A DNA stretch of 64,000 bases, taken from positions 186 to 64,185 of the forward strand of contig CANQEU010000004.1 in assembly GCA_947595635.1 (NCBI GenBank), given 5' to 3'. The position numbers were made by a program, and so were the translations under genes. Positions 1 through 64,000 of the stretch are shown one piece after another. Positions within the stretch are counted from its first letter, which is position 1; each line of letters opens with the position of its first letter. The notes beneath the pieces are model-generated. The model was not told the origin of the DNA, made no database searches, and was given only the letters and a program-made list of their open reading frames with translations. Source of the DNA: an uncultured Clostridia bacterium (GTDB lineage Bacteria; Bacillota; Clostridia; Oscillospirales; Acutalibacteraceae).

Positions 1-35
1 TGTAAGCGCGTGCGGTTTTTCAAATATTACTGCCA

Positions 36-1097
36 TTATTTCTCGCCTCCAAGCTTAATTATCTGCTGTAAAATTTCTTCCGGCGTCGGTATCATACCGC
101 CTGTTCTGCCGTAAAACTCAACAGGTCTTGAGCAGTCTATCGCAAGTCGAACATCGTCAACCATCTGACCCATTGACATCTCGACGCTTAAAAACGCCTT
201 TGCATGCTGTGCGGCCTTCTTAAGAGTATCGGTCGGGAACGGCCACAGTGTAATAGGTCTTATTAATCCTGCCTTTATTCCCTGCTGTCTTGCGCTGTCT
301 ACCGCGCTGTGGGATACTCTTGCCGAAGCGCCGTACGCAACAACGATTATATCGGCGTCGTCCGTAAGATACTCCTCAGCCATTTGCTCGTTTTTCTTTA
401 TGATTTCATATCTTTCAAATCTTTCGCGAACAAGCTTTTCGAGCGCCTGCGGCGTAAGATAAAGAGAATTAATTATATTGTGCTCCCTTTTGTTTTGGTG
501 TCCGTTTGTTGCCCAAGGCTTCTCACAGGGAGCAGACGAGCTGCCGTCGGGTATTTCAACAGGCTCCATCATCTGGCCGAGCATACCGTCCGCAAGTATC
601 ATAGCCGGCATTCTGTATTTATCACCGAGGTCAAACGCCTTTCCGACAAGATTTACCATTTCCTGAACGGTTGCAGGAGCAAAAACAAGAATTTGAAAAT
701 CGCCGTGTCCCGTTGCCTTTGTCGCCTGCCAATAATCAGCCTGAGAGGGCTGTATGCCGCCAAGTCCGGGGCCGCCTCTTTGCACGTTTATTATAAGCGC
801 CGGAACATCTGAGCCTGCCATATATGATATAGCCTCTGTTTTAAGGCTGATTCCCGGCGAGCTTGACGACGTCATTGCGCGGCAGCCTGCGCTTGCGCAG
901 CCGAGAACCATATTAGCGGCAGCAAGCTCCGATTCCGCCTGAAGATATGTGCCGCCGACCTTCGGCATTTTTTTAGACATATATGCCGCAAGCTCTGTCT
1001 GCGGTGTTATGGGATAGCCGAAGAAATGGCGGCAGCCTGCCTGAATTGCAGCCTCTGCCAAGGCTTCGTTACCCTTCATTAAAAATCTTTCTCCCAT
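36..1097 (-). CDS. vorB: 2-oxoacid:ferredoxin oxidoreductase alpha subunit (VorB/KorA-like)
   Basis: GNEALAEAAI, FFGYPITPQTE, ESELAAANM, TSSSSPGISL motifs of POR/KOR/VOR alpha subunits; follows a ferredoxin-like delta subunit. Confidence 0.85.
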   Translation of the reverse strand: MGERFLMKGNEALAEAAIQAGCRHFFGYPITPQTELAAYMSKKMPKVGGTYLQAESELAAANMVLGCASAGCRAMTSSSSPGISLKTEAISYMAGSDVPALIINVQRGGPGLGGIQPSQADYWQATKATGHGDFQILVFAPATVQEMVNLVGKAFDLGDKYRMPAMILADGMLGQMMEPVEIPDGSSSAPCEKPWATNGHQNKREHNIINSLYLTPQALEKLVRERFERYEIIKKNEQMAEEYLTDDADIIVVAYGASARVSHSAVDSARQQGIKAGLIRPITLWPFPTDTLKKAAQHAKAFLSVEMSMGQMVDDVRLAIDCSRPVEFYGRTGGMIPTPEEILQQIIKLGGEK

Positions 1098-1118
1098 TTT
1101 ATCGCATTCCTTTCTTAA

Positions 1119-1325
1119 TTATTTTTCAACCGTAATTGCAATATCGGGACACATAGTTGCGCACGCCTTGCAGCCAATGCACTCCTCCTCGTTTATGAGC
1201 GAAGCGGGATGATAGCCCTTTGCGTTTATAACGTCTGTCCTGAGAGCAATAATGTGTTTTGGGCATGCGTTTACACAAAGCTCGCAGCCCTTGCACAGAT
1301 TTTCATTTACCGTGATTTTTGCCAT
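1119..1325 (-). CDS. 2[4Fe-4S] ferredoxin-like delta subunit of the oxidoreductase
   Basis: Two CxxCxxCxxxCP motifs; directly upstream of the alpha subunit. Confidence 0.9.
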   Translation of the reverse strand: MAKITVNENLCKGCELCVNACPKHIIALRTDVINAKGYHPASLINEEECIGCKACATMCPDIAITVEK

Positions 1326-1361
1326 ATCTGAATTTCCTCCTTGAAAATAATATTAGCTTAT

Positions 1362-2024
1362 TTAAAACGGCGGCTTGACTATTCTTTGAATTTCATATAC
1401 GCTGTCAAGATCAAGCCCGTCTATAATTTTACTCTCCGCTGTGGTAAACGCAAGCGGTAAATTCAGTATTTCAGCAGTTTTTTTGGCATAGTCTAAGGAA
1501 GAATATATATCCTCCGCCGCGGTAAGCTGCTGAAGATGCGAATTATTTACCACGGCGTTAGCCCTTATCCGTGAGGCAAGCTCAATTTCACGCAGTATTT
1601 GCGCGGCGTCCTGAGGGGTGGAGGTAAGGCTTCTGAATTTATTTACAACGTAAAAAATATCCTTATCCTTATATTCGTTGATTTTGCGCGCATATCTGCC
1701 GAGAGCTACCGCACCCGCGTCGTCGCCGCCGACATCAACAACAACATACTCGTCCTTTGGCTGAAATATATCCTCCATCGCGGCAGGCAGCGAGGGATTG
1801 TCAAGATTAGTTGAAACGAATATGGGCGCGACAACCTTAATTCCCTCTTTTTCAAGCATTTCTCTGTAGTCGCCTGTTCTGAAATAAGGATTTACAACGT
1901 CAAGGTCTGCAACAGTCACTTTATTGCCGCGCCTTGCAATATCAAGCGCAATATTAAGCGAAAGATTTGTCTTGCCGCAGCCGTAATGTCCTAAAATAAT
2001 TGTGAGATGCTTAAATTCAAACAT
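1362..2024 (-). CDS. P-loop NTPase (MinD/ParA/CooC-like) linked to the oxidoreductase operon
   Basis: Walker A GHYGCGKT, DLDVVNPYFR, DVGGDDAG. Confidence 0.7.
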   Translation of the reverse strand: MFEFKHLTIILGHYGCGKTNLSLNIALDIARRGNKVTVADLDVVNPYFRTGDYREMLEKEGIKVVAPIFVSTNLDNPSLPAAMEDIFQPKDEYVVVDVGGDDAGAVALGRYARKINEYKDKDIFYVVNKFRSLTSTPQDAAQILREIELASRIRANAVVNNSHLQQLTAAEDIYSSLDYAKKTAEILNLPLAFTTAESKIIDGLDLDSVYEIQRIVKPPF

Positions 2025-2028
2025 TAAA

Positions 2029-3300
2029 TCAAACCTTTTCCAAAGCCTGTTTAAAATCTTCTATTATATCTTCTATATCCTCAATTCCAACTGAAAGCCT
2101 TATCATATTCGGGCTTATGCCGCATTCCTCAAGCTGCTCGTCCGTCATTTGTCTGTGAGTTGTGCTTGCAGGATGTAAAACGCTTGTTCTTGCGTCGGCA
2201 ACATGAATGACCATTGCCGCAAGATTTAATGATTCCATAAGCCTTGCCGCGGCTTCTCTTCCGCCCTTTACTCCGAAGGAGATAACTCCGCTGCTGCCGT
2301 TTGGCATATATTTTTGCGCAAGGCTGTAATACTCGCTGCTTTCAAGTCCCGGATAATTCACCCACTCGATTTTATCGTTGCTTTCAAGAAAACGTGCAAG
2401 TACCATAGCGTTTTCACAGTGTCGAGGCACTCTCAGATGCAGCGTTTCAAGTCCGAGATTAAGTAAAAACGCATTCATAGGTGAAGCCTGAGCGCCCAAA
2501 TCTCTCATAAGATGAGTTCTTGCCTTTACGATATACGCCTTACCTCCAAAAGCCTCGGTATAAATTACGCCGTGATAAGATTCGTCCGGCTGGGTAAGCA
2601 TTGTGTAGCCGCCCTTGTGCCAGTCAAACCTTCCGCTGTCAACAATCACTCCGCCGAGAGCTACGGCATGACCGTCCATATATTTTGAGGTGGAATGAAC
2701 CACTATATCGGCGCCGAACTCAAACGGACGGCAGTTTATCGGGGTCGGGAAGGTGTTGTCGACTATAAGGGGTACGTTATGAGCGTGCGCACAGCGGGCA
2801 TACATTTCAATATCCGTTACAACAAGAGCGGGATTTGCAAGGCTTTCCGTAAATACGGCTCTTGTATTGTCCTGAAACGCCGCCATAATTTCGTCCTCTG
2901 TGGCAGAGGGCTTCATAAATGTAAAATCAATTCCCAAATCACGCAGGGTCTTATTGAAAAGATTAAAAGTGCCGCCGTATATCGCGCTGGCGCATACAAC
3001 GTGATCCCCCGCCTTGCAGATATTCGTTATCGACATAAGAGACGCCGCCTGACCGGACGACGTGAGTATTGCGCCTACTCCGCCCTCAAGCTCGGCTATC
3101 TTCTTCTCAACCGCGTCAACGGTAGGATTTGCAAGGCGTGTGTAGAAAAAGCCCTCTTCCTCAAGGTCAAAAAGCTTTCCCATAGTTTCGGCGCTGTTGT
3201 ATTTAAATGTCGTGCTCTGCGCAATAGGCAAAACCCTCGGCTCGCCGTCCTTCGGCTCATAGCCTGCCTGAACACAGGCTGTGCTAATCCTTCTCTTCAT
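2029..3300 (-). CDS. metY: O-acetylhomoserine aminocarboxypropyltransferase/sulfhydrylase
   Basis: YTRLANPT, SSGQAA, DNTF, PLP lysine motif VHSTSKY, HPASTTHRQ, IRLSVGIE. Confidence 0.9.
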   Translation of the reverse strand: MKRRISTACVQAGYEPKDGEPRVLPIAQSTTFKYNSAETMGKLFDLEEEGFFYTRLANPTVDAVEKKIAELEGGVGAILTSSGQAASLMSITNICKAGDHVVCASAIYGGTFNLFNKTLRDLGIDFTFMKPSATEDEIMAAFQDNTRAVFTESLANPALVVTDIEMYARCAHAHNVPLIVDNTFPTPINCRPFEFGADIVVHSTSKYMDGHAVALGGVIVDSGRFDWHKGGYTMLTQPDESYHGVIYTEAFGGKAYIVKARTHLMRDLGAQASPMNAFLLNLGLETLHLRVPRHCENAMVLARFLESNDKIEWVNYPGLESSEYYSLAQKYMPNGSSGVISFGVKGGREAAARLMESLNLAAMVIHVADARTSVLHPASTTHRQMTDEQLEECGISPNMIRLSVGIEDIEDIIEDFKQALEKV

Positions 3301-3372
3301 ATGAAAACCTCTTTCCGTTTTGATTTTACTTGATTTTTTATCGGGAATACGCTCAAAACACGGCTTTATCGT

Positions 3373-3903
3373 TTACGCAAACATTCCCTTTATCGCATTC
3401 GCGACAAAATCGACCCCGGCTATTACAAGCCAAGCGACAACGATCAGCAGTATTATTGACAATATTCTGACTATCGTTCTTTTTGTCGGCGACATATTTT
3501 CAAATTCCTCCGCGTCCTTTTTTAGCTTTTCTTCAAGCTGCGGCGGTATATCCCCGACTTCCGCTTCTGCTTCCGTTTCCGATTCATCCGGCTCGGCTGC
3601 GTTTATTCCTACTAAAATTTCGTTTGCTCTTTTATAGTAAGAAAACGGAACTTCTATTCTGTAGCTTACGTTATCCATACCTGCTATTACATTAGCAAAT
3701 TTTTCTTTTTTCTCCGTTCTTGTTGCATACGGTATGTCGGAATCCTCCAAAGCGGCAGTAATTCTGTCCTTTTCAAATCCGTATGCGCTTGTTATGGTCA
3801 CTGGCTTTCTGCCGTCAACGCCATTTGTCAATTCCACTTTACATTCGGGACAGACCTTAAGGTCGTCATACAGTCTGTGACACCGGCTGCAATAATATTT
3901 CAC
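3373..3903 (-). CDS. Hypothetical membrane protein with N-terminal Zn ribbon and C-terminal TM helix
   Basis: CSRC..CPEC at N-terminus; hydrophobic segment near C-terminus; AGGAGG RBS. Confidence 0.75.
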   Translation of the reverse strand: MKYYCSRCHRLYDDLKVCPECKVELTNGVDGRKPVTITSAYGFEKDRITAALEDSDIPYATRTEKKEKFANVIAGMDNVSYRIEVPFSYYKRANEILVGINAAEPDESETEAEAEVGDIPPQLEEKLKKDAEEFENMSPTKRTIVRILSIILLIVVAWLVIAGVDFVANAIKGMFA

Positions 3904-3975
3904 GGGATACCCTCCTTAAGCTTTTATTGAACCTTTTTATTATATCAATTTTCGTGCGATAATGCAAATTAAGAA

Positions 3976-4674
3976 TTATTTTTTTATACTCCTCATCTGA
4001 GAAAAAACAATTTTCTCTACGCTGCGCCTTGTTTTAATCCCTCTTATAAGCATAACGGCGTCGACGCAAAGAATTATAAGACTGCAAACCGACAGCGCTG
4101 CCAACAGAGGTATATTATTATAAACGATGCTGAATACTATGCCGTAGGCGCAAAGCGCAAGAAGTATAAGCGATGGAACCGCGATTTGAAAAATATAATG
4201 TATAAAGCCGAGTCTTATGCCGCCGGGATTAGGCAGATAGCCGACCTCCTCGGTAAGTATTATTCCGTTTGCGGTTATATCTATGGAAGGCAGAGTGTAT
4301 CTGTTATTTGTTTTATTAAACCTGCTGTTTTTAAATTCAAAGTCTATTTCGCCCATCTCATTGGAATTCGGCTCAAAGGCTACCTTCTTTTTGATTTTAA
4401 ACGGGCATATATTTTCATACCACGCGCCCTTATCGAAAACAAGGAAGAAAAGAACGGAGGTTATTATCTCCTTTAATATAAATATTACCCAGCCGGTAAA
4501 ACGAAGCGTTGTGTTTTTCGGCAAATACTCAATATTCGCGTGACAGTTCACATTTTCTCCGCATTCAAACGAGGCGGTTCGGGAAAAACCGTCAATCGGT
4601 CTTTTTTTGCCGTCCGACTCAATTGTAAAGTAGTCCGTTTTATCTGTATTTTTTGCTGAAACACGAAGATACAT
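3976..4674 (-). CDS. Hypothetical membrane protein
   Basis: 232-aa ORF with three hydrophobic segments; no family recognised. Confidence 0.65.
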   Translation of the reverse strand: MYLRVSAKNTDKTDYFTIESDGKKRPIDGFSRTASFECGENVNCHANIEYLPKNTTLRFTGWVIFILKEIITSVLFFLVFDKGAWYENICPFKIKKKVAFEPNSNEMGEIDFEFKNSRFNKTNNRYTLPSIDITANGIILTEEVGYLPNPGGIRLGFIHYIFQIAVPSLILLALCAYGIVFSIVYNNIPLLAALSVCSLIILCVDAVMLIRGIKTRRSVEKIVFSQMRSIKK

Positions 4675-4778
4675 ATTTTCACCCCGTTATTTTTAATTAC
4701 ATCTCGATTCCGTTTATAGTTTTAAATTGCCTGTCGGCTATTTGAGAAAGGCTGAAGCAAAGCAAGAGCCGGGCTCGG

Positions 4779-5405
4779 TTATATTTCATCGTAAATATAT
4801 ACTATAGCCGAACCGCCGCTTATGCTTACCTCAGCTGCGTCTGATATTATAACATTGCTTACTCCGAGCGGATATTCAGACTTCAGCGTGTAGCTTGCAA
4901 GGGGATATTCAAAGCCCTTAAGGGACACACCGCAGCGCTTGCAGGCATAAGGAAAAACAGAAAAGGTTTTTCCCCTTTGATTTTCTATCTTGATAAGCTC
5001 ATTCTCAATAATAAAGGCTTTAAAATTCTCACAGACGATTTCGGCTGAGCATCCGTGATGCTTTAAATAAAACAAAACGCCGTAGTTAGCCTGAGTGTGA
5101 TCCTCTCTGCCGCCAACAGATGAAAGCATTACTATGTCCCGAAAGCCTCTTTTTACCGCCTCGCGCGCGGCGTACATAGTGTCTGTATCGTCCTTGTGGA
5201 CAGGCAGTATTATCGTTTCAATATCAGTATCGGGAACGCTTGATGAATCAAAGTCGCCCACAATCAAATCAACGGAAACGCCGGCGTTTTTTGCATATTC
5301 GTAACCGCCGTCGGCACATATTACAAAGTCGTCGTCGCTTATCTTATCCTTGTAAAAGCTAATGTCCGAATACGGCGCAGCCGAAATTATTATACATCTG
5401 CTCAT
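4779..5405 (-). CDS. thiN: Thiamine pyrophosphokinase
   Basis: ICADGG, VGDFDS, KDDTDT, GGREDH, LGVSN; start moved to ATG 5405 overlapping the rsgA stop, GGAG RBS. Confidence 0.9.
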   Translation of the reverse strand: MSRCIIISAAPYSDISFYKDKISDDDFVICADGGYEYAKNAGVSVDLIVGDFDSSSVPDTDIETIILPVHKDDTDTMYAAREAVKRGFRDIVMLSSVGGREDHTQANYGVLFYLKHHGCSAEIVCENFKAFIIENELIKIENQRGKTFSVFPYACKRCGVSLKGFEYPLASYTLKSEYPLGVSNVIISDAAEVSISGGSAIVYIYDEI

Positions 5406-6298
5406 TTGATTTCCCACTCCTTTATATCCTTTACCTCGTTATACATTGCGACATAGCTTAAATGCCTTGATTTTTCTATCTCGCCGTTTTTCAGCGCATC
5501 CAAAACAGCGCAGCCAAGCTCCTTTGTGTGTGAACAGGAGGTGAAGCGGCACCTGCCGAGATACGGCTGAAATTCGGTAAAGCAAGACGCTATTTCATCC
5601 TTTTTTATTATTTCATACCTCTGTAAATCCACGGTTGAAAAGCCGGGCGTATCCGCAACGTAGCCGCAGCCGCATTTGTGAAGCTGAACCTGCCTTGTTG
5701 TGTGTCTTCCTCTGCCAAGCTTTTGGCTTATATCGCCCGTTTCAAGAGAAAGCTCCGGAAACATCGCGTTTAAAAGCGTTGATTTGCCAACGCCTGAATT
5801 ACCCGTAAACGCTGTAATGCCCTGCGCAAGAATTTCGTCCTTCAGCAGCTGCGCGTCGTATTCCCTTGATGAAAAGCAAACGGTTTTTATTCCGGAATTT
5901 AAATAAATTCTATAAAGGCTGTCGGGGGCCTTTAAATCTGTTTTGCTTATAACAAGCATAGGCTCTATGCCCTTGCTGACGGCGGTTGCTATCATTTTAT
6001 CAATTATGAGCGTATTTGGCTCCGGCTGTGCTATTGAGCTTACTATTACAAGCCTGTCTATATTTGCTATTGCCGGACGAACAAGACGGTTTTTTCTGTC
6101 TGTTACTTTATCAATAACGCAGTAGCCCTCGTTTGGTATTCCTATTTCAACCTTATCACCGACGCAAGGAGCATTTCCCTTTATTCGGAATGCCCCCCTC
6201 GCCTTACATTCATATATCTTTTCGGCGGCTTCTACATAATAGAAGCCGCCGACTAATTTTGTTATAATACCTTTTTCAGTTATCACAAAATCACCCAT
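5402..6298 (-). CDS. rsgA: Ribosome small subunit-dependent GTPase
   Basis: Circularly permuted GTPase: SKTD, GNSGVGKS, GRHTT, DTPG; Zn finger CRFTSCSHTKELGC. Confidence 0.95.
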   Translation of the reverse strand: MGDFVITEKGIITKLVGGFYYVEAAEKIYECKARGAFRIKGNAPCVGDKVEIGIPNEGYCVIDKVTDRKNRLVRPAIANIDRLVIVSSIAQPEPNTLIIDKMIATAVSKGIEPMLVISKTDLKAPDSLYRIYLNSGIKTVCFSSREYDAQLLKDEILAQGITAFTGNSGVGKSTLLNAMFPELSLETGDISQKLGRGRHTTRQVQLHKCGCGYVADTPGFSTVDLQRYEIIKKDEIASCFTEFQPYLGRCRFTSCSHTKELGCAVLDALKNGEIEKSRHLSYVAMYNEVKDIKEWEIK

Positions 6299-6322
6299 GG
6301 GTCGATAAATATATAATTTTAA

Positions 6323-8431
6323 TTACCAATCATAAGAGCCTTCGTCATCTTCGCCTGAATCTGACCAGTCATAATCTGTAGATTCTTCATCATCTGTCGG
6401 CTCCTCGTCATCAGTAGACTCCTCCGGCTCGGTCAAATCGTCCGTCGGCTCTTCCGTAGGCGGTTCGGTAGGCTCAACATAATCATATTTATCAACGCTG
6501 ACTATCTTACCCTCGTTAAAGTCTATCTCGTATTCTCTGTAAAGATTGTCATCAAGAGTTATTTGAACATCAACTATGCCTTCTCCGGTTATCTTGATTG
6601 TATATGTGCTGTTATATGCCGGTATAACCGTCTGTGAATATTCATCGTTCACAACGCCGTCAACCGTAACTCTGAGGAATACAGCGTCCTCAACGTCTTC
6701 CGGAAGATCAACGTCAAGCTCGCAGGTTCTCGTTTTGTCGATGCCCTTTGCGACATAAAGCGTTATCTTTTCACCCGAAGGTATAGACACATTATAACCT
6801 GGGCTCTGCGCCAATACCGTATCCTTAGGCTTGTCAACCTTGTCGTTATATTCATAGTTGACCTCAAAGCCAAGAGCCTCAAGCGAAGCCTTTGCCTCTT
6901 CAAGATTCTGCCCTACAACATTTGGAACGGTAACGCTCTCGTCGACCCTCTCCTTGCTGACGAAAATCTTAATGGTTGAATCCACCTCGACCTCCGAGCC
7001 TGCCTTTGGAGAAGTATCCACTACCATATCGACCGAGGTTTCCTCGTCCTCAACGTAGATTACGGTTGCCTTGAGATTTTTGTCATTCATCTTTGAAAGG
7101 GCGTTGTCAGCCGAATAACCGTTTACATACGGCACGGAAACGACTGTGCTTGTGCTGTTTACAGTCAGAGTAATCGACGAGCCCTCTTTTATCTGCTTTG
7201 AGCCTGCCTCCGGCGATTGTTTTAATATAGTGCCTATCGCCTGATCCGGGTCAAAGGAATTGAGTGTTTCAAATTTAAATTTGTAGCGACCGCTGTTTAT
7301 AACCTCGTCAGAGTTCATTCCGACAAAGTTCGGTATATCAACCGAAGCGGTGTTTTGATTCTGGCACGCCTGAAATGCGCCGAGAATGCAGCAAACTATT
7401 GCCACAAGCACAAACGAGGTTATTATTCCGACTATAATAGAGCCGGCAGGCGACTTTGCCTTTTCTGCCTCGTCGGCATATTTTCCGTACTCGTCGCTGT
7501 ATGCGTCCCCGTCCGCGGCGCCTCTTGATTCGTCTATTGCGTCCCTGATTTTTATTTCCGTATTTTCAGGGGTCATATATTTATATTCAAAAACTATTGA
7601 GGGATTCTGCTTGAACAGCTCAATATCATCAAGCATTTCGTGCGCGCTGCGGTAACGCAGAGAGGGATCCTTCTGCATTGCCTTCAGCGTTATCTCCGCA
7701 AGTCCCTCCGGCACATCCGGGTTGACCTCTCTAAGCGGCTTGGGCGCCTCCTGAAGCTGCATTATCGCAACCGAGACCGCATTGTCCGCCTCAAACGGAA
7801 GTCTTCCGGCAAGCATTTCATAAAGCATTACACCAACGGAATAAATATCAGTCTTGCCGTCGGTAAGCTCGCCCTTTGCCTGCTCCGGCGCAATATAATG
7901 CACAGAGCCTATCGCCTTGTCCGTCATCGTTCTTGTTTCAACACTGCTGAAACGGGCAATGCCGAAATCCGTAACCTTTATTGTGCCGTCCTGCAAAAGC
8001 ATAATATTCTGCGGCTTAATATCACGGTGGACTATACCCTTGCTGTGCGCGTGGTCAAGAGCCTGAAGTATCTGCGTTGTGAAAAGCACTGCCTCTTTCC
8101 AGCTTATCTTATTGCCCTGTAATTCAATATACTCCTTGAGCGTTATGCCGTCGATATACTCCATTACGATGTATTGTATAACGTCGCCAAAGCTTACATC
8201 ATATACCTTTACAATATTCGGATGGTTCAGCACGGCTATTGCCTTTGATTCATTTTTAAATCTGCGTATAAATTCATCGTTAGCCGAGAACTCATCCTTT
8301 AATATTTTTATCGCAACGGTTCTGTCATCAATAGTATCATAAGCGCGATAGACCATTGCCATTCCGCCGGTTCCTATAAGCTCGTGTATTTCATACCTTC
8401 CGTCGAGCTTTTTGCCAGAATACTTATCCAT
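6323..8431 (-). CDS. pknB: PASTA-domain Ser/Thr kinase (PrkC/Stk1)
   Basis: IGTGGMAMVY, HRDIKPQN, DFG, APE; TM helix; about three PASTA repeats; acidic tail. Confidence 0.95.
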   Translation of the reverse strand: MDKYSGKKLDGRYEIHELIGTGGMAMVYRAYDTIDDRTVAIKILKDEFSANDEFIRRFKNESKAIAVLNHPNIVKVYDVSFGDVIQYIVMEYIDGITLKEYIELQGNKISWKEAVLFTTQILQALDHAHSKGIVHRDIKPQNIMLLQDGTIKVTDFGIARFSSVETRTMTDKAIGSVHYIAPEQAKGELTDGKTDIYSVGVMLYEMLAGRLPFEADNAVSVAIMQLQEAPKPLREVNPDVPEGLAEITLKAMQKDPSLRYRSAHEMLDDIELFKQNPSIVFEYKYMTPENTEIKIRDAIDESRGAADGDAYSDEYGKYADEAEKAKSPAGSIIVGIITSFVLVAIVCCILGAFQACQNQNTASVDIPNFVGMNSDEVINSGRYKFKFETLNSFDPDQAIGTILKQSPEAGSKQIKEGSSITLTVNSTSTVVSVPYVNGYSADNALSKMNDKNLKATVIYVEDEETSVDMVVDTSPKAGSEVEVDSTIKIFVSKERVDESVTVPNVVGQNLEEAKASLEALGFEVNYEYNDKVDKPKDTVLAQSPGYNVSIPSGEKITLYVAKGIDKTRTCELDVDLPEDVEDAVFLRVTVDGVVNDEYSQTVIPAYNSTYTIKITGEGIVDVQITLDDNLYREYEIDFNEGKIVSVDKYDYVEPTEPPTEEPTDDLTEPEESTDDEEPTDDEESTDYDWSDSGEDDEGSYDW

Positions 8432-8434
8432 TGG

Positions 8435-9184
8435 TTAATCCACTCCCAAATCTTCTGAATTTGTTATTACCGCAACGGTAATGTTGTCACTTCCGCCTAA
8501 TTCCTTTGCCTTATCCACAAGAGTCTGCGTGTAATTTTCACCGTAGTGATTTCTTGATAGCTTAACAAACTCCGCCGGTTCAATATAATTTGAAAGTCCG
8601 TCGGTGCAGATAACGACATAATCATTATCCTTGAACTGACCCTCGATGTAATCAAGGTGTATTTCAGGCGCTATGCCCAAAGCTCTTGTAATTATGTTTT
8701 TGTTTGGGTGAGCCATTGCCTGCTCGGCTGTTATCTCTCCCTTTGCGACCATTTCCTGCACTACGGAATGGTCTATCGTAAGCTGCTTTATCCTTCTTCC
8801 CCTTATGCTATACACTCTGCTGTCCCCGACGTGGACAATATGTATCTTGCCGTCCTTTACAAGAACAAGCTCAACTGTAGTGCCCATTCCCCGAAGCTCT
8901 GAATCGCTTTTTTGAATTTTATACAGCTTGCTGTTTGCCCTTTGAACAACATCGGTGAGAAGGTCTATTATATCGTCGTCGGTCAAATTATCCCTGTAGC
9001 CCTTTTTAAGTCTTTTTGATATTTCCTTTACGGCAACAGAGCTTGCAACATTTCCGCCGTTTGCGCCGCCCATTCCGTCACACACAACAGCCCACGCGGC
9101 ATTCTCCGAAAAAACTCCGCCCGTGCAGGCGTCCTGATTAGTTGACCTTATCAAGCCGATATCGCTTTTTAAAAATACCTCCAA
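8435..9184 (-). CDS. stp1: PP2C-family Ser/Thr phosphatase (PrpC/Stp1)
   Basis: NQDA, VCDGMGGANGG, HVGDSR, CTDGL, GGSDNIT; adjacent to the kinase. Confidence 0.93.
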   Translation of the reverse strand: MEVFLKSDIGLIRSTNQDACTGGVFSENAAWAVVCDGMGGANGGNVASSVAVKEISKRLKKGYRDNLTDDDIIDLLTDVVQRANSKLYKIQKSDSELRGMGTTVELVLVKDGKIHIVHVGDSRVYSIRGRRIKQLTIDHSVVQEMVAKGEITAEQAMAHPNKNIITRALGIAPEIHLDYIEGQFKDNDYVVICTDGLSNYIEPAEFVKLSRNHYGENYTQTLVDKAKELGGSDNITVAVITNSEDLGVD

Positions 9185-9208
9185 GCTGTTGCCTCCTTTA
9201 GCCGGTTT

Positions 9209-10246
9209 TTAGCCCACGGAATATTTGCCTCTAAGCTGACCGCACGAAGCGTTTATGTCGGCTCCGAGCGTTCTGCGTATTGTTGCGTTGACGCCGTGGG
9301 AATTAAGGTAATCGCAAAAATTATCAAGATTCTTTTTGCTGCTTTTTTTATATCCCGTTTTATTTACCTCGTTTACGGGAATAAGATTAACATGACAAAG
9401 CATACCCTTTAGCCTTGACGTAAGCTCGCGCGCGCAGGAAAGCGAATCGTTCACCCCGTCTATCATCGCGTATTCAAAGGTTATCCTTCTGCCGGTTATC
9501 TCGCTGTAATATTTGCAGGCGTCGATAAGCTCCTCAACGCCGTACCGCCTGTTTACAGGCATAGTCTTGCTTCTTATCTCATCGTTTGGCGCATGAAGGG
9601 AAATTGATAATGTTATTTGAAGTCTAAGCTCCGCTAAGCGTCTGATTTTATCAACAAGTCCGCAGCTTGACAATGTTATATGGCGCATACCTATATTCAT
9701 TCCGCTGCTGTCGGACACAAGACGCAAAAAGCTTATCACATTGTCATAATTATCAAGCGGCTCGCCCATTCCCATAAGCACAACGTTTGAGATTCGCAAT
9801 TTCATATCCTTTTCCATTGCCTGAAGCTGAGAAATCATTTCCCCTGCCGTAAGGTCACGTCGAAATCCGCCCTGACCGGTCGCACAAAAGGTGCAGCCCA
9901 TTTTACAGCCGGCTTGTGTTGATATGCAGGCAGAGTATCCGTGATGATAGCTCATAAGCACAGCCTCGACACATTCGCCGTCATTGAACGAAAAAAGATA
10001 CTTTACTGTACTATCATAACAAGAAATCAACTTTTTTTCAATACTTGAATGCGATATGTAATAAATTTGTTTTAATTTTTCACGCAAATTCCTCGGTATA
10101 TTGAGCATTTCATCAAATTCAAGCACATTTTTTTGATGAAGCCACAAAAAAATCTGCTTTGCTCTGTATTTTGGCTCGTCAATTTTATTAAGCTCGCGCT
10201 CAAGCATTTCAATGCTTAAAGATTTTATGTCCTCCAATTTATTCAC
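9209..10246 (-). CDS. rlmN: 23S rRNA m2A2503 radical SAM methyltransferase
   Basis: CISTQAGCKMGCTFC (CxxxCxxC), MGMGEP, ADINASCGQL. Confidence 0.95.
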   Translation of the reverse strand: MNKLEDIKSLSIEMLERELNKIDEPKYRAKQIFLWLHQKNVLEFDEMLNIPRNLREKLKQIYYISHSSIEKKLISCYDSTVKYLFSFNDGECVEAVLMSYHHGYSACISTQAGCKMGCTFCATGQGGFRRDLTAGEMISQLQAMEKDMKLRISNVVLMGMGEPLDNYDNVISFLRLVSDSSGMNIGMRHITLSSCGLVDKIRRLAELRLQITLSISLHAPNDEIRSKTMPVNRRYGVEELIDACKYYSEITGRRITFEYAMIDGVNDSLSCARELTSRLKGMLCHVNLIPVNEVNKTGYKKSSKKNLDNFCDYLNSHGVNATIRRTLGADINASCGQLRGKYSVG

Positions 10247-11573
10247 ACCTTATGAACATACTGATAAAAAAGCCGTCCGTATTATGCACATTCGGAAAAA
10301 GAGTAAGGCAATGCTCGGGCTCGTCCGCCGCACGCTTTATATTATCCGGCAGCTCAAGCGGCAGAGGCTTAAAGCTTTTATTCTCCGAAAGAAATTTTTT
10401 GCATATGTCGTTATTTTCCGCTTTATTGAGAGTACAGGTTGAATATAATAATACTCCGCCTTTTTTAACAAGCTGTGAAGATTTGATAAGTATTTTATAT
10501 TGCAAATCGGGCAAAGCGGAAAATTCGTCTGTGTTTTTATATCTTATCTCCGGCTTTCGTCTTAACACCCCAAGCCCGGAGCACGGAACGTCGCATATTA
10601 CTTTGTCTGCCGAAGATATACCGCCGCCCTCGGCGGCGTTGCGAACAGCTGTCTTTATTATCGTTATTCCGAGCCTGTCCGCCGTTTGCGATATTAGCCT
10701 TGTCTTGTGCGGATAAAGGTCGAACGCTCTTATATCTCCCTCGTTTTTCATCATTATTGCGGATTTAAAGCTTTTGCCGCCGGGTGCTGAGCAAACGTCT
10801 ATTATGCTTTCACCCGGCTTTGGATTTAAAAGCTGCACCGCAAGCTGGGACGCCTCGTCCTGAATATACAGCTCGCCCGATTCAAAGGAGGGTAACTGCT
10901 CTATCGAGCCGGTATCCGCAAGGCTTAACGCATTATTCGCAAGCTTTGCGCAATCAACGCTTATATTTTCCTCCGAAAGTCTGTTTGCAAGCTTATGAGC
11001 ATCTGTTTTCAGCGTGTTTACCGCTGCCGTTACAGGCGGCCGCCCAAAAAGGGATTTTAGTATATCCTCGCTCATTTCCTCGCCGTATGACGAGTCGAAT
11101 ATTTCTATTATCCTGCTTGGGCAGGAATACATAACCGACAGGTATTCAAGCCTTTCGCTCTGCCTGTCGGGTATTGAATATTTTTTATCGTTTCGCAGAA
11201 AAGAGCGCAAAACGCCGTTTATAAAGCCCGACGACTTTGTAAGCCGCATAGCCTTTGCAATTTTAACAGCCTCGTTTACCGCGGCGCTGTCAGGTATTTT
11301 ATCAAGAAACAGCAGCTGATACAGCGCCTGTTCAAGAATTATCAAAACCCTCGGCTCTATTTTTTTTAGCGGCACAGATGAATATTCCCCTACTATTCTG
11401 TCAAGGGTCAGTCTGCGCTCCAAAACCCCATAAAATATCGCAGACGCAAGCGCAGCGTCACGGCGGTCGAGCTGTGACGCTTTTATTGCTCTGTTTATTT
11501 CTATATTGGAATAAGCGCCGTTTTGCAGGACGTTATAAAGCGCTTTAAATGAGGTTTTTCTGCTGTTGCCCAT
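10239..11573 (-). CDS. rsmB: 16S rRNA m5C967 methyltransferase
   Basis: NusB-like N-terminus; QDEAS, DVCSAPGGKS, DVPCSGLG, YSTCT. Confidence 0.95.
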   Translation of the reverse strand: MGNSRKTSFKALYNVLQNGAYSNIEINRAIKASQLDRRDAALASAIFYGVLERRLTLDRIVGEYSSVPLKKIEPRVLIILEQALYQLLFLDKIPDSAAVNEAVKIAKAMRLTKSSGFINGVLRSFLRNDKKYSIPDRQSERLEYLSVMYSCPSRIIEIFDSSYGEEMSEDILKSLFGRPPVTAAVNTLKTDAHKLANRLSEENISVDCAKLANNALSLADTGSIEQLPSFESGELYIQDEASQLAVQLLNPKPGESIIDVCSAPGGKSFKSAIMMKNEGDIRAFDLYPHKTRLISQTADRLGITIIKTAVRNAAEGGGISSADKVICDVPCSGLGVLRRKPEIRYKNTDEFSALPDLQYKILIKSSQLVKKGGVLLYSTCTLNKAENNDICKKFLSENKSFKPLPLELPDNIKRAADEPEHCLTLFPNVHNTDGFFISMFIRCE

Positions 11574-11575
11574 AA

Positions 11576-12280
11576 TTAATTCCTTCTTCTGCTTGAAACA
11601 AGCACTATCAATCTAAGGAGGTTCATTATTGATGAAAACGCCGCCGCGACATACGTCATAGCCGCTGCTGTAAGCACGCTGCGCGCGCCGGAATATTCGT
11701 CCTCGGCGCTCAGCATATTTGTTTCTTTTATCGTCTTAAGCGCACGCTTGCTCGCGTTAAATTCAACAGGCAGCGTAACTACAGAGAATAAAACGGTCAG
11801 CGAAAACAAAGCTATACCGATATACGCGACGTAAATATACTGCACCGGCAGCAGGAGACCGAGAATTATTACAATCCACGAAAGCCTTGAGCCGATATTT
11901 ACCATCGGCACTATCGCTCCTCTGATTTTATTCGGCACATATCCAACGGCGTGCTGCACAGCATGACCTGCCTCATGCGCCGCAACGCCCACGGCTGCTA
12001 TTGTCGCGCAGTTATAAACGGAATCGGAAAGCCTTATGGTGTTTGTTCGAGGGTCAAAATGATCGGTCAAATTGCCCTTAACGTGTTCTATTGTTACATT
12101 TGTTACGCCATGAGCCGCCAACACGTTATACGCGGCCTGCGCCCCGGTGATGCCCCGACGGTTCTGTATCCTTGAATATTTCCTGAATTTGCCGTTTACC
12201 ATAAACGAAGCAAACAGAGAAAGAAGAAGCGCGGGAACTATAAATATTAAATACGTTCTGTCAAAATAATAAAAGCCCAT
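11576..12280 (-). CDS. Neutral zinc metallopeptidase (YugP-like), membrane
   Basis: LTDHFDP, AAHEAGHAVQH (HExxH), TLPVEFNASKRA; start taken at MGFYY. Confidence 0.88.
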   Translation of the reverse strand: MGFYYFDRTYLIFIVPALLLSLFASFMVNGKFRKYSRIQNRRGITGAQAAYNVLAAHGVTNVTIEHVKGNLTDHFDPRTNTIRLSDSVYNCATIAAVGVAAHEAGHAVQHAVGYVPNKIRGAIVPMVNIGSRLSWIVIILGLLLPVQYIYVAYIGIALFSLTVLFSVVTLPVEFNASKRALKTIKETNMLSAEDEYSGARSVLTAAAMTYVAAAFSSIMNLLRLIVLVSSRRRN

Positions 12281-12296
12281 ATTAACAAACCCTTCA

Positions 12297-13214
12297 TTAT
12301 TCAAATCTATCTCCTAAGGTGAGCCTGTGACCGTTCAGGAAGGACGCGCTGTCCATCTTCCTTTTGCCTTCAAGCTGCAGCTCCTTTATTACAACGCTGC
12401 CGCTGCCGCAGGCGACCGTAAGAGGAGTAAGCGATATTACCTCTCCCGGACTACCCGAATCTGAACAAAGCTCGGTTTTGTGCAGCTTTACCTTTTTTCC
12501 GTCAAGCGTTGCCGTTGCAACAGGCCACGGGCTCAAGCCCCTGACCTTATTATGCACCTGATAAGACGAAAGAGTCCAGTCAACAGTGCAAATTGTTTTA
12601 TCGAGCATACCGGCGTAGCTTGACTCGGAATCATTTTGTGCGGCGCGGCGGACAGTGCCGTTCTCTATTGCCGACAGCACTTCAACTATAAGCCCCGCTC
12701 CGAGCGACGACAGCTTGTCGTGAAGCTCTCCGGCTGTTTCATTTTCATCTATTTCGCAGGCTTTTTTCATAATTATATCCCCGGTGTCAAGGCCCTCATC
12801 CATATACATTGCCGTGACTCCGGTTTCGGTCTCGCCGTTTATAACGCTCCACTGTATAGGCGCTGCTCCCCTGTACTTAGGCAGAAGTGAAGCGTGTATA
12901 TTAACACAGCCGTATCTCGGAAGCTCAAGTATGCTCTTTGGCAGTATTTTGCCGTATGCAACAACTACAATGCAGTCGGGGGCAAGCTCTTTAAGAATTT
13001 CAACCGCCTTGCCGTCCCTAAGCGTCGCCGGCTGATAAACGGGAACGCCGATTTTCTGCGCCGCAAGCTTAACCGGCGGCGCCGCAAGAGCATAGCCTCT
13101 GCCCTTTGGTTTGTCCGGCTGCGTAAACACCCCGACTATTTCATGCCCTGCATTCTTAATGCTGTCAACGCACGGCGCGGCAAAATCGGGAGTACCCATA
13201 AACACGATCTTCAT
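12297..13214 (-). CDS. fmt: Methionyl-tRNA formyltransferase
   Basis: FMGTPDFA, NIHASLLPKYRGAAP, GLDTGD. Confidence 0.96.
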   Translation of the reverse strand: MKIVFMGTPDFAAPCVDSIKNAGHEIVGVFTQPDKPKGRGYALAAPPVKLAAQKIGVPVYQPATLRDGKAVEILKELAPDCIVVVAYGKILPKSILELPRYGCVNIHASLLPKYRGAAPIQWSVINGETETGVTAMYMDEGLDTGDIIMKKACEIDENETAGELHDKLSSLGAGLIVEVLSAIENGTVRRAAQNDSESSYAGMLDKTICTVDWTLSSYQVHNKVRGLSPWPVATATLDGKKVKLHKTELCSDSGSPGEVISLTPLTVACGSGSVVIKELQLEGKRKMDSASFLNGHRLTLGDRFE

Positions 13215-13215
13215 A

Positions 13216-13689
13216 TTATCGCCTTTCCTTCATATCGGCAGGATTTACATATTTTATTATATATTTTGTAAACAAAATTCCGTCAAGATGGTCGCACTCA
13301 TGGCAGAATGCCTTTGCAAGCAGACCCTCGCCGTCCATAGTAAAGGTATTGCCGTTTCTGTCAAGCGCCTCTATTGTGGCGTTCATGGGACGGTTGGTTA
13401 TTCCCCATATATTCGGGCAGGAAAGACAGCCCTCAACCGACTGCTGATGGCCGCTTGTCTTTATTATCTTAGGGTTTATAAATTCTACCGGCTTATCTCC
13501 CACAAGTATTACGACAGCCCTTTTTAAAACTCCGACCTGCGGCGCGGCAAGCCCGACTCCGCCCGACTGGATCAGAGTTTCCTTCATATCGTCAAGAAGC
13601 TCAAAGAGCCTGTCGTCAAATTTTTCAACAGCTCTGCATTTTTTTGTAAGAACGAGGTCGCCCTCCTGTATTATATTTCTTATCGCCAT
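13216..13689 (-). CDS. def: Peptide deformylase
   Basis: GVGLAAPQ, EGCLS, HECDHL motifs; start taken at MAIRN. Confidence 0.96.
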   Translation of the reverse strand: MAIRNIIQEGDLVLTKKCRAVEKFDDRLFELLDDMKETLIQSGGVGLAAPQVGVLKRAVVILVGDKPVEFINPKIIKTSGHQQSVEGCLSCPNIWGITNRPMNATIEALDRNGNTFTMDGEGLLAKAFCHECDHLDGILFTKYIIKYVNPADMKERR

Positions 13690-13702
13690 TTTTATCACAT
13701 CC

Positions 13703-16156
13703 TTAAATTATTGAATCGGGATTAACGTCAACATATACAGTAACGGATGAATATTTGCTTATTTTTCCGAAGTCTGTAAGAAGCTGTGAAAGCATAAAAC
13801 GAAATTCCGAATTATTTTTATATTTTAAAACTATTTTATACCTGAACCTGTTGCTTACCTTTTTAACGGCAGCAGCCGTCGGGCCGAGAATACGCAGCGG
13901 CAGCGACGAATGCTTTTCCTTTGCGAGAGCGCAAAGCATTTTTGTGCATTCTCTTGCGGCGTTTGCCGTCTTTAGCTCATCAGCTCCGACAAAGCCAAGC
14001 ATACATATATCCGAAAAGGGCGGATATATCATACTGCGCCTTACGGCTATTTCCGAATTATAAAACGCCTCATAGTCCTGCATTGCCGACAGACCGATAA
14101 CATAATTTTCAGGCGTAAAGGTTTGTATTACCGCTCGTCCGGGGCAATCTCCCCTGCCGGCTCTGCCCACGACCTGAGTAAGCAGAGAAAAGCTGCGCTC
14201 GTAGCTTCGGTAATCATCGTTATATAAAATCTGATCCGCCGAAAGAACGCCGACAAGCGTAACATTTGGAAAATCAAGCCCCTTTGCCACCATCTGCGTT
14301 CCCACAAGAATATCATACTCACCGTTTTTAAAAGCATTCAGCAGCGTTCTGTGCGAATCCTTTTTCATTGTTGAATCAGCGTCAAGTCTTAATATTGAAG
14401 CCTCAGGCAGAAGCTGCGCAAGCGTTTCCTCCGCCCTTTGAGTTCCGGAGCCGGAAAACCTTAGCGAATGCTCATGGCAGTGCGGACATTCGTCTGTAAG
14501 CCTTATCGAATAGCCGCAGTAGTGACACATAAGCCGGTTGTTCGCCGAATGGTATGTAAGAGAAATAGAACAGTTGGGGCAAGTAACGACCTCCTTGCAT
14601 TTTCGGCAGGCGACAAACGTGTTGTATCCCCTGCGGTTTAAAAGAAGTATGGACTGTTTCCCCTCCGCAAGATTATCCTGAAGGCTTTTAAGCAGAGCCG
14701 ATGATATTACCGTTTTATTGCCCTGCTCCTGCTCAATATTCATATCGGCTATAAGAACATACGGAAGCTGTGCGGCTCCGTATCTGTTTTTTAAGGTAAA
14801 CAGCGAATATATACCGCTTTGAGCCTTATAGTAGCTTTCAATGCTCGGCGTTGCTGACGACAGCAAAAGCATACACGAATTTTCATTGCATCTGAATTTT
14901 GCAATTTCTCTCGCGTGGTATCTCGGCGCGCTTTCCGATTTATATGTGTATTCCTGCTCCTCGTCCATTATAATCAGTCCGAGATTACTTATCGGGGCAA
15001 AAACCGCGCTTCGTGTGCCTATTACTATTTGGGCGTCGCCTGCTTTGACTCGCTTCCATTCGTTCAGCCTTTCCCCAAGGGACAGAGCACTGTGGAAAAC
15101 AGCTACACAGCCGCCGAACCTCGCCCTGAAAAGGGAAATTATCTGCGGCGTCAGCGAAATTTCCGGCACCATAACTATTATGCCCTTGCCGTCTTTATAA
15201 GCCTTTTCTATCAGCTTCATAAACACCGAGGTCTTGCCGGAGCCAGTTATGCCGTAAAGAAGTGAAACGCAGGGCTTTCCGCTTTTATATTTTTCACAAA
15301 GCCCCAAATACGCTTGATTTTGCTCCTCGGTTAATACTATCTCTTCCGTATCACGGCTGATTTCATCCTCGGAACGCCTTATCACCTCACGGTCATAATA
15401 ATGCGCCGCGCCCTTTTTAACAAGCGCGTCTGTAACAGCCTTTGTGTAGCCCGTGAAATATATTAATTCTTTAAGCGAAATTTCCCCGGCCATTTTTAGA
15501 AGCTCGACAATCTCTTTTTGCTTTGGAGTATATTCATATTCCTCAAAGCCGTCGCTTAAAACGACCATTTTTTCGCTTAAATCTCCAACTCGCCTTACGG
15601 CGTTCTCATTTAAAGCTATTGCGCCGCATTCGACAAGCCGCTTTATTACGTCGGTGTTTTCCGGAAGCCCGAACACCGATTTTATCTCGGATTCCTCCAC
15701 AGGCTTTTTATTCCTTTTTACAAACGAAAAAACCGCTTTTTGCGTTTCATCGGCAAGCATATCCTCAGAAAAGCCATCAGCCGCTTTGTAAACCTCGCTG
15801 ATTCGGTAATTAAAGCCTGCCGGAAGCATACAACGCGCGGCCTCATAATAAGTACAAAAAAGCTGCGACTTCATAAATGACGCAAGGCGTAGCATTTCTT
15901 CTGAAAACAGCGGCGCGCTGTCAAGCACGGACGAAATACTTTTCAGTCTTTTTCCCTGTGCCGAATCGGCGCTTTCAACGCCGAAAACTATCGCCTGCCT
16001 CTGCCTTTTGGAATTGCCGAAGGGAACGAGAACACGGCAGCCTGTAAGCCTGCGGTCTTGAAATTCGTTAGGTATTTCATAATCAAACAGCCTGTCAAAG
16101 CCAAAGGCGGCGTTTTCAACCGCCACCTTGCAAATCTTTTTATTCAACTCATTCAT
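13703..16156 (-). CDS. priA: Primosomal protein N' helicase
   Basis: GITGSGKT, DEEQE, Cys-rich CRKC..CPNC..CHYC..CPHC, KGLDFP, QVVGRAGR; start overlaps the rpoZ stop. Confidence 0.95.
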   Translation of the reverse strand: MNELNKKICKVAVENAAFGFDRLFDYEIPNEFQDRRLTGCRVLVPFGNSKRQRQAIVFGVESADSAQGKRLKSISSVLDSAPLFSEEMLRLASFMKSQLFCTYYEAARCMLPAGFNYRISEVYKAADGFSEDMLADETQKAVFSFVKRNKKPVEESEIKSVFGLPENTDVIKRLVECGAIALNENAVRRVGDLSEKMVVLSDGFEEYEYTPKQKEIVELLKMAGEISLKELIYFTGYTKAVTDALVKKGAAHYYDREVIRRSEDEISRDTEEIVLTEEQNQAYLGLCEKYKSGKPCVSLLYGITGSGKTSVFMKLIEKAYKDGKGIIVMVPEISLTPQIISLFRARFGGCVAVFHSALSLGERLNEWKRVKAGDAQIVIGTRSAVFAPISNLGLIIMDEEQEYTYKSESAPRYHAREIAKFRCNENSCMLLLSSATPSIESYYKAQSGIYSLFTLKNRYGAAQLPYVLIADMNIEQEQGNKTVISSALLKSLQDNLAEGKQSILLLNRRGYNTFVACRKCKEVVTCPNCSISLTYHSANNRLMCHYCGYSIRLTDECPHCHEHSLRFSGSGTQRAEETLAQLLPEASILRLDADSTMKKDSHRTLLNAFKNGEYDILVGTQMVAKGLDFPNVTLVGVLSADQILYNDDYRSYERSFSLLTQVVGRAGRGDCPGRAVIQTFTPENYVIGLSAMQDYEAFYNSEIAVRRSMIYPPFSDICMLGFVGADELKTANAARECTKMLCALAKEKHSSLPLRILGPTAAAVKKVSNRFRYKIVLKYKNNSEFRFMLSQLLTDFGKISKYSSVTVYVDVNPDSII

Positions 16157-16367
16157 TAATGTCCTGCTCAATTATGCTGTAGCGATGCTGCTTAAAATCC
16201 TCAATAGCCATCAAAACAGGCTTTTCATCGGTTATTATTCCTTGGCTTTGTATCTGACCGGAAATTTCTCTTGCCCTTTTCGCAACTCCTACAACAAGAG
16301 CGTATCTTGTTGTTTTGTTTGCAAGCATATCGTCGATTGAAGGTCTTATAATGTTACTCATAATCAA
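16149..16367 (-). CDS. rpoZ: RNA polymerase omega subunit
   Basis: PSIDDML..TRYALVVGVAKRAREI..KPVLMAIED; between gmk and priA. Confidence 0.9.
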   Translation of the reverse strand: MIMSNIIRPSIDDMLANKTTRYALVVGVAKRAREISGQIQSQGIITDEKPVLMAIEDFKQHRYSIIEQDINE

Positions 16368-16966
16368 AAATTCTCCTTTATATAATCAATCATATTTTCA
16401 CTTTCAAGCTTTTTGCTGTCAATTATCGCAAAAATATCGTCAACACATTTCTGCATTTCGCCGCATACTACGACATAATCGTATTTATCGGCATATTGAA
16501 GCTCCTCGTCGGCTCTTTTAAGCCGCTGCAAAATGACGTCCTCGCTTTCCGTGCCTCTGCCTCTCAGGCGCTTTTCAAGCGACTTTCTGTCCGGCGGAAT
16601 AAGGAAAATCGAAATTGCCTGCGGCAGCTTGCTCTTGACCTGCATACCGCCCTGAACCTCAATTTCAAGTATAACATCCTCTCCCTTTTCGGTGCATAAC
16701 GTTATATATTCCTTCGGCGTCCCGTAAAGGTTGTCGCAGTATTGTGCATGTTCGAGCATATCGCCGTTTTGTATTCTTTTTTCAAATTCATCTTTTGTCA
16801 AAAAGAAATATTCCCTGCCGTTCTCCTCGCCCGGTCTCGGCGGCCTTGTTGTTGCGGAAACCGACAGCCTAACCTGTTTTCTTTGCGAAAGCATCGCCTT
16901 TACCGTAGTGCCCTTACCTGAGCCGGAAGGGCCCGATATTATGACTACACTGCCCTTATTATTCAA
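16364..16966 (-). CDS. gmk: Guanylate kinase
   Basis: [25 protein letters not shown]; TTG start with GAAAGGA RBS. Confidence 0.95.
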
Positions 16967-17210
16967 CTGTCCTTTCCCCCTTTGAGCCTTTGTTTTCAAA
17001 GCTCTCGGCTGTTTTTGCCGAAAGCACTATCAAATCGCAGTCTGTTATAATAACAGCCTTTGTTTTCCTGCCATAGGTTGCGTCAACGCACGTTCCCTGC
17101 TCCTTTGCATCCTGAACCATTCGCTTTATGGGCGCAGATTCAGGCGAAACAATGGCGACTATCTTATCAGCCGAAACGAGATTGCCAAACCCAATGTTTA
17201 TAAGCTTCAT
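16959..17210 (-). CDS. remA: RemA/DUF370 family protein
   Basis: [25 protein letters not shown]; canonical position before gmk. Confidence 0.92.
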
Positions 17211-17224
17211 AACGCCACCTCAAG

Positions 17225-18103
17225 CTATTCGATATTCTGTATTTGCTCTCTTATTTTTTCAAGCTCGCCCTTTATTTCCACAACGGTATGCGCAAGATCC
17301 GCGTCCTGAACCTTAGAGCCTATAGTATTTGCCTCTCTGTTCATCTCCTGTAGTATAAAGTCAAGCTTTCTGCCTATTGCGCTGTCTGAATCAAGCATTG
17401 AAAACATCTGGTCAAAGTGGCTGCGAAGTCTTACCGTCTCCTCCGAAACAGCGACCCTGTCGGCAAAAATCGCCGCCTCTGTAAGCATTCTTTGCTCGTC
17501 AATATCAACGCTCTGAAGCACATCTTTTATTCTTTCCTCAAGTCTTTGACGGTATTTTTTGACCGTTTCCGGCGAATGCTTGTCAACGTAATCAACAAGC
17601 TTTAATATCGAGTTGCTCCTGCTTACAACATCGTCCCTCAGCTTTTCGCCCTCACGCTCACGCATAGCAATAAATTTATCCAACGCGTCGTCAAGCACAG
17701 GCATTACGCTGCCCCAGATTTCATCCTCGTCCTCAGGGGCCATATGAACTGTGAAAATATCGCCGAACCGCGTTATGTCGCTTATGGCTGCCTCCCCGGA
17801 CAGAGAATATGTCTGTTTCAGCTCTCTCAGCGCGGCAACATAGCCGGACGCAAGAGAGTGATTAACAATTACATTCGCCTGCTTTTCGCCTGTATTGACA
17901 ACAGACACAAAGACGTCAAGCTTTCCCCTTGAGACGCACTGCTGTATGCGGCTTTTTATTTTTTCCTCAAGAAACGCATAGGCTCTTGTAATGCGACTGC
18001 TCATTTCAAAATAGCGGTGATTTACAGATTTCAGCTCTACCGTTATTTCCCTGCCGTCAAGCGTCTGCTCGCTTCTGCCGAAGCCCGTCATACTTCTTAT
18101 CAT
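17225..18103 (-). CDS. yicC: YicC/YloC family endoribonuclease
   Basis: MIRSMTGFG, KSVNHRY, GRKLDFILQEMNREANTIGSK, EQIQNIE. Confidence 0.93.
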   Translation of the reverse strand: MIRSMTGFGRSEQTLDGREITVELKSVNHRYFEMSSRITRAYAFLEEKIKSRIQQCVSRGKLDVFVSVVNTGEKQANVIVNHSLASGYVAALRELKQTYSLSGEAAISDITRFGDIFTVHMAPEDEDEIWGSVMPVLDDALDKFIAMREREGEKLRDDVVSRSNSILKLVDYVDKHSPETVKKYRQRLEERIKDVLQSVDIDEQRMLTEAAIFADRVAVSEETVRLRSHFDQMFSMLDSDSAIGRKLDFILQEMNREANTIGSKVQDADLAHTVVEIKGELEKIREQIQNIE

Positions 18104-18151
18104 TATATCATTCCTATCGGATTGGCACACTACGCCAATTTATACAATGAT

Positions 18152-18180
18152 ATTTTACCATTTTTTTTAATCAATTGCAA
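18152..18180 (-). promoter_or_regulatory. SigA-type promoter of the yicC-thiN superoperon
   Basis: Minus strand TTGCAA-17-TAAAAT with TG extension. Confidence 0.6.
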
Positions 18181-18277
18181 GTGCGCATTGCGTTAAATAA
18201 GGGCTTTATCGCAAAAAGCTTGATTTAAAACGCCGACGCGGATTATAATAAAAACAAAGGAATGATTGGAGTTAGCT

Positions 18278-19276
18278 ATGAAAAAAATTTTGCTTATAAC
18301 GACCGGTGGCACCGTATCATGCGGCGATGGAGAAAACTCGCTGTCGCCGTCGCTTACAGGAGCACAGCTTATCGGTTTTATCTCCGGTGCTAAAGATATT
18401 GAAATAGAATACAGGGATCTCCTGTTTATAGACAGCACCTGCATAAAGCCGGAGCATTGGGTAAATATGGCGAAGGCTGTAATCGACGGGCAAAACAATT
18501 ACGACGGCTTTGTGATTACTCACGGCACAGACACTCTTGCTTACACAGCGTCTATGCTGTCATTTATGCTTTGCTCTATAAATAAGCCTGTCATGATAAC
18601 AGGCTCGATGAAAACGGTTTTTGAAAAAGACAGCGACGCGTTCAAGAACCTAACCGACGCGGTAAACGCCGCGGTTTGCGGACAAAACGGGGTATATATT
18701 GTTTTCGGCGGCAGGATAATTTACGGCACAAGAGGCTATAAGGCTTCAAACACGGCAAACAATTCGTTTGTTTCGCTAAACTGCCCCTATGCCGGAGAAA
18801 TAAAAAACGGAAAGCCCGTATTTTACGGCTGTCAGATTTTGAAAAGCGCAAGAATAAGCGAATTAAAATACAGCGGTCAGGATATTTCCGCCAAGGTCGC
18901 AGTCATCACTGTTGTGCCGTCCGAAAACGGAGATATTATAAGACAATGCGCCAATAACGGATACAAGGGAATAGTCCTGTGCGGATACGGCACAGGCGGC
19001 ATACCGGGCAAGGGCTGGTCAGAGGCAATAGAGTATGCGTCGTCGCATGGGGTGATAACCGTTATGGTATCACAATGCAGGCACGGCGCAATAATACCGT
19101 CAAGGTATTCCGTCGGCAGCGACATAGAGCGCCTCGGCATAATATCAGCCGCAGACTCAACCTTAGAAAGCACTTACTGCAAGCTGCTTTTTCTGTTGAG
19201 TATTTATGACGACAGCGATTTAATACGGAGGATATTTAAAGAAAACGTCTGCGGTGAAATAAACATATTCCCCTGA
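18278..19276 (+). CDS. ansA: Type I L-asparaginase
   Basis: TTGGTV, THGTDT, TGSM; ATG 18278 with GGAG RBS. Confidence 0.85.
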   Translation: MKKILLITTGGTVSCGDGENSLSPSLTGAQLIGFISGAKDIEIEYRDLLFIDSTCIKPEHWVNMAKAVIDGQNNYDGFVITHGTDTLAYTASMLSFMLCSINKPVMITGSMKTVFEKDSDAFKNLTDAVNAAVCGQNGVYIVFGGRIIYGTRGYKASNTANNSFVSLNCPYAGEIKNGKPVFYGCQILKSARISELKYSGQDISAKVAVITVVPSENGDIIRQCANNGYKGIVLCGYGTGGIPGKGWSEAIEYASSHGVITVMVSQCRHGAIIPSRYSVGSDIERLGIISAADSTLESTYCKLLFLLSIYDDSDLIRRIFKENVCGEINIFP

Positions 19277-19379
19277 TGTATCATTAATCGGGCAAGAGCG
19301 GCGGCAGGACGAACAGTTGCAAATATAAACTTTTTGTGATAGAATTAAGCAGAATAATTTTTCAGGAGGAATTACATTT

Positions 19380-20114
19380 ATGTCCGGACATAATAAATGG
19401 AGCACAATAAAACAGAAAAAGGGCAAGAACGACGCGGCCAGAGCCAAGATATTCACAAAAATCGGCAGAGAGCTCGCCGTTGCCGTTCGTGACGGAGGCA
19501 GCGCCGACCCCGCGTCAAACTCTAAGCTTCGCGACTGCATAGCAAAAGCAAAGGCTAACAATGTGCCCAACGACAATATTGAGAGAATAATCAAAAAGGC
19601 ATCCGGCGAGGGCGGAGCAAACAATTATGAAGCTATTACATACGAAGGCTACGGCCCCGGCGGAATTGCCGTTATAGTTGAAACGCTTACCGACAATAAA
19701 AACAGAACGGCTGCCGACGTGCGCCACGCATTTGACAAGAACGGCGGTAATATGGGAACACCGGGCTGCGTTACGTTTATGTTTGAGCAAAAGGGCGTTT
19801 TAGTTGTCGACCGTGAAGAATGCGGTCTTGACGAGGACAAGGTTATGGAGGATTCGCTTGAAGCAGGCGCGTCCGATTTTCAGGCCGACGACGATGTTTT
19901 TGAGATTTTCACAGAGCCGGACGATTTTTCAGGCGTAAACGAGGATCTCTCCTCAAAGGGCTACACCTTCGCGTCTGCCGAGGTTGAAATGGTTCCCGGC
20001 ACATACACTAAGCTTTCCGACGAGGAACAGCTTGCCAAAATGCAGAAGCTGCTCGATATGCTTGAGGACAACGACGACGTTCAAAACGTATGGCACAACT
20101 GGGAAATGGAATAA
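19380..20114 (+). CDS. yebC: YebC/PmpR family protein
   Basis: [34 protein letters not shown]. Confidence 0.95.
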
Positions 20115-20123
20115 ACTATCAAA

Positions 20124-20150
20124 CGGCGGCTTTGCGTTGCAGAGCCGCCG
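20124..20150 (+). terminator. Hairpin after yebC
   Basis: cggcggctttgc-gtt-gcagagccgccg; U-tract is displaced downstream. Confidence 0.5.
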
Positions 20151-20181
20151 GAGCTTGTAAATAAGCCTGTTTTTTATATCG

Positions 20182-20290
20182 TTGACCGCAGGCGGACTGT
20201 GACCGCAGCATTGCCGCCTTGCGTCGGCAATGCTGCTGCTTTAAAATTGGATTTTAAACGGGGGGAGCTGACGCTCCCCCGTAAACCCCC
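20182..20290 (+). repeat. Mosaic palindromic repeat locus R1 (modules B+D)
   Basis: 12-bp hairpin gcagcattgccg/cggcaatgctgc, then ggggggagc-tgac-gctccccc; homologous to the loci at 28.8, 57.2 and 63.7 kb. Confidence 0.9.
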
Positions 20291-20381
20291 ACCTGCTTGC
20301 TCAAGGATTTATTTTATAATCCCCTTTACGGGCGTATAAGCTAAATCAGGCAAAATTTCTTGTGACGGAATTTGGTGTATT

Positions 20382-21326
20382 ATGAGAGAAATAATTATAA
20401 GCAAAAACGATTCGGGACAGCGGCTTGACAAGTTTTTAAGCAAGCGCTTTACTACAATGCCAAAATCAATGATGTATATGTATATTCGCAAAAAATGCGT
20501 CAAGATAAACGGCAAAAAGCCGGATATAAGCACTATTCTGCACGAGGGAGATGTGCTTAAGCTTTTTATAAAGGACGAATTTTTCGACGCTGAGCCGAAA
20601 AGAAAATCCTATGATTTCATAAAAGCGCCTGCCACGCTCGATATTGTCTACGAGGACAAAAACATAATTATCATAAACAAAAAACAGGGCGTTATAGTGC
20701 ATCCAGACGAATCGTATCACTTTGACAGTCTTGTTTCAAGACTGAAGCATTATCTGTATGACAAGGGCGAATATGACCCCGAAGCCGAGCAAAGCTTTTC
20801 GCCGGCTCTCGCAAACAGGCTTGACCGAAATACCGGCGGTCTTGTTATTGGCGCTAAAAACGCAGAGGCTCTGCGCGATTTGAATTCAAAAATCAAAAGC
20901 AGGGAAATAAAAAAGCTTTATCTCTGCGTTGCTCACGGACGCTTTAAATTAAAAGAGGACGAGCTTATATCATATATGGTAAAGGATGAAAAGCACAACA
21001 GAATAAGTGTTTTTAACGAGCCTGTGCCAAACAGCAAATCAATGATTATGAAATACAGAGTTATCGAGGAATATAACGACTCCTCTCTTTTGGAGGTCGA
21101 GCTTGTAACAGGCAGAACGCATCAAATCAGGGCGCAGCTTGCCCACATAGGGCACCCTCTTTGCGGAGATATAAAATACGGCAAAAGGGAAAACGCCGAC
21201 AGCAATTATAAATATCAGGCTCTGTATGCCTATAAGCTTAAATTCACATTCAGCGGAGAAAGTATTTTAAGCTATTTAAACGGCAGGGAATTTGAGCTAA
21301 AGGATGTTAAATTTATTATGAAATAA
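20382..21326 (+). CDS. RluA-family pseudouridine synthase with S4 domain
   Basis: QRLDKFL S4 domain; NRLDRNTGG catalytic Asp; TGRTHQIR; GDIKYG. Confidence 0.92.
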   Translation: MREIIISKNDSGQRLDKFLSKRFTTMPKSMMYMYIRKKCVKINGKKPDISTILHEGDVLKLFIKDEFFDAEPKRKSYDFIKAPATLDIVYEDKNIIIINKKQGVIVHPDESYHFDSLVSRLKHYLYDKGEYDPEAEQSFSPALANRLDRNTGGLVIGAKNAEALRDLNSKIKSREIKKLYLCVAHGRFKLKEDELISYMVKDEKHNRISVFNEPVPNSKSMIMKYRVIEEYNDSSLLEVELVTGRTHQIRAQLAHIGHPLCGDIKYGKRENADSNYKYQALYAYKLKFTFSGESILSYLNGREFELKDVKFIMK

Positions 21327-21327
21327 A

Positions 21328-21370
21328 CCCTCGAAGCGCGTTGCTATCCGTTTGCGCTTCGGGGGATTTT
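21328..21370 (+). terminator. Intrinsic terminator of the rlu gene, overlapping the end of the convergent gene
   Basis: ccctcgaagcgc...gcgcttcggggg followed by attttt. Confidence 0.55.
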
Positions 21371-22342
21371 TGCGCTCATCGCCACTGCAAGGGTGAATTT
21401 CGTTTTGCTCCAGCACACCGATTCATCAAAGCTTTTGTAACAGTCCTCCTCATAAACAGCTCTCCTGCCGCCGTTTGTTTTTACAAGCTCAACGCATATC
21501 GCGCATTTTCCAGTTTCGTGCCTGAACCAATTTTCAAGGCCTCCGCCGTATTTATCAGCGCCGACTGTCACCGGACATAGATAATATCCGCATTCCGTGC
21601 AAAGCGTTTTTGCAAGCTGACGATCCCCGTCTATTCTGCCGTTCGCCTCATCTCTCCAAAACAGACAGTTGCCTGCAATGTGAATATCAAGCAGCCATTC
21701 AAAATCGTTATTTTGGCAAAGCCTGATTATATTTTTCGTTTCCTCCTCACTTGCGGCGGCGCTTCCTTTCATACGCGACTTATCCGAAATGCCGCTCCAA
21801 TAAAAAGGAAAATTCGCGTTTAAATTCACATTGTTCACATTGCATTTAAACGCCTTCACATCGACGCTCTCCATTCCCCTCGGCAGGGCTTTTCCGGCGC
21901 AAATATCCGTTCCGTCGGGATTGCTCATCGGCAGTATGTATAAGGTGTATTCGTTTAACAGCTCGTTGATATTATATTTTCCAAGACAGCCGGTCGAGGA
22001 ATAATAAGCCCTGCAATATTCTTCTATGCTCAGCAGCGCAAAATTAATCGTTATATGCTCTCTCGAATGAATCCCCGCTATGACGCAGCCCTTTTTTTCG
22101 CCTTTTCCAAGCTTTACAAGCGGCACGTCCGCGCCGGTTTCGCTTCTGCCCGCCGAAGAAACAACTATAAGCTCAGGATACGCCCGACTCAACCTCTTCA
22201 AGGCTTCATTAACAAGCGCCGAATCCGGCTGAACGCTCCTGTCTATCAAATATTGAGGTTCGTTTTTACAGCAAAGCAAAGTGCAAATCACAAGCAGCAG
22301 TAACACGCCGGCTGCAATCAGCGCAGCATAAATTTTCTTCAC
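21344..22342 (-). CDS. Exported M14 zinc carboxypeptidase (gamma-D-Glu-mDAP peptidase-like)
   Basis: Hydrophobic N-terminus; GIHSRE (HxxE), PMSNPDG, NLNANFP, LDIH, CVEL. Confidence 0.8.
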   Translation of the reverse strand: MKKIYAALIAAGVLLLLVICTLLCCKNEPQYLIDRSVQPDSALVNEALKRLSRAYPELIVVSSAGRSETGADVPLVKLGKGEKKGCVIAGIHSREHITINFALLSIEEYCRAYYSSTGCLGKYNINELLNEYTLYILPMSNPDGTDICAGKALPRGMESVDVKAFKCNVNNVNLNANFPFYWSGISDKSRMKGSAAASEEETKNIIRLCQNNDFEWLLDIHIAGNCLFWRDEANGRIDGDRQLAKTLCTECGYYLCPVTVGADKYGGGLENWFRHETGKCAICVELVKTNGGRRAVYEEDCYKSFDESVCWSKTKFTLAVAMSAKIPRSANG

Positions 22343-22432
22343 CTCTCACCCTCCTTAAAGCTTTATTTTATCTCTATGATTAATGTATTCTTTTATTCTG
22401 ATTTTTTAATCTCAAAAAGTTTTAAAAAGTAC

Positions 22433-22486
22433 TTGACAAATGATTAAAATTATAATAAGCTATTTGTAGTATTCGTATTAGTACAA
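22433..22486 (+). promoter_or_regulatory. SigA promoter plus YtrA-type operator
   Basis: TTGACA-17-TAAGCT; inverted repeat TTGTA-N13-TACAA at 22464-22486, same architecture as the YtrA operator. Confidence 0.65.
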
Positions 22487-22520
22487 TAATGCAAGCAAAA
22501 AAACAGAAAGGAGTGCTTTA

Positions 22521-22898
22521 ATGTTCTCGCTTAATTTTGAAAGCCACGTCCCCATATACGAGCAGCTTTATAATAATGTGGTAAAGCTGATCGCCATCGG
22601 CGTGCTTAAGGCAGACGATCGCCTGCCGACGGTTCGGGCGATGGCAAAGGAGCTTGGCGTAAACCCAAATACTGTCGCAAAATCATATCAAATGCTTGAA
22701 CGTGACGGTGTTATTTACTCATTCATCGGCAAGGGCTCTTTTGTTTCCGGAAGCCGCTCTTCTGATGATTTAAAGCTTGCGGCGGCCAGAAAGGAGCTTG
22801 CGGCGGCTGTTGACAAGACTGTCGAGCTTGGTATGACAATGGACGACATAATTGAAATTATTAAGGATTATTTTAAAGAGGGAGGAAGCATAAAATGA
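22521..22898 (+). CDS. GntR family regulator, YtrA subfamily
   Basis: PIYEQL, LPTVRAMAKELGVNPNTVAKSY, GKGSFV; short C-terminus; precedes an ABC transporter. Confidence 0.92.
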   Translation: MFSLNFESHVPIYEQLYNNVVKLIAIGVLKADDRLPTVRAMAKELGVNPNTVAKSYQMLERDGVIYSFIGKGSFVSGSRSSDDLKLAAARKELAAAVDKTVELGMTMDDIIEIIKDYFKEGGSIK

Positions 22899-23791
22899 TA
22901 GGACTTTATCACGTCACAAAAAAATTCGGCAAGCTTGCCGCGCTCGACGATATATCGCTGAAGCTTGAAAACGGAAATATCCTTGGTCTTGTGGGGTCGA
23001 ACGGTTCGGGAAAATCCACAATGCTGAGAATTATCGGAGGAGTTTTTGAAGCCGACAGCGGAAACGTCCTCATAGACGGCGAAGAAAATTTTGAAAACGA
23101 AAAAGCAAAGAATAAAATATTTTTTGTAAGCGATTATCCATACTTTTATAATGATTCAACAATTAAAAATACAGCAGATCTTTACAGGAGCCTGTATAAA
23201 AGCTGGGACGAGCAAAAATTTCAAAAGCTTTGCTCTATGTTCCCAATCAACACAAAGGCGAGAATCGTCAATATGTCAAAGGGTATGCAGCGTCAGGCGG
23301 CGCTTATACTCGCGCTTAGCTGCCGCCCGAAATACCTTTTGCTTGACGAAATATTCGACGGTCTTGACCCCGTGGTGAGAATGCTTGTAAAAAAGCTTAT
23401 TATTGACGATGTTACAGAGGGTATGAGCGTTATAATCGCTTCTCACAATCTGAGAGAGCTTGAAGATTTCTGCGACCATATCGCTCTGCTGCATCACGGC
23501 AAGATTATCTATGCAAGCGAGCTTGACTATGCAAAAATGAGCATCAGTAAAATTCAGGCAGCTTTTTCAGCTCCGCCGACGGTTCAGGATATGGAGCAGT
23601 TTGAAATTTTAAGCTCAAGTATGCGCGGTCAGCTTTATAAGCTGATAATAAGAGGAAGTCAGGACGAAATTCTTGAGCGTATGCGCTCGCTCAATCCTGT
23701 ATTTATAGAAGCGCTTCCTCTTACACTTGAAGAGATTTTTATTTATGAAATGGAGGGAGCAGGCTATGACGTCAGCAACATCATCGAATAA
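22895..23791 (+). CDS. ABC transporter ATP-binding protein (YtrB-like)
   Basis: GSNGSGKST, signature MSKGM, LLLDE, ASH. Confidence 0.92.
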   Translation: MIGLYHVTKKFGKLAALDDISLKLENGNILGLVGSNGSGKSTMLRIIGGVFEADSGNVLIDGEENFENEKAKNKIFFVSDYPYFYNDSTIKNTADLYRSLYKSWDEQKFQKLCSMFPINTKARIVNMSKGMQRQAALILALSCRPKYLLLDEIFDGLDPVVRMLVKKLIIDDVTEGMSVIIASHNLRELEDFCDHIALLHHGKIIYASELDYAKMSISKIQAAFSAPPTVQDMEQFEILSSSMRGQLYKLIIRGSQDEILERMRSLNPVFIEALPLTLEEIFIYEMEGAGYDVSNIIE

Positions 23792-26375
23792 TCTGAAATA
23801 CAAAAATTCCTTTTTATCGGTTTTCATTTGGACCATTAAAAAACACAAGGCTTTAGCTATCATATATTCATCTCTGCTTATTTTTTCATGTCCGGTAATC
23901 TCGCTTCTTACTAATATGTCGGTAGGCACAATGAACAGCCCCGTAATTCCGGCAACCTTCGCAATTGTTACCACTACGGTCGCTATGGTTATGAGCATTA
24001 TAGTGCCGGTTATGCTGTTAGACTATATGCACAACAAGCGCAAAGCAGATATTTTCGGCGCTATGCCTATAACAAGGAGAAAGCTCTTTTTCTCACGCTA
24101 TCTTGCAGGTCTTGCAATTCTGATCGTCCCCTATCTGATAAACGGATTAATCTCCATTCTTCTCTCCCTGCCATGTGTGATAAATTCCTTTTATTCGCCG
24201 ACCTTTATAACAAACATCGTTATAATAATGCTCTTCGCAATTACCGCCTCTTATTCGTTCACTTCGTTTATCGCGGTGTGCAGCGGAACAACGGCAAACG
24301 CTGTTTTATGTACGATTTTTATAAACCTTGCCTATCCTATGGCATTTAATCTGCTTTCGTTCTTCAGCTCATCTATTATCCCCGGCGTAAATATTCAGTT
24401 TTGGGGAAGCAAGTTTTTCTCCAATTTCCTCGCGCCTCTTATTTCCCCCTACGAAAACATCGTTGAAATGTTTTTTAACACTATAAACCACTCCTATATG
24501 CCTAATTTATTCTCGAGCGCGGCAAACATTGCGCTTATCATATGCTCGCTTGTAATGTGCTTTTTCTTCACGAAAAAAAGAAAAACCGAGGCTGCGCAAA
24601 ATTCGTTTGCATACAAGGCTCCCGGCGTTATTATAAGCCTTATCGTCACGGCGGCGTGCGGTATGTTTGTCGCTTTAATTTGCAGCGTGCTCGCAACGTC
24701 GCCCTACAACGAAAACGGCAGCGCCGCCGTAACGTCGCCGTGGTTAGTCTTTGCGATATTTATTATCGCGTTTATAATAACGGCGTTTTTCGCTCATATT
24801 GTCGTAACGGTGATATACAACAAGGGCTTTACTGGATTTTTAAAATCTTTGATTTGCTATGTGCTTGTTGCCGTATTTATCTCGGGAATTTACACCACCT
24901 TAGCCTTCGGATGCTTTGGCATGGACAAATATGTTCCCTCCGACGACGAGATAAAAAGCGCAAATTTGACATTTTTCGACAACGAAAGCGGATACAGCTA
25001 CGGATTCGGATCATTGGGCTTTGAAATATTTTCCGCTTTTCTCGGCAACAGCTTTGACATTGAATTTTACGGACACCCTATCAGCGCGTTAAGTAAAGAG
25101 GATATAGGCTCTATAACGGATATACACAGAGAAATAATCGACAGTATTTCAAAAAGCAAGACTCCGCCTTATCATATTTATACTATAGCCGACAGCTCAA
25201 TGAGTGTGTCATACAGCGATGATATGACTCGCGATGTCGGAAGAATAGTCATAAATTATGAGCTTAAAAACGGCTCCAAGGTTGAAAGAAACTACAATTA
25301 CTCCGACGTAAAAAACTGCTCTTACTTAATGAGTAAACTATTGACGCTCAAAGAGCATTCTACCAAAAACAATTTAGCACAGCTTCAAAACCTTTTGTCC
25401 GAAAAGAAAATTGAAATAACCTCAGCAGTCCTAAATGGCGTTTCAAAAATAAATATCGACAAGCAAAAAATAAAGGACGAGTTTATTTCTGCCTTCTTAA
25501 GCGATTTTAATTCGGTTAAAAAATATGAATACACCGCAGACGCAATAGATATTAACATTAATTACTGCGACAAGGACTCAGAAGCCAAGCACAGCATTTC
25601 CGCGTTTATCCCGAAGGGCTTTAATAATACTATCAAGATGCTTGAGCAGTACGGATACGCCGCTTCTTTAGGTCAAGACATATCCTCCCTGTCGAATAAA
25701 CATTATGAGTATTTTGAGCTTCCCGAAAATATAAGCAATGTTAATCTTAAAGATAATACCGTTAATTTAACATCAAATCAGAACTCCTATATGAATTACA
25801 AATATATTAATTTTACCTCAATAACATATTATCTTGATAATAATATTATTTATGCCGATGATGAGTACATTTACGACGATTCAACCGATTTGGAAGAAGA
25901 TGAGGACGATGCGGATTACGAGGACGACGATTTTATATATACGGACGAAACCTCAAAGCCGTTGGTGGACGCATACAGAAAAGATAAGCTCTACTGTAGG
26001 GTAGTATATTCAGACAAAAGCGGAAACCTCTATTATTACGATGAGAAATTCTCTGATTTTGAGAAATATGCAAATATAGAGGACAAACTGAAAGCTTTGA
26101 ATGATGACAGCATTAAATACAACATATACAACAGCGACATCAGCTACATGAAAATCCCGTTGCTTAGAGATAAAAACGACGCAAATAAAATTTATACTCC
26201 AAGCATATTACAGCTATACACCGACGACGAGAAAGTAATCACTCAGCCGTTAAATATAGATATGTTCAACGGTGATGAGAATTACGGAGGGGCTAACGAA
26301 TCGCAAATCTATATTGACACAACCTACTTATTAAAGAAAAACGGCAAAACATATATTGATATGTATGGGCCATAA
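23766..26375 (+). CDS. ABC exporter permease with large C-terminal extramembrane region
   Basis: About 10 hydrophobic segments in the first ~390 aa, then a long soluble region with an acidic linker; start moved to ATG 23766 after GGAG. Confidence 0.8.
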   Translation: MTSATSSNNLKYKNSFLSVFIWTIKKHKALAIIYSSLLIFSCPVISLLTNMSVGTMNSPVIPATFAIVTTTVAMVMSIIVPVMLLDYMHNKRKADIFGAMPITRRKLFFSRYLAGLAILIVPYLINGLISILLSLPCVINSFYSPTFITNIVIIMLFAITASYSFTSFIAVCSGTTANAVLCTIFINLAYPMAFNLLSFFSSSIIPGVNIQFWGSKFFSNFLAPLISPYENIVEMFFNTINHSYMPNLFSSAANIALIICSLVMCFFFTKKRKTEAAQNSFAYKAPGVIISLIVTAACGMFVALICSVLATSPYNENGSAAVTSPWLVFAIFIIAFIITAFFAHIVVTVIYNKGFTGFLKSLICYVLVAVFISGIYTTLAFGCFGMDKYVPSDDEIKSANLTFFDNESGYSYGFGSLGFEIFSAFLGNSFDIEFYGHPISALSKEDIGSITDIHREIIDSISKSKTPPYHIYTIADSSMSVSYSDDMTRDVGRIVINYELKNGSKVERNYNYSDVKNCSYLMSKLLTLKEHSTKNNLAQLQNLLSEKKIEITSAVLNGVSKINIDKQKIKDEFISAFLSDFNSVKKYEYTADAIDININYCDKDSEAKHSISAFIPKGFNNTIKMLEQYGYAASLGQDISSLSNKHYEYFELPENISNVNLKDNTVNLTSNQNSYMNYKYINFTSITYYLDNNIIYADDEYIYDDSTDLEEDEDDADYEDDDFIYTDETSKPLVDAYRKDKLYCRVVYSDKSGNLYYYDEKFSDFEKYANIEDKLKALNDDSIKYNIYNSDISYMKIPLLRDKNDANKIYTPSILQLYTDDEKVITQPLNIDMFNGDENYGGANESQIYIDTTYLLKKNGKTYIDMYGP

Positions 26376-26407
26376 AAAGCTTACAAGTTACTTTACATTA
26401 TCACATC

Positions 26408-26446
26408 GAGGCGAAGCGGCTGCACTTCGCCTCGACCCTTTTTTGT
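26408..26446 (+). terminator. Intrinsic terminator
   Basis: tcgaggcgaag/cttcgcctcga stem followed by ccctttttt. Confidence 0.7.
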
Positions 26447-26567
26447 ATAAAGATGCAAGCAGTTTCTTTTTTGAAACATCTGCCGTATAAATAATTGATA
26501 TGCCGATTCTCTTATTGACCGAAATATAAATAAAGCGTAAAATTTTAAACAAGAACGAGGTGATTAT

Positions 26568-27809
26568 ATGTCTTTTGAAATTATTTTCGCGATTGCTTCA
26601 ATAGTTTCTATATTGATTCTTGGCGCTGCGCTTTTTCTGTGTTTGAAAAAATACAGCGGCTCAAGCAATGCCTTTGAGTCAAAGCTTGAGGGTAAAATAG
26701 ACGCTATATCAAAAAGCAACAGCGAGCTTAGAAACGAGCTTTCAAATATTGTTCAGGGAAGCATAGCCAATATGGGAAAAATACTTTCACAAACACAGCA
26801 AAACGGAAACGCGGCGATTGAGGAAAGACTTAAAAGCTTTTCGCTTGAAAACGAGCAAAAGCTTGAAAACATAAGGAAGACGGTTGAAACAAGGCTTAAT
26901 AATATTCAAAAGGAAAATTCAGCCGCTCTTGAAAGCATGAGAAAAACAGTTGACGAAAAGCTGCAAAAAACCCTTGAGGAACGAATTTCACATTCGTTTG
27001 AGCTTGTAAGCACAAGGCTTGAGGAGGTTTACAAGGGACTGGGCGAAATGCAAAATCTTGCAAGCGGAGTAGGCGATTTAAAAAAGGTTCTCTCAAACGT
27101 AAAAAGCCGAGGCATTATTGGCGAAATTCAGCTTGGCGCAATTTTGAGAGAGGTGCTGTCGGCTGAACAGTTTGATGAAAACGTCGCGACAAAGAGCGGC
27201 AGCTCAAACAGAGTTGAATTTGCCGTAAAGCTGCCGGCTGACAGCGACGGCTTTATATATCTGCCGATAGACTCAAAGTTCCCCGGCGACACATACGCAG
27301 CGCTTTGCGACGCCTATGACAGCGGCGACCGAACGTCTGTTGAAGCGGCAAGAAAGCAGCTTAGAACCACGCTTATGCAGGAGGCTAAGGACATTAGCTC
27401 AAAATACATAGACCCGCCCAACACGACCGATTTTGCGATTATGTTTCTCCCCTTTGAGGGGCTTTACGCCGAGGTCGTAAACATCGGGCTTGTAGAGGAG
27501 CTTCAAAGCAAATACAGGGTCAATATTTCGGGGCCGAGCACAATGGCGGCGCTTTTAAACAGCCTGCAAATGGGCTTTAGAACGCTTGCCGTGCAAAAGC
27601 AGAGCACCGAGGTTTGGAAAATTCTTGAGGAGGTAAGAAACGAGTTTAACACATTCGCAAAAGCGCTTTCCGACGCTCAGGATAAAATTCGCAGAGCCGA
27701 CGACGACATTGAAAAGCTTATCGGAACAAGAACAAGGCAGATGAAAAGACGGCTTGAAAAAATCACAACCCTCGAAGGCTACGGTAAAAGCATTGAAGCA
27801 AAAAAATAA
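26568..27809 (+). CDS. rmuC: DNA recombination protein RmuC
   Basis: N-terminal TM, coiled coil, RGIIGEIQL, LPIDSKFP, TTDFAIMFLPFEGLYAE. Confidence 0.93.
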   Translation: MSFEIIFAIASIVSILILGAALFLCLKKYSGSSNAFESKLEGKIDAISKSNSELRNELSNIVQGSIANMGKILSQTQQNGNAAIEERLKSFSLENEQKLENIRKTVETRLNNIQKENSAALESMRKTVDEKLQKTLEERISHSFELVSTRLEEVYKGLGEMQNLASGVGDLKKVLSNVKSRGIIGEIQLGAILREVLSAEQFDENVATKSGSSNRVEFAVKLPADSDGFIYLPIDSKFPGDTYAALCDAYDSGDRTSVEAARKQLRTTLMQEAKDISSKYIDPPNTTDFAIMFLPFEGLYAEVVNIGLVEELQSKYRVNISGPSTMAALLNSLQMGFRTLAVQKQSTEVWKILEEVRNEFNTFAKALSDAQDKIRRADDDIEKLIGTRTRQMKRRLEKITTLEGYGKSIEAKK

Positions 27810-27836
27810 ATTTGAGCAAATAAAAAATGAATAAAT

Positions 27837-27887
27837 GAATTAACCCCCTTTTTAAGGCAATACTTTTAGTACAAGCCTTAAAGGGGG
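27837..27887 (+). promoter_or_regulatory. SigF/SigG-type promoter and RBS-overlapping inverted repeat upstream of sigG
   Basis: GAATT-N14-GGCAATACTT; arms ccccctttttaaggc (27844-27858) and gccttaaaggggg (27875-27887). Confidence 0.55.
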
Positions 27888-27893
27888 ATTTTT

Positions 27894-28679
27894 GTGCAGT
27901 ACAAAAAGGTTGAAATATGCGGCGTAAACACAAGCAAAATCAAGGTTCTTAAAGAGGACGAAAAGAGAGCGCTGCTCAAAATCATAAGCAGCGGCTCAAA
28001 GTCCGAACGCGCAAAGGCAAGGGAGGAAATGATAAACGGTAACCTGCGCCTTGTCCTCAGCGTAATTCAGCGCTTTACAAACCGCGGGGAAAATCTTGAC
28101 GATTTATTTCAGGTCGGCTGCATTGGTCTTATAAAGGCTATCGACAATTTTAACTGCGAGCTTGATGTAAGATTCAGCACATATGCAGTACCCATGATAA
28201 TAGGCGAGGTCAGGCGCTATTTGAGAGATCACAATTTTATTAGGGTCAGCCGAAGCATTCGTGACACTGCATACAGGGCAATGCAGGTTAAGGAACAGCT
28301 TACAAACAAAAACAACAGAGAGCCTACTGTCGAGGAGATAGCAAAGGAGCTTGACACAAGCAAGGAAAACGTCGTGCTTGCGCTTGAAGCCGTTGTTGAG
28401 CCGGTATCGCTTTATGAGCCGGTATTCTCGGACGGCAGCGACACCATATGCGTTATGGATCAAATCGGCGACAACAACGACGACAACAACTGGCTTGACG
28501 AAATCTCTATAAAGCAGGCGCTCAACGATTTGTCCGAGAGAGAAAAAACAATAATAGGTTTAAGATTTTTCAAGGGAAAAACTCAGATGGAGGTCGCCTC
28601 CGAAATAGGAATATCGCAGGCTCAGGTCAGCCGCATTGAAAAGGGCGCTCTTGCGAGGATAAAAAACTCGACCGCCTGA
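27894..28679 (+). CDS. sigG: Forespore sigma factor SigG
   Basis: KVEICGVNTSKIKVL N-terminus typical of SigG; DLFQVGCIGLIKAIDNF; GKTQMEVASEIGISQAQVSR; GTG start. Confidence 0.93.
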   Translation: MQYKKVEICGVNTSKIKVLKEDEKRALLKIISSGSKSERAKAREEMINGNLRLVLSVIQRFTNRGENLDDLFQVGCIGLIKAIDNFNCELDVRFSTYAVPMIIGEVRRYLRDHNFIRVSRSIRDTAYRAMQVKEQLTNKNNREPTVEEIAKELDTSKENVVLALEAVVEPVSLYEPVFSDGSDTICVMDQIGDNNDDNNWLDEISIKQALNDLSEREKTIIGLRFFKGKTQMEVASEIGISQAQVSRIEKGALARIKNSTA

Positions 28680-28704
28680 AAAAAGTAACAGATAAAGGCA
28701 TAAA

Positions 28705-28734
28705 AACGGCTGACAATTGATTTTGTCAGCCGTT
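28705..28734 (+). terminator. Hairpin after sigG
   Basis: aacggctgacaa/ttgtcagccgtt 12-bp stem. Confidence 0.6.
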
Positions 28735-28767
28735 AAAGTTTCTCAAAAAGTATTTTTGCCTATGTTG

Positions 28768-29202
28768 CCTTGAACCGCAGTCAGCGCCGCTGCGCAGCGG
28801 GACTGCTGCTTAAGTGTTTATTTTTGCAGGAGAAAGTGGGGTTACGGGGGAGCGACAGCTCCCCCGTTTAAAATCCAACTTAAAAGCAGCGGCGTTATCG
28901 GCGCAAGCCGGTCTGCCTGCGGTCATAGAAATATAAAACAAAGTGTTTTTGCTTTGAAAAATAAGATTTATAATTTCACTTTGCCCTCGTGCCGGGCAGG
29001 TTTCTTTAATAAAAAACTTTTTTGATTTTTATTTTCTTAAAATCATTTTTTATTAGCAATAAAACACTATAATTCGCTTGCAATCTTTGGCAGACTTTGG
29101 GGTTGCAAGGGGCTTGCCCCCTTGCATAATAAATAAATATTAAAGCAGCAGCGTTACCGGCGCAAGTCGGTAACGCTGCGGTCATAGTCTGCCTGCGGTC
29201 AA
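28768..29202 (-). repeat. Mosaic palindromic repeat locus R2 (minus-strand order B, C, spacer, B, D, half A)
   Basis: Reverse-complement copies of the modules at 57.4-58.2 and 63.7-64.0 kb. Confidence 0.9.
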
Positions 29203-29216
29203 CGCTGCAAAAGAAT

Positions 29217-29405
29217 CTATTTTTTCTTGCCAAGAATTACAACAATGGCTACAACGATTGCGGACGCGGCAAGTATGCCGACTATCAGCAGCACATTCGT
29301 TTCATCGCCCGATTGCACTAACCCTCCTGCGGCGGAAGCAGATACGGCAGCCGCAAAGGAAGAAAACAGAGCAAGGATAGAAAACATTAAAGCTTTAAAC
29401 TTCAT
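29217..29405 (-). CDS. 62-aa protein: signal peptide plus sortase-like C-terminal sorting signal
   Basis: GGAGG RBS; MKFK-hydrophobic-ASA signal; VQSGD motif, TM helix, KKK tail. Confidence 0.75.
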   Translation of the reverse strand: MKFKALMFSILALFSSFAAAVSASAAGGLVQSGDETNVLLIVGILAASAIVVAIVVILGKKK

Positions 29406-29508
29406 TTTTATACCTCCGTATGTTCTTGTTATATATATTTTAATTCATATTTTAAGCGCCGGATTTTAAACTCCGGCAATTACATATTTACACAAATTTT
29501 AAGGCTGA

Positions 29509-29537
29509 TTGACAAAATACAACAAATTAATTAGAAT
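29509..29537 (+). promoter_or_regulatory. SigA promoter of mntP
   Basis: TTGACA-17-TAGAAT, leaving a ~100-nt leader. Confidence 0.7.
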
Positions 29538-29642
29538 AGTATTCGCTCATTAATATTACACGTTCGCATACGGCAAATAGCTTAATGCAACGGCTGTAAT
29601 CGCCGCACGCTCATGCAAGCGGCGCTGCGGCTTTAAGAGAGG

Positions 29643-30221
29643 ATGATATTCTTTTTGGGTATTTTTGAACTGCTGTTGATTGCAACCGGCTTATCAATGG
29701 ACGCATTCGCCGTTTCAATATGCAAGGGACTCGCCGTTAAAAGCATAAAGGCCGGCGACGCCTTAAAGGCAGGCGTATGGTTCGGCGGTTTTCAGGCGCT
29801 AATGCCTGCAATCGGCTTCTTCTGCGGCTATTGGTTTAAGAATTACATAACATCGTTCGACCATTGGATAGCCTTTGCCCTGCTTTTTCTGCTCGGCGCA
29901 AGAATGATAAAAGAGGCGCTTTGCGAAAAGGACGAGAACGCAGGCGCTTCAATGGATATAAAAAATATGCTGCTGCTTTCAATAGCGACAAGCATAGACG
30001 CGCTGGCAGTCGGAATAACCTTTGCGTTTCTCAATGTAAATATATTTTACGCCTGCGCCATTATCGGAATTACCACCTTTTTATTCTCCGCCGCCGGAGT
30101 AAAGATAGGCAGTATTTTCGGGGCCCGCTTTAAAACAGGAGCCGAAATTGCCGGAGGGGTAATTCTTATATTGATAGGCGTAAAAATCCTTCTTGAGCAC
30201 CTTGGGATAATAAGCCTTTAA
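29643..30221 (+). CDS. mntP: Manganese efflux pump MntP family
   Basis: LSMDAFAVSICKG, FGGFQALMP, DHWIAF, ATSIDALAVG. Confidence 0.9.
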   Translation: MIFFLGIFELLLIATGLSMDAFAVSICKGLAVKSIKAGDALKAGVWFGGFQALMPAIGFFCGYWFKNYITSFDHWIAFALLFLLGARMIKEALCEKDENAGASMDIKNMLLLSIATSIDALAVGITFAFLNVNIFYACAIIGITTFLFSAAGVKIGSIFGARFKTGAEIAGGVILILIGVKILLEHLGIISL

Positions 30222-30285
30222 CGGCATAAAACTATAAGCAGGTAAATTTATTTTGCTTTAAAAGCATTAATTATATTGATAAGAT

Positions 30286-30317
30286 AAAAGCCCGTTGCCG
30301 CAAGGCAATGGGCTTTT
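30286..30317. terminator. Bidirectional terminator
   Basis: aaaagcccgttgcc-gcaa-ggcaatgggctttt between convergent genes. Confidence 0.75.
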
Positions 30318-30323
30318 ACGCCG

Positions 30324-30575
30324 TCATTGCTCCTCAAGATAAGCTCTGAGCGCCTTTGCAAGCTGGTCAGGGCAAGAGGTATTTTTCATTCCGCAGGTTA
30401 TGCCCTCTATTCTCTTTATAACGTCGTCTGCATTCATTCCTATCGACATCGCGGCTATTCCTTTAAGATTGCCGTTGCATCCGCCGTAAAACTTTATGTT
30501 CTTAATTTTTTTGCCGTCCATATCAAGAACAATGCTTTGTGAGCACACACCCTTTGGCGTATATTCAAATTTCAT
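30324..30575 (-). CDS. TIGR03905-type TSCPD domain protein
   Basis: KGVCS, GGCNGNLKG, ITCG..TSCPDQLAKAL. Confidence 0.9.
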   Translation of the reverse strand: MKFEYTPKGVCSQSIVLDMDGKKIKNIKFYGGCNGNLKGIAAMSIGMNADDVIKRIEGITCGMKNTSCPDQLAKALRAYLEEQ

Positions 30576-30577
30576 AA

Positions 30578-31414
30578 TTATGTCCTCCTTTTATATTTAA
30601 GCTCTTTAAGCCTTAAAAGCTGTGATTCTTCAGTTGTGCAGGTTCCTATCGGGTAAACCCTGCTTGTGCTTCCGCCGTGAAAATCGGTTCCGCCGGTTTT
30701 TATAAGCTTGTATTTCTCGGCAATTTCGGATAATATTTTATCCTCACCCTCCTGCCGCCGAGGAAAGCTGAACTCAACTCCGTCAAGGCCTCTTTCGGCA
30801 AGCTCCGGCAAAAGCTCCAGCGAGGAGTAAACCGAGGGGTGCGCCAAAACCGCTATTCCGCCCGACTGCTGTATTCTTTCAAGAATTTCAAATACATCGG
30901 GATATTCTATATGGGTCGCGGCTATTCCGTCCTTCTTGTTAAAAAGCTTATAATACAAATCACCGTAAATTTTGTCAGTATATCCGCAATCAAGCAGAGT
31001 CTGCATTATATGCTGTTTAAAAAGGGTCGTGCTTCCGAGGCTTCTTTTATTCACCATTTCTTTTGTTATGGGATAAAGGCGCATTATTTTTTCAAGCGCC
31101 TCCTCCCCCTGCGACCGTCTGCTTTCGGCAATTGATGAAAAAACATCGTCAAATTCAGAGCGTTTGTCGCAATAATAGCAGAGCAAATGCACAAGTCTGT
31201 GTCTGTTGTTGTCAAAGCAGGATATTTCGGCTCCCGAAATCACCTCAACTCCAACAGCGCTTCCTCGGATTTGCGCCCTTTCAACGCCGTCGAACGTATC
31301 ATGGTCGGTAATAGCCACAGCGTCAAGTCCGCTTCCGCGCGCAAGCTCGATAAGCTCCTCGACCTCAACGCTGCCGTCAGACAGCCTTGTATGACAATGT
31401 AAATCTGCCGGCAT
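30578..31414 (-). CDS. PHP domain protein (TrpH/YciV-like phosphoesterase)
   Basis: DLHCHTRLSDG, AITDHD, GAEIS, LAHP, GGTDFHG; start at MPAD after GGAGGGG. Confidence 0.9.
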   Translation of the reverse strand: MPADLHCHTRLSDGSVEVEELIELARGSGLDAVAITDHDTFDGVERAQIRGSAVGVEVISGAEISCFDNNRHRLVHLLCYYCDKRSEFDDVFSSIAESRRSQGEEALEKIMRLYPITKEMVNKRSLGSTTLFKQHIMQTLLDCGYTDKIYGDLYYKLFNKKDGIAATHIEYPDVFEILERIQQSGGIAVLAHPSVYSSLELLPELAERGLDGVEFSFPRRQEGEDKILSEIAEKYKLIKTGGTDFHGGSTSRVYPIGTCTTEESQLLRLKELKYKRRT

Positions 31415-31472
31415 TTTAACCCCTCCCATTAACCGCACAACACATTAATTTATAATCAAACAGCGCTATTGA

Positions 31473-31500
31473 AAAAACCTTGTCTGCCGACAAGGTTTTT
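31473..31500 (-). terminator. Terminator after tRNA-Gly
   Basis: aaaaaccttgtc/gacaaggttttt. Confidence 0.7.
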
Positions 31501-31501
31501 A

Positions 31502-31577
31502 TGGAGCGGATGACGAGGCTCGAACTCGCTACCTCCACCTTGGCAAGGTGGCGCTCTACCGGATGAGCTACATCCGC
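31502..31577 (-). tRNA. tRNA-Gly(GCC)
   Basis: GCGGATG/CATCCGC acceptor stem, CCACC-TTGCCAA-GGTGG anticodon arm, TTCGAGC T-loop, U73, encoded CCA; 76 nt. Confidence 0.97.
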
Positions 31578-31598
31578 AACTATATTTCAATTATTAAT

Positions 31599-31627
31599 AT
31601 TATAATCGCATATGCCGCGCTTGTCAA
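31599..31627 (-). promoter_or_regulatory. SigA promoter of tRNA-Gly
   Basis: Perfect TTGACA-17-TATAAT on the minus strand. Confidence 0.8.
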
Positions 31628-31651
31628 GAGCCGCTCGGCAGTTTAACCCGT

Positions 31652-31680
31652 TTGACATTATATGAGATTAAGTGTATAGT
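31652..31680 (+). promoter_or_regulatory. SigA promoter, divergent from tRNA-Gly
   Basis: TTGACA-17-TATAGT. Confidence 0.7.
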
Positions 31681-31755
31681 TAATGTATTGATAAAATTCA
31701 AGCAGTAACGGCTTCTTTGCTGTTTTCAGCGCAGAGAAACGAAAGGATTGATAAT

Positions 31756-32604
31756 ATGAGATTTTGCAGCAGATGCGGCTCTCAGGTGAGAGAGGGCGAG
31801 CTGTTCTGTTCAAACTGCGGCTCACGTCTTTCAGAACCAAAAAACGAATATAACGACGGCTTTAACAGCGGCAGTGAAAACACCGAGGATTATTCTGTAT
31901 TTAAAAATATCGGCGAACCGCAAAGGGACGACAATAACATATACAGTCATTCGCACAGCGGCGCAAGCACCGAACGCGTCGGATATGGCGCTGCAAGGGA
32001 CGATTTTGACGAAAAATCACAGAGCATCGGCGACAAGCCGTACATCAAAAAAGTATGCCCCAACTGCAACCAGCCGCTTGAGCGCAATCAACGTGTATGC
32101 CCCTACTGCGGATATGACGTTACAAGATATAACGACGACTATGATTCGCCTATAGAAGGCGAATTTCAGCCGGCTGACCGCAGAAATATAAATTCAGGCG
32201 ATAATAAAAGCGGCAAAAGCAACACTCCGCTTATAATAGGAATAGTAACCGCTGTAGTAATCGTAATTGCGGCTGTTATCGTTTTCTTCGTATTTATGGG
32301 AAACAATAATAAAACGGCGACATCGCAGACGGATACGCCAACGGAAACACAACAGCAATCTGAGGCGGTAACCGAAACAGAGGCTCAGACAGAGGAATAC
32401 ATAACCGAGCCCGAATATGTAAGCACAGAGCCGCCCACGGAGGCGCCGACCGAAGCGCCCACAGAACCGCCAACCGAAGCGCCGACTGAAGAACCCACAG
32501 AACCACCGACCGAAGCGCCGACTGAAGAACCGGAAGAACAGCCGACAGAAGCAAGCTCAGCCGTAACACTTGAAAACAACCAATCGAGCGATTTAGCGAT
32601 TTAA
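31756..32604 (+). CDS. Zinc-ribbon membrane protein with extracellular TEAP/TEPP repeats
   Basis: CSRCG..CSNCG and CPNC..CPYCG ribbons, one TM helix, repeated TE(A/P/E)P; ATG 31756 after GAAAGGA. Confidence 0.8.
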   Translation: MRFCSRCGSQVREGELFCSNCGSRLSEPKNEYNDGFNSGSENTEDYSVFKNIGEPQRDDNNIYSHSHSGASTERVGYGAARDDFDEKSQSIGDKPYIKKVCPNCNQPLERNQRVCPYCGYDVTRYNDDYDSPIEGEFQPADRRNINSGDNKSGKSNTPLIIGIVTAVVIVIAAVIVFFVFMGNNNKTATSQTDTPTETQQQSEAVTETEAQTEEYITEPEYVSTEPPTEAPTEAPTEPPTEAPTEEPTEPPTEAPTEEPEEQPTEASSAVTLENNQSSDLAI

Positions 32605-32653
32605 CGAAAGCGGCTTTGCTTCAATTCAGACGATATAAAAACGAGGTAAAAAT

Positions 32654-33757
32654 ATGAATGTAAAAAACAATTACGACGAATGTCTGACGAACCTTGCCTG
32701 CTCCGTAAGAAAATATTTTGAACTTCCCTACAAGCACAAAACGCTTAAATATATAGACGAGCTGCTCGAAAGCAAAGAGCCTGAAAATGTTGTGGTGCTT
32801 CTTTTTGACGGCTTGGGCTCAAAAATTCTTGACAGAACGCTTGAGCCGGGCGACTTTTTCCGCCGCAACAAATTAAAGGATATAACAACCGTTTTTCCTG
32901 CGACCACAACGGCCGCGACGACCTCCGTCAGAACCGGAACAAATCCAATCGAACACGGTTGGCTCGGCTGGGATATGTATATTGAGCCTATTGACAAAAC
33001 AATAACGCTTTTCCTCAACCGTGAAAAGGGCAAGAAAAGCGTATGCGAGGATTTTCTCGGCGTTCGCAATATGCTGATAACAAAAACGATCACCGACGAA
33101 ATTAACGAAAGCGGAAAATATACCGGCACTGAAATTATGCCGTTTGGCGAGAACAGCTACAGCGGTCTTGACGATATGCTCGGCAAAATCGAATGCGAAT
33201 TAAAAAAGCCCGGAAAAAAATACATCTACGCATACGATGACGAGCCGGATAAAACAATGCACGTTAAGCGTTCGGACAGTCCAGAAGCTGCTCGGCTAAT
33301 TAAGGAACGGAATAAAAAGCTTGAGGAGTTTTGCAGCCGTATAGAAAACACGGTTTTTATAGTTGTTGCCGACCACGGTCATATAAACGTAAAAAACTAC
33401 CTGCTGATCGACTATCCCGAAATTTTAAATATGCTTGAGCGGACGACTTCAATCGAGCCGCGGGCAGTTTCATTTAAAGTAAAGGACGGTCTTTCTGAGA
33501 AATTCGAGGAAAAATTTGACGAGCTTTTCGGCAGAGATTTTACTCTTTACACTAAAAGCGAGGTCGAAAAAAGCCGCCTGTTTGGCGACGGCGAGCCGAA
33601 TCCGCTTTTTAGCGCCGCTCTTGGCGATTATATAGCAATAGCGGAAAGCTCCGACAAATGTATAATCGCGTCCCCTTCTTCGGCATATTTATCGCACCAC
33701 GCCGGCTATACGGACGATGAAATATATGTTCCTCTTATCGTTATCGACAGAGCGTAG
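32654..33757 (+). CDS. Alkaline phosphatase superfamily nucleotide pyrophosphatase/phosphodiesterase
   Basis: LLFDGLG, FPATTTAA, PDKTMH, VADHG, HHAG. Confidence 0.85.
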   Translation: MNVKNNYDECLTNLACSVRKYFELPYKHKTLKYIDELLESKEPENVVVLLFDGLGSKILDRTLEPGDFFRRNKLKDITTVFPATTTAATTSVRTGTNPIEHGWLGWDMYIEPIDKTITLFLNREKGKKSVCEDFLGVRNMLITKTITDEINESGKYTGTEIMPFGENSYSGLDDMLGKIECELKKPGKKYIYAYDDEPDKTMHVKRSDSPEAARLIKERNKKLEEFCSRIENTVFIVVADHGHINVKNYLLIDYPEILNMLERTTSIEPRAVSFKVKDGLSEKFEEKFDELFGRDFTLYTKSEVEKSRLFGDGEPNPLFSAALGDYIAIAESSDKCIIASPSSAYLSHHAGYTDDEIYVPLIVIDRA

Positions 33758-33773
33758 ACTGTTTTTATTCTCG

Positions 33774-34274
33774 TCATACCGCAAAAATATTTTTGCAAAG
33801 CATAATTCCGGCGGCTGTTTTAAAGCGTTTTTCAAGACAGCGCCTTATTGCCTGTGAGCCTGCGCAATCCTACTGCATATTTACAATAAGGTCGGATTCA
33901 ACGAGTATTTGATAATCAATGCCGTCGATTGAATCATATGTATGATGATGCGCAACAAGATATTTTATCCGTTCGGTATCCTTAGAGCAAAAGCCGAGCC
34001 GAGAAAGCATTTTTTCAGCCGCAGGCGCACCCTCAAGCTCCTGCTGTTTGCCCGTGCAGCTTCCGTATTTTTCCTCGGCAGGCTTAATACCTATATCGTG
34101 TATATAAGCCGCCGCCTCGGTAATAAACGCTTCATCCTCGCTAAGACTTTGCTGTGAGGCAATAAACGCGGCTGCGGCGTGAACCTTTATAAGATGAAAT
34201 ATCCTTTTTGAATCGCCCTTAAAGTAATTTGTCATTTCAATAAAAAGTGCTTTTAATAAATCTGTTTTCTCCAT
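33774..34274 (-). pseudogene. HD-domain phosphohydrolase interrupted by an in-frame TAG at 33870-33872
   Basis: HLIKVH, YIHDIG, HHH, ESD motifs; the frame stays open 31 codons after TAG to a TGA, giving 166 codons. Confidence 0.65.
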
Positions 34275-34290
34275 TTCATTACTCCATAAA

Positions 34291-34318
34291 AAAGAGGCTG
34301 TCCTTCGACAGCCTCTTT
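34291..34318 (-). terminator. ftsZ intrinsic terminator
   Basis: aaagaggctgtc/gacagcctcttt stem with a U-tract on the minus strand. Confidence 0.75.
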
Positions 34319-34333
34319 GCTATTCATAAATTA

Positions 34334-35458
34334 TTATTTGCGGTTGAATATAGACATAATGTCGTAATACGAGTCATCGTCGTCAGCTACATCGGCAGCC
34401 GGCTTTTTCTGAGCGTCCTTAGCCGGAGCTGTTGCTCTGAATGCGTCGCTTCTTGAAGCTCTCGCTCTGCTTCTCGGATCACGCATTGACTGCTCACTGC
34501 CGGAGGCAAAGCCCGTTGCAATTACGGTAACGCTCATCTCGTCCTCCATATTGTCGTCAAATACCGCACCCCAGATAATGTTAGCGTCAGGATCAGCCTG
34601 CTCTGTAATCATTGCGGAAGCAGTGTCAATTTCATCAAGACCAATTTCCGGAGAGGCGGTGATATTAACGATAACACCCTTAGCACCGCTGATTGATGTT
34701 TCAAGAAGCGGGCTTGTAATAGCCATTCTTGCAGCCTCCTCAGCCTTGTCCTTGCCTGTCGCATAGCCAATGCCCATATGAGCGTAGCCGGCGTCGTTCA
34801 TAATCGCGGTCACGTCCGCGAAGTCAAGGTTTACAAGACCGGGGATAAGAATAAGGTCTGATATGCTCTGAACGCCCTGACGGAGAACGTCGTCGGCAAG
34901 CTCAAAAGCATTTTTAAGAGTTATTCTCTGTTCGCTTGCATATTTAAGTCTTTCGTTCGGCACAACAATGAGTGAATCAACATTTTCTCTAAGAGCCGCA
35001 ATGCCTGCCTCTGCCTGCTCCATTCTCTTTTTGCCCTCAAAAGCAAATGGCTTTGTAACTATCGCGGTTGTCAAAACGCCCATCGACTTTGCAATCTCGG
35101 CAACTATCGGAGCGGCTCCCGTGCCTGTACCGCCGCCCATTCCTGCCGTTATAAATACCATATCTGTATCCTTAAGGACAGCTTCTATTTCTTCTCTGTT
35201 TTCCTCGGCAGCCTGTCTGCCAACCTCAGGCTTAGAGCCTGCGCCCTTGCCGTGAGTTATTTTTTCGCCGATTTTAATTTTAGTGCCGGCACTGGAGAAC
35301 TGAAGAACGTGATCATCGGTATTTATCGCAACAAATTCTACGCATTGAACTCCCATTTTTACCATGCGGTTTACCGCGTTGCCGCCGCCGCCGCCGACAC
35401 CGATTACCTTTATAACAGGAATATCGTTGCCAAACTCCTTTTCAATCTCAAACGCCAT
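34334..35458 (-). CDS. ftsZ: Cell division protein FtsZ
   Basis: [26 protein letters not shown]-terminal conserved peptide. Confidence 0.98.
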
Positions 35459-35781
35459 TTAATCTTCCTCCTATGTGTCGCATATACGACATTCATTTTT
35501 TATACACCTTAAAATTGCGCATAGTCAAAACTATTATACTGCTACCTTATAAATTTAACACATAACAGTGAAAATTTCAATACTGTTTTACAGATTTTTT
35601 TCTGTTTTTCGCTTTTATCTAACACAAAAGCTCGAATTTGTGACTTTTTCATTTATTTTATGCAAATAAAATTCGTTGTGTTCGGCATTTATATGCAGTT
35701 ATTGGAATAAAAACACACACCACATAAGTGCGCATTGCACAATCACTCGCATATGCTTTAGTGCCTATCATATACAGAAAG

Positions 35782-37200
35782 TTACATTTCGTCCTCAGGG
35801 GTGAATGTATAATTCTCATCATAAGAATCATCAGAATCATCGCTGTAATCGTCCTGAGAGCCGTCGTATATTATATTTCCGTCCGCATCGGTGGGATATG
35901 AATACATAGGCACTCCGCCCGAATAATCATCGAAAGAATCATCATCATACGAATCATCATATGAATCGTCGTATGACTCATCGGCATCTGAATAGCCGTC
36001 GGTGCTATCCTGCGCAGCGTCATCTTCGGGCGCCTCGGTATCAATCGGCTCGGTGTCGTCAGGCTGTGTGCTCTGCGTTGGCGCTTCGGTTACAGGCTGA
36101 GTTTCTTTGATTTTATCTAAATACATATTTGGATCAGGCTTAAAATAAGACGCTCTGTTTTTATCCTTACAGCCGGAAACATCAAGCTGTCCCCTGTCCG
36201 TTTCAAGCAGCTTCTGGCTTATAATTATTTTAGCCGTTTTCAGTTTATAGCTTACATCCTCCGGTATTCCGAGGACTATCTTTATCCTGTTTGAATAATT
36301 TAAAACTATGTTAGCCGTATTCTTTACGTTTATTTCCTTTATCCCTGAAAATTCATTTTCGGCAAGTCCGTCAATAACGCTTCTCATTATAGAGAGCATT
36401 CCCGATTCGCCGAATTTAATCTCCTTGCCTACGCTCGCGCTCTTTACGGTACAGCCGACAACAAGCGGAACGTCAAATTTATCTGGAGAATCCTTTACCC
36501 TTTCAAGCACCTTTCCCGTTCTGCTCGCAACTATGTATTCTCCGCCGTTTTCAATAAGAAACGCGGGCTTGCTCTCCGTTATCGTTATGTGCATCGTGTC
36601 GGGAATCTTTATTGATATTTTTGCTTCCTCAACATACGGCAGCTTGCTCTCTATGTTCTCCTCACCGGCGCTTTTATCGCTCAGAAAAAGATTTTCCCCA
36701 AGCGTCATTCCGCTTGCGTCTATAATGTCGCGGTCGGAATAATGCGAAGCTCCCTCAACCGTGAATTTTTCACTGCGGAAAAACACCGTAAGCGAAAGGA
36801 CTATTCCTATTACAAGAAATACCGAAACTATAGCAGCCGCAATGCCTGCGTTTTTAATTTTTCTGCTGCGGTGCGACATCGGCTTTCTGTTAAAATCAAT
36901 TTCATCTATCTCTTTCGACTGATGACGCTGTTTAGCCTTTCTTCGTTTAAGCTCGAGCTCGTCTGTGTAAAACTCGTCGCCGTACTCTCTCTCTCTTATA
37001 AGCTGCTTTTCCTTGCTTGACAGCGGCTTTTTTTTGCGGCTCTTTTGCTTTTCCTGATAAGCGCCCTTTTTATTCGGCATTTTATCATCGGGTCTTGCTC
37101 TGCGGCGCGCCCCATGAGGATTACGCCGCGCTTTGTCGCCGTATTCGTCCATATTTTCTCTTCTTCTTTTTTGCTCTTCATTCATTTTCTTTTTACTCAT
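35782..37200 (-). CDS. ftsQ: FtsQ/DivIB-like protein with long basic N-terminus and acidic C-terminus
   Basis: Single TM helix, POTRA-like region (KLPYVEEAKISIKIPDTMHITITE), position before ftsZ. Confidence 0.8.
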   Translation of the reverse strand: MSKKKMNEEQKRRRENMDEYGDKARRNPHGARRRARPDDKMPNKKGAYQEKQKSRKKKPLSSKEKQLIREREYGDEFYTDELELKRRKAKQRHQSKEIDEIDFNRKPMSHRSRKIKNAGIAAAIVSVFLVIGIVLSLTVFFRSEKFTVEGASHYSDRDIIDASGMTLGENLFLSDKSAGEENIESKLPYVEEAKISIKIPDTMHITITESKPAFLIENGGEYIVASRTGKVLERVKDSPDKFDVPLVVGCTVKSASVGKEIKFGESGMLSIMRSVIDGLAENEFSGIKEINVKNTANIVLNYSNRIKIVLGIPEDVSYKLKTAKIIISQKLLETDRGQLDVSGCKDKNRASYFKPDPNMYLDKIKETQPVTEAPTQSTQPDDTEPIDTEAPEDDAAQDSTDGYSDADESYDDSYDDSYDDDSFDDYSGGVPMYSYPTDADGNIIYDGSQDDYSDDSDDSYDENYTFTPEDEM

Positions 37201-37209
37201 TTTAACTTC

Positions 37210-38472
37210 CTACAATCTCTTTATTGACGCGCCGATCTCGGTCAGCGCAAGCTCTATATTTTCATAGCCTCTCTCTATAAAATTAACATCGGAAATTTCC
37301 GTTATACCGTGTGCGCATAGCCCTGCGACAACAAGCGCCGCCCCGCCTCTTAAATCAGTTGCCGCGACCCTTGCTCCGTAAAGCTCGGGAACTCCCTCTA
37401 CAACAGCCACCTTGCCCTCAAGGTGTATCCTCGCTCCCATTCTTTCAAGTCCGCAAACGTGCTTATATCTGTTTTCAAATATATTTTCAACAAATATCCC
37501 CGTGCCCTTTGCCGTTGAAAGCATAGCCATTATCGGCGGCTGAGCGTCCGTGGGGAAGCCCGGAAACGGCATTGTCCTTATAAAATTTACCGCGTCAAGT
37601 CGGCTTGGAGCGTCTAATAAAATTGAATTTCCCTTTTGTGTTACGGTACATCCGCTTTCCTCAAAAATAGGAATTATACTGTTTAAATGCGACGGTATTA
37701 TCCTGTCTACAATCACACTGCCGCCGGTTGCGGCAGCCGCGGCCATATAGGTTGCGGCGGCTATTCTGTCAGGAATAATAGTGTGCATCGTTCCGCGAAG
37801 CGACTCGACCCCGTCGATTATAACGGTACCCTCGCCTGCGCCTGAGATCCTCGCGCCGAAGGAATTAAGACAATCGGCAAGATCGCAGATCTCCGGCTCT
37901 CTTGCGGCATTTGTAATTATAGTTGTACCGTCGGCAACACAGGCGGCAAGCATTATATTCTCGGTTGCGCCTACGCTTGGAAACGACAAGGCAATTTTCG
38001 CCCCGTGCAGTCCGTGCGGAGCCGAACACTCTATAACTCCGTGCTGCTCCGAAATTTCCACACCCAAAAGCCTGAGAGCCATAAGGTGAAGGTCGATAGG
38101 CCTCGGGCCGAGCTCACAGCCGCCGGGATATGTCAGCTTTGCGCAGCCGAATCTTGCAATCAGCGGCCCGAGAAATATTATAGATGAGCGCATGGCGTGC
38201 ATAAGCTCGTCTGGAATATCGCATTTATCCGCTTCCCTGCTGTCGACAAAAACGGTGTTTACGTCCTGCTTTACATAGCAGCCCATATATCGCAAAATAT
38301 TAAGCGTGCTTTTTACGTCGGTAAGGTCGGGACAATTATGTATAACGCTGCTGTCCCCTGTTAAAAGAGTTGCGGCCAAAATCGGCAATGCGCTGTTTTT
38401 GGCACCCTGCACTTCAACCTTTCCGCTTAATCTTCTGCGACCCTCTATTATCAGCTTTGACACAGAGAACAC
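37210..38472 (-). CDS. murA: UDP-N-acetylglucosamine 1-carboxyvinyltransferase
   Basis: GAKNSALP, PGGCELGPRP (Cys), FPGFPTDAQ, DLRGGAA. Confidence 0.95.
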   Translation of the reverse strand: MFSVSKLIIEGRRRLSGKVEVQGAKNSALPILAATLLTGDSSVIHNCPDLTDVKSTLNILRYMGCYVKQDVNTVFVDSREADKCDIPDELMHAMRSSIIFLGPLIARFGCAKLTYPGGCELGPRPIDLHLMALRLLGVEISEQHGVIECSAPHGLHGAKIALSFPSVGATENIMLAACVADGTTIITNAAREPEICDLADCLNSFGARISGAGEGTVIIDGVESLRGTMHTIIPDRIAAATYMAAAAATGGSVIVDRIIPSHLNSIIPIFEESGCTVTQKGNSILLDAPSRLDAVNFIRTMPFPGFPTDAQPPIMAMLSTAKGTGIFVENIFENRYKHVCGLERMGARIHLEGKVAVVEGVPELYGARVAATDLRGGAALVVAGLCAHGITEISDVNFIERGYENIELALTEIGASIKRL

Positions 38473-38581
38473 CCCTTATTCTAATATATAAAAGAAAAAC
38501 GATAACGCATAATCTTTAATATATTATGAAAAAGGGCTGTGCTTTGTGAAAGCACACGGAGGGCTTTCGCCCTCCCTGATA

Positions 38582-39709
38582 TTATTTTGCAACGCCTTTG
38601 ATCACTGTTCTTATAACAGAATATATCCTGTCGTTAGCGTCAACGATAGCCATTTTTCCGGCGTTTTGAGAATACTCTCTTAAAATATTCTCATCGCCAA
38701 GGATATTGTCGGCAAGCTCTATTACCTTTTCGCCGGTAAGCTCGCTTTCTTCAATAACAAACGCTGCCTTTGCCTCAGCCATCGACATCGCGTTGTGGTA
38801 CTGGTGATTTTCGGCAACATTCGGAGACGGTATGAGTATTGCAGGCTTGCCCTGAACCTGAAGCTCGCTTAGCGTTATAGCTCCGGCACGGCAAATAACA
38901 AGGTCGGCTGCGGCAAGACAAACCGGCATATTGTTTATATATTCCCTTATGTCAAGATTGTTACAGCTGTCAGGCTCAATGCCCTTTTCTCTCAGCAAAT
39001 CAGGGAACCATTTTCCGTATTGACCGTATGCGTGTATTATCTGGTATTTTCCGTCCTTGCCGCTTCTTGCAATAAGCTCGGCAACGCCCTCGTTTATCTT
39101 TCTTGCGCCAAGGCTTCCGCCAAATGAAAGTATAACCGGTCTGTCGTCAAGTCCGAGAGCTTTTCTTGAGCTTTCCTTCGCCGCCGTTATGATTTCGCCT
39201 CTTACGGGATTGCCCGTTGTTACAAAATGGCAGTTATCGTTAAGATACTTTTTGGCGTAAGGATTTGCAAGCATTACCCTTTGAACGTCCTTTGAAAGCA
39301 TTTTTGTTGTCACTCCGGGAAAGGCGTTCTGCTCGTGAATGACTGCCGGAATTTTCAGCTTAACGGCAGCCCGTATCACGGGGCCGCTTACATATCCGCC
39401 CGTGCCTATACATATATCGGGATTAAACTCACGAATTATTTTTTTAGCCTCGGCGGTAGCCGTGACTGCTCTTTTTACTGTAATTATGTTTTCCTTTATA
39501 GCCTGCGGAGAAAAGCTTCTTTTAAAGCCGGATATTTTAATCGTCTTTAAATTTATGCCTGATTGCGGCACAAGTCTTTCCTCCATACCCCCCTGAGCTC
39601 CTATATACAAAAGCTCGCTGTTTGGCTCTTTATCCTTTATATAGCCGGCAATGGCAAGTGCGGGGTTAATATGACCAGCCGTGCCGCCTCCTGCAAAAAT
39701 CACACGCAT
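38582..39709 (-). CDS. murG: Lipid II GlcNAc transferase
   Basis: GGGTAGHINP, GGYVSGP, HEQN, GNPVR, GGSLGA, CRAGA, NHQYHNA. Confidence 0.96.
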   Translation of the reverse strand: MRVIFAGGGTAGHINPALAIAGYIKDKEPNSELLYIGAQGGMEERLVPQSGINLKTIKISGFKRSFSPQAIKENIITVKRAVTATAEAKKIIREFNPDICIGTGGYVSGPVIRAAVKLKIPAVIHEQNAFPGVTTKMLSKDVQRVMLANPYAKKYLNDNCHFVTTGNPVRGEIITAAKESSRKALGLDDRPVILSFGGSLGARKINEGVAELIARSGKDGKYQIIHAYGQYGKWFPDLLREKGIEPDSCNNLDIREYINNMPVCLAAADLVICRAGAITLSELQVQGKPAILIPSPNVAENHQYHNAMSMAEAKAAFVIEESELTGEKVIELADNILGDENILREYSQNAGKMAIVDANDRIYSVIRTVIKGVAK

Positions 39710-39733
39710 AACCGTTTCTCCTTATAATAACCG

Positions 39734-41023
39734 TCAGACTTTATTCATATTCGCAGTTCTTGAAATTGAAAGTATTATTCCCATTTGTATCAGTATCATT
39801 ATAAGCGACGAACCGCCGTAGCTGAAAAACGGAAGGCTTATGCCCGTGTTTGGCAGCCAGTCGGTTATAACGAAAATATTAAGTACAACCTGAATGCCTA
39901 TCTGAGCCGTAAGACCGGCGGCAAGAAGCGTTCCAAAGCGGTCTCTCGCCTTCATTGCTATCACAAAGCCTCTCCAGATAAGAAGAGCAAAAAGGATAAG
40001 CACAATAACCGCTCCGATAAGTCCAAGCTCCTCAACGACTATTGCAAAAACAAAATCATTTTGAGGTTCAGGCAGATACAGATATTTTTGCCTTGATTGC
40101 CCGAGCCCCAAGCCCATAAGTCCGCCGGAGCCTATGGCGTACAGCGAGTTCCTCGTCTGGAACGTCTGATCCCACATTTGGTCGTCGACATATTCAAGAG
40201 CCTTTCCCCAGCCGTCCAAACGCTCCATAGCGTAGCCAAGCTTTCCTGTTATCGCAAGAAAAATAACAACAGCCGCAAGCAGCGAGCCTATTATTACAAA
40301 CCATCTGATTTTGCCGCCGTAGAGAATGACCATAAGCGAGGTTAGTATTGCGATAATAACAATGCCGGAATAGTGAGGCTCAAAGTAAAGCAGCACCGCC
40401 GTTAAAACAAATATTATAAGCGGCGGAAGCGCTCCGTATTTAAACGTGTTTACCTTTTTATGCTGATACGCTCCCCAGTGCGCGAGAAACAGTATGATTG
40501 CAAACTTCATAATTTCCGACGCCTGAATATTGAAAAATCCGAAATCAATCCATCTGTGAATATCGGACGGAAAAAAGAACACGGCAATAAGCGAAGCAAA
40601 GCCGACGCCAAGTATTATTAATGAAAGCTTTTTAAAATACTCGTAATTAAAAAACGAAACGACAAACATTATAGCAATGCCAAGCAGAGCATAGCCGCCT
40701 TGACGTATAAGATAATAATAGCTGTTGCCCTGGCCGTAAAAGGCTATCGGGTAGCTTGCCGAAAACATCATAATTACTCCGCATACGAGCAAAACAAGTA
40801 TAAGGATAAGGAAGGGCATATCAACTCCGGCGCCGACCCTGAATTTGCTTATCTTCCCCTTTTTATGATTACTCTTCGGTCTTTTGTCCGCAAGGCGGCG
40901 CTTTGTAACATCCTGAATCGGAACGGCAAAGCCGTCCGACATAATATCCGATGACATTACGTCTCTGCGCTGCCTATCAATTTGTTTTTTTCTCCGTTTT
41001 ACACCGGAGCGCAATAAATCCAT
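39734..41023 (-). CDS. ftsW: SEDS peptidoglycan polymerase FtsW/SpoVE
   Basis: Multi-TM protein; RWIDFG, QASE, LPEPQNDF, PNTGISLPFFSYGGSS. Confidence 0.9.
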   Translation of the reverse strand: MDLLRSGVKRRKKQIDRQRRDVMSSDIMSDGFAVPIQDVTKRRLADKRPKSNHKKGKISKFRVGAGVDMPFLILILVLLVCGVIMMFSASYPIAFYGQGNSYYYLIRQGGYALLGIAIMFVVSFFNYEYFKKLSLIILGVGFASLIAVFFFPSDIHRWIDFGFFNIQASEIMKFAIILFLAHWGAYQHKKVNTFKYGALPPLIIFVLTAVLLYFEPHYSGIVIIAILTSLMVILYGGKIRWFVIIGSLLAAVVIFLAITGKLGYAMERLDGWGKALEYVDDQMWDQTFQTRNSLYAIGSGGLMGLGLGQSRQKYLYLPEPQNDFVFAIVVEELGLIGAVIVLILFALLIWRGFVIAMKARDRFGTLLAAGLTAQIGIQVVLNIFVITDWLPNTGISLPFFSYGGSSLIMILIQMGIILSISRTANMNKV

Positions 41024-41058
41024 TTTTACACCACCGTATAAGATATTGGATAATTAAA

Positions 41059-42075
41059 TCAGCCAAGCTTTATTATTCCGAACCATGTAAGCAGCACGGC
41101 AAACAGTCCGCAAAGTCCTGTTACGACGCTGAATACTACAACGATTTTTACCTCTGACCAGCCTGACATCTCAAAATGATGATGCAGAGGGCTCATCTTA
41201 AACAGTCTTTTGCCGTGAGTCAGCTTGAAATAAAGAACCTGTAAAACAACGGAAAGCATTTCAATTATATATGGCAGAGCGACAACAATAAGTATTACGG
41301 GCATATTCATCGCATACGCAAGCGCGCATAAATATCCGCCGAGGAACAGCGAGCCGGTGTCGCCCATAAAAACCTTTGCGGGGTAGAAGTTCCAAAGCAA
41401 AAAGCCAAGACATCCGCCGGCAAGCGCCGAAGCCATTATGCCCGAGGAATATGCCCTGAGCACGGACGCCAACAGCATAAACGAAAGAGCCGAGAAAAAG
41501 CTCATCGAGCCGGCAAGGCCGTCAATACCGTCCGACAAATTTACGGCGTTTACTATTCCCACAATTACAATTGCCGATATTATCCAGTAGAAGAAGCCTA
41601 AATCAAATTCTCCAACATACGGCACAAATATATTTGTTGAGGTTCCAAGAATAGCAAGGGTAACAAGATATGCTATTGCAATGGCGAACTGAAGAAACAG
41701 CTTTTGCTTTGCCGTAAGTCCGAGATTTCTTTTCTTGACTACCTTAATATAGTCGTCGATAAAGCCTACCGCGGCATAGGCGCAAGCCATAACTATTCCC
41801 GCAAGGACTCTGCCCAAATCAATCTTGAGAGCGTCATCGGCGGTAAAGAAGGAGAAAAGCAGAACGCAAACAAGAGTTGCGGCAACAGAGCCTATTATAA
41901 ACATAAATCCGCCCATTGTCGGAGTGCCCTGCTTTTTTTCGTGCCATTTGGGGCCCTCCTCTCTTATGGTCTGACCGTATTTAAGCTTTCTCAAAAAAGG
42001 TACAAGCCATTTTCCGAAAAGAGCCGAAAGCACAAACGACGCCACTGCTCCGCCAAGCACCCATCCTATATTCAT
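41059..42075 (-). CDS. mraY: Phospho-MurNAc-pentapeptide transferase
   Basis: KQGTPTMGG, DDYIK, NAVNLSDGIDG, FMGDTGS, PLHHHFE. Confidence 0.96.
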   Translation of the reverse strand: MNIGWVLGGAVASFVLSALFGKWLVPFLRKLKYGQTIREEGPKWHEKKQGTPTMGGFMFIIGSVAATLVCVLLFSFFTADDALKIDLGRVLAGIVMACAYAAVGFIDDYIKVVKKRNLGLTAKQKLFLQFAIAIAYLVTLAILGTSTNIFVPYVGEFDLGFFYWIISAIVIVGIVNAVNLSDGIDGLAGSMSFFSALSFMLLASVLRAYSSGIMASALAGGCLGFLLWNFYPAKVFMGDTGSLFLGGYLCALAYAMNMPVILIVVALPYIIEMLSVVLQVLYFKLTHGKRLFKMSPLHHHFEMSGWSEVKIVVVFSVVTGLCGLFAVLLTWFGIIKLG

Positions 42076-42129
42076 TGTTTCTACCTCCGTATTTTTAAAT
42101 TCGCTTCACTTTATTTCACTGCTTTCGCA

Positions 42130-44370
42130 CTACATAACTGCGTTATTGCCGTAATTGGACGAGGTCGTAAACGTAAGCGTTATTACCGTTCCCGCGGAAA
42201 CGGTGTCGCCTGCCGCCTCGCTTTGCAGCAAAACCACTCCGTCGCTTGTTCCGCTGACTCCAACAACGCTTATATTCAAGTTATACGAGGCGGCAACCAT
42301 ATTTGCCTCGGCAAGCGAAAGTCCCGAAAAATCAGGAACCTCAACCTCGCTGTTCGACACCTCGTCAAGACTTGTGTAAAGCACAACGGTTCCGCCCTGA
42401 GGTATTCTTGTAGACGCGGCCGGCAGCTGAGCCGCAACCTTATCTCCGTCGCCCTTAACAACGCAGGTGTAGCCGTCCGACTTGACCTGCTGCTCAGCCT
42501 CTTCTACGCTAAGACCGAGATAGCTGTTAGCCGTCGTATCCATTTGCTTTATTTCTTCATCTGTGTACTGTGCGCTCACCTCAAGATACGGCATAACCTC
42601 ATTCATAATTTGAGCAAATACCGGAGCGGCGACCGCGCTTCCGTAATAATTGTTTCCGAGCGGAGCGTCAAAATATACAAGCAGACATACCTTCGGGTCG
42701 TCGGCGGGAGCAAAGCCGCAGAACGACGCTATGTAATCGTCTATGCCATCGTCGTTTACGTCATACTTCTTTTCGGAGGTTCCCGTCTTTCCCGCAACAC
42801 GATAGCCGGCGACATATCCGTTTTTCGCCGAGCCTTCGGTTGCGTTCATCTCAAGAATCTCGCTGATCTTTTTGCATGTTTCCTTTGACACAACCTGCCG
42901 CTTAACGATTCTGTCTGTGCTTTTTACAACATTGCCGTTTGAATCGACTATCTGCTTTACAACATACGGCTGAAGCAAATCGCCTCCGTTTGCAACGGCA
43001 GAGATTGCTGTTACCATTTGTATAGGAGTAACAGAGATGCCCTGTCCGAAGGAAGCAATAGCCAAATCAAGGTCGGTTATATTATTAAAGAAAAGACCCG
43101 TCGCTTCGCCCGGCAAATCAATGCCGGTCGGCGCGCTGTATCCGAACGCCTGGAAATATTCGGCAAACTTTTCCTTTCCGATGCTTGCGCCTATCATCAT
43201 AAACGCCGGGTTGCAGGAATTACATATTGCCTGAGCAAATGTTTGCGTACCGTGTCCTAAGGTGTTGTGGCAGTTTATAGGCGCCGCTCCCTGAACCGGG
43301 GTATATGAACCTGTGCAGGTAAAACGCGATTCGTCGTTGACCTTGTTTTCCTCAAGCGCCATTGAAGCGGTAATTATTTTAAAAACAGAGCCGGGATAAT
43401 AGGTGTCGCTTACAGCCTTGTTTTTCCACTGTGCAGACAGCGCCTCGCTCTCCGCTTCCTCCTTTTTCTTGCCGACAAGCTTGCTTATTTCCGCTGCCGC
43501 AATTTTATCGGAAACCGTGAACGGATCGTTAAGGTCGTATCCTCCCTCAACCGCGAGTCCAAGTATTGCCCCAGTGTCTACATCCATCATAACAGCAACA
43601 GAACGGTTGTGAACCTTGTTTTCGACATTGCCCTGTTTAAGGTACTTCTCCATTATGTGCTGTATTGTTTCATCAATTGTTAAAACAAGACTGTTTCCGT
43701 CAACGGCGTCAACCTTTTGCTCGTAGTTAAACGGAAGCTCGATTTTTCCGTTCTTTGCTGTAACAAGTCTTCCCGGTGTTCCTGTGAGCTCCTCGTTGTA
43801 TTGATACTCAAGTCCGGCAAGTCCCTGATCGTCGCTGCCTGTAAATCCTATGAGCGACGACGCAAAATCATTGTACGGATAATATCTTTTATAATCCTCA
43901 AGCAAATCAATTACGCCTGTTATATCGTTTTCATCCTCAATCTTTTCGATGAATTTTAAAATCTTGTCGCGCTCATCGCTTTCTATTTGTCTTTTTACAA
44001 CCGAGTAATACGAATTCTCCTTAGACTTTTCAAAAATATCCTCCTGGTCAATTCCGAGAATTTCAGAAAGTCCCTTTGACACAATTGTGCGGTCGTTGTC
44101 ATTCTTAAAATCGTTCGGAGAAAGGACTACCTTCCAAACGGTTGCGCTCTGCGCAAGTATTTTGCCGTTTGTATCATAAATCGTTCCCCTTCTGGCGCTG
44201 ATTGCAGTATCGACAAGCTGCTGCTCAGACGCAAGCTGCTGAAGCTCCTGTCCCTGATAAAGGGTAAGCTGAGTAAGCCTGAATGCAGTTGTGCCAAAGC
44301 CGAGCACAAGAATACAGAGCATAATCATCATACATCGTCGCATCAGCTTTGACTTGGATCCCTTTGACAT
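42130..44370 (-). CDS. Class B PBP (FtsI/SpoVD-like) with PASTA domains
   Basis: RRGTIYD, PGSVFK (SxxK), SCN, KTG, C-terminal PASTA repeats; start at MSKG after GAAAGGGG. Confidence 0.92.
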   Translation of the reverse strand: MSKGSKSKLMRRCMMIMLCILVLGFGTTAFRLTQLTLYQGQELQQLASEQQLVDTAISARRGTIYDTNGKILAQSATVWKVVLSPNDFKNDNDRTIVSKGLSEILGIDQEDIFEKSKENSYYSVVKRQIESDERDKILKFIEKIEDENDITGVIDLLEDYKRYYPYNDFASSLIGFTGSDDQGLAGLEYQYNEELTGTPGRLVTAKNGKIELPFNYEQKVDAVDGNSLVLTIDETIQHIMEKYLKQGNVENKVHNRSVAVMMDVDTGAILGLAVEGGYDLNDPFTVSDKIAAAEISKLVGKKKEEAESEALSAQWKNKAVSDTYYPGSVFKIITASMALEENKVNDESRFTCTGSYTPVQGAAPINCHNTLGHGTQTFAQAICNSCNPAFMMIGASIGKEKFAEYFQAFGYSAPTGIDLPGEATGLFFNNITDLDLAIASFGQGISVTPIQMVTAISAVANGGDLLQPYVVKQIVDSNGNVVKSTDRIVKRQVVSKETCKKISEILEMNATEGSAKNGYVAGYRVAGKTGTSEKKYDVNDDGIDDYIASFCGFAPADDPKVCLLVYFDAPLGNNYYGSAVAAPVFAQIMNEVMPYLEVSAQYTDEEIKQMDTTANSYLGLSVEEAEQQVKSDGYTCVVKGDGDKVAAQLPAASTRIPQGGTVVLYTSLDEVSNSEVEVPDFSGLSLAEANMVAASYNLNISVVGVSGTSDGVVLLQSEAAGDTVSAGTVITLTFTTSSNYGNNAVM

Positions 44371-44918
44371 TGTATATCCCCTTTCATTTAAATGCCCGTG
44401 TGACATTGAAAAGCATTGGCTCGCTTTTCATTATATATGTGACACGGCGCACAAAGCGCGTCAGGACAGAAAATTGTTCTGTTTACGTCTCACATACATA
44501 TATATGTCAGAATCCTTAGTATATAACCCGACAGCAGGCGGCATAAGCTAAAGTGCCAAGCCCTGCTGCCGATTTGTATTTAAGATTAAATAAACAATGC
44601 GTAACACGTCGGTAACGCTTATTATAAGCGTCGCATAAATGAAGCGCATAAAGATACAATCCTGCGCGGCAGAAGTATGATAATCAAGTCAAACGACTGT
44701 TTCAGGGTTATATCTAACAGAAAAAATAACTTGAGCCGAAATTTTTACCGCAAAAAACGACAAAAGCCCAAAATAGCAAAAAGGGCTGCAACAATACAAA
44801 TCGGTGACAATTTACTATTTGTAATAAGTTAAATTTTTGTCACCAATTTGTATACAGGATTAATTCCCGTGTTACAACCGCTGATATAATACATTTTTAC
44901 TTTTGCCCAAAAGGTAGA

Positions 44919-45431
44919 TTAATCAAACAGCCCGGCAAAAGCCTGCGCTATTGATTCAAACAAATTAGAGCCGCCCTGTTGTGCAACCTCTGCCTTGTCG
45001 CCCTGTGAAAGGCTTATGTATTCCTTTTGGTAGCTGTCAGCCTTATTCATGCCAAGCTTTGACTCGGCATACTCCTCAACCTCAGCAGTTGAAAGCTTTG
45101 AATCAACCTTCATCTGAAGCTGGGTGTAAAGGCTCTCCTGATCGGACAAGTTAGACGAAGCATTGCTGATTTTCTGGTTAAGCTCCGTGAGCTGAACTTG
45201 ACCGTGAATTATGAAAGCAACAGTCACAGATATGATTGCGCCCATAACCACGCCGGTAAAAATTTTTGCCGGTGTTCTTTTTGCTCTTCTGTTCTTTATT
45301 AAATCCTCTTCAGGTAAGCTAACTACATTATGTCTTCTTCTGTAATTTCTTCTTTGCTCAGCTAATCTCTCTTCAGCCGTAGTCTCAAAGAGGCTGATAT
45401 CGTAGGCGACGCTTCTTCCGTCTAAAGCCAT
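44919..45431 (-). CDS. ftsL: FtsL-like cell division protein
   Basis: TM helix plus coiled coil between rsmH and the PBP; start at MALDG after AGAGGTG. Confidence 0.7.
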   Translation of the reverse strand: MALDGRSVAYDISLFETTAEERLAEQRRNYRRRHNVVSLPEEDLIKNRRAKRTPAKIFTGVVMGAIISVTVAFIIHGQVQLTELNQKISNASSNLSDQESLYTQLQMKVDSKLSTAEVEEYAESKLGMNKADSYQKEYISLSQGDKAEVAQQGGSNLFESIAQAFAGLFD

Positions 45432-45648
45432 AGTTTTACACCTCTGATTTAACAATCCATAATATCCGCGGCACTGCGGATACTTGATTTGCAATTATTT
45501 TGTTGTTTTTTGTCGGCCCGAAACACGCTTGTACTAAATAAATAACGCCGAAATTTTAAAATAAATTGTTCGATTATACCTTGTAACTAATTTGTAATCA
45601 ATGTCAAATATGCCTTAAAAACCATCCATTTAACAGATTACTTGTAAA

Positions 45649-45707
45649 TTACTACATCTTGGAGTGAAATTTAAAAATATTGACGAAAATTTCACTACAT
45701 ATAGTTT
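45649..45707. promoter_or_regulatory. Tandem NrdR-box-like motifs
   Basis: Cores CTACATCTTG (45652-45661) and CTACATATAG (45695-45704). Confidence 0.45.
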
Positions 45708-45731
45708 ACTACTTTCTGTATTAAATGTCAA
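45703..45731 (-). promoter_or_regulatory. Internal SigA promoter upstream of ftsL
   Basis: TTGACA (45726-45731)-17-TAAACT (45703-45708). Confidence 0.6.
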
Positions 45732-45760
45732 AGACTTTTTTGCGATTATTTACAACATTG

Positions 45761-46687
45761 TTACATTTTCTCGAAACATCTTAATTTAGCGCTTCTGCTT
45801 CGGGGATTTTTGTTCAATTCTGCCAAAGACGCCTCGACAGGCTTGCGAAAAACAAGTCTTCCTTTTGGCTTGTTGCCGCAAACGCACACAGGAAAGTCCT
45901 TCGGACAGGTGCAGCCGGTACACCATTGCTGCATTTTTTTCTTTGTTATTCTGTCTTCAAGCGAATGAAATGTTATTACAGCAAGTCTGCCGCCGGAAGA
46001 TAAAAGCGAAAGGGCCGCGTCAAGTCCCTCTTCCAATCTGTCAAGCTCGCCGTTTACGGCTATTCTCAATGCCTGAAAGGTTTTTCTTGCCGGGTGTCCG
46101 TCTCTTCTTTTTGCAGCCGGAACCGACTGCTTTATTATTTCGGCAAGCTGAAACGTCGTTTCAATTTTTTCCTGCTCTCTGCGCTTGACGATTGCGTGAG
46201 CAATAGACGAAGCGAATTTTTCCTCACCGTAAAGCGAAATTATCCTTCTTAGCTCCTCAAAGCCGAGTCCGTTCACCAAATCGGCTGCGGTCGTTCCGCT
46301 TTGACTCATCCTCATATCAAGAGGAGCGTCGCTGTGAAAGGAAAAACCCCTTTCGGGAGTATCAAGCTGCACAGAGGAAACTCCGATATCGAGCAAAATT
46401 CCGTCAACGGCTTCAATGCCGAGTTGCCGCGCCACCTGCGCCATCCGGCTGAAATTCGACTGAACTACTACAGAGCGGTTGTCGTCTTTAAAGCGTTCAG
46501 TTACGGCGGCAATGGCTGACGGGTCCTGGTCAATGGAAATTAATTTTCCGTTAGCGCTCAGGCGCTTTAATATCTCAGCGGAATGGCCTCCTCCGCCGGC
46601 GGTACCGTCTATATAAATACCGTCGGGCTTGATGTTCAGGGCGTCAATTGTTTCATTAAGCAATACGGGAATATGAGAAAATTCCAT
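45761..46687 (-). CDS. rsmH: 16S rRNA m4C1402 methyltransferase
   Basis: HIPVLL, DGTAGGGGHS, DIGVSS, PLDMRM, FHSLED, NPRSRSAKLR. Confidence 0.97.
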   Translation of the reverse strand: MEFSHIPVLLNETIDALNIKPDGIYIDGTAGGGGHSAEILKRLSANGKLISIDQDPSAIAAVTERFKDDNRSVVVQSNFSRMAQVARQLGIEAVDGILLDIGVSSVQLDTPERGFSFHSDAPLDMRMSQSGTTAADLVNGLGFEELRRIISLYGEEKFASSIAHAIVKRREQEKIETTFQLAEIIKQSVPAAKRRDGHPARKTFQALRIAVNGELDRLEEGLDAALSLLSSGGRLAVITFHSLEDRITKKKMQQWCTGCTCPKDFPVCVCGNKPKGRLVFRKPVEASLAELNKNPRSRSAKLRCFEKM

Positions 46688-46698
46688 TTTATTACCTC

Positions 46699-47118
46699 TT
46701 AAAACGTAATATTCTGCATCAGCTCGGCAATGCTCTCCTCTGTTGCTGCGGCAGAGATTTCATCCCATTTTTCGCTGCTCCAGATTTCAATTTGCTTTCC
46801 CGTTCCCACAATAGTGACCTCTTTTTCAATGCCGGCGTATTTTCTCAAATGCTCCGGAATTAAAAATCTGCCCTGAGAGTTTGGAACAGCCTCGTCCGCG
46901 CCGGCACAGAAGAATCTTTGAAGCGTCTGCGCCTCCGGCATCGGTCTTGAGGCTATCTGATTTACAAGGGACTCCCATTTATCAAGCGGCATTGCCAAAA
47001 GACATCCGCTCAGCCCCTTTGTGACATAGAAAGTCTCGCCCAGCTCCTCGCGGAACTTGGCCGGCATAATTATTCTGCTTTTTGGATCAAGGTTATGCCT
47101 GTATGTTCCGATAAACAT
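46699..47118 (-). CDS. mraZ: Division/cell-wall cluster repressor MraZ
   Basis: MFIGTYRHNLDPKSRIIMPAKFR, QGRFLIP, EIWS. Confidence 0.96.
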   Translation of the reverse strand: MFIGTYRHNLDPKSRIIMPAKFREELGETFYVTKGLSGCLLAMPLDKWESLVNQIASRPMPEAQTLQRFFCAGADEAVPNSQGRFLIPEHLRKYAGIEKEVTIVGTGKQIEIWSSEKWDEISAAATEESIAELMQNITF

Positions 47119-47150
47119 TGTGCCACTTCCATGTCAATTAACTAAAACAA

Positions 47151-47226
47151 CGCCATTTTCTGTCACCAAATGACATAATCTGTCACTCGATGTACTAATT
47201 ATATGACATTAAAGTGCAATTTGCAA
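47151..47226 (-). promoter_or_regulatory. mraZ promoter with 10-bp-phased direct repeats (putative MraZ operator)
   Basis: TTGCAA-17-TATAAT (47198-47226); downstream GTGAC/ATGTC/GTGAC/ATGGC at a 10-bp period. Confidence 0.6.
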
Positions 47227-47542
47227 GTTTTTTTGATATTTTTTTTGGATACAATTTTGTAATTTCTATACTTATTGAACAATAATGCACAGATACAAGA
47301 TATAGAAAAACATAATCCTAAAAGCACAATATAAGTAAAATAAAGCAAAAAAACCGCGGTATTTTTCTTAATAAGAATTATATTCGCCTTTAAACGTATA
47401 AAAATTTCGTCACTTTAACAGCAAAATTTTAATATTTATCTAAATAAATATCATAGCGTCCGACAGAAAGATATATTACAATTAGTATTATTTGCAAATT
47501 TAAAACAGTATTTATACTATTTGTATATTCAATGAGCAAAAG

Positions 47543-47569
47543 AAAAGCGCACAATAAATGTGCGCTTTT
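47543..47569 (-). terminator. Terminator of the rsmD-coaD operon
   Basis: aaaagcgcaca/tgtgcgctttt. Confidence 0.7.
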
Positions 47570-47581
47570 TTATTGTGATAA

Positions 47582-48043
47582 TCAGTTTCCGTTTCTCTGC
47601 GTGCTTTTGAGCCCTGCTCTCGCCTTTTTAAGCTCATTTACCTGAGCCGTCATAAGCTCGTCGGTTCTCGCCATAAGATCGTCTATATACGAGCTTGCGG
47701 CCTTGCGCAGCTCCTTTGATTTAGCCTGCGCATCATTAATTATATCGTTTGCCTCAGCCTGTGCAAGCCGAACGATCTCATTTTGATTAATAAGAGCCTT
47801 CTTTCTTTCCTCGGCATTGCGGATAATCTGCTCAGCCTCTTTTTTCGCGTCAGCTATAATCTGCGTTCTGTCGGCAACTATAGCCTTAGCCTGGCGAACC
47901 TCCTGCGGAAGATTGTCGTCAATATCATCGAGAATATCCTTTACATGGTCAGCCTCTACAATAATTTTACCTCCCGAAAACGGCATATTCTTTGCGTCAC
48001 CGATAACCTCGCGCAATTCTTCAATAAGTTCTTCAACTCTCAT
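47582..48043 (-). CDS. Coiled-coil protein (DivIVA-like), commonly found after coaD
   Basis: AKNMPFSGGKIIV, LPQEVRQAKAI, long heptad region. Confidence 0.75.
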   Translation of the reverse strand: MRVEELIEELREVIGDAKNMPFSGGKIIVEADHVKDILDDIDDNLPQEVRQAKAIVADRTQIIADAKKEAEQIIRNAEERKKALINQNEIVRLAQAEANDIINDAQAKSKELRKAASSYIDDLMARTDELMTAQVNELKKARAGLKSTQRNGN

Positions 48044-48103
48044 TTTTTTCATTCCTTTCAAAGACATAAAGCCCCTTAAAATATTTTTATAGAAAATGTT
48101 GTT

Positions 48104-48583
48104 TTAAGTTAATCTTCTCTCAATTTCGGCTCTGATACATTCGGGAACAAAATTAGAAATATCCCCTCCAAGGCTGGCCACCTGTTTTACTATACTTGAG
48201 CTTAAATACATATTTTCCGCACTTGTTGTAAGGAAAACGGTTTCAAGCTCAGGGTTAAGCTTTTTATTGGTCAGCGACATTTGGAACTCATATTCAAAGT
48301 CCGATACTGCACGCAGTCCTTTAACGACCGCCGTGGCGTTTCTCTCCTTGGCATATTGTGCAAGCAGTCCGTCAAAACCGACAACCTCTATGTTTTTCAG
48401 CCCGGCGGTTGCCTTTTTCAAAAGAGAAATTCGCTCATCAATAGTGAAGCTCGGCGTCTTGTTTAAGTTGACCATCACGGCAACTATCACATGATCGAAC
48501 ATCTTGGACGCCCGGCTTATTATATCAATGTGCCCAACCGTCACGGGATCGAAGCTTCCAGGGCATATAACCGTCTGTTTCAT
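48104..48583 (-). CDS. coaD: Phosphopantetheine adenylyltransferase
   Basis: [28 protein letters not shown]. Confidence 0.97.
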
Positions 48584-49128
48584 CAACACTCATCCTTGAC
48601 ACAATATACGCTTATTTTAATTTTACCATAGTGATAATTTCTGTCAAGTGTAAAATCGCCAATTTTTTCAAATAATTCTTCTTTTAGTGGACTTTCACAA
48701 ATAATTAGCCCGCCTTTGTTCATATTGTCCGAAAGATACGGCAGCACAGACTGTAAAATTCCGGCGCCATATGGCGGATCAAGGAAGGCAACATCGAATT
48801 TTTCACAATTTGAATTTAAAAACGACAGCGCGTCAGAATTGATAACCCTTGCGCCTTCCGACAGTCCGGCAGCCTCAATATTAGCCTTTATCACCTTTAA
48901 GGCCGCGGCACTTTTATCAACAAAAACCGCCTGCTTTGCGCCTCGGCTGAGCGCTTCCACGCCCATCTGACCGGAGCCGGAAAACAAATCGAGAAAGCGT
49001 CTGCCCTCAATATGGAACTGTATAATATTAAAGACAGATTCCTTTACCTTGTCAGTAGTCGGGCGAACGTCTTTCCCCTCCAGGGATTTAAGCCGTCTGC
49101 CCTTTGCCGAGCCTGAAATAACTCTCAT
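48583..49128 (-). CDS. rsmD: 16S rRNA m2G966 methyltransferase
   Basis: [29 protein letters not shown]. Confidence 0.95.
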
Positions 49129-49181
49129 CAAATCACCTATGATAAATTATGTTTAAATTCTACCAAAAAAAAGCTAATTCG

Positions 49182-51011
49182 TCAATGGAAAAAATTATAC
49201 ACTGCGTTCGCGGCGCTTTTATTCATCGTCGGAGCGTCAATAAGCTCCTGTAAATCTGCATTTTTTATATTCTTTATACTTCCGAAGTGCTTAAGCAGAG
49301 CCTTTGCCCTCTTTTCACCTACGCCGTCAATCTCAGTAAGAGAGCTTTTAAACGCGGAGGACTTCCTGCGCGCTCTGTGGTAAGTTATTGCATACCTGTG
49401 TACTTCCTCCTGAATTGTGGAAACGAGCGTAAACGCGCTGCGTTTGGACGATATTTCAATTTCGCTGTCGCCGTCTGTTATAGCCCTTGTTTTGTGCTTG
49501 CTGTCCTTTACCATACCAAAGACAGGAACTCTTATATTCATTTCGTCAAGCACCTGCATAACGGCGGTATGCTGTCCTTTTCCGCCGTCAAGAAGAATGA
49601 GGTCGGGCATAATGCCAAAGGTGTTGCCGTCGCTTTCGTGCGCCTTATACTCCTCAAATCTGCGGCGTATAACCTCCTTCATCGACGCGCAATCGTCCTG
49701 ACCGGCAAAGGATTTTATTTTAAATCTTCTGTACGCTTTACGGTACGGCTTGCCCTTTTTGAAAACAACCATTCCGGCAACATTTTCGTCGCCCATAAGA
49801 TTTGATATATCGTAGGATTCTATATAGTCCGGCTGAGCTTCAAGCCCAAGCACCGACGCAAGCTCGGCAAGTGCGCTCTCCTCACGCACAGTGATCCCTC
49901 TCTTTTGGGCAATTTGCTCGGCTGCATTCTTTTTGCACATTTGAACAAGCTTTAGCTGCTCGCCCTTTTGCGGCACGGTTATCTGAACCCTGCCGTTATT
50001 CATACCCGACAGCCACTGCTCAAGTATCTGCGCGTCCTCGCACGGACTGTCAAGCGTTATCCTTGGCGGAACATCTCTCAGCTGGTAATATCTCTCAATG
50101 AACTCATCCCTTGCCTTCGGGCTGTCCTCAACATCATTTATTATAAAATTCTCTCTGTCATAAAGCCTTCCGTCGTGAAAGCGAAAGACCTCAAAGCAGC
50201 CGCAGTCTCCGCTGCACGCAAGCGCTATAACGTCCTGCTCCAACACGGAGGCGGCAACTACCCTCTGCCTTTCACCGACGCGCTTAACGGCGTTTATTCT
50301 GTCCCTTATTCTTGCCGCCCTTTCAAACTCAAGATTATCGGACGCTCTGTTCATTTCTTCGGTCAGCTTTTTGATTGAAGCACGTCCGCCGTTTTTTAGG
50401 AAATCAACCGCCTCTGAAAAATTATCATTGTACTCTTTAACGGACATCTTGCCCATACAGGGCGCAGAGCACTGCTTGATATAATAATTAAGGCACGGGC
50501 GTGTTTTTCCGAAGTCTCTCGGAAACACCTTGCTGCAATCAGGCAGCATAAAAATCTTGTGCGCCTGATCGACGGCATTTTTTACATAGTAGTGGCTCAT
50601 ATACGGGCCAAGGTAGACAGCGTCTTTATCATTGTTATTTTTTTCTGCGCTTATTCTTCCCCAATCGCCCTTTGTGATTTTGATATAGGCGTATCCCTTG
50701 TCGTCCTTTAAAAGAATATTGTATTTCGGCTTGTGCTGTTTTATCAGGCTGCATTCAAGCACAAGCGCCTCAAACTCAGAGCTTGTGATTATATATTCAA
50801 ATCTGTCAACATTCTCTACCATCCGCCTTACCTTGTCGCTATGGTTATTTTGAGAGCCGAAATACTGGCTGACGCGATTGCGAAGTACCTTAGCCTTGCC
50901 GATGTATATTATTTTTCCGCTCGAATTTTTCATAATATACACTCCCGGCTCAAGCGGAAGCTTCATAGCCTTTGCCCTAAGCTGCGACATCTTTTGATTC
51001 ATTCTGCTCAC
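49182..51011 (-). CDS. uvrC: Excinuclease ABC subunit C
   Basis: GIY-YIG (PGVY..IYIGKA), UVR domain, ESYDISN, DGGKGQ, HhH GVGEKR. Confidence 0.97.
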   Translation of the reverse strand: MSRMNQKMSQLRAKAMKLPLEPGVYIMKNSSGKIIYIGKAKVLRNRVSQYFGSQNNHSDKVRRMVENVDRFEYIITSSEFEALVLECSLIKQHKPKYNILLKDDKGYAYIKITKGDWGRISAEKNNNDKDAVYLGPYMSHYYVKNAVDQAHKIFMLPDCSKVFPRDFGKTRPCLNYYIKQCSAPCMGKMSVKEYNDNFSEAVDFLKNGGRASIKKLTEEMNRASDNLEFERAARIRDRINAVKRVGERQRVVAASVLEQDVIALACSGDCGCFEVFRFHDGRLYDRENFIINDVEDSPKARDEFIERYYQLRDVPPRITLDSPCEDAQILEQWLSGMNNGRVQITVPQKGEQLKLVQMCKKNAAEQIAQKRGITVREESALAELASVLGLEAQPDYIESYDISNLMGDENVAGMVVFKKGKPYRKAYRRFKIKSFAGQDDCASMKEVIRRRFEEYKAHESDGNTFGIMPDLILLDGGKGQHTAVMQVLDEMNIRVPVFGMVKDSKHKTRAITDGDSEIEISSKRSAFTLVSTIQEEVHRYAITYHRARRKSSAFKSSLTEIDGVGEKRAKALLKHFGSIKNIKNADLQELIDAPTMNKSAANAVYNFFH

Positions 51012-51053
51012 CCTGCCATAAGTAGTTTAAAGGAGTTTTTTAAAAAATAAAAA

Positions 51054-51079
51054 CGGACAGAGGGAAAAGCCTCTGTCCG
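51054..51079 (-). terminator. ptsH terminator
   Basis: cggacagagg/cctctgtccg with a U-rich tail on the minus strand. Confidence 0.7.
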
Positions 51080-51098
51080 CCGTTTAAATTAGAAGTAA

Positions 51099-51362
51099 TT
51101 ACTCTGAAAAGCCGGATTCAACAAGCTTTACAAGACTCTCAACAGCCTGCTGCTCATCAGCGCCGTCAGCAATAATTTTGATTGTTGTGCCGCCTACTAT
51201 TCCAAGTGAGAGAACGCCGAGAAGACTCTTTGCGTTTACTCTTCTTTCTTCTTTCTCAACCCAAATTGAAGACTTGTATTCATTTGCCTTCTGGATAAAG
51301 AAAGTTGCCGGACGAGCGTGCAAGCCTACCTGATTCTGAACCTCAACATCTTTTACGAACAT
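51099..51362 (-). CDS. ptsH: Phosphocarrier protein HPr
   Basis: GLHARPA (His15), NAKSLLGVLSLG (Ser46). Confidence 0.93.
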   Translation of the reverse strand: MFVKDVEVQNQVGLHARPATFFIQKANEYKSSIWVEKEERRVNAKSLLGVLSLGIVGGTTIKIIADGADEQQAVESLVKLVESGFSE

Positions 51363-51474
51363 TTCAATCTCTCCTCTAAATTAATTCATTAATATTGCCC
51401 ACTTTGGCTATTGCTACATAATCACACAAAGATTCTGGCAATTACCCAAAACCTTATTGTTAATCCTGATACAT

Positions 51475-51502
51475 ATTATATCACACAGGTTTTTTCCGTC
51501 AA
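51475..51502 (-). promoter_or_regulatory. SigA promoter of ptsH
   Basis: TTGACG-16-TATAAT with TGn extension. Confidence 0.6.
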
Positions 51503-51662
51503 TATCAATTTTGCAATTTCGGTTTGATGAACTATCATAACGCCTGTTTGCAAGGTAGTATTTGTGCATATTAAATAAAATTCGAGGAAAAAACTGTTTT
51601 TATGTACCGTTAATTATTCTAAAAAAGAATAATAGCGATATTCTATTAGCATTTAATATATT

Positions 51663-52373
51663 TTATTCGATTTCAAATTCGGATATTTTGGCAATTTTAT
51701 ACATATCAGGTCGTTTTTCCCTTGTTCTTATAATCGACTGCATTCTGCGCCATTCTTCAATATTTTTGTGATGACCGCTCAAAAGCACCTGCGGCACTTC
51801 TCTGCCCCTCCAAACGGAAGGCTTTGTATATTGCGGATATTCAAGCAATCCGTTATAGTGGCTTTCCTCCGTGAAGCACTCCTCATCAGACAATACTCCC
51901 GGCACCATTCTGCACAGCGAGTCGGCATATACGCAGGCGGCAAGCTCGCCCCCCGTAAGAACATAATCCCCTATTGATATTTCTTCATCAACAAGCTCCT
52001 CCAAAACACGCTCGTCAATGCCCTCGTAATGGCCGCATAAAATGCAGATATTATCATATTTTTCGGCGGTGTCTTTAAGTATTTGCTGATTCAACACCCT
52101 GCCCTGCGGCGACATATACACAAAGTGCGGCCTCAAACCGAGCTTTGAGCAAATATCCTCAAAGCAAAGAGCAATGGGCTCCGCCTTAAGCACCATACCC
52201 ATACCGCCGCCATAAGGCGTGTCGTCAACACGCTTGTGCTTGTCAAAGGCATAGTCCCTGAGCTGATGAAATTCAAGCGTGACGGCTCCGCTTTTAACAG
52301 CTCTGCCAATAATGCTTTCAAGCAGTGCACAGCGGCACATTTCCGGAAACAGGGTTATTATGTCAATCCTCAT
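51663..52373 (-). CDS. trmD: tRNA m1G37 methyltransferase
   Basis: DDTPYGGGMG, CGHYEGID, SIGDYVLTGGE, LLSGHH. Confidence 0.97.
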   Translation of the reverse strand: MRIDIITLFPEMCRCALLESIIGRAVKSGAVTLEFHQLRDYAFDKHKRVDDTPYGGGMGMVLKAEPIALCFEDICSKLGLRPHFVYMSPQGRVLNQQILKDTAEKYDNICILCGHYEGIDERVLEELVDEEISIGDYVLTGGELAACVYADSLCRMVPGVLSDEECFTEESHYNGLLEYPQYTKPSVWRGREVPQVLLSGHHKNIEEWRRMQSIIRTREKRPDMYKIAKISEFEIE

Positions 52374-52875
52374 CGTCAAAAATTCCTTTCATTGGCAAAA
52401 TTAAAACTCTGCCGCCTTCAACGTCAACGGATTTAACGACATCGGGTATGACAGGCGCAAGAAATTTGCGGTTTTTATTGTCCGTTATTTCGTACACATC
52501 ATTTGCTCCTGTTTTAAAAACATCGCTTATAATGCCATATTCTGCCTCTGTATCAACGTCAATCACCTTGCAGCCTATCAAGTCCTGTATATAGTACTCA
52601 CCTTTTTGAAGGCGCATATCCTCCCTGTTCATCCACAAAACCTTTCCGCGCAGTAAATCCGCCTGCTCCACTGTGTCAACGCCGTCAAGCTTTGCTATTA
52701 TCATTCTTTTATGCTGCCTTGATGAAATTTTTACTTCCCTTTCTCCGCCGTTAAAATAAAGGCGTTTAAATTTTGCGAAAAATTGCGGAGAGTCGCACCA
52801 TGGCTCAATTTTAACCTCGCCCTTTATTCCGTGGGTGGAAACTATTTTTCCAATCTCCAAAAACTTCTTTAGCAT
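52363..52875 (-). CDS. rimM: Ribosome maturation factor RimM
   Basis: IGKIVSTHGIKGEV, DLIGC, TGANDVY; precedes trmD. Confidence 0.95.
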   Translation of the reverse strand: MLKKFLEIGKIVSTHGIKGEVKIEPWCDSPQFFAKFKRLYFNGGEREVKISSRQHKRMIIAKLDGVDTVEQADLLRGKVLWMNREDMRLQKGEYYIQDLIGCKVIDVDTEAEYGIISDVFKTGANDVYEITDNKNRKFLAPVIPDVVKSVDVEGGRVLILPMKGIFDDED

Positions 52876-52990
52876 TTATTTCTCCTTAATATCCGTTACT
52901 TGCTGCTTTTCGGCGGTTGTGCGCCGATTCTCTTTTTATTCTATCATATTTATTTATTTTTACAATCCCCTTATTTTGTTGCCGCATCGG

Positions 52991-53019
52991 TTTACAAAAT
53001 GCCGCTGCTTCTGTATAAT
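52991..53019 (+). promoter_or_regulatory. SigA promoter of yqzL-recO-mutS2
   Basis: TTTACA-17-TATAAT. Confidence 0.55.
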
Positions 53020-53148
53020 ATATATATGAGCGTTCGGCATTTTTCTTCCGAAATTTATCAGTTTTATTTCTACATTTTACCACCGTTATTTTTCTTTTTG
53101 GTGCGTATAATGATAACGAAGCTTCATTTTTATTTTGGAGGAATTGGT

Positions 53149-53331
53149 ATGGATGCGTTAGATGCGTGGAATAATTTTTTATCAACCGGAAGTGTGATGG
53201 ATTATCTTGCATATACGTCTATTCATGACGCCGAGCTCAGCGATGCTGAAAAACAAGAAAACGAGCTTTCGGAGGACGAATATGAATCTGAGTACGGACG
53301 GTCTGATCATAAAGGAACAAAATATTGGTGA
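53149..53331 (+). CDS. yqzL: YqzL-family small protein
   Basis: W..F..TGSV..YL pattern, GGAGG RBS, overlaps the recO start; the ORF track over-extends it to 52900. Confidence 0.7.
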   Translation: MDALDAWNNFLSTGSVMDYLAYTSIHDAELSDAEKQENELSEDEYESEYGRSDHKGTKYW

Positions 53332-54025
53332 AAACAGCCGTCTTGTTACCGTGCTTAGCAAGGACTTCGGCGTTATACGGGCATTTGTAAAAAATGCCGG
53401 CAGCCTTAAAAGCCCAAAAAGTGCGGCTACTCGGCTTCTTTGCTACTCCCGACTTAATATATTTAAGGGTCGGGAGTCATACATAATCGACGACGCACAA
53501 AGTATAGAAATATTTATGCCTCTCAGAAATGATGTTGTGAAAATGTCGCTTGCGCAGTATTTTTGCGAGCTTTCCATACATTTTTTCCCTGAGCAATCGC
53601 CCTGCGGCGAGGGACTGAGGCTTATATTAAACGCCCTATACGTTCTTTCAAAGGGCGCAAGACCTAATGAGCAAATCAAGGCGGTAACCGAAATGCGCCT
53701 TGCTTCGCTGTGCGGCTATATGCCGGATCTTGTATGTTGTAACGAATGCAAAAAATACGAGGATGAGCATATGCGTTTTTATCCGCTAAGCGGAATTTTG
53801 CTTTGCGGCGGCTGTATTGAAGAAAAAAAAGAATACTCTGTTTTAACAGGACTTGGCGCTACCGCCGCATTAAGACATTCGATATATTCTGTCCCGGAAA
53901 AGCTATTTTCCTTTACTCTGTCCGAAGAAAGCATAAACAGCTTTTCCCGTGCGGCGGAGGACTACCTTCTTAATATTGCCGAGCGTGGATTTCAAACGCT
54001 CAATTTTTATAAAACGATAAAATAA
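53282..54025 (+). CDS. recO: DNA repair protein RecO
   Basis: GENSRLVTVLSKDFG, E-x-R-L..GY.P..CCNEC..LCGGC Zn finger; start at MNLST. Confidence 0.92.
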   Translation: MNLSTDGLIIKEQNIGENSRLVTVLSKDFGVIRAFVKNAGSLKSPKSAATRLLCYSRLNIFKGRESYIIDDAQSIEIFMPLRNDVVKMSLAQYFCELSIHFFPEQSPCGEGLRLILNALYVLSKGARPNEQIKAVTEMRLASLCGYMPDLVCCNECKKYEDEHMRFYPLSGILLCGGCIEEKKEYSVLTGLGATAALRHSIYSVPEKLFSFTLSEESINSFSRAAEDYLLNIAERGFQTLNFYKTIK

Positions 54026-54036
54026 CGGGGTCGTAA

Positions 54037-56388
54037 ATGAACAGACATCTTAAAACACTTGAGCTTGATAAAATTTTAAATATGCTTGCAAACGAGAGCG
54101 CAAGCGAGGCTGCCGCCGCACTTGCGCTCGACATAAGGCCGAAGAACTCGCTTTCGGAGGTTATTAAGCTTTTAAAGCAGACCGAGGACGCATACATATT
54201 ATGCGGCAGATTCGGCTCGCCGTCGTTCGGCTCAATAAAGGATATATCAAACCCTGCCGCCAGAGCGGCCGCCGGCGGCACGCTCTCAACGACCGAGCTG
54301 CTTAAAATAGCGGAGCTGCTCAGGGTGGTAAGGGGTGTTAAGCAATGGCGTGAAAATTGCGCCGGCACGGAAAGCGTGCTCGACAGCAAATTCAGCGGAC
54401 TTATTCCAAATAAATTTTTGGAGGAAGCCATAAGCGGAGCGATAATCTCCGAGGACGAAATTTCAGACAAGGCGTCCCCCACCCTAAGCGATATACGCCG
54501 AAAAATGAAAAACGCCTCTCTAAAGGCAAGAGATATTCTCAACAACCTGATACATTCCTCCTCATATAAAAAATATTTGCAGGACGCAATTGTTACAATA
54601 CGCGACGGGCGCTATGTAGTGCCGGTAAAAGCCGAATGCCGAAGCAATGTAAGCGGTCTTGTTCACGACACGTCGGCAAGCGGCTCAACAATATTTATAG
54701 AGCCTATGGGAGTTGTTGAGGCAAACAACGAAATAAAGGTATTAAAATCAAAAGAGGAAACGGAAATTGAGCGTATACTGTCGTCCCTGTCAGCAAATGC
54801 AGGGGCTTTTGCAAAGCAGCTTACGGATAATTACGGACTGCTTATAGAGCTTGACCTTATTTTTGCAAAAGCGTCGCTTGCGTACAAGCTTAAGGCTTCA
54901 ATGCCTGTAATGAACGACAAGGGCATAATAGATTTAAAGCAGGCAAGGCATCCGCTTATAGACAGCAGTTGTGTTGTTCCAATCAACATAAGGCTCGGCG
55001 GCGAATTTTCCACCCTTGTAATAACCGGTCCCAACACCGGCGGAAAAACCGTTACGCTTAAAACAATTGGTCTTTTAACCGTTATGGCCATGTGCGGACT
55101 TATGGTTCCTGCCGGCGACAACAGCAGATTATCGGTATTTGAGCATATCCTTGCGGATATTGGAGATGAACAGAGCATTGAGCAGAGTCTTTCAACATTT
55201 TCCGCACATATGACAAATATATCAAACATATTAAAAACAGCAGACGATAAAAGCCTTGCCCTTATAGACGAGCTTGGAGCAGGCACCGACCCTGTAGAGG
55301 GCGCCGCTCTTGCAACGGCTATACTTGAAAAGCTTGCCTCTGCAGGCACTGTTACGGCGGCTACAACTCACTATGCCGAGCTGAAGGCGTTTGCTCTGAA
55401 CACTCCCGGTGTTGAAAACGCCTGCTGCGAGTTTGACATCGCGACTCTAAGACCTACCTACAAGCTTTCAATCGGGGTTCCGGGGCGTTCTAACGCATTT
55501 GCGATTTCAAAAAAGCTTGGGATAGACAATGAAATAATCGAGCGATCAAAAAGACTTGTTTCACGCGATGACAGAAAATTTGAAAGCGTTGTCAGAAATC
55601 TTGAAAAAAAGCGGCAGGAGCTTGAGCAGCAGCTTAACGCGGCCGAGGAAAAGGCGCTGCTTGCACAAAAGGCAATCGAGGACGCCGAGAAAAAGGCGTT
55701 AAAAATCAGGCAGCAAAGCGAAGCGGAAATACAGCGTGCGAGAGAAGAGGCGGCGCAGATAGTATCAAGGACAAGAGCCGCCGCTTACGGAATTATGGAA
55801 AGCGTTGAAAAGGCACAGAGAGAAAAGAGGCTGTCAGACGAAGATAAATTGAAGCTTAAAGCACAAATTAAAAATATAGAAAACACAGCAGACCCGATTG
55901 CAAAAGCAAAGAACGATGATTATAAGCCTCCGAGAAAGCTTAAGCAGGGCGACACCGTATTAATATTCGATATTGACAAAAAGGCGACTGTGCTTGAGCT
56001 TGACCCCGACGGAAAAACGGCGCTTGTTCAGGCAGGCATTATTAAAACAAGAGTCAGCATAAACAATTTAAGGCTGCTTGACAGTCAAAGCAAGGACAAG
56101 CCTAAACCATCTCACCGCAGTGTAACAAGGCAGACTGACGTAAGGGCTGTTACTGAGGTTGATTTGAGGGGTATGACTGCCACAGAGGCGATTATGGAGC
56201 TTGAAAACGCAATCGACTCCGCAATTCTGTCGGGAATAAACCAGATAACAATAATACACGGCAAGGGCACCGGCGTTCTTCGGCGAGAGGTTCATTCCTT
56301 CCTAAAGGGCTGTAGGACTGTAAAGGACTACAGGCTCGGAGTTTACGGCGAGGGCGAAAGCGGAGTTACGATAGCAACATTAAAATAA
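54037..56388 (+). CDS. mutS2: MutS2 (endonuclease / ribosome rescue factor)
   Basis: TGPNTGGKT, QSLSTFS, DELGAGTDP, coiled coil, C-terminal Smr domain (IHGKGTG). Confidence 0.96.
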   Translation: MNRHLKTLELDKILNMLANESASEAAAALALDIRPKNSLSEVIKLLKQTEDAYILCGRFGSPSFGSIKDISNPAARAAAGGTLSTTELLKIAELLRVVRGVKQWRENCAGTESVLDSKFSGLIPNKFLEEAISGAIISEDEISDKASPTLSDIRRKMKNASLKARDILNNLIHSSSYKKYLQDAIVTIRDGRYVVPVKAECRSNVSGLVHDTSASGSTIFIEPMGVVEANNEIKVLKSKEETEIERILSSLSANAGAFAKQLTDNYGLLIELDLIFAKASLAYKLKASMPVMNDKGIIDLKQARHPLIDSSCVVPINIRLGGEFSTLVITGPNTGGKTVTLKTIGLLTVMAMCGLMVPAGDNSRLSVFEHILADIGDEQSIEQSLSTFSAHMTNISNILKTADDKSLALIDELGAGTDPVEGAALATAILEKLASAGTVTAATTHYAELKAFALNTPGVENACCEFDIATLRPTYKLSIGVPGRSNAFAISKKLGIDNEIIERSKRLVSRDDRKFESVVRNLEKKRQELEQQLNAAEEKALLAQKAIEDAEKKALKIRQQSEAEIQRAREEAAQIVSRTRAAAYGIMESVEKAQREKRLSDEDKLKLKAQIKNIENTADPIAKAKNDDYKPPRKLKQGDTVLIFDIDKKATVLELDPDGKTALVQAGIIKTRVSINNLRLLDSQSKDKPKPSHRSVTRQTDVRAVTEVDLRGMTATEAIMELENAIDSAILSGINQITIIHGKGTGVLRREVHSFLKGCRTVKDYRLGVYGEGESGVTIATLK

Positions 56389-56403
56389 GTAAGGGGAATA
56401 ATA

Positions 56404-57183
56404 ATGAATAAAAATGTCACAAACGAAATCGAAGTAAACGATTATGACGACAGCTTTACACAGGACGCTCCTAAGAAGGATAAAAAGGGACACGGAATAA
56501 GAACAGCCGTTATAATTATTTTATGCGCGCTCCTGCTTATAGCGGCAGGCGTAATAACCGTTGCCGTGCTTGCTTTTCAAACGCCAAACAGCGATAAATT
56601 CGGAGCGTCGCCGGATAACGGGGCTATAATGAATGTTATCTATGCGGCGATAAAGGACGAGGACGCGGAAATAACTAATACTGAGCTTAACTCATTGCTT
56701 ACATATTTCATCAAGGGCGATAAGGACGACGACGTAAAACCGTTAAGCGAAAATTCAAGAATAAAGGACGCTGCAATTTATATACACAAGGACAAGCCGA
56801 GCGAGCTTTACGCTATGGTAGAAATTAATAATCACACCTTTGAAATATCGGCAGAGCTTAACATTGAACCGGAGATAATCAAAAATGAATTCAAACTGAC
56901 TGTTACCTCGGCAAAAATCGGGAATCTTCCAATTGCGCCTGACTTGCTTATGAACTACGCTTTCAGCGACGATATTTCTAATGGTATATCGGATTACATA
57001 CGCCGCGACGGAAATGACTTATACATAAAATCACGCTACCAATATGAAATTATGGGGCAGACAATTAAGTTTTCCGTAAAGAGCTTTGAACCGCTAAAGG
57101 ACGGAATAAAGCTTAAAACGACAAGCGCGGCTGACATACTTCTCGGGTCAATAAGCTCGTGGCTTTCTTCATTTTTCCAATAA
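56404..57183 (+). CDS. Hypothetical single-TM membrane-anchored protein
   Basis: Acidic/basic N-terminus, TM at about aa 33-58, beta-rich outer domain; AGGGG RBS. Confidence 0.75.
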   Translation: MNKNVTNEIEVNDYDDSFTQDAPKKDKKGHGIRTAVIIILCALLLIAAGVITVAVLAFQTPNSDKFGASPDNGAIMNVIYAAIKDEDAEITNTELNSLLTYFIKGDKDDDVKPLSENSRIKDAAIYIHKDKPSELYAMVEINNHTFEISAELNIEPEIIKNEFKLTVTSAKIGNLPIAPDLLMNYAFSDDISNGISDYIRRDGNDLYIKSRYQYEIMGQTIKFSVKSFEPLKDGIKLKTTSAADILLGSISSWLSSFFQ

Positions 57184-57198
57184 ACGGCTTTAATAAAC

Positions 57199-58232
57199 GC
57201 TTAGCGCCGCAGACTTTAGGTCTGCGGCGCTCCGATTCTGTTGATAAACCTATTTTTTGATAAGTTATCACCTGCTGAAGCTTTAAAATTTGGTTTTAAA
57301 CGTGGAATTGAAGCCCACCGTAAATCCTCACTTCCTCTTTAATAGAATTTTTTAGTCTAAATTCGTTCTGCTAAACTAATTTACGGGTTTAAAATATTAT
57401 TTAAGTAAAATTCCCTTGTGCGAGAATGATGAGGTGCAGGAGAAGCGAAGCTTCTACTGCAAAAAATAAAATCTTATGCAGCAGTGCTGACTGCGGTTCA
57501 AGGAACACAAAGACAAAAACACTTTTTGACCGCAGGCAGACCGCCTTGCGGCGACCTGCCTGCTGCTTTATATTTAGTTTATTATGCAAGGGGCTAAACG
57601 CCCCTTGCAACCCCAAAGCCTGCTCAGGGATTGCAAGTAAATAAAAGTTTTAATCTTCTTTCACATATTTGAACGCATAATTAATCTTCCCTCACAGGCA
57701 GAGAGCGCAATGCAACCATTCCAAGGCAAGCAAAAGCTTGAAAATAAATATTCCTTAAACGAGAATGATGAGGTGCAGGAGAAGCGAAGCTTCTCCTGCA
57801 AAAAAAATAAAATCTTAAGCAGCAGTGCTGACTGCGGTTCAAGGACGACACAGTAAATAATATTTTTTTGACGAGGCTCTCGCCGACCGCAGCGTTACCG
57901 ACTTGCACCGGTAACGCTGCTGCTTTAATATTGTGTTATATTAAAGGGGGAGCTGACGCTCCCCCTTTAAATCCCCTTTTTTGTTCGCTCAAAAAATACT
58001 TTGATTTTAATTCATGTTATAAAAGCTTATTTACGGGTATAAAAGCTTAATCAAGCAAAATTCCCTTGTGTGAGAATGATGAGGCGCAGGAGAAGCGAAG
58101 CTTCTACTGCAAAAAATAAAATCTTAAGCAGGAGTCCCGCTGCGCAGCAGTGCTGACTGCGGTTCAAGGATTATATGGACAAAAACTTTTTTACAAGCTG
58201 AGCGCCGCAGACTTTAAGTCTGCGGCGCTCCT
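57199..58232 (+). repeat. Mosaic palindromic repeat locus R3 (E-A-B-C-A-B-D-A-E), about 1 kb, non-coding
   Basis: Module A at 57411-57503, 57751-57844, 58061-58169; B at 57526 and 57885; C at 57583; D at 57941; E at 57203 and 58201. Confidence 0.92.
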
Positions 58233-58251
58233 AATTTTTTTTATAAGCATT

Positions 58252-60738
58252 TTACATTATCGTTTCAAAGGTATACTCACTGCCGTTATAAGAGCATTTA
58301 ACACTGTCGCCTTTTTTTATTCTCTGCTCAAGTATCTGCTGCGACAACGCGTCCTCTATCCTTTGCTGGATGGCTCTGCGCAGCGGTCTTGCGCCGTATG
58401 TCGGGTCATATCCTGCCTTTGCGACGGCAGCTACTGCATCGTCTGTAAATTCAATCTTTATATCCATACTTTCAAGACGACTCTCAAGGCTTTTAAGCAT
58501 ATTGGCGGCGATTTGCTTTATTTCGTCCTCGTTAAGCTTGTTGAATACGATAATATCGTCAACCCTGTTCAAAAATTCCGGACGGAACATTTTTTTAAGC
58601 TCGCCCATTACAAGCTCCTTTACGTCCGCGTTTTCACGCTCGGCGCTCTTTTCCCCGTCCTTGTCCTCAAACGCGAAGCCGAGCCTTCCCGACGCAGAAT
58701 CGGTTATCAGTCTTGCGCCCACGTTTGACGTCATGATGATAATCGTGTTTTTAAAATCTACCACTCTGCCCTGAGAGTCGGTAAGTCTGCCGTCCTCAAG
58801 TATCTGAAGCAGCATATTAAAAACATCAGGATGAGCCTTTTCGATTTCATCAAAGAGTACAACGGAGTACGGGTGACTTCTTACCTTATCGGTAAGCTGA
58901 CCGCCCTCGTCATAGCCGACATATCCCGGAGGAGATCCGACAAGCTTTGAAACCGTGTGCTTTTCCATATATTCTGACATATCAAGGCGTATCATAGCGT
59001 TTTCATCACCGAAAACAGCCTCGGCAAGCGCCTTGCAAAGCTCGGTTTTTCCAACTCCGGTAGGGCCTAAGAATATGAACGAGCCCTGCGGCCTTTTGGG
59101 GTCTTTAAGTCCGACCCTGCCTCTGCGAATTGCCCTTGCAACGCTGTCTACAGCCTCGTTCTGCCCTATTACCCTCTTGTGGAGTATTTCCTCCATATTG
59201 AGGAGTCTTTGGCTTTCCTCCTCTGTCAGCTTTGACACGGGTATGCCGGTCCACTGCGAAACAATATTTGCAATGTCCTCCTCGCTTACGGTTCCGGAAG
59301 AATTATCCGTATTCTGCTTCCACTGCTCTTTTTTCTTTTCAAGCTCTTGCTTCGCTTCGTTTTGTTCATCTCTGAGCTTTGCCGCGCGCTCGAAATCCTG
59401 ACCGTTGATAGCGGCAGATTTTTCCTGCTCAAGTCTGTTTATTTTATCCTCAATTTCCTTCAGGGTATTCGGCTGTGTGTGCGCCTTAAGCCTTACCTTT
59501 GACGCCGCCTCGTCTATAAGATCTATCGCCTTGTCGGGCAAATAACGGTCGGTTATATATCTTGATGAAAGCTCGACCGCCACATTTATCGCCTCATCGG
59601 GAATAGACACCTTATGGTGAGCCTCATACCTGTCGCGCAGACCCTTTAATATCTGCACAGCCTCCTCCGCCGTCGGCTCTCCGACAGTTACGGGCTGGAA
59701 ACGTCTTTCAAGCGCCGCGTCCTTTTCAATGTGCTTTCTATACTCGTTTATCGTTGTTGCGCCTATCACCTGCAAATCTCCCCTTGCAAGCGCAGGCTTA
59801 AGTATATTCGCGGCATCTGCGCTTCCCTCTGCGCTGCCTGCTCCGATTATTGTGTGAAGCTCGTCGATGAAAAGGATTATATTGCCGTCGTTTTTGACCT
59901 CGTCCATAGCGCTCTTGATTCGTTCTTCAAAATCGCCTCTGTATTTTGCTCCGGCGACCATTCCGGTTAAATCAAGCGCAAATACTCTTTTGTCCTTTAG
60001 CAAATCGGGAACGTCGCCGCTTGCAATTCTCAGCGCAAGCCCCTCTGCGACAGCTGTTTTTCCGACTCCGGGTTCACCGATTAGGCACGGGTTGTTCTTT
60101 GTTCTTCTTGAAAGTATCTGAATAACACGCGCAATCTCCTTTTCTCTGCCGATAACCGGGTCTATTTCACCCTTTTTTGCCTTCTCCGTCAAATCCTCAC
60201 CGAACTTTTCAAGCGTTTTTGTTCCGCCTCTGCCTGAATTTCCAGACGGCTTGCCGTCAAAGCCTGAATATCCCTGAGGCTGTTCGGAAGCGTCGGAGGA
60301 AGAATTAAGCTGCTCCGATATGCTGCGGAATATATCATTCGGACGAGCGCCGCAGCCGTAAATGAAGTGTACGGCATAGCTGTCCTCCTCCGAAAGCAAT
60401 GCTATAAGCAAATGCTCGCTGCCGACATAATTATGGTTATAGCGTGCGGCAACCGCAATTGCACCCTGAACAACTCTTTTTGTCCTTGGGGTAAAATCAG
60501 ACGGCGAGAGCGTAGTCCTTGAGCCGGAGCCTATCTGCACCTTTATCTGAGCTTCAACATCCTCCGCACTTATTCCGGCAGCCTCAAGCGCTGTGCTCGC
60601 AACGCTGTTTTCCGTTTTCAGAAGTCCTAAAAGTATGTGCTCTGTTCCGATATAAGTGTGTCCAAGCTCCTCTGCCTTTTCAATGGCAAGATTTAATGTT
60701 TCATTTGCTTTTTGAGTAAATCCTCTGAAATTATACAT
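58252..60738 (-). CDS. clpC: Clp ATPase ClpC
   Basis: Double Clp-N domain, [11 protein letters not shown] middle domain, [23 protein letters not shown]. Confidence 0.97.
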
Positions 60739-60789
60739 ATTGCGTACCTCCCTGTTTCTTCATTTTTCACTCAGCTTTCAGGCTCAGCC

Positions 60790-61821
60790 CTAAAATAATT
60801 CTTTAAGTTCGCGCCTCAAAAGCTCTGCACGCGCAGAATCTCTTTCCTGCGGAGTCATCTCCCTGTTGTTTGAGGTCATCAGAGTTGCAGGCTGTATCTG
60901 CTCGCTCATTCTGTTCAGCAGAGAATAATCCTTGCTTTCGATAAGTCCTGTTACCATTCCTGCCCTTACATTTGACAAAAGCTTCATAGCCTCGTCATTC
61001 GTCATAAGCCTTGCGCTTTTTAAAACAGCCGCGCTTCTGAATATTATATCCTGCATTTCAAGCGTTTTTGAAAGCTCTTCAAGGCTCTTTTCCTCCTGCT
61101 CTATCATCTGCGAAGCTATATTCTTCAGGTTTTCAATAGCCGTATGCTCCGAAATTCCGAGCGTTATCTGATTTGACATCTGATACAGCGAACCTTTTAC
61201 ATCGCTGCCCTCGCCAAATGTTCCTCTAAGCTCCATTCCGAGCTTTGAAAGATTGCCGGCTATTCTTGCTATAGCCCTGTTCTTTTCCGTCGCCGGAAGA
61301 TGGAGCATTAGGGAAGCTCTCATACCTGTGCCGAGATTCGTCGGACACTGAGTTAAATAGCCGAGCTTCTCGTTAAACGCAAAGCCGAGAGCGTCGTCAA
61401 GAAGAGTATCAATGTTATTTGCGGTATTATAAAGCTCGTTTAATGATAATCCGCTGCCAAGCACCTGTATCCTTATGTGATCCTCTTCATTTATCATTAT
61501 GCTTATGGCTTCATCCTCAGACAGCATAAGGTACCTGCCCTTTCTGTCGGAGGCAAACTCAGGACTTATCAAATGCTTTTCAACAAGCGATACAGCCTGA
61601 AGCTGTGTTAGCTCCTCCATTGAAATAAACGAAAAGCTGCCGGCTAAAGTGCTGTTGCTCTCTTCAATCGCCTTTTTTACTCTCAAGGCTATCTCTCTTT
61701 TTTGTTCAAGGCTCGCTCTGTTGGGGAAGGGATAGCTTTTAAGGTTTCTCGCAAGCCGGATTCGAGAGCTTATTACAACGCTTCCGTGCTCTCCGCTTCT
61801 CTCATACCATTTTTCAGCCAT
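60790..61821 (-). CDS. mcsB: Protein arginine kinase McsB
   Basis: SSRIRLARN, NEEDHIR, CPTNLGTG. Confidence 0.95.
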   Translation of the reverse strand: MAEKWYERSGEHGSVVISSRIRLARNLKSYPFPNRASLEQKREIALRVKKAIEESNSTLAGSFSFISMEELTQLQAVSLVEKHLISPEFASDRKGRYLMLSEDEAISIMINEEDHIRIQVLGSGLSLNELYNTANNIDTLLDDALGFAFNEKLGYLTQCPTNLGTGMRASLMLHLPATEKNRAIARIAGNLSKLGMELRGTFGEGSDVKGSLYQMSNQITLGISEHTAIENLKNIASQMIEQEEKSLEELSKTLEMQDIIFRSAAVLKSARLMTNDEAMKLLSNVRAGMVTGLIESKDYSLLNRMSEQIQPATLMTSNNREMTPQERDSARAELLRRELKELF

Positions 61822-62314
61822 TCTTACTCTCTCCCTTCAGCTCGTTAATTTTATCTCTGAGCTCAGCCGCTTTTTCAAATTCCTGACGCGCTATAGCCTC
61901 GTTTAACTGCTCCTGCATTGATTCAAGCTCGTTGACTATTGCAAGCTGTCTGCCGGAGCTTGACGGGAATTTTCCGTTATGGCGTGTGTTCCCGTGAATT
62001 TTTTTGATAGACGGCAGCAGCTCCTCGTAAAAGGTTTCATAGCAGTCGGGACAGCCGACCATACCTCTCTTTGCTATCTCGGAAAACGACGCGCCGCAGC
62101 TTTTGCACCTTGTGGCGCTTGTTCTTGATGGAAGTCCGCCGCCGAAAAAGCTGCCGAGCAGACTGTTCCATTCGCTTTCAAAATTTGAAAACAGGCTTGT
62201 GTAGCCCATTTTTTTTGCGCATTCTGGGCAAAGGTCATATTCCTCTATCCTGCCGTTTACCACTCTTTTAATATGTGTTGTGGCCTCGTTTTTCTTACAT
62301 GATTGACATAACAT
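61814..62314 (-). CDS. mcsA: McsB activator McsA
   Basis: CQSC..CPEC, CKSC..CPDC, C-terminal UVR motif (EFEKAAELRD). Confidence 0.95.
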   Translation of the reverse strand: MLCQSCKKNEATTHIKRVVNGRIEEYDLCPECAKKMGYTSLFSNFESEWNSLLGSFFGGGLPSRTSATRCKSCGASFSEIAKRGMVGCPDCYETFYEELLPSIKKIHGNTRHNGKFPSSSGRQLAIVNELESMQEQLNEAIARQEFEKAAELRDKINELKGESKNG

Positions 62315-62336
62315 AAATATTCCTCCCTCTTATATT

Positions 62337-62786
62337 TTAAATTTGGGTCAAAAGCATATTTTTTACAATTGCGGCTCTTACCGCACTGCTCAGCTTTTTA
62401 GGCAAGCCGGCAAAGTTTCTCTCAGACACTGCCGCGGATATCAACTCCGCGCATTCGTCATCAATAGCGCCTGCAACCCGCAGATTGTCAAGCATCAGCC
62501 TTGCGTCATTAAAATCGAGCTCCTTGCCGATTGAATTAACAATATGCATAAGCACCGAGTCTTTATCGGTGTGGATCCTTGTTATTCTGATAAATCCTCC
62601 GCCGCCTCTTCTGCTTTCAACAATATATCCCTGTTCGGGCGTAAAGCGAGAGGTAAGCACATAATTTATCTGACTTGGTACGCAGCCCAAAGAATCCGCA
62701 AGCTCGTTTCTCTTTATTTCGGCATTGCCGCCGCTTTCATCAAGCATATTAAGAATATAGCTTGCAACCAGATCCGATATTCTCAT
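62337..62786 (-). CDS. ctsR: Class III heat-shock repressor CtsR
   Basis: CVPSQINYVLTSRFT..ESRRGGGGFIRI. Confidence 0.96.
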   Translation of the reverse strand: MRISDLVASYILNMLDESGGNAEIKRNELADSLGCVPSQINYVLTSRFTPEQGYIVESRRGGGGFIRITRIHTDKDSVLMHIVNSIGKELDFNDARLMLDNLRVAGAIDDECAELISAAVSERNFAGLPKKLSSAVRAAIVKNMLLTQI

Positions 62787-62883
62787 AATCTCACCTTTTT
62801 TCTTATTTTAAAGTCAGAGCAAAAGAAATAATGTCGATAAATGATTTGACGATGTGGCACGGCATTCAATAAAGCAATTTGTC

Positions 62884-62940
62884 TTTGACTTTCTTTGACC
62901 TTATGATTACATTATATGCGTATGGTCAAAGATAGTCAAA
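62884..62940 (-). promoter_or_regulatory. ctsR promoter with two CtsR operators
   Basis: TTGACT-17-TATAAT (62911-62939); heptad repeats GGTCAAA-GAA-AGTCAAA (minus, 62884-62900) and GGTCAAA-GAT-AGTCAAA (plus, 62924-62940). Confidence 0.9.
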
Positions 62941-63167
62941 GTCTATTTTAGCCTGTTTTATGTGTAAAATACTCGCTTTTCTCTTTATATCTCGCATATA
63001 CTCACGCTATCTCACTTTTTCTATTTTTTTAAATTTTTTATCAAAAAAATTTGCACAATATTTGAGAATTTTCCAAGAATAATTTTTATTTTTTTCTTAA
63101 AAACAGTTGCTTTTTTTTCAAAGAATGATACAATAATATATAACAAGAAAAGGAGGTGCTATTCACA

Positions 63168-63335
63168 ATGGCATATACTATAAGTGATGATTGTATTTCT
63201 TGCGGCGCTTGCGAGGGCGAATGTCCTGTTGGCGCAATTTCTGAGGGCGACGGCAAGTACGAGATTAACGCCGATGCTTGCACAGAATGCGGCGCTTGTG
63301 CAGACACATGTCCTGTAGGAGCTCCACAGCAATAA
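63168..63335 (+). CDS. fdx: Clostridial 2[4Fe-4S] ferredoxin (55 aa), absent from the ORF track
   Basis: MAYTISDDCISCGACEGECPVGAISEGDGKYEINADACTECGACADTCPVGAPQQ; AGGAGG RBS. Confidence 0.96.
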   Translation: MAYTISDDCISCGACEGECPVGAISEGDGKYEINADACTECGACADTCPVGAPQQ

Positions 63336-63361
63336 TTAAATACATAATTCAGCAAAAAATC

Positions 63362-63383
63362 GGGACAGCCGTTTGGCTGTCCC
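63362..63383 (+). terminator. Ferredoxin terminator
   Basis: gggacagcc-gttt-ggctgtccc followed by a T-rich tract. Confidence 0.75.
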
Positions 63384-63463
63384 CCTTATTTTTTAACGCT
63401 TGTTTTAACAACAAATGTTTCTTCTATTTTGATAAGCAAAATTAAAAATATGAGTAAAAGCTA

Positions 63464-63492
63464 TTGACATATTTTGTTTTTACACTTATAAT
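63464..63492 (+). promoter_or_regulatory. SigA promoter of tRNA-Gln
   Basis: Perfect TTGACA-17-TATAAT. Confidence 0.85.
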
Positions 63493-63526
63493 AAAGAGCG
63501 GTTTATTTCAGATTATAACTAAACGG

Positions 63527-63601
63527 TGGGCTATAGCCAAGCGGTAAGGCAACGGACTTTGACTCCGTCATTCGCTGGTCCGAATCCAGCTAGCCCAGCC
63601 A
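63527..63601 (+). tRNA. tRNA-Gln(TTG)
   Basis: TGGGCTA/TAGCCCA acceptor stem, ACGGA-CTTTGAC-TCCGT anticodon arm, encoded CCA; T-loop reads TCCGAAT. Confidence 0.93.
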
Positions 63602-63604
63602 CGT

Positions 63605-63637
63605 CGCGGCAAGCCCTTGTGGCTTGCCGCGATTTTT
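63605..63637 (+). terminator. Terminator after tRNA-Gln
   Basis: tcgcggcaagcc/ggcttgccgcga followed by ttttt. Confidence 0.75.
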
Positions 63638-63678
63638 ATGCAAAATCGCGGCGTTCGCCTTTCGGGCTGCCGCTCTTT

Positions 63679-64000
63679 TTGACCGCAGCGTTACCGCCTT
63701 GCGCCGGTAACGCTGCTGCTTTATATTAGTTTGTTATGCAAGGGGCTAAACGCCCCTTGCAACCCCAAAGCCTGCTCACGGATTGCAAGCAAATACTTGA
63801 AAGTAAATATCCCTTAAGCGAGAATGATGAGGTGCAGGAGAAGCGAAGCTTCTCCTGCAAAAAATAAACCCTTAAGCAGCAGTTCCGCTGCGCAGCGGCG
63901 CTGACTGCGGTTCAAGGATTACATAAGAAAAAAATTTTATTAGTTCTCGCCTTGCGCCGGTAACGCTGCTTCTTTAAAATTAAGTTTTATACGGGGGGAG
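63679..64000 (+). repeat. Mosaic palindromic repeat locus R4 (B-C-A-half B-D), running off the window end
   Basis: B 63679-63722, C 63735-63789, A 63810-63917, partial B 63949-63975, D starting at 63991. Confidence 0.9.

Follow-up and report, generated by a model that had tools for sequence, protein, structure and literature searches.

The window, that is, the whole stretch of 64,000 nucleotides that was analysed, carries on its minus strand a very short gene, here called the mini-gene, divergent from mntP, whose product (the mini-protein) consists almost only of a leader and of a C-terminal segment resembling a sortase sorting signal. The features of the gene and of its product are the following:

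29217..29405, minus strand: coding sequence of the mini-protein, 62 aa plus stop codon, translation MKFKALMFSILALFSSFAAAVSASAAGGLVQSGDETNVLLIVGILAASAIVVAIVVILGKKK; orthologues in 7 of 7 same-genus genomes
29413..29417, minus strand: GGAGG ribosome-binding site, 7 nt 5' of the ATG
29428..29455, minus strand: candidate promoter TTAAAA-16 nt-TATAAC, weak, proposed by reading the sequence and absent from the consensus-scan listing
29130..29179, minus strand: intrinsic-terminator-like hairpin with U-rich tail, arms 29148-29159 and 29168-29179
29331..29405, minus strand: Sec-type signal peptide, residues 1-25, with a predicted SPase I site ASA/A (by eye; here and below the slash marks the cut)
29310..29330, minus strand: 'cargo' AGGLVQS, residues 26-32, the least constrained segment
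29295..29309, minus strand: GDETN, residues 33-37, putative post-cleavage part of the sorting signal, with G33, D34, T36 and N37 invariant
29229..29294, minus strand: hydrophobic membrane-spanning segment, residues 38-59, from the sequence and the orthologue alignment
29220..29228, minus strand: basic cytoplasmic tail KKK, residues 60-62; orthologues end KKNNK, KKSNK or MKNNKK

The open reading frame translates into exactly the residues quoted in a sequence-only reading of this DNA that preceded the present analysis, and the strong GGAGG site described there is present and unsequestered. The consensus promoter scan listed no minus-strand promoter upstream of the mini-gene; the divergent region that separates it from mntP, 237 nt long (29406-29642), contains a near-consensus mntP promoter (TTGACA-17-TAGAAT, 29509-29537) and a short hairpin at about 29457-29476. 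An Rfam search over 28600-29800 gave nothing above the gathering score and no Mn riboswitch before mntP (E<=1). The terminator hairpin 3' of the stop codon is a perfect 12-bp stem of -30.7 kcal/mol (z = -3.99; 0 of 200 shuffled sequences equally stable) and lies inside one copy of a dispersed repeat. In particular, a 46-nt element is present in two copies, 85% identical, in the intergenic region downstream of the mini-gene (28883-28928 and 29142-29187), and a 12-mer at its core, CTGCGGTCATAG, is found 36 times across the genome of 1.97 Mb against about 0.2 copies expected by chance; the copies of the core are often paired, about 260-320 nt apart, and near contig ends. The element is a dispersed REP/MITE-like repeat, one copy of which supplies the terminator hairpin of the mini-gene. 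Nine sequencing runs containing part of the stretch (X1-X9) are gut-metagenome DNA, with no RNA run listed.

The N-terminus of the mini-protein shows a basic n-region (MKFK), a hydrophobic core of 17 residues and the ASA/A site, judged by eye with the -3/-1 rule, and A25, which occupies the -1 position of the leader, is invariant in 8 of 8 orthologues. The segment left between leader and GDETN overlaps the sortase-like motif LVQS/G itself (residues 29-33), and the peptide across the candidate scissile site between S and G is AGGLVQSGDETN. At the extreme C-terminus, the hydrophobic segment and the basic tail are kept in 8 of 8 orthologues. Compared with the LPXTG pentapeptide, LVQSG agrees at L and G and carries V for P and S for T, and it also lacks the Pro of the (S/P)PxTG pattern of C. 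difficile SrtB-type substrates. The NCBIfam profile of the LPXTG anchor, TIGR01167, gives 13.7 bits against a cut-off of 15.9, with residues 33-62 aligned to profile positions 6-32 and the LPxT part unaligned. Pfam reported for the mini-protein only sub-threshold matches to MFS_1 and Cation_ATPase_C, identities which were rejected as the effect of hydrophobic composition, and did not report PF00746 at E<=10.

A six-frame search of 60 relatives recovered the small ORF at full length from each of the seven genomes that belong to the same genus (E 1e-12 to 3e-8, identity 46-52%, open frames of 70-89 aa), corresponding to orthologues of 66-68 aa beside the 62 aa of the window protein. All 8 orthologues have a GGAGG-type site at similar spacing and most of them a TGnTATAAT -10 element and a terminator hairpin; in five (L004-L008) the -10 element, TGATATAAT, is clearer than that of the window gene. 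The positions invariant among the 8 orthologues are A25, G33, D34, T36, N37, V38, L40, I41, I44, L45, A47, G59 and K61, while the motifs in the other orthologues read IPTGD, TPTGD, TTTGD, AATGD, TATGD and VAAGD, so that P1, the residue before the candidate cut, is Thr in five, Ser in one (that of the window) and Ala in two (VAAGD). The sequence-only reading had made the conservation of VQSGD a touchstone: G33 and D34 are indeed invariant in the 8 orthologues, V, Q and S vary, and VQSGD as such is not conserved. The spacers diverge between species (AGGLVQS, AGSVVAA, ADSGKAIIPT, ANAEKAVTPT and others) and are 7-10 aa long within the genus and 4-29 aa across the wider family described below.

The rates of substitution, calculated by the Nei-Gojobori method, reflect the same distribution of constraint. 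The dN/dS of the whole gene, taken from pairs with unsaturated dS, is 0.08-0.26; the block that begins with GDxTN and takes in the helix and the tail has 0.01-0.14, and the spacer 0.16-0.31, reaching at least 1 in the most distant pairs. The mini-gene is therefore a real gene under purifying selection, in which the sorting-signal part is the most constrained and the 'cargo' the least.

A survey of the host's sorting signals took in every six-frame ORF of the genome (72 contigs, 1.97 Mb) and looked for a C-terminal motif followed by a helix and a basic tail. Two kinds were found. Nine proteins carry Pro-containing signals followed by G, A or S ([LI]P[LFS][TSA]G[GA] and YPHTGS), and include pilin-like proteins adjoining class C sortases; ten carry signals without Pro and with an acidic residue, of xVxTG[DE] type, namely SVNTGD, KVATGD (four times, two of them at contig edges), AVSTGD, VVNTGD, TTTTGD, NINTGE and NVYTGE, in which P1 is Thr in 10 of 10 and P3 is Val in 8 of 10. 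A comparison with the other sorting signals of the genome had been proposed by the sequence-only reading, and it places LVQSGD with the Pro-less TGD kind (V at P3, G-D, ETN, helix and KKK), Ser at P1 excepted. In six other genomes of the genus, nine large proteins of 578-808 aa end in GKVATGDS[TAR][NS]..., a helix and a basic tail, a signal close to the xxTGD[DE]TNV of the mini orthologues (of 12 regions fetched for this set, three without the intended ORF were dropped). Thr thus occupies P1 in 19 of 19 large substrates, 10 from the genome itself and nine from the genus, against Ser in the mini-protein. The tail of the mini-protein and the sorting signal of the genus's large surface proteins are paralogues, and GDETN, which has its counterpart in the TGDxTN of these proteins, is the generic flavour of the genus rather than a property of the mini-protein. 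As a statement of homology, then, the sorting-signal reading stands; as a statement of cleavage it is weakened by Ser at P1, by the absence of Pro and by the score below the TIGR01167 cut-off.

The strong conservation of the helix had also suggested a special function of the C-peptide, a proposal weakened by the large substrates, whose tails are about equally conserved: between the same pairs of genomes, the tails of the mini-protein are identical at 28-31 of 32 positions and those of orthologous large substrates at 22-28 of 29, with 14 of 30 in a second large family. Since orthologous large-substrate tails are similarly conserved, conservation of the tail alone is not evidence of a special C-peptide role.

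Beyond the genus, a profile of the 8 orthologues was compared with 1.84 billion (1.84e9) representative proteins at E<=1e-3, giving 29 matches, of which 21 are by inspection mini forms of 59-121 aa and the other eight are large proteins or leaderless pieces. All but two of the mini forms are at most 72 aa long, and two have doubtful start calls; they share a leader, a spacer of 4-29 residues, an xPxTGD or xVxTGD motif, a helix and a basic tail. At P1, 20 of the 21 have Thr and one has Ser; at P3, 12 have Pro (LPPTGD, SPLTGD, SPFTGD, FPPTGD, NPPTGD and others) and six have Val; several members carry SPLTG, SPFTG or SPNTG. When TIGR01167 was applied to 19 members of this wider family, nine scored above the cut-off and one exactly at it, and part of the class would receive the label 'LPXTG cell wall anchor domain-containing protein' from automatic annotation; the name LPXTG anchor protein is in fact attached automatically to one Atlas cluster, whose proteins are 70 aa long (score 0.84, to be taken only as a lead). 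In most members the linker amounts to the recognition motif plus 0-8 residues and is the fastest-evolving part. By its sequence and build, the mini-protein belongs to this widespread class of proteins of 59-121 aa, and the possibility that its homologues are all much longer, named by the sequence-only reading as one that would speak against it, does not hold, as both same-genus and wider-family homologues are equally short.

In the 301 genomes of the family, mini forms were verified by sequence in 10 (G000, G003, G006, G010, G181, G092, G153, G207, G111 and G143); the same searches also matched the C-termini of many large proteins. Short-frame matches in G324, G106, G264, G101, G275, G072 and G218 were left out of this count, the one in G324 being rejected as a mini form because it is a multi-pass membrane protein. 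The exact sequence of the mini-protein is absent from a collection of 15 billion proteins, in which the nine family clusters looked up are all without a name, and a word-indexed protein search at near lengths returned seven candidates, none of which was scored.

Sortase domains are matched eight times in the genome. Five of these matches belong to class C; one, at 102 bits for a cut-off of 165, is class-D-like; and two class-B-like genes, which score 149.3 and 148.2 bits for a cut-off of 153.75, encode proteins of 282 and 754 aa. Among solved structures, the 282-aa enzyme (L016:1474-2319, minus strand) is nearest to SrtB of C. perfringens and C. difficile (E 2e-25 to 1.5e-23). In three genomes of the same family, substrates ending in TGDxTN or MGDDTN lie directly beside class-B sortase genes: in G254 a 322-aa protein ending PKMGDDTN stands between two srtB genes, in G129 a 223-aa protein ending QPKTGDYTN precedes srtB and in G101 srtB is followed by a 336-aa protein ending FPQTGDTTN. 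Because of this adjacency and of the likeness to the substrates of C. difficile SrtB, a class-B sortase is most likely the enzyme that would handle TGDxTN signals. The mini-gene itself has no adjacent sortase gene in any of the 15 loci inspected (eight in the genus and seven outside). The 14 other genomes with a mini-gene all have a class-B sortase, but so do 288 of the 301 genomes of the family, which makes the co-occurrence uninformative. Small ORFs adjoining sortase genes in G247 and G080 were rejected on inspection, since they matched by their signal peptide only and have no sorting signal. A complex prediction of the 282-aa class-B-like sortase with residues 26-62 gave a score of 0.00 twice, in a run whose controls were not folded.

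Some observations on these sortases and substrates stand apart. The 754-aa protein (G000:C9, L015:721-2982, minus strand, outside the window) has its class-B sortase domain at residues 275-491 (148 bits against 153.75) and a C-terminal sequence that looks Ig-like by eye, and is much larger than usual sortases; class-B sortase matches occur in similarly large open frames of 746-756 aa in G003-G006. The 322-aa secreted protein of G254 (L075, G254:C31:66300-69000) ends in GPKMGDDTN, a helix and KKKDK, with Met, not Thr, before Gly.

As regards the neighbourhood, the mini-gene is divergent from mntP in six of the eight genus genomes, beside genes for TSCPD-domain and PHP-domain proteins. The seven loci outside the genus all have different neighbours, which include starch synthase with RsgI, polysaccharide synthesis genes, aspartate kinase, a Ser/Thr kinase, GluRS, SpoIVB with an M18 peptidase and an SNF symporter. 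In five genomes (G002, G007, G010, G181 and G092) mntP is found on a different contig from the mini-gene. A functional link with MntP was therefore rejected, and the adjacency is best read as local synteny, because the neighbours differ outside the genus and mntP is also kept apart from the mini-gene. At 31717-32604, on its plus strand, the window encodes a zinc-ribbon protein that combines one membrane helix with a long repeat tail rich in Pro, Thr and Glu (PTEAPTE...); in G002 and G007 the mini-gene has a related zinc-ribbon gene directly downstream of it.

The known system closest to these signals is that of C. difficile SrtB, whose substrates, as given in the available text of PMC4155245, carry SPKTGDETQ and SPKTGDSTN and undergo cleavage between T and G, which the two native residues that follow G enhance at least two-fold. 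Like the targets CD630_32460 and CD630_33920 described in that text, the mini-protein combines a signal peptide, a motif close to T/G-D-[ES]-T-[NQ] before a helix, and a basic tail; unlike them, it has no passenger (seven residues against hundreds) and carries Ser for Thr at P1. Val in place of Pro at P3 is found also in the disputed NVQTG of C. difficile CbpA, and in the assays covered by the same text the Pro-less NVQTG peptide was left uncut by C. difficile SrtB in vitro (PMC4155245). Modelling, as far as it is set out in the available part of PMC5118464, ties a non-Pro residue to a less favourable geometry, and the available part of PMC5569036 records two C. difficile proteins bearing SPxTG motifs as unprocessed in vivo.

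With the LPXTG anchor proteins (TIGR01167, PF00746) the mini-protein shares the tripartite architecture; it differs from them in scoring below the TIGR01167 cut-off and in having no PF00746 match. NF053819 of NCBIfam (EF2685/EF0750, a 105-position model) is a curated family whose sortase-dependent surface proteins are unusually small; it resembles the mini class in this respect and differs in keeping a passenger of some tens of residues; members of the wider family match it at 10.7-22.5 bits against a cut-off of 47, through the sorting signal only, and the search of NF053819 with the window protein gave no match. TIGR04200 (PExPT-CTERM 'target of XrtJ', a 57-position model) describes a protein of an exosortase system whose length, like that of the mini-protein, roughly equals a leader and a sorting signal together, and which is a dedicated mini-target of XrtJ; it belongs to another enzyme family and has another motif, and its match of 11.4 bits against a cut-off of 40 makes it an analogy only.

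Two further systems concern small membrane peptides of sortase pathways. In Streptococcus gordonii, the C-peptide that sortase leaves in the membrane after processing of adhesins acts on a histidine kinase, according to the available part of PMC11502775, and represents a precedent for selection on a sorting signal and not on its cargo; there the peptide derives from large adhesins and its kinase partner is identified, whereas the mini-gene has no linked kinase. SafA, described in the available part of PMC9282373 as a small single-pass membrane modulator of an actinobacterial sortase, is like the mini-protein small, single-pass and directed at the sortase pathway, and unlike it has an FPW motif and no sorting signal, is encoded directly downstream of srtA and is actinobacterial. 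GspA is glycosylated before anchoring, as reported in the available part of PMC6381275; a parallel here would need a glycosylation site. In the literature searched, of which the coverage is thin for subscription journals, no description of cargo-less sorting-signal mini-proteins was found. Compared with these systems, the case of the window is a leader-bearing clostridial variant, without sortase linkage, that uses the general Pro-less TGD signal of its host.

The reading here preferred, to which about an even chance is assigned, is that the mini-protein is a cargo-less substrate of the class-B sortase pathway. The pre-protein would be made up of a Sec/SPase-I signal peptide (residues 1-25), a linker of seven residues and a sorting signal of clostridial class-B type, and of nothing else. 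After export, the leader would be removed between A25 and A26, and the resulting type-I membrane peptide of 37 residues would enter the class-B sortase pathway, where the enzyme would cut between S32 and G33; the heptapeptide AGGLVQS would be passed to a peptidoglycan precursor or released, and a C-peptide of 30 residues (GDETN, helix and KKK) would remain in the membrane. The selected function most likely lies in the engagement of the pathway, since the 'cargo' hardly exceeds the recognition motif and is under the weakest constraint of all segments; it may consist in occupation or titration of the sortase, in capping of wall acceptors by a short peptide or in the C-peptide itself. A function in passenger display is unlikely, because a linker that nearly coincides with the recognition motif and evolves fastest leaves nothing to display.

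A serious rival is suggested by the features that speak against cleavage, and assumes a micro-protein independent of sortase, an uncleaved single-pass type-I peptide of 37 residues with an ectodomain of 12 residues, whose sorting-signal look would be ancestry and whose scissile site would have decayed. It is serious because P1 has drifted (Ser in the window and Ala in two of the eight orthologues, as compared with Thr in the large substrates), because the motif has no Pro and because C. difficile offers, in the sources available, cases both of the uncut NVQTG peptide and of motif-bearing proteins unprocessed in vivo; the score below the TIGR01167 cut-off points the same way, as does the (near) invariance of G-D-[DE]-T-N and of the helix while P4-P1 drift. 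In fact, the drift among the mini orthologues looks like relaxed selection on the scissile position. This alternative finds it hard to explain the exact retention of G-D-x-T-N as in the sortase substrates of the genus, and it has against it the wider family, with Thr at P1 in 20 of 21 and the canonical Pro in 12 of 21. Moreover, the PKMGDDTN substrate, which has Met at P1, stands between two class-B sortase genes, so Thr at this position is not necessarily required for processing; on balance, an uncleaved peptide appears somewhat unlikely. The precursor of a diffusible peptide, in which SPase I and a hydrolytic sortase would release a species-specific signal peptide of 7-10 residues, would agree with an excised segment that is short and diverges fast between species, a pattern typical of Gram-positive peptide pheromones. 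It is improbable in that no receptor, transporter or regulator gene is linked, the neighbours differ between genera, the segment is largely the recognition motif itself and sortases prefer transpeptidation to hydrolysis.

Two hydrophobic segments and a very basic C-terminus would also suit a two-helix hairpin membrane protein with an uncleaved leader, for instance holin-like or type-I-toxin-like, which the invariant -1 Ala of AxA, the strong and unsequestered ribosome-binding site and the homology of the tail to sorting signals render very improbable; the neighbours, moreover, are housekeeping genes (sigma factor, MntP, TSCPD, PHP) with no prophage context. The least credible explanation is a decaying remnant of a large surface-protein gene without its passenger, or an ORF arisen by chance, for which only the resemblance of the tail to the C-termini of large proteins can be adduced. 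The sequence-only reading had listed a remnant that lost its passenger domain among its options, and this is excluded, together with the chance ORF, because orthologues of the same length are conserved in 7 of 7 genus genomes and dN/dS is well below 1; in addition, synteny is conserved, each orthologue has its own ribosome-binding site, most have a promoter element and a terminator, and 21 of the 29 database matches are equally small.

A further-reaching form of the cargo-less substrate reading, in which such mini-proteins would serve the sortase pathway of gut clostridia as a dedicated input, either regulatory or structural, is unlikely and is offered as a speculation. In this form, the mini-proteins may be competitive substrates of slow turnover that tune the free sortase and the lipid-II acceptor available for large adhesins, or alternatively the membrane C-peptide may report the flux through the pathway; the replacement of Thr at P1 by Ser or Ala would then have produced, in the lineage of the window, a poorly cleaved decoy that binds the sortase.

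Sortase biology is framed around the display of passenger domains. The mini family, which is under purifying selection and extends through many genera of gut clostridia of Ruminococcaceae/Oscillospiraceae type, has essentially no passenger, and a conserved family without passenger, in which selection acts on the signal itself, implies that the sorting signal has a use of its own; this may be decoration of the wall by a short ribosomal peptide, control of sortase capacity or formation of a membrane C-peptide. The mini-proteins also provide natural substrates, the smallest ones, on which the uncharacterised class-B sortases of these uncultured gut bacteria can be tested, and the Pro-less xVxTGD signal documented here matches the disputed NVQTG of C. 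difficile CbpA.

Outside the window, an open frame of 598 codons (G000:C47:12540-14333, minus strand) contains an internal sorting signal. Its order is a leader, an Ig-like domain, a Pro/Thr linker, APKTGDSTN, a helix, KFRKR and, directly after it, a second leader-like segment (AAKFLSLFLCVALLCAIVPFGALA/ADGD), after which about 370 residues follow without a C-terminal anchor. This polypeptide might give two exported products, with sorting signal and leader placed back to back, and a similar junction of a sorting signal and a leader is present in G002 (L055).

Follow-up and report, generated by a model that had tools for sequence, protein, structure and literature searches.

Modular hairpin repeats of a previously undescribed family are dispersed and vary between strains of a rabbit-gut Oscillospirales bacterium

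Short palindromic modules recur at four intergenic sites in a 64,000-nucleotide stretch of DNA (hereafter the window) from an uncultured Clostridia bacterium, which raises the question of whether they belong to a mobile repeat family and, if so, of what kind and how it spreads. The window is core chromosome with housekeeping genes, including the dcw cluster, priA-def-fmt, recO, mutS2 and ctsR-mcsAB-clpC. Its host is an uncultured Oscillospirales bacterium (Acutalibacteraceae/Ruminococcaceae-like) of the rabbit gut, and only metagenomes from rabbit gut and related gut sources contain the sequence. Among the GTDB species representatives returned, none has a ClpC above 69% identity, the best being Ruminococcus bromii and Acutalibacter/UBA1417-like genomes, while the DUF2140-like protein beside the 57-kb site has no homologue above 44% identity among 5.8 billion proteins. 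Judging from these comparisons the host is probably an undescribed Oscillospirales genus from rabbit gut. The closest syntenic contigs (L096-L099) show about 74% DNA identity.

An initial annotation, made from the sequence alone, had proposed five modules (A to E). We found A, B, C and D to be real repeats, confined to 20.2, 28.8-29.2, 57.2-58.2 and 63.7-64.0 kb, where chance would be expected to produce none; every copy listed in that annotation was present, and there were none elsewhere in the 64 kb. In pattern searches of the window with shuffled controls, the 5' part of A was found four times (57422, 57761, 58072 and 63820), its 3' motif GCTGACTGCGGTTCAAGG in five exact copies (one of them reversed, at 28768-28785), and the B loop with 3' arm and AT tail seven times, against an expectation of 0 in each case. 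Direct-repeat detection returned one group that corresponds to A at 57.4, 57.7, 58.05 and 63.8 kb and a second that corresponds to B plus C/D at 20.2, 57.5, 57.9, 63.7 and 63.9 kb. The one additional copy that profile search revealed in the 64 kb was a decayed B3'-linker-D (57274-57331). Since independent ENA and Logan assemblies carry the same modules, the repeats are no assembly artefact. The five-module reading nevertheless required revision: E proved not to be a family module but a duplicated local terminator (see below), and two modules were added, namely F, which comes after D (copies at 20325, 57380 and 58030), and G, which comes after C (57615, 63767 and, reversed, 29077).

Followed in the orientation of the element, an array runs from B through an AT linker to C or D, then to G (behind C) or F (behind D), a spacer, A, an A/T linker and the next B, and so on. 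B was indeed always followed by C (3/7) or D (4/7, with one D cut by the window end), and within each of the four arrays all modules share one orientation, with A cores in direct orientation at spacings of at least 310 nt. Three of the four arrays lie on the + strand, a number too small for a test of orientation against replication. The fixed module grammar that had been proposed describes the window but not other strains and metagenome contigs, where we observed D without B, A cores joined to other sequences, and chimeric B arms. The placement of the modules always just 3' of genes is to be read as intergenic. All copies in the window are intergenic, with arrays adjacent to gene terminators; the neighbouring genes are convergent at two sites and tandem at one, and the fourth site follows tRNA-Gln.

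Module A begins with a 45-nt core made up of a 13-nt head, which reads GAGAATGATGAGG in every copy of the window, a hairpin with 12 perfect base pairs and a GAA loop, and an A-run. Beyond the core come a small CAGC/GCTG hairpin, the tip of which sometimes carries the palindrome CCGCTGCGCAGCGG, then the 3' motif and a conserved linker of about 25 nt. Next to this linker there is always a GC-rich hairpin, be it B, E2 (58.2 kb) or the terminator of the sigma-factor gene (28.7 kb), and a single motif occurs as CTGCGGT in A-3' and, inverted, as ACCGCAG at the 5' side of B. The GCGAAGC mini-hairpin to which the initial annotation drew attention is typical of A but not essential, because the orthologous A hairpin in two contigs (L008 and L009) has a different tip and loop (GGAG-CAAAA-CTCC) and still pairs; one pair of the A hairpin shows a compensatory change. 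Two other readings of A were rejected. A C/D-box or k-turn interpretation of TGATGA...CTGA was abandoned, as TGATGA is replaced by TGTGGA in an orthologous copy and the snoRNA matches were noise, and a small peptide starting at the ATGATG of the core was discarded given the variable length of the A-run and the lack of a conserved frame.

The array at 57.2-58.2 kb lies on the + strand between two copies of the E hairpin. Copy 1, E1 (57200..57233; AGCGCCGCAGAC-loop-GTCTGCGGCGCT), is followed right after its CTGCGG by the left edge of the array (57234..57335), which comprises an A-linker-like stretch and then the decayed B-3'/AT-linker/D remnant. This remnant gave an nhmmer match at 57274-57331 (E=1.7e-4), the edge is also supported by alignment, and the stretch has a metagenome depth 2-3 times that of the flanks. 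There follow an F module (57380..57420; tttacggg...aaaattcccttgtg) upstream of A1; A1 itself (57421..57527), with its core of head GAGAATGATGAGG, 12-bp hairpin and A-run at 57422-57467, its 3' motif at 57486-57503 and then the A/T linker; a B of stem type 2 (57528..57570; GCAGGCAGACCG / CGACCTGCCTGC, with two mismatches); and a C hairpin (GCAAGGGG-loop-CCCCTTGC plus AACCCC) with module G at 57615-57637, together spanning 57586..57637. A2 (57760..57884; core 57761-57808), the highest-copy segment of the family, is succeeded by a B of stem type 1 (57885..57927; GCAGCGTTACCG / CGGTAACGCTGC), a D hairpin with trailing CCCC (57943..57976; GGGGGAGC-TGAC-GCTCCCCC), an F module upstream of A3 (58030..58070), and A3 (58071..58197), which has the optional CCGCTGCGCAGC insert and a 3' linker that abuts E2 instead of B. 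E2 (58198..58232), copy 2 of the hairpin, then leads into a T-run and is the terminator common to the DUF2140-like gene and clpC. We noted that the spacer between G and A2 (57638-57725, about 80-90 nt) has no counterpart in the otherwise parallel G-A4 junction (63.79 kb); some metagenome contigs skip it, with a joint from 57631 to 57711, and its depth is about 10-16 times flank. It is another optional module.

The 20.2-kb array (20182..20366, + strand) consists of a half-B prefix (20182-20200), B (20201-20243), D (20256-20290), a G-like stretch and F (20325-20366), and it stops 15 nt short of the start of a pseudouridine-synthase gene. F and a GAGAAT-like hexamer (CGGAAT, with TTGTGA before it) occupy 20325-20381 and end 15 nt upstream of the ATG of this RluA-type enzyme, and from this position the repeat may serve as a promoter source for the gene or be the cause of a very short leader. 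The 28.8-29.2-kb array (28741..29203) lies on the - strand and comprises a half-B prefix plus B (29141-29203), C (29099-29126), G (29077-29098), a spacer, a chimeric B (28882-28926), D (28836-28870) and the A 3' half with linker (28741-28834), which abuts the terminator of the sigma-factor gene. The array after tRNA-Gln (63672..64000, + strand) contains B (63681-63723), C (63738-63766), G (63767-63789), A4 (63819-63942) and a 5'-truncated B (63948-63976), then the start of a D that is cut by the window end. Between the tRNA gene and this array, at 63602-63672, there is a canonical terminator (GCGGCAAGCC-CTTGT-GGCTTGCCGC plus T-run), and a second, imperfect hairpin (GCGGCGTTCGCCTTTCGGGCTGCCGC) directly precedes the first B.

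Contigs from other samples that are 98-99% identical to the window in the flanking genes revealed that the repeats are variable or mobile between strains, with filled and empty sites as well as module-level indels. Arrays differ at three loci and are therefore not fixed in all strains. The 57-kb site is empty in three cases (L001, X6 and X7), and filled junctions were found in three others (X1, X3 and X4); in the empty allele, which differs by 1,002 nt, the left flank leads through ATCG and a single E hairpin into the right flank. At 20.2 kb one contig (L003) lacks B and has kept D. At 28.8 kb two contigs (L008 and L009) have a full-length A where the window has the A 3' half fused to D, and the 16-nt optional insert is absent from L005, L006 and L010. 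The repeat-free 20-kb stretch at 33-53 kb is collinear with a 25-kb X7 contig. In syntenic relatives, with DNA identity of about 74%, the orthologous site contains one terminator hairpin and no modules, which we take as the ancestral state, and profile search of four such relatives detected neither modules nor dispersed repeats. Contigs of this organism (L001-L011 and L092-L093) often end inside or just beside arrays, and the repeat family is a main cause of the fragmented metagenome assemblies for this species. The module arrays could also be used as strain markers.

The same comparisons settle the status of E, copies of which (57203-57231 and 58201-58229) lie on either side of the 1-kb array. 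Because E has single-copy depth in the metagenomes and stands alone at the site in a near-identical strain, it is a local terminator duplicated around the array. When filled and empty alleles are compared, the filled allele has an extra duplicated stretch of 33-47 nt that contains the E hairpin, and E1 and E2 are about 82% alike outside the stem. The 3' arm of E1 (CTGCGG) runs into A-linker-like sequence, the 5' arm of E2 (CCGCAG) stands where B has GACCGCAG, and both copies are in register with the CTGCGG and CCGCAG motifs of the family. We also considered E1 as an inverted copy of E and rejected this, since the loop difference amounts to one substitution and the flank match to just 3 nt.

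The nature of the junctions brings in the possibility, which we regard as rather unlikely though by no means negligible, that the family spreads without any enzyme, its segments being copied among hairpin-rich intergenic sites by replication template switching, gene conversion and illegitimate recombination between hairpins or microhomologies. The bounding of the 57-kb array by two E copies in register with CTGCGG/CCGCAG would be expected on this account. So would the truncated A at 28.83 kb, where D is joined at the loop to the 3' arm of the A hairpin (CTT(T)CTCCTGCA) and where the CCTGC of the junction also occurs in module G, and the B-only indel at 20.2 kb, which has similar CTG-TTT-AT stretches on either side. 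Chimeric B hairpins, several of which combine arms of two stem types, suggest exchange at loops and also favour recombination, as do the many one-off junctions in metagenome contigs, present at single-genome depth. Overall the junction sites are hairpin loops and the short inverted motif CTGCGG/CCGCAG, which the duplicated terminator E also has. What this account leaves hard to understand is the abundance and uniformity of the A core.

We estimated copy number as metagenome contig depth divided by single-copy flank depth (flanks of 9.6 in X6 and about 12.5 in X7). An 84-nt bin over A2 stood at 94-138 times flank in the four best-covered samples. At a resolution of 6-nt bins, depth jumps exactly at GAGAAT (57761) and drops in the A-run (about 57802), and the core between them (57761-57802) reaches 245-310 times flank in X6 and 300-400 times in X7, with the proviso, common to all our repeat depths, that overlapping unitigs may inflate the figures up to about two-fold and that one carrier species is assumed. 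There are roughly 100-400 core copies per genome, on the order of a hundred or more. Under the same proviso the other modules reach 26-55 (A-3'), 35-85 (B), 24-32 (D), 12-30 (C) and 10-24 (F, G and spacers) times flank, and since depths differ so strongly between modules, these behave as separate populations. A is itself composite, its 45-nt core being about ten times commoner than its 3' half. The core is near-invariant, every substitution having a share below 4%, and the dominance of one master sequence is in keeping with a defined unit that has recently been copied in a replicative manner. In one raw-read run (X11) the organism was nearly absent, and all four reads fell on repeats.

Sporadic template switching would hardly yield hundreds of dispersed near-identical 45-nt units, and near-identical dispersed cores are typical of an active replicative process with sequence recognition. 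Recombination is more likely to explain the remodelling of arrays than the dispersal of the core unit. Since the dispersed units consist of head plus hairpin, hundreds of times over and nearly identical, we infer a replicative process that recognises both sequence and structure. The window has housekeeping genes only, so any mobilising enzyme acts in trans; in agreement with the initial annotation, neither a transposase nor an HUH domain was found among its genes, and extension past the window via edge genes added 3.4 kb on the left, free of arrays, and no sequence on the right. Our preferred but tentative reading, to which we give slightly less than even odds, is that the family represents lineage-specific, non-autonomous, hairpin-forming mosaic repeats of REP/BIME- or BOX-like type, served by an HUH/Y1-type enzyme in trans. 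The core would be copied to new sites by this putative enzyme, encoded elsewhere in the genome, which would recognise head and hairpin on single-stranded DNA and for which the best precedent is a Y1-HUH protein of the RAYT or IS200/IS605 TnpA type. Recombination or template switching from hairpin to hairpin would then make local arrays grow and decay. In their new positions, the GC-rich hairpins would probably serve in transcripts as 3'-end structures, B with its U-rich tail being terminator-like. IS200-type Y1 enzymes have been reported to be well represented in Clostridia (PMC6006769).

Several observations count against parts of this preferred reading, among them the lack of a REP-type head and of inverted doublets (see below). 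The flanking of the 57-kb array by two hairpin-containing copies of 33-47 nt speaks against HUH transposition, which normally proceeds without duplication, and many junctions lie at microhomologies (CCTGC, CTGCGG), which enzyme-free recombination could explain. In a bolder version the family would move by a mechanism new to bacterial repeats, in which the small unit of head and hairpin inserts specifically at or next to GC-rich terminator hairpins with CCGCAG/CTGCGG and duplicates the hairpin, through an enzyme unrelated to RAYT/IS200 TnpA or through a new HUH subclass of Clostridia, with arrays arising by repeated self-targeting; we consider this version unlikely.

The ends of the arrays were also examined in the light of a quite different mobile element, in which the repeats would be ordinary MITEs, derived by deletion from an insertion sequence of the DDE type, with TTGACCGCAG ... 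CTGCGGTTCAA as their terminal inverted repeats, and moved by its transposase. There is some regularity of this kind, as TTGACCGCAG opens three of the four arrays, CTGCGGTTCAAGG plus linker closes two of the three complete ones, and the start and end motifs are inverted copies that match at 10/11 positions with one indel. Yet a short target-site duplication was found at no boundary, and conserved linker sequence continues about 25 nt past the putative right repeat, so that TTGACCGCAG and CTGCGGTTCAA are not terminal. Moreover, module copy numbers are very unequal, the commonest unit (the A core) is without these repeats, and plasmid and phage collections show no similarity. Of the explanations weighed here we find this one the least probable, and a distinctly poor fit.

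The structure of module B is under constraint, in line with the preferred reading. Its 12-bp stem is kept in ten distinct B copies, with both-side changes at 5/12 pairs, and none of 500 shuffles reaches the observed covariation score, while slid controls collapse; the pairing of the B stem is maintained through compensatory changes. The unit folds far better than shuffles on both strands (z = -8.2 and -9.3), and for this reason folding is blind to the active strand. We also asked whether wobble pairs reveal the strand of function, as two single-side B changes give A·C on the element strand and G·T on the complement. This line was dropped, since the cases are too few and the same 3' arm is present in both, which gene conversion may explain.

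Alternatively, the elements might be kept for a function at the RNA level, as a multicopy family of small RNAs or transcript punctuation, in which A would be a promoter (-10 GAGAAT) with a 5' hairpin and B its terminator, and convergent transcription would be ended by D on the other strand. A2 and A4 are preceded by TTGAAA-17-GAGAAT, and A1 and A3 by TGTGnGAGAAT, of the extended -10 type. B has a GC-rich 12-bp hairpin followed by UGCUUUAWAWU and, at 29.2 kb, lies 14 nt past the stop of a small gene; the constant presence of a hairpin next to the A linker and the strong folding of both strands (z = -8 to -9) are likewise consistent with such a role. On the other hand, the high-copy core begins exactly at GAGAAT and the -35/TGTG parts belong to modules about ten times rarer, so that most cores are without such a promoter, and a promoter scan returned no more sites than shuffles. 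The A hairpin is a terminator in neither direction because the A-run comes after it. The U-tract of B is weak and offset, its tail beginning 3 nt past the stem, and a terminator scanner flagged just an alternative shorter stem. Whole arrays are also dispensable in near-identical strains. Even if true, the RNA-level account would leave dispersal unexplained, and as an explanation of the family we judge it improbable.

We compared the family, read as enzyme-dispersed mosaic repeats, with known systems. It resembles the REP/BIME repeats (REPINs) of Enterobacteria and Pseudomonas, which are associated with the Y1-HUH protein RAYT/TnpA-REP, in having a short palindrome with a conserved 5' head in the order of hundreds of copies, in being strictly intergenic and near gene 3' ends, in clustering with conserved linker motifs into mosaic arrays, and in its dominant master sequence, strain presence/absence and prevalence of copies without an adjoining enzyme. 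The GTAG/GTGG tetranucleotide of REP was not found at the 5' foot of the hairpin, where all window copies have the GAGAATGATGAGG head; the one GTAG seen belongs to a minority A-3' variant, where it lies on the opposite strand. The inverted doublets of REPINs and alternating BIMEs were not found either, the units here being head-to-tail. Given these two results the family cannot be filed as REP/BIME. It differs further from REP in its perfect palindrome with a 3-nt loop and in its Clostridia host, a group in which class 2 (TnpA-REP) HUH enzymes are sparse (PMC6006769).

With the BOX (boxA-boxB(n)-boxC) and SPRITE repeats of Streptococcus pneumoniae and S. suis (PMC3049150) the family shares a Firmicute host, modules that may be absent, repeated or swapped, stable stem-loops, enrichment downstream of genes, and an uncertain mobilising enzyme. 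SPRITE resembles a Rho-independent terminator, as B may here, and the S. suis family has extra module types (PMC3049150). In contrast to BOX, no terminal A/C pair whose inverted-repeat ends enclose the remaining modules was seen in our family, a single 45-nt module is far more abundant than all others, and arrays extend to about 1 kb; no sequence relation to BOX was apparent from reading the module sequences by eye. NIMEs and Correia elements are likewise intergenic mosaics of several repeat types that can contain promoter- or terminator-like sequences and differ between strains. Each NIME unit lies between 20-bp dRS3 inverted repeats, and Correia elements have 26-bp terminal repeats and a TA duplication; no such bounds or ends are seen in the present family. 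PATEs, the palindrome-associated non-autonomous derivatives of IS200/IS605, are similar in that hairpins rather than terminal inverted repeats define the element and there is no short target duplication, and the IS200/IS605 family is common in Clostridia (PMC6006769). The present family has far more module types than the left-end/right-end pair of PATEs, and we found no common target tetranucleotide at the four left array boundaries, although PATEs insert 3' of a fixed 4-5 nt target. In its apparent working the family appears closest to REP/BIME and to BOX/SPRITE repeats.

The modules matched no Rfam family or other collection searched. At the gathering threshold Rfam identified two tRNAs only in the window, and at a permissive threshold the best scores at the locus were 12-24 bits against thresholds of 35-688. 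Exact and degenerate module patterns were absent from 185,579 reference genomes, JGI metagenomes and IMG/VR, apart from two chance matches in coding DNA. Neither a distant blastn search of plasmid and phage collections nor profile searching of the clpC surroundings in 80 reference genomes (1.4 Mb) returned copies, spurious ORFs predicted inside the repeats and used to find copies led to no protein, and a full-text literature search for the module sequences gave a single match, which was irrelevant. The general kind, bacterial interspersed mosaic hairpin repeats, is known, and what is new is the family, which is previously undescribed. To our knowledge, there is much work on small interspersed repeats of Proteobacteria (REP/BIME/REPIN) and of a few pathogens (BOX, Correia) and hardly any on those of anaerobic gut Clostridia. 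The present family provides a clear, abundant and currently active example from this group, with arrays that vary between strains whose flanks are 98-99% identical and a core that is REP-like yet departs from REP in its head motif and its orientation. Should the mobilising enzyme be found, it would show whether domesticated HUH-type transposases or something else drives such families in Firmicutes.

Two further features of the window were noted. An 882-aa ORF at 23727-26375, directly downstream of a GntR regulator and an ABC ATPase, has no Pfam match at E=0.01 and may encode a divergent permease. At 32410-32565 there is a 12-nt tandem repeat (CCSACMGAAGMG) of about 13 units inside the ORF at 31717-32604, which encodes N-terminal zinc-ribbon domains and, through the repeat, a low-complexity tail rich in Pro, Thr, Glu and Ala.

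Follow-up and report, generated by a model that had tools for sequence, protein, structure and literature searches.

How did about a kilobase of dispersed hairpin repeats come to lie between two copies of a single palindrome, in the gap between two converging genes? The question is raised by one locus in the 64-kb window, that is, the whole stretch of DNA analyzed here. A preliminary description of this locus proposed that a circular intermediate had integrated at an ancestral single palindrome, and that the resulting cassette could excise again through recombination between the two flanking copies. The analysis reported here favors a different history. The palindrome, designated E, is probably a local bidirectional terminator and the block a derived insertion that duplicated the whole hairpin, with the filled and empty states exchanged as alleles by homologous recombination and no autonomous cassette involved.

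The genes and modules that make up the locus are collected in Table 1. The product of the 259-aa gene gives zero matches in Pfam, and a homologue 41% identical to this protein carries a faint DUF2140 match. Little room is left at either edge of the block, with 15 nt separating the stop codon of the 259-aa gene from the start of E1, the left copy of the palindrome, and 20 nt separating the end of E2, the right copy, from the stop codon of clpC. Read from left to right, the locus runs E1 - F - A - B - C - A - B - D - A - E2. Given this order, E holds the slot that is taken by the B hairpin inside the array.

Table 1. Coordinates of genes, palindrome copies and repeat modules at the locus (window positions).
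Feature	Position	Strand	Remarks
259-aa gene	56404..57183	+	downstream of mutS2; convergent with clpC
E1, left terminator palindrome copy	57199..57244	.	stem 57203-57215 / 57219-57231
Module F, decayed B-tail/D-type, left end of block	57239..57355	+	dispersed module
Module A, unit 1	57373..57527	+	leader, core with UGAUGA...CUGA, A/T-rich tail
B hairpin and C hairpin modules, unit 2	57527..57640	+	
Module A, unit 2	57712..57868	+	
B hairpin and D hairpin modules, unit 3	57885..57975	+	
Module A, unit 3	58023..58193	+	tail abuts E2
E2, right terminator palindrome copy	58197..58240	.	stem 58200-58230, 14 pairs; original T-tract
clpC	58252..60738	-	last gene of ctsR-mcsA-mcsB-clpC
mcsB	60790-61821		same operon as clpC
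mcsA	61814-62314		same operon as clpC
ctsR	62337-62786		same operon as clpC

E is a 35-nt palindrome (gctKagcgccgcagactttaRgtctgcggcgctcc). A repeat search recovers it twice, at 57199-57233 and 58197-58231, with the start-to-start distance of 998 bp originally described. The two copies differ at 2 of their 35 positions, namely the base before the stem (T in E1, G in E2) and one loop base (G and A, respectively). Only these two occurrences of the 27-nt core, GCGCCGCAGACTTTARGTCTGCGGCGC, are found in the 64 kb, compared with 0 expected from 100 shuffles. When the contigs of four whole metagenomes were aligned to E alone, each run returned 1-4 contigs, all consistent with this locus, and E is therefore not a dispersed repeat. 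Its uniqueness is based on the 64-kb window and these metagenome contigs; none was found in viral contigs.

Several properties of E point to a role in transcription termination. The stem is 13-15 bp long and GC-rich, with an A-tract and a T-tract at its sides, and a terminator scan calls E2 as a terminator with a T8 tract. In the single-copy (empty) allele described below, the 15-bp stem has folding energies of -37 and -35 kcal/mol, one for each strand (z ≈ -7), and on either strand a U-rich tract follows the hairpin, UUAUUUUGCUUUU in one case and GAUUUUAUUAAAG in the other. The hallmarks of an intrinsic terminator, namely a stable stem, a U-tract and a position 15-20 nt from the stop codon of each gene, are thus present on both strands. 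On the basis of its sequence and folding, E is read as a putative native bidirectional intrinsic terminator common to the DUF2140-like gene and to ctsR-mcsA-mcsB-clpC.

The preliminary description predicted that related strains would carry an empty site with a single E. An exact-protein look-up of the 259-aa gene leads to such a site in L001, a 2.9-kb rabbit-gut contig whose flanks match the window at 98.9% (left) and 98.1% (right) identity and whose stop codons are separated by a 72-nt spacer containing one E. Contigs of two samples likewise skip from 57197 to 58200 at flank depth. The block is wholly absent from L001, X1 and X2, and so shows the presence/absence polymorphism of BIME-type repeats. 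The empty allele was observed in Logan contigs from a single study, in two of its samples, and the strain comparisons rely on metagenome contigs throughout. The reading of E as a dispersed repeat that has no empty site, which would have spoken against the preliminary description, thus disagrees with the data on both counts, as E occurs only at this locus and an empty site was found. The filled allele was assembled independently as L006, a 5.7-kb ENA contig that includes both genes and the whole block and is colinear with the window at 96.6% identity. Six shorter contigs (L007-L012) run through E1 into the block.

Palindromes and repeats invite misassembly, and either the filled or the empty form might in principle be a mis-join at one of them. 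Fold-back chimeras do occur in these assemblies. The contig L007 (ENA ERZ27059539 NODE_10778, 1-2940) is an inverted duplication whose bases 1-1474 repeat 1467-2940 in reverse complement; the turning point corresponds to window position 57411, immediately ahead of the module A core, and the contig represents an assembler artefact at these repeats. The filled form, however, is spanned both by the independent ENA contig and by Logan contigs, and the empty form appears in two runs, at the depth of its flanks, with its own variant of E and with no other E-bearing contig in that run. Moreover, E1 and E2 have no 31-mer in common, and a k=31 graph therefore has no way of joining them. We regard an assembly artefact as exceedingly improbable.

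The extent of the duplication can be read from the sequences beside the two cores. According to the preliminary description, both copies are followed by similar T-rich tails ending in ataa. In a permutation test, the resemblance extends ~5 nt leftward from the core and ~11 nt rightward, and beyond these limits it does not rise above the chance level of AT-rich DNA. The part above chance consists of GCTKA on the left and TCYGATTTTGC on the right, seen most clearly in strain L006. Because the similarity is limited to these ~5 and ~11 nt, the duplicated unit measures ~41-45 bp and corresponds to an extended palindrome; the foot TCCGATTCTG at E1 is part of it. The sequence from ~57239 onward belongs to module F, which looks unique inside the window yet is dispersed, with at least seven contigs at 85-90% identity in the metagenome of the empty-site strain. 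There is therefore no duplicated spacer after E1. Duplication of the whole 72-nt spacer is ruled out by the permutation test together with the dispersed nature of 57239-57355. Several copies of module F start directly 3' of different locus-specific hairpins. Between the window and L006, the 20-30 nt beside the E stems (57231-57262 and 58229-58255) differ by ~18%, and the flanking genes by ~2%.

The DNA between the two palindromes, ~950 bp, is composed of three units (F-A, B-C-A and B-D-A) of the genome's own dispersed modular repeat. A repeat search finds module A recurring at spacings of 339 and 311 bp, in agreement with the preliminary description, and the modules recur in differing orders at 20.2, 28.7-29.2 (opposite strand), 57.2-58.2 and 63.65-64.0 kb. 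Summed contig depth reaches 100-1800 for the inner modules, compared with 5-11 for the flanks. High copy number, extragenic location and modular combinations of hairpins place the block among BIME/REP-type repeats, with units that are here in direct orientation and a sequence that is not REP-like. At the other three mosaic loci of the window (20.2, 28.7-29.2 and 63.65-64.0 kb), neither E nor any duplicated local hairpin bounding the repeats was found, and hairpin duplication is therefore not a general signature of this repeat family.

The full copies of module A (57422-57504, 57761-57845, 58072-58170 and 63820-63918) all keep AAUGAUGA and CUGA, a box C/D-like arrangement, and all contain an internal hairpin of 11-12 bp. 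Their minimum free energy folds vary, with an outer CCUU/AAGG pairing closed in some copies only. Searches against Rfam 15 give best matches far under threshold for 56000-59500, and two tRNAs alone pass in the window. Nothing similar to the block was found in plasmids, phages or viral contigs. A scan of the module A motif pair (the C...D pattern) against the GTDB species representatives (185,579 genomes) and JGI metagenomes returned chance matches only, in coding DNA of unrelated organisms; judged by this motif-pair scan, the repeat family appears to be restricted to this lineage.

Strains also differ inside the block, where the window and L006 are distinguished by indels of 1, 15 and 16 nt and by patchy conversion between units. 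At 57529 and 57818, a 15-nt (CGATGCTCTCGCCTG) and a 16-nt (GCAGCAGTCCCACTGC) sub-module are carried by one strain and missing from the other. These sub-modules match those of neighboring units, and in patches the tail of one unit resembles that of another, which indicates conversion between units. Since the indels between strains (1 nt and 16 nt) break their frames, the 60-75-aa ORFs of the block were ruled out as protein-coding, and the block is considered non-coding. Variation is seen at the other mosaics as well. In the 20.2-kb mosaic (20178-20260), the B module is replaced in the empty-site strain X1 by 13 nt (TTAGATTTTCAAC), and 20327-20526, which comprises a remnant A leader and the 5' end of the next gene, is covered by no run at ≥93% identity. 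The 28.7-29.2-kb mosaic is filled in all strains; within it, the 86-nt AT-rich spacer at 28940-29027 is replaced by 5 nt (GAGAA) in X1 and X3. As for the 63.65-kb mosaic and its right end, contigs from other strains stop at the tRNA.

These results bear directly on the idea that the block is a circular element of ~1 kb with an E-like att site, integrated site-specifically at E by a recombinase encoded elsewhere and able to leave by E x E excision. The block is indeed bounded by direct repeats of a palindrome with arms of 11-13 bp around a 3-5-nt centre, and an empty site with a single E is known. The base preceding the stem is also swapped between the two copies (T/G in the window, G/T in L006), which is compatible with exchange between them. 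However, no recombinase gene lies in the block. Neither the remainder of the window, nor other places in the four metagenomes, nor viral contigs contain E, so that no donor att site is seen, and the block matches nothing in plasmids or phages. The remaining mosaic loci have no such boundaries, and at its left foot the empty allele departs from the predicted recombination product. With no terminal inverted repeats detected at the block ends by repeat search and no second E-like site, the integration of a circular intermediate is not supported, and we judge it distinctly unlikely.

Defined classes of mobile element were rejected on related grounds. An att-bounded site-specific integrative element is at odds with a block that has no recombinase, with the lack of any other E and with an empty site that differs at its left foot from the attL x attR product. 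An integron gene cassette is excluded by an E devoid of GTTRRRY cores, by the lack of a conserved ORF in the block and by the finding of no integrase gene among the flanking genes examined. A MITE would have terminal inverted repeats, and the duplication of ~41-45 bp spanning the whole palindrome contrasts with the 2-14 bp expected for such an element.

Two outgroups from two genera, Ruminococcus sp. zg-924 (L005) and the Logan contig L020 (~40% protein identity), shed light on the direction of change. Both keep the gene order, with recO-mutS2-gene converging upon clpC-mcsB-mcsA, and their spacers of 154 and 119 nt each hold one unrelated hairpin and zero repeat modules. From these short spacers with a single hairpin, it follows that a spacer with one terminator is the older arrangement. 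The proposal that the ancestral site had a single hairpin, serving as the terminator of the convergent genes, thus gains support from the outgroups and from the single-E sites within the species. We infer that the 1-kb block is a derived insertion relative to these outgroups.

Inside the species, the final 1.1 kb of left flank is the same in the window and L001, with 0 differences. On the right, the flanks diverge by 1.85%, and the three haplotypes (window, L001 and L006) are all equally far from one another. The filled allele occurs in two haplotypes ~2% apart. The left stem foot reads ATCGGA in the empty allele versus CGCTKA in both filled alleles, and the loop of E reads TTAAA versus TTTAR. 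Recombination between the E1 and E2 of either sequenced filled allele would thus not simply yield the empty allele, whose left foot departs at 5-6 bases, and no simple derivation leads from one state to the other in either direction.

It is possible, although we lean against it, that the filled state is ancestral inside the species and that the single-E allele arose later by precise deletion between the E copies and spread by homologous recombination. The colinear content of two filled haplotypes that have diverged by ~2% would agree with this sequence of events, as would the 1.1-kb identity of the empty strain's left flank to the window and the agreement of the direct repeats at 33 of 35 bases. 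The foot and loop peculiar to the empty allele argue against it, as does a right flank that lies as far from the window as does L006. Taken together, the private foot and loop and the distant right flank are more in line with a separate allele lineage than with a recent deletion. The pattern as a whole is better explained by homologous recombination that exchanged alleles and had a breakpoint at E than by a fresh E1 x E2 deletion.

The preferred history, in which the block is a derived insertion that duplicated a local terminator, would begin when repeat DNA entered beside the terminator, at its 3' foot, and the palindrome was copied to the far side. Two routes can be envisaged. An extruded cruciform could be cut in a staggered manner at its two feet and then filled in. 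Alternatively, a replication fork stalled on a hairpin of -30 to -37 kcal/mol could switch template, copy repeat DNA from another locus and then re-copy E. The mechanism of insertion, whether by cruciform cuts or by template switch, is one that we purely infer. Because the second copy of E closes the block, each of the convergent genes would keep a terminator. The filled and empty states would then persist as alleles that are exchanged when the flanks recombine homologously, with E as a preferred breakpoint, and the block might occasionally be lost by E x E recombination.

A variant of this history divides it into two steps, with the terminator first duplicated in tandem and the repeat units gathered later between its copies. 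The placement of module F elsewhere, directly after unrelated locus-specific hairpins, would be in keeping with such an order, and a tandem of similar terminator-like hairpins does lie just before a mosaic, following tRNA-Gln. On the other hand, an E-E allele free of the block was not seen, and the last A tail comes within 5-7 nt of E2, a tight hairpin-element-hairpin layout that recurs at the E. coli site discussed below. We consider the two-step order unlikely. The tandem pair that follows tRNA-Gln (63605-63681) consists of CGCGGCAAGCC..GGCTTGCCGCG plus T5 and then CGCGGCGTTCGCC..GGGCTGCCGC plus T5, directly before the mosaic that leaves the window, and may be a second terminator duplication beside these repeats.

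The closest parallel comes from the mltA-tcdA intergenic region of E. coli K-12, in which a REP doublet (BIME-1) lies between one hairpin (GGGTGAGGGGTAACCTCAC...) and another (GGGTGAGGGATAACCTCGCCC) followed by T5. The filled form is present in 2752 of 5426 complete genomes; the other alleles among those listed are ~160 bp shorter, and an empty strain carries one perfect hairpin with T5. At both sites, a dispersed, modular and hairpin-rich intergenic repeat located 3' of genes varies between strains and stands between two local terminator hairpins, of which one is present when the site is empty. The two repeats nevertheless have zero sequence similarity, and the units described here run in direct rather than alternating orientation. 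They are also built from longer modules, in units of ~310-340 bp with a ~100-nt A module carrying UGAUGA/CUGA, and their host is a rabbit-gut, Ruminococcus-like bacterium of the Clostridia type.

Other systems resemble the locus in part. In Neisseria, minimal mobile elements and intergenic mosaic elements consist of alternative contents between conserved genes that are swapped by homologous recombination in the flanks, with arrays that are repeat mosaics. The present locus shares the alternative contents between conserved genes, the exchange through flanks and the repeat-mosaic arrays, but its contents are non-coding repeats, not genes, and its boundary is a duplicated terminator. Unlike in the Neisserial case, we know of no natural transformation in this organism. 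Pneumococcal BOX (boxA-boxB(n)-boxC) is likewise a modular intergenic repeat of a Firmicute with a variable number of units and no transposase of its own; its modules are different, and the literature searched yielded no description of a whole-terminator duplication for BOX. Integron cassettes and Xer-dependent dif modules are similar in that a short block lies between directly repeated palindromic sites. E, in contrast, is a perfect GC-rich terminator palindrome confined to one locus, and neither an integrase, attC-like asymmetry, a cargo gene nor a second site accompanies it. More generally, no description of a whole-terminator duplication as an insertion footprint was found in the literature searched.

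BIME-like mosaic repeats are of a known kind, and the main point of interest is the whole-hairpin footprint common to this locus and the E. coli site. The mechanism by which REP and BIME sequences are disseminated has been called "a central, but unresolved issue" (REPIN paper, PMC3116915), and cleanly separated pairs of filled and empty alleles, in which the footprint is defined, provide the raw material for solving how such elements insert. The locus supplies a filled/empty pair of this sort in an uncultured Firmicute, with the same footprint as at E. coli mltA-tcdA. As a tentative and rather doubtful generalization, duplication of a whole terminator palindrome could be the insertion footprint of REP/BIME-like repeats in distant phyla, as represented by the Clostridia-type family described here and by E. 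coli BIME-1 at mltA. If this were true, these elements would use the 3' foot of intrinsic terminators as their point of entry, and the structure itself would direct the event, for instance through cuts at both feet of a cruciform or a template switch at a fork; a classical transposase reaction would not be involved. For the organism itself, the locus shows both convergent genes keeping a terminator after the insertion. It also marks out strong palindromic terminators as places where recombination breakpoints fall.
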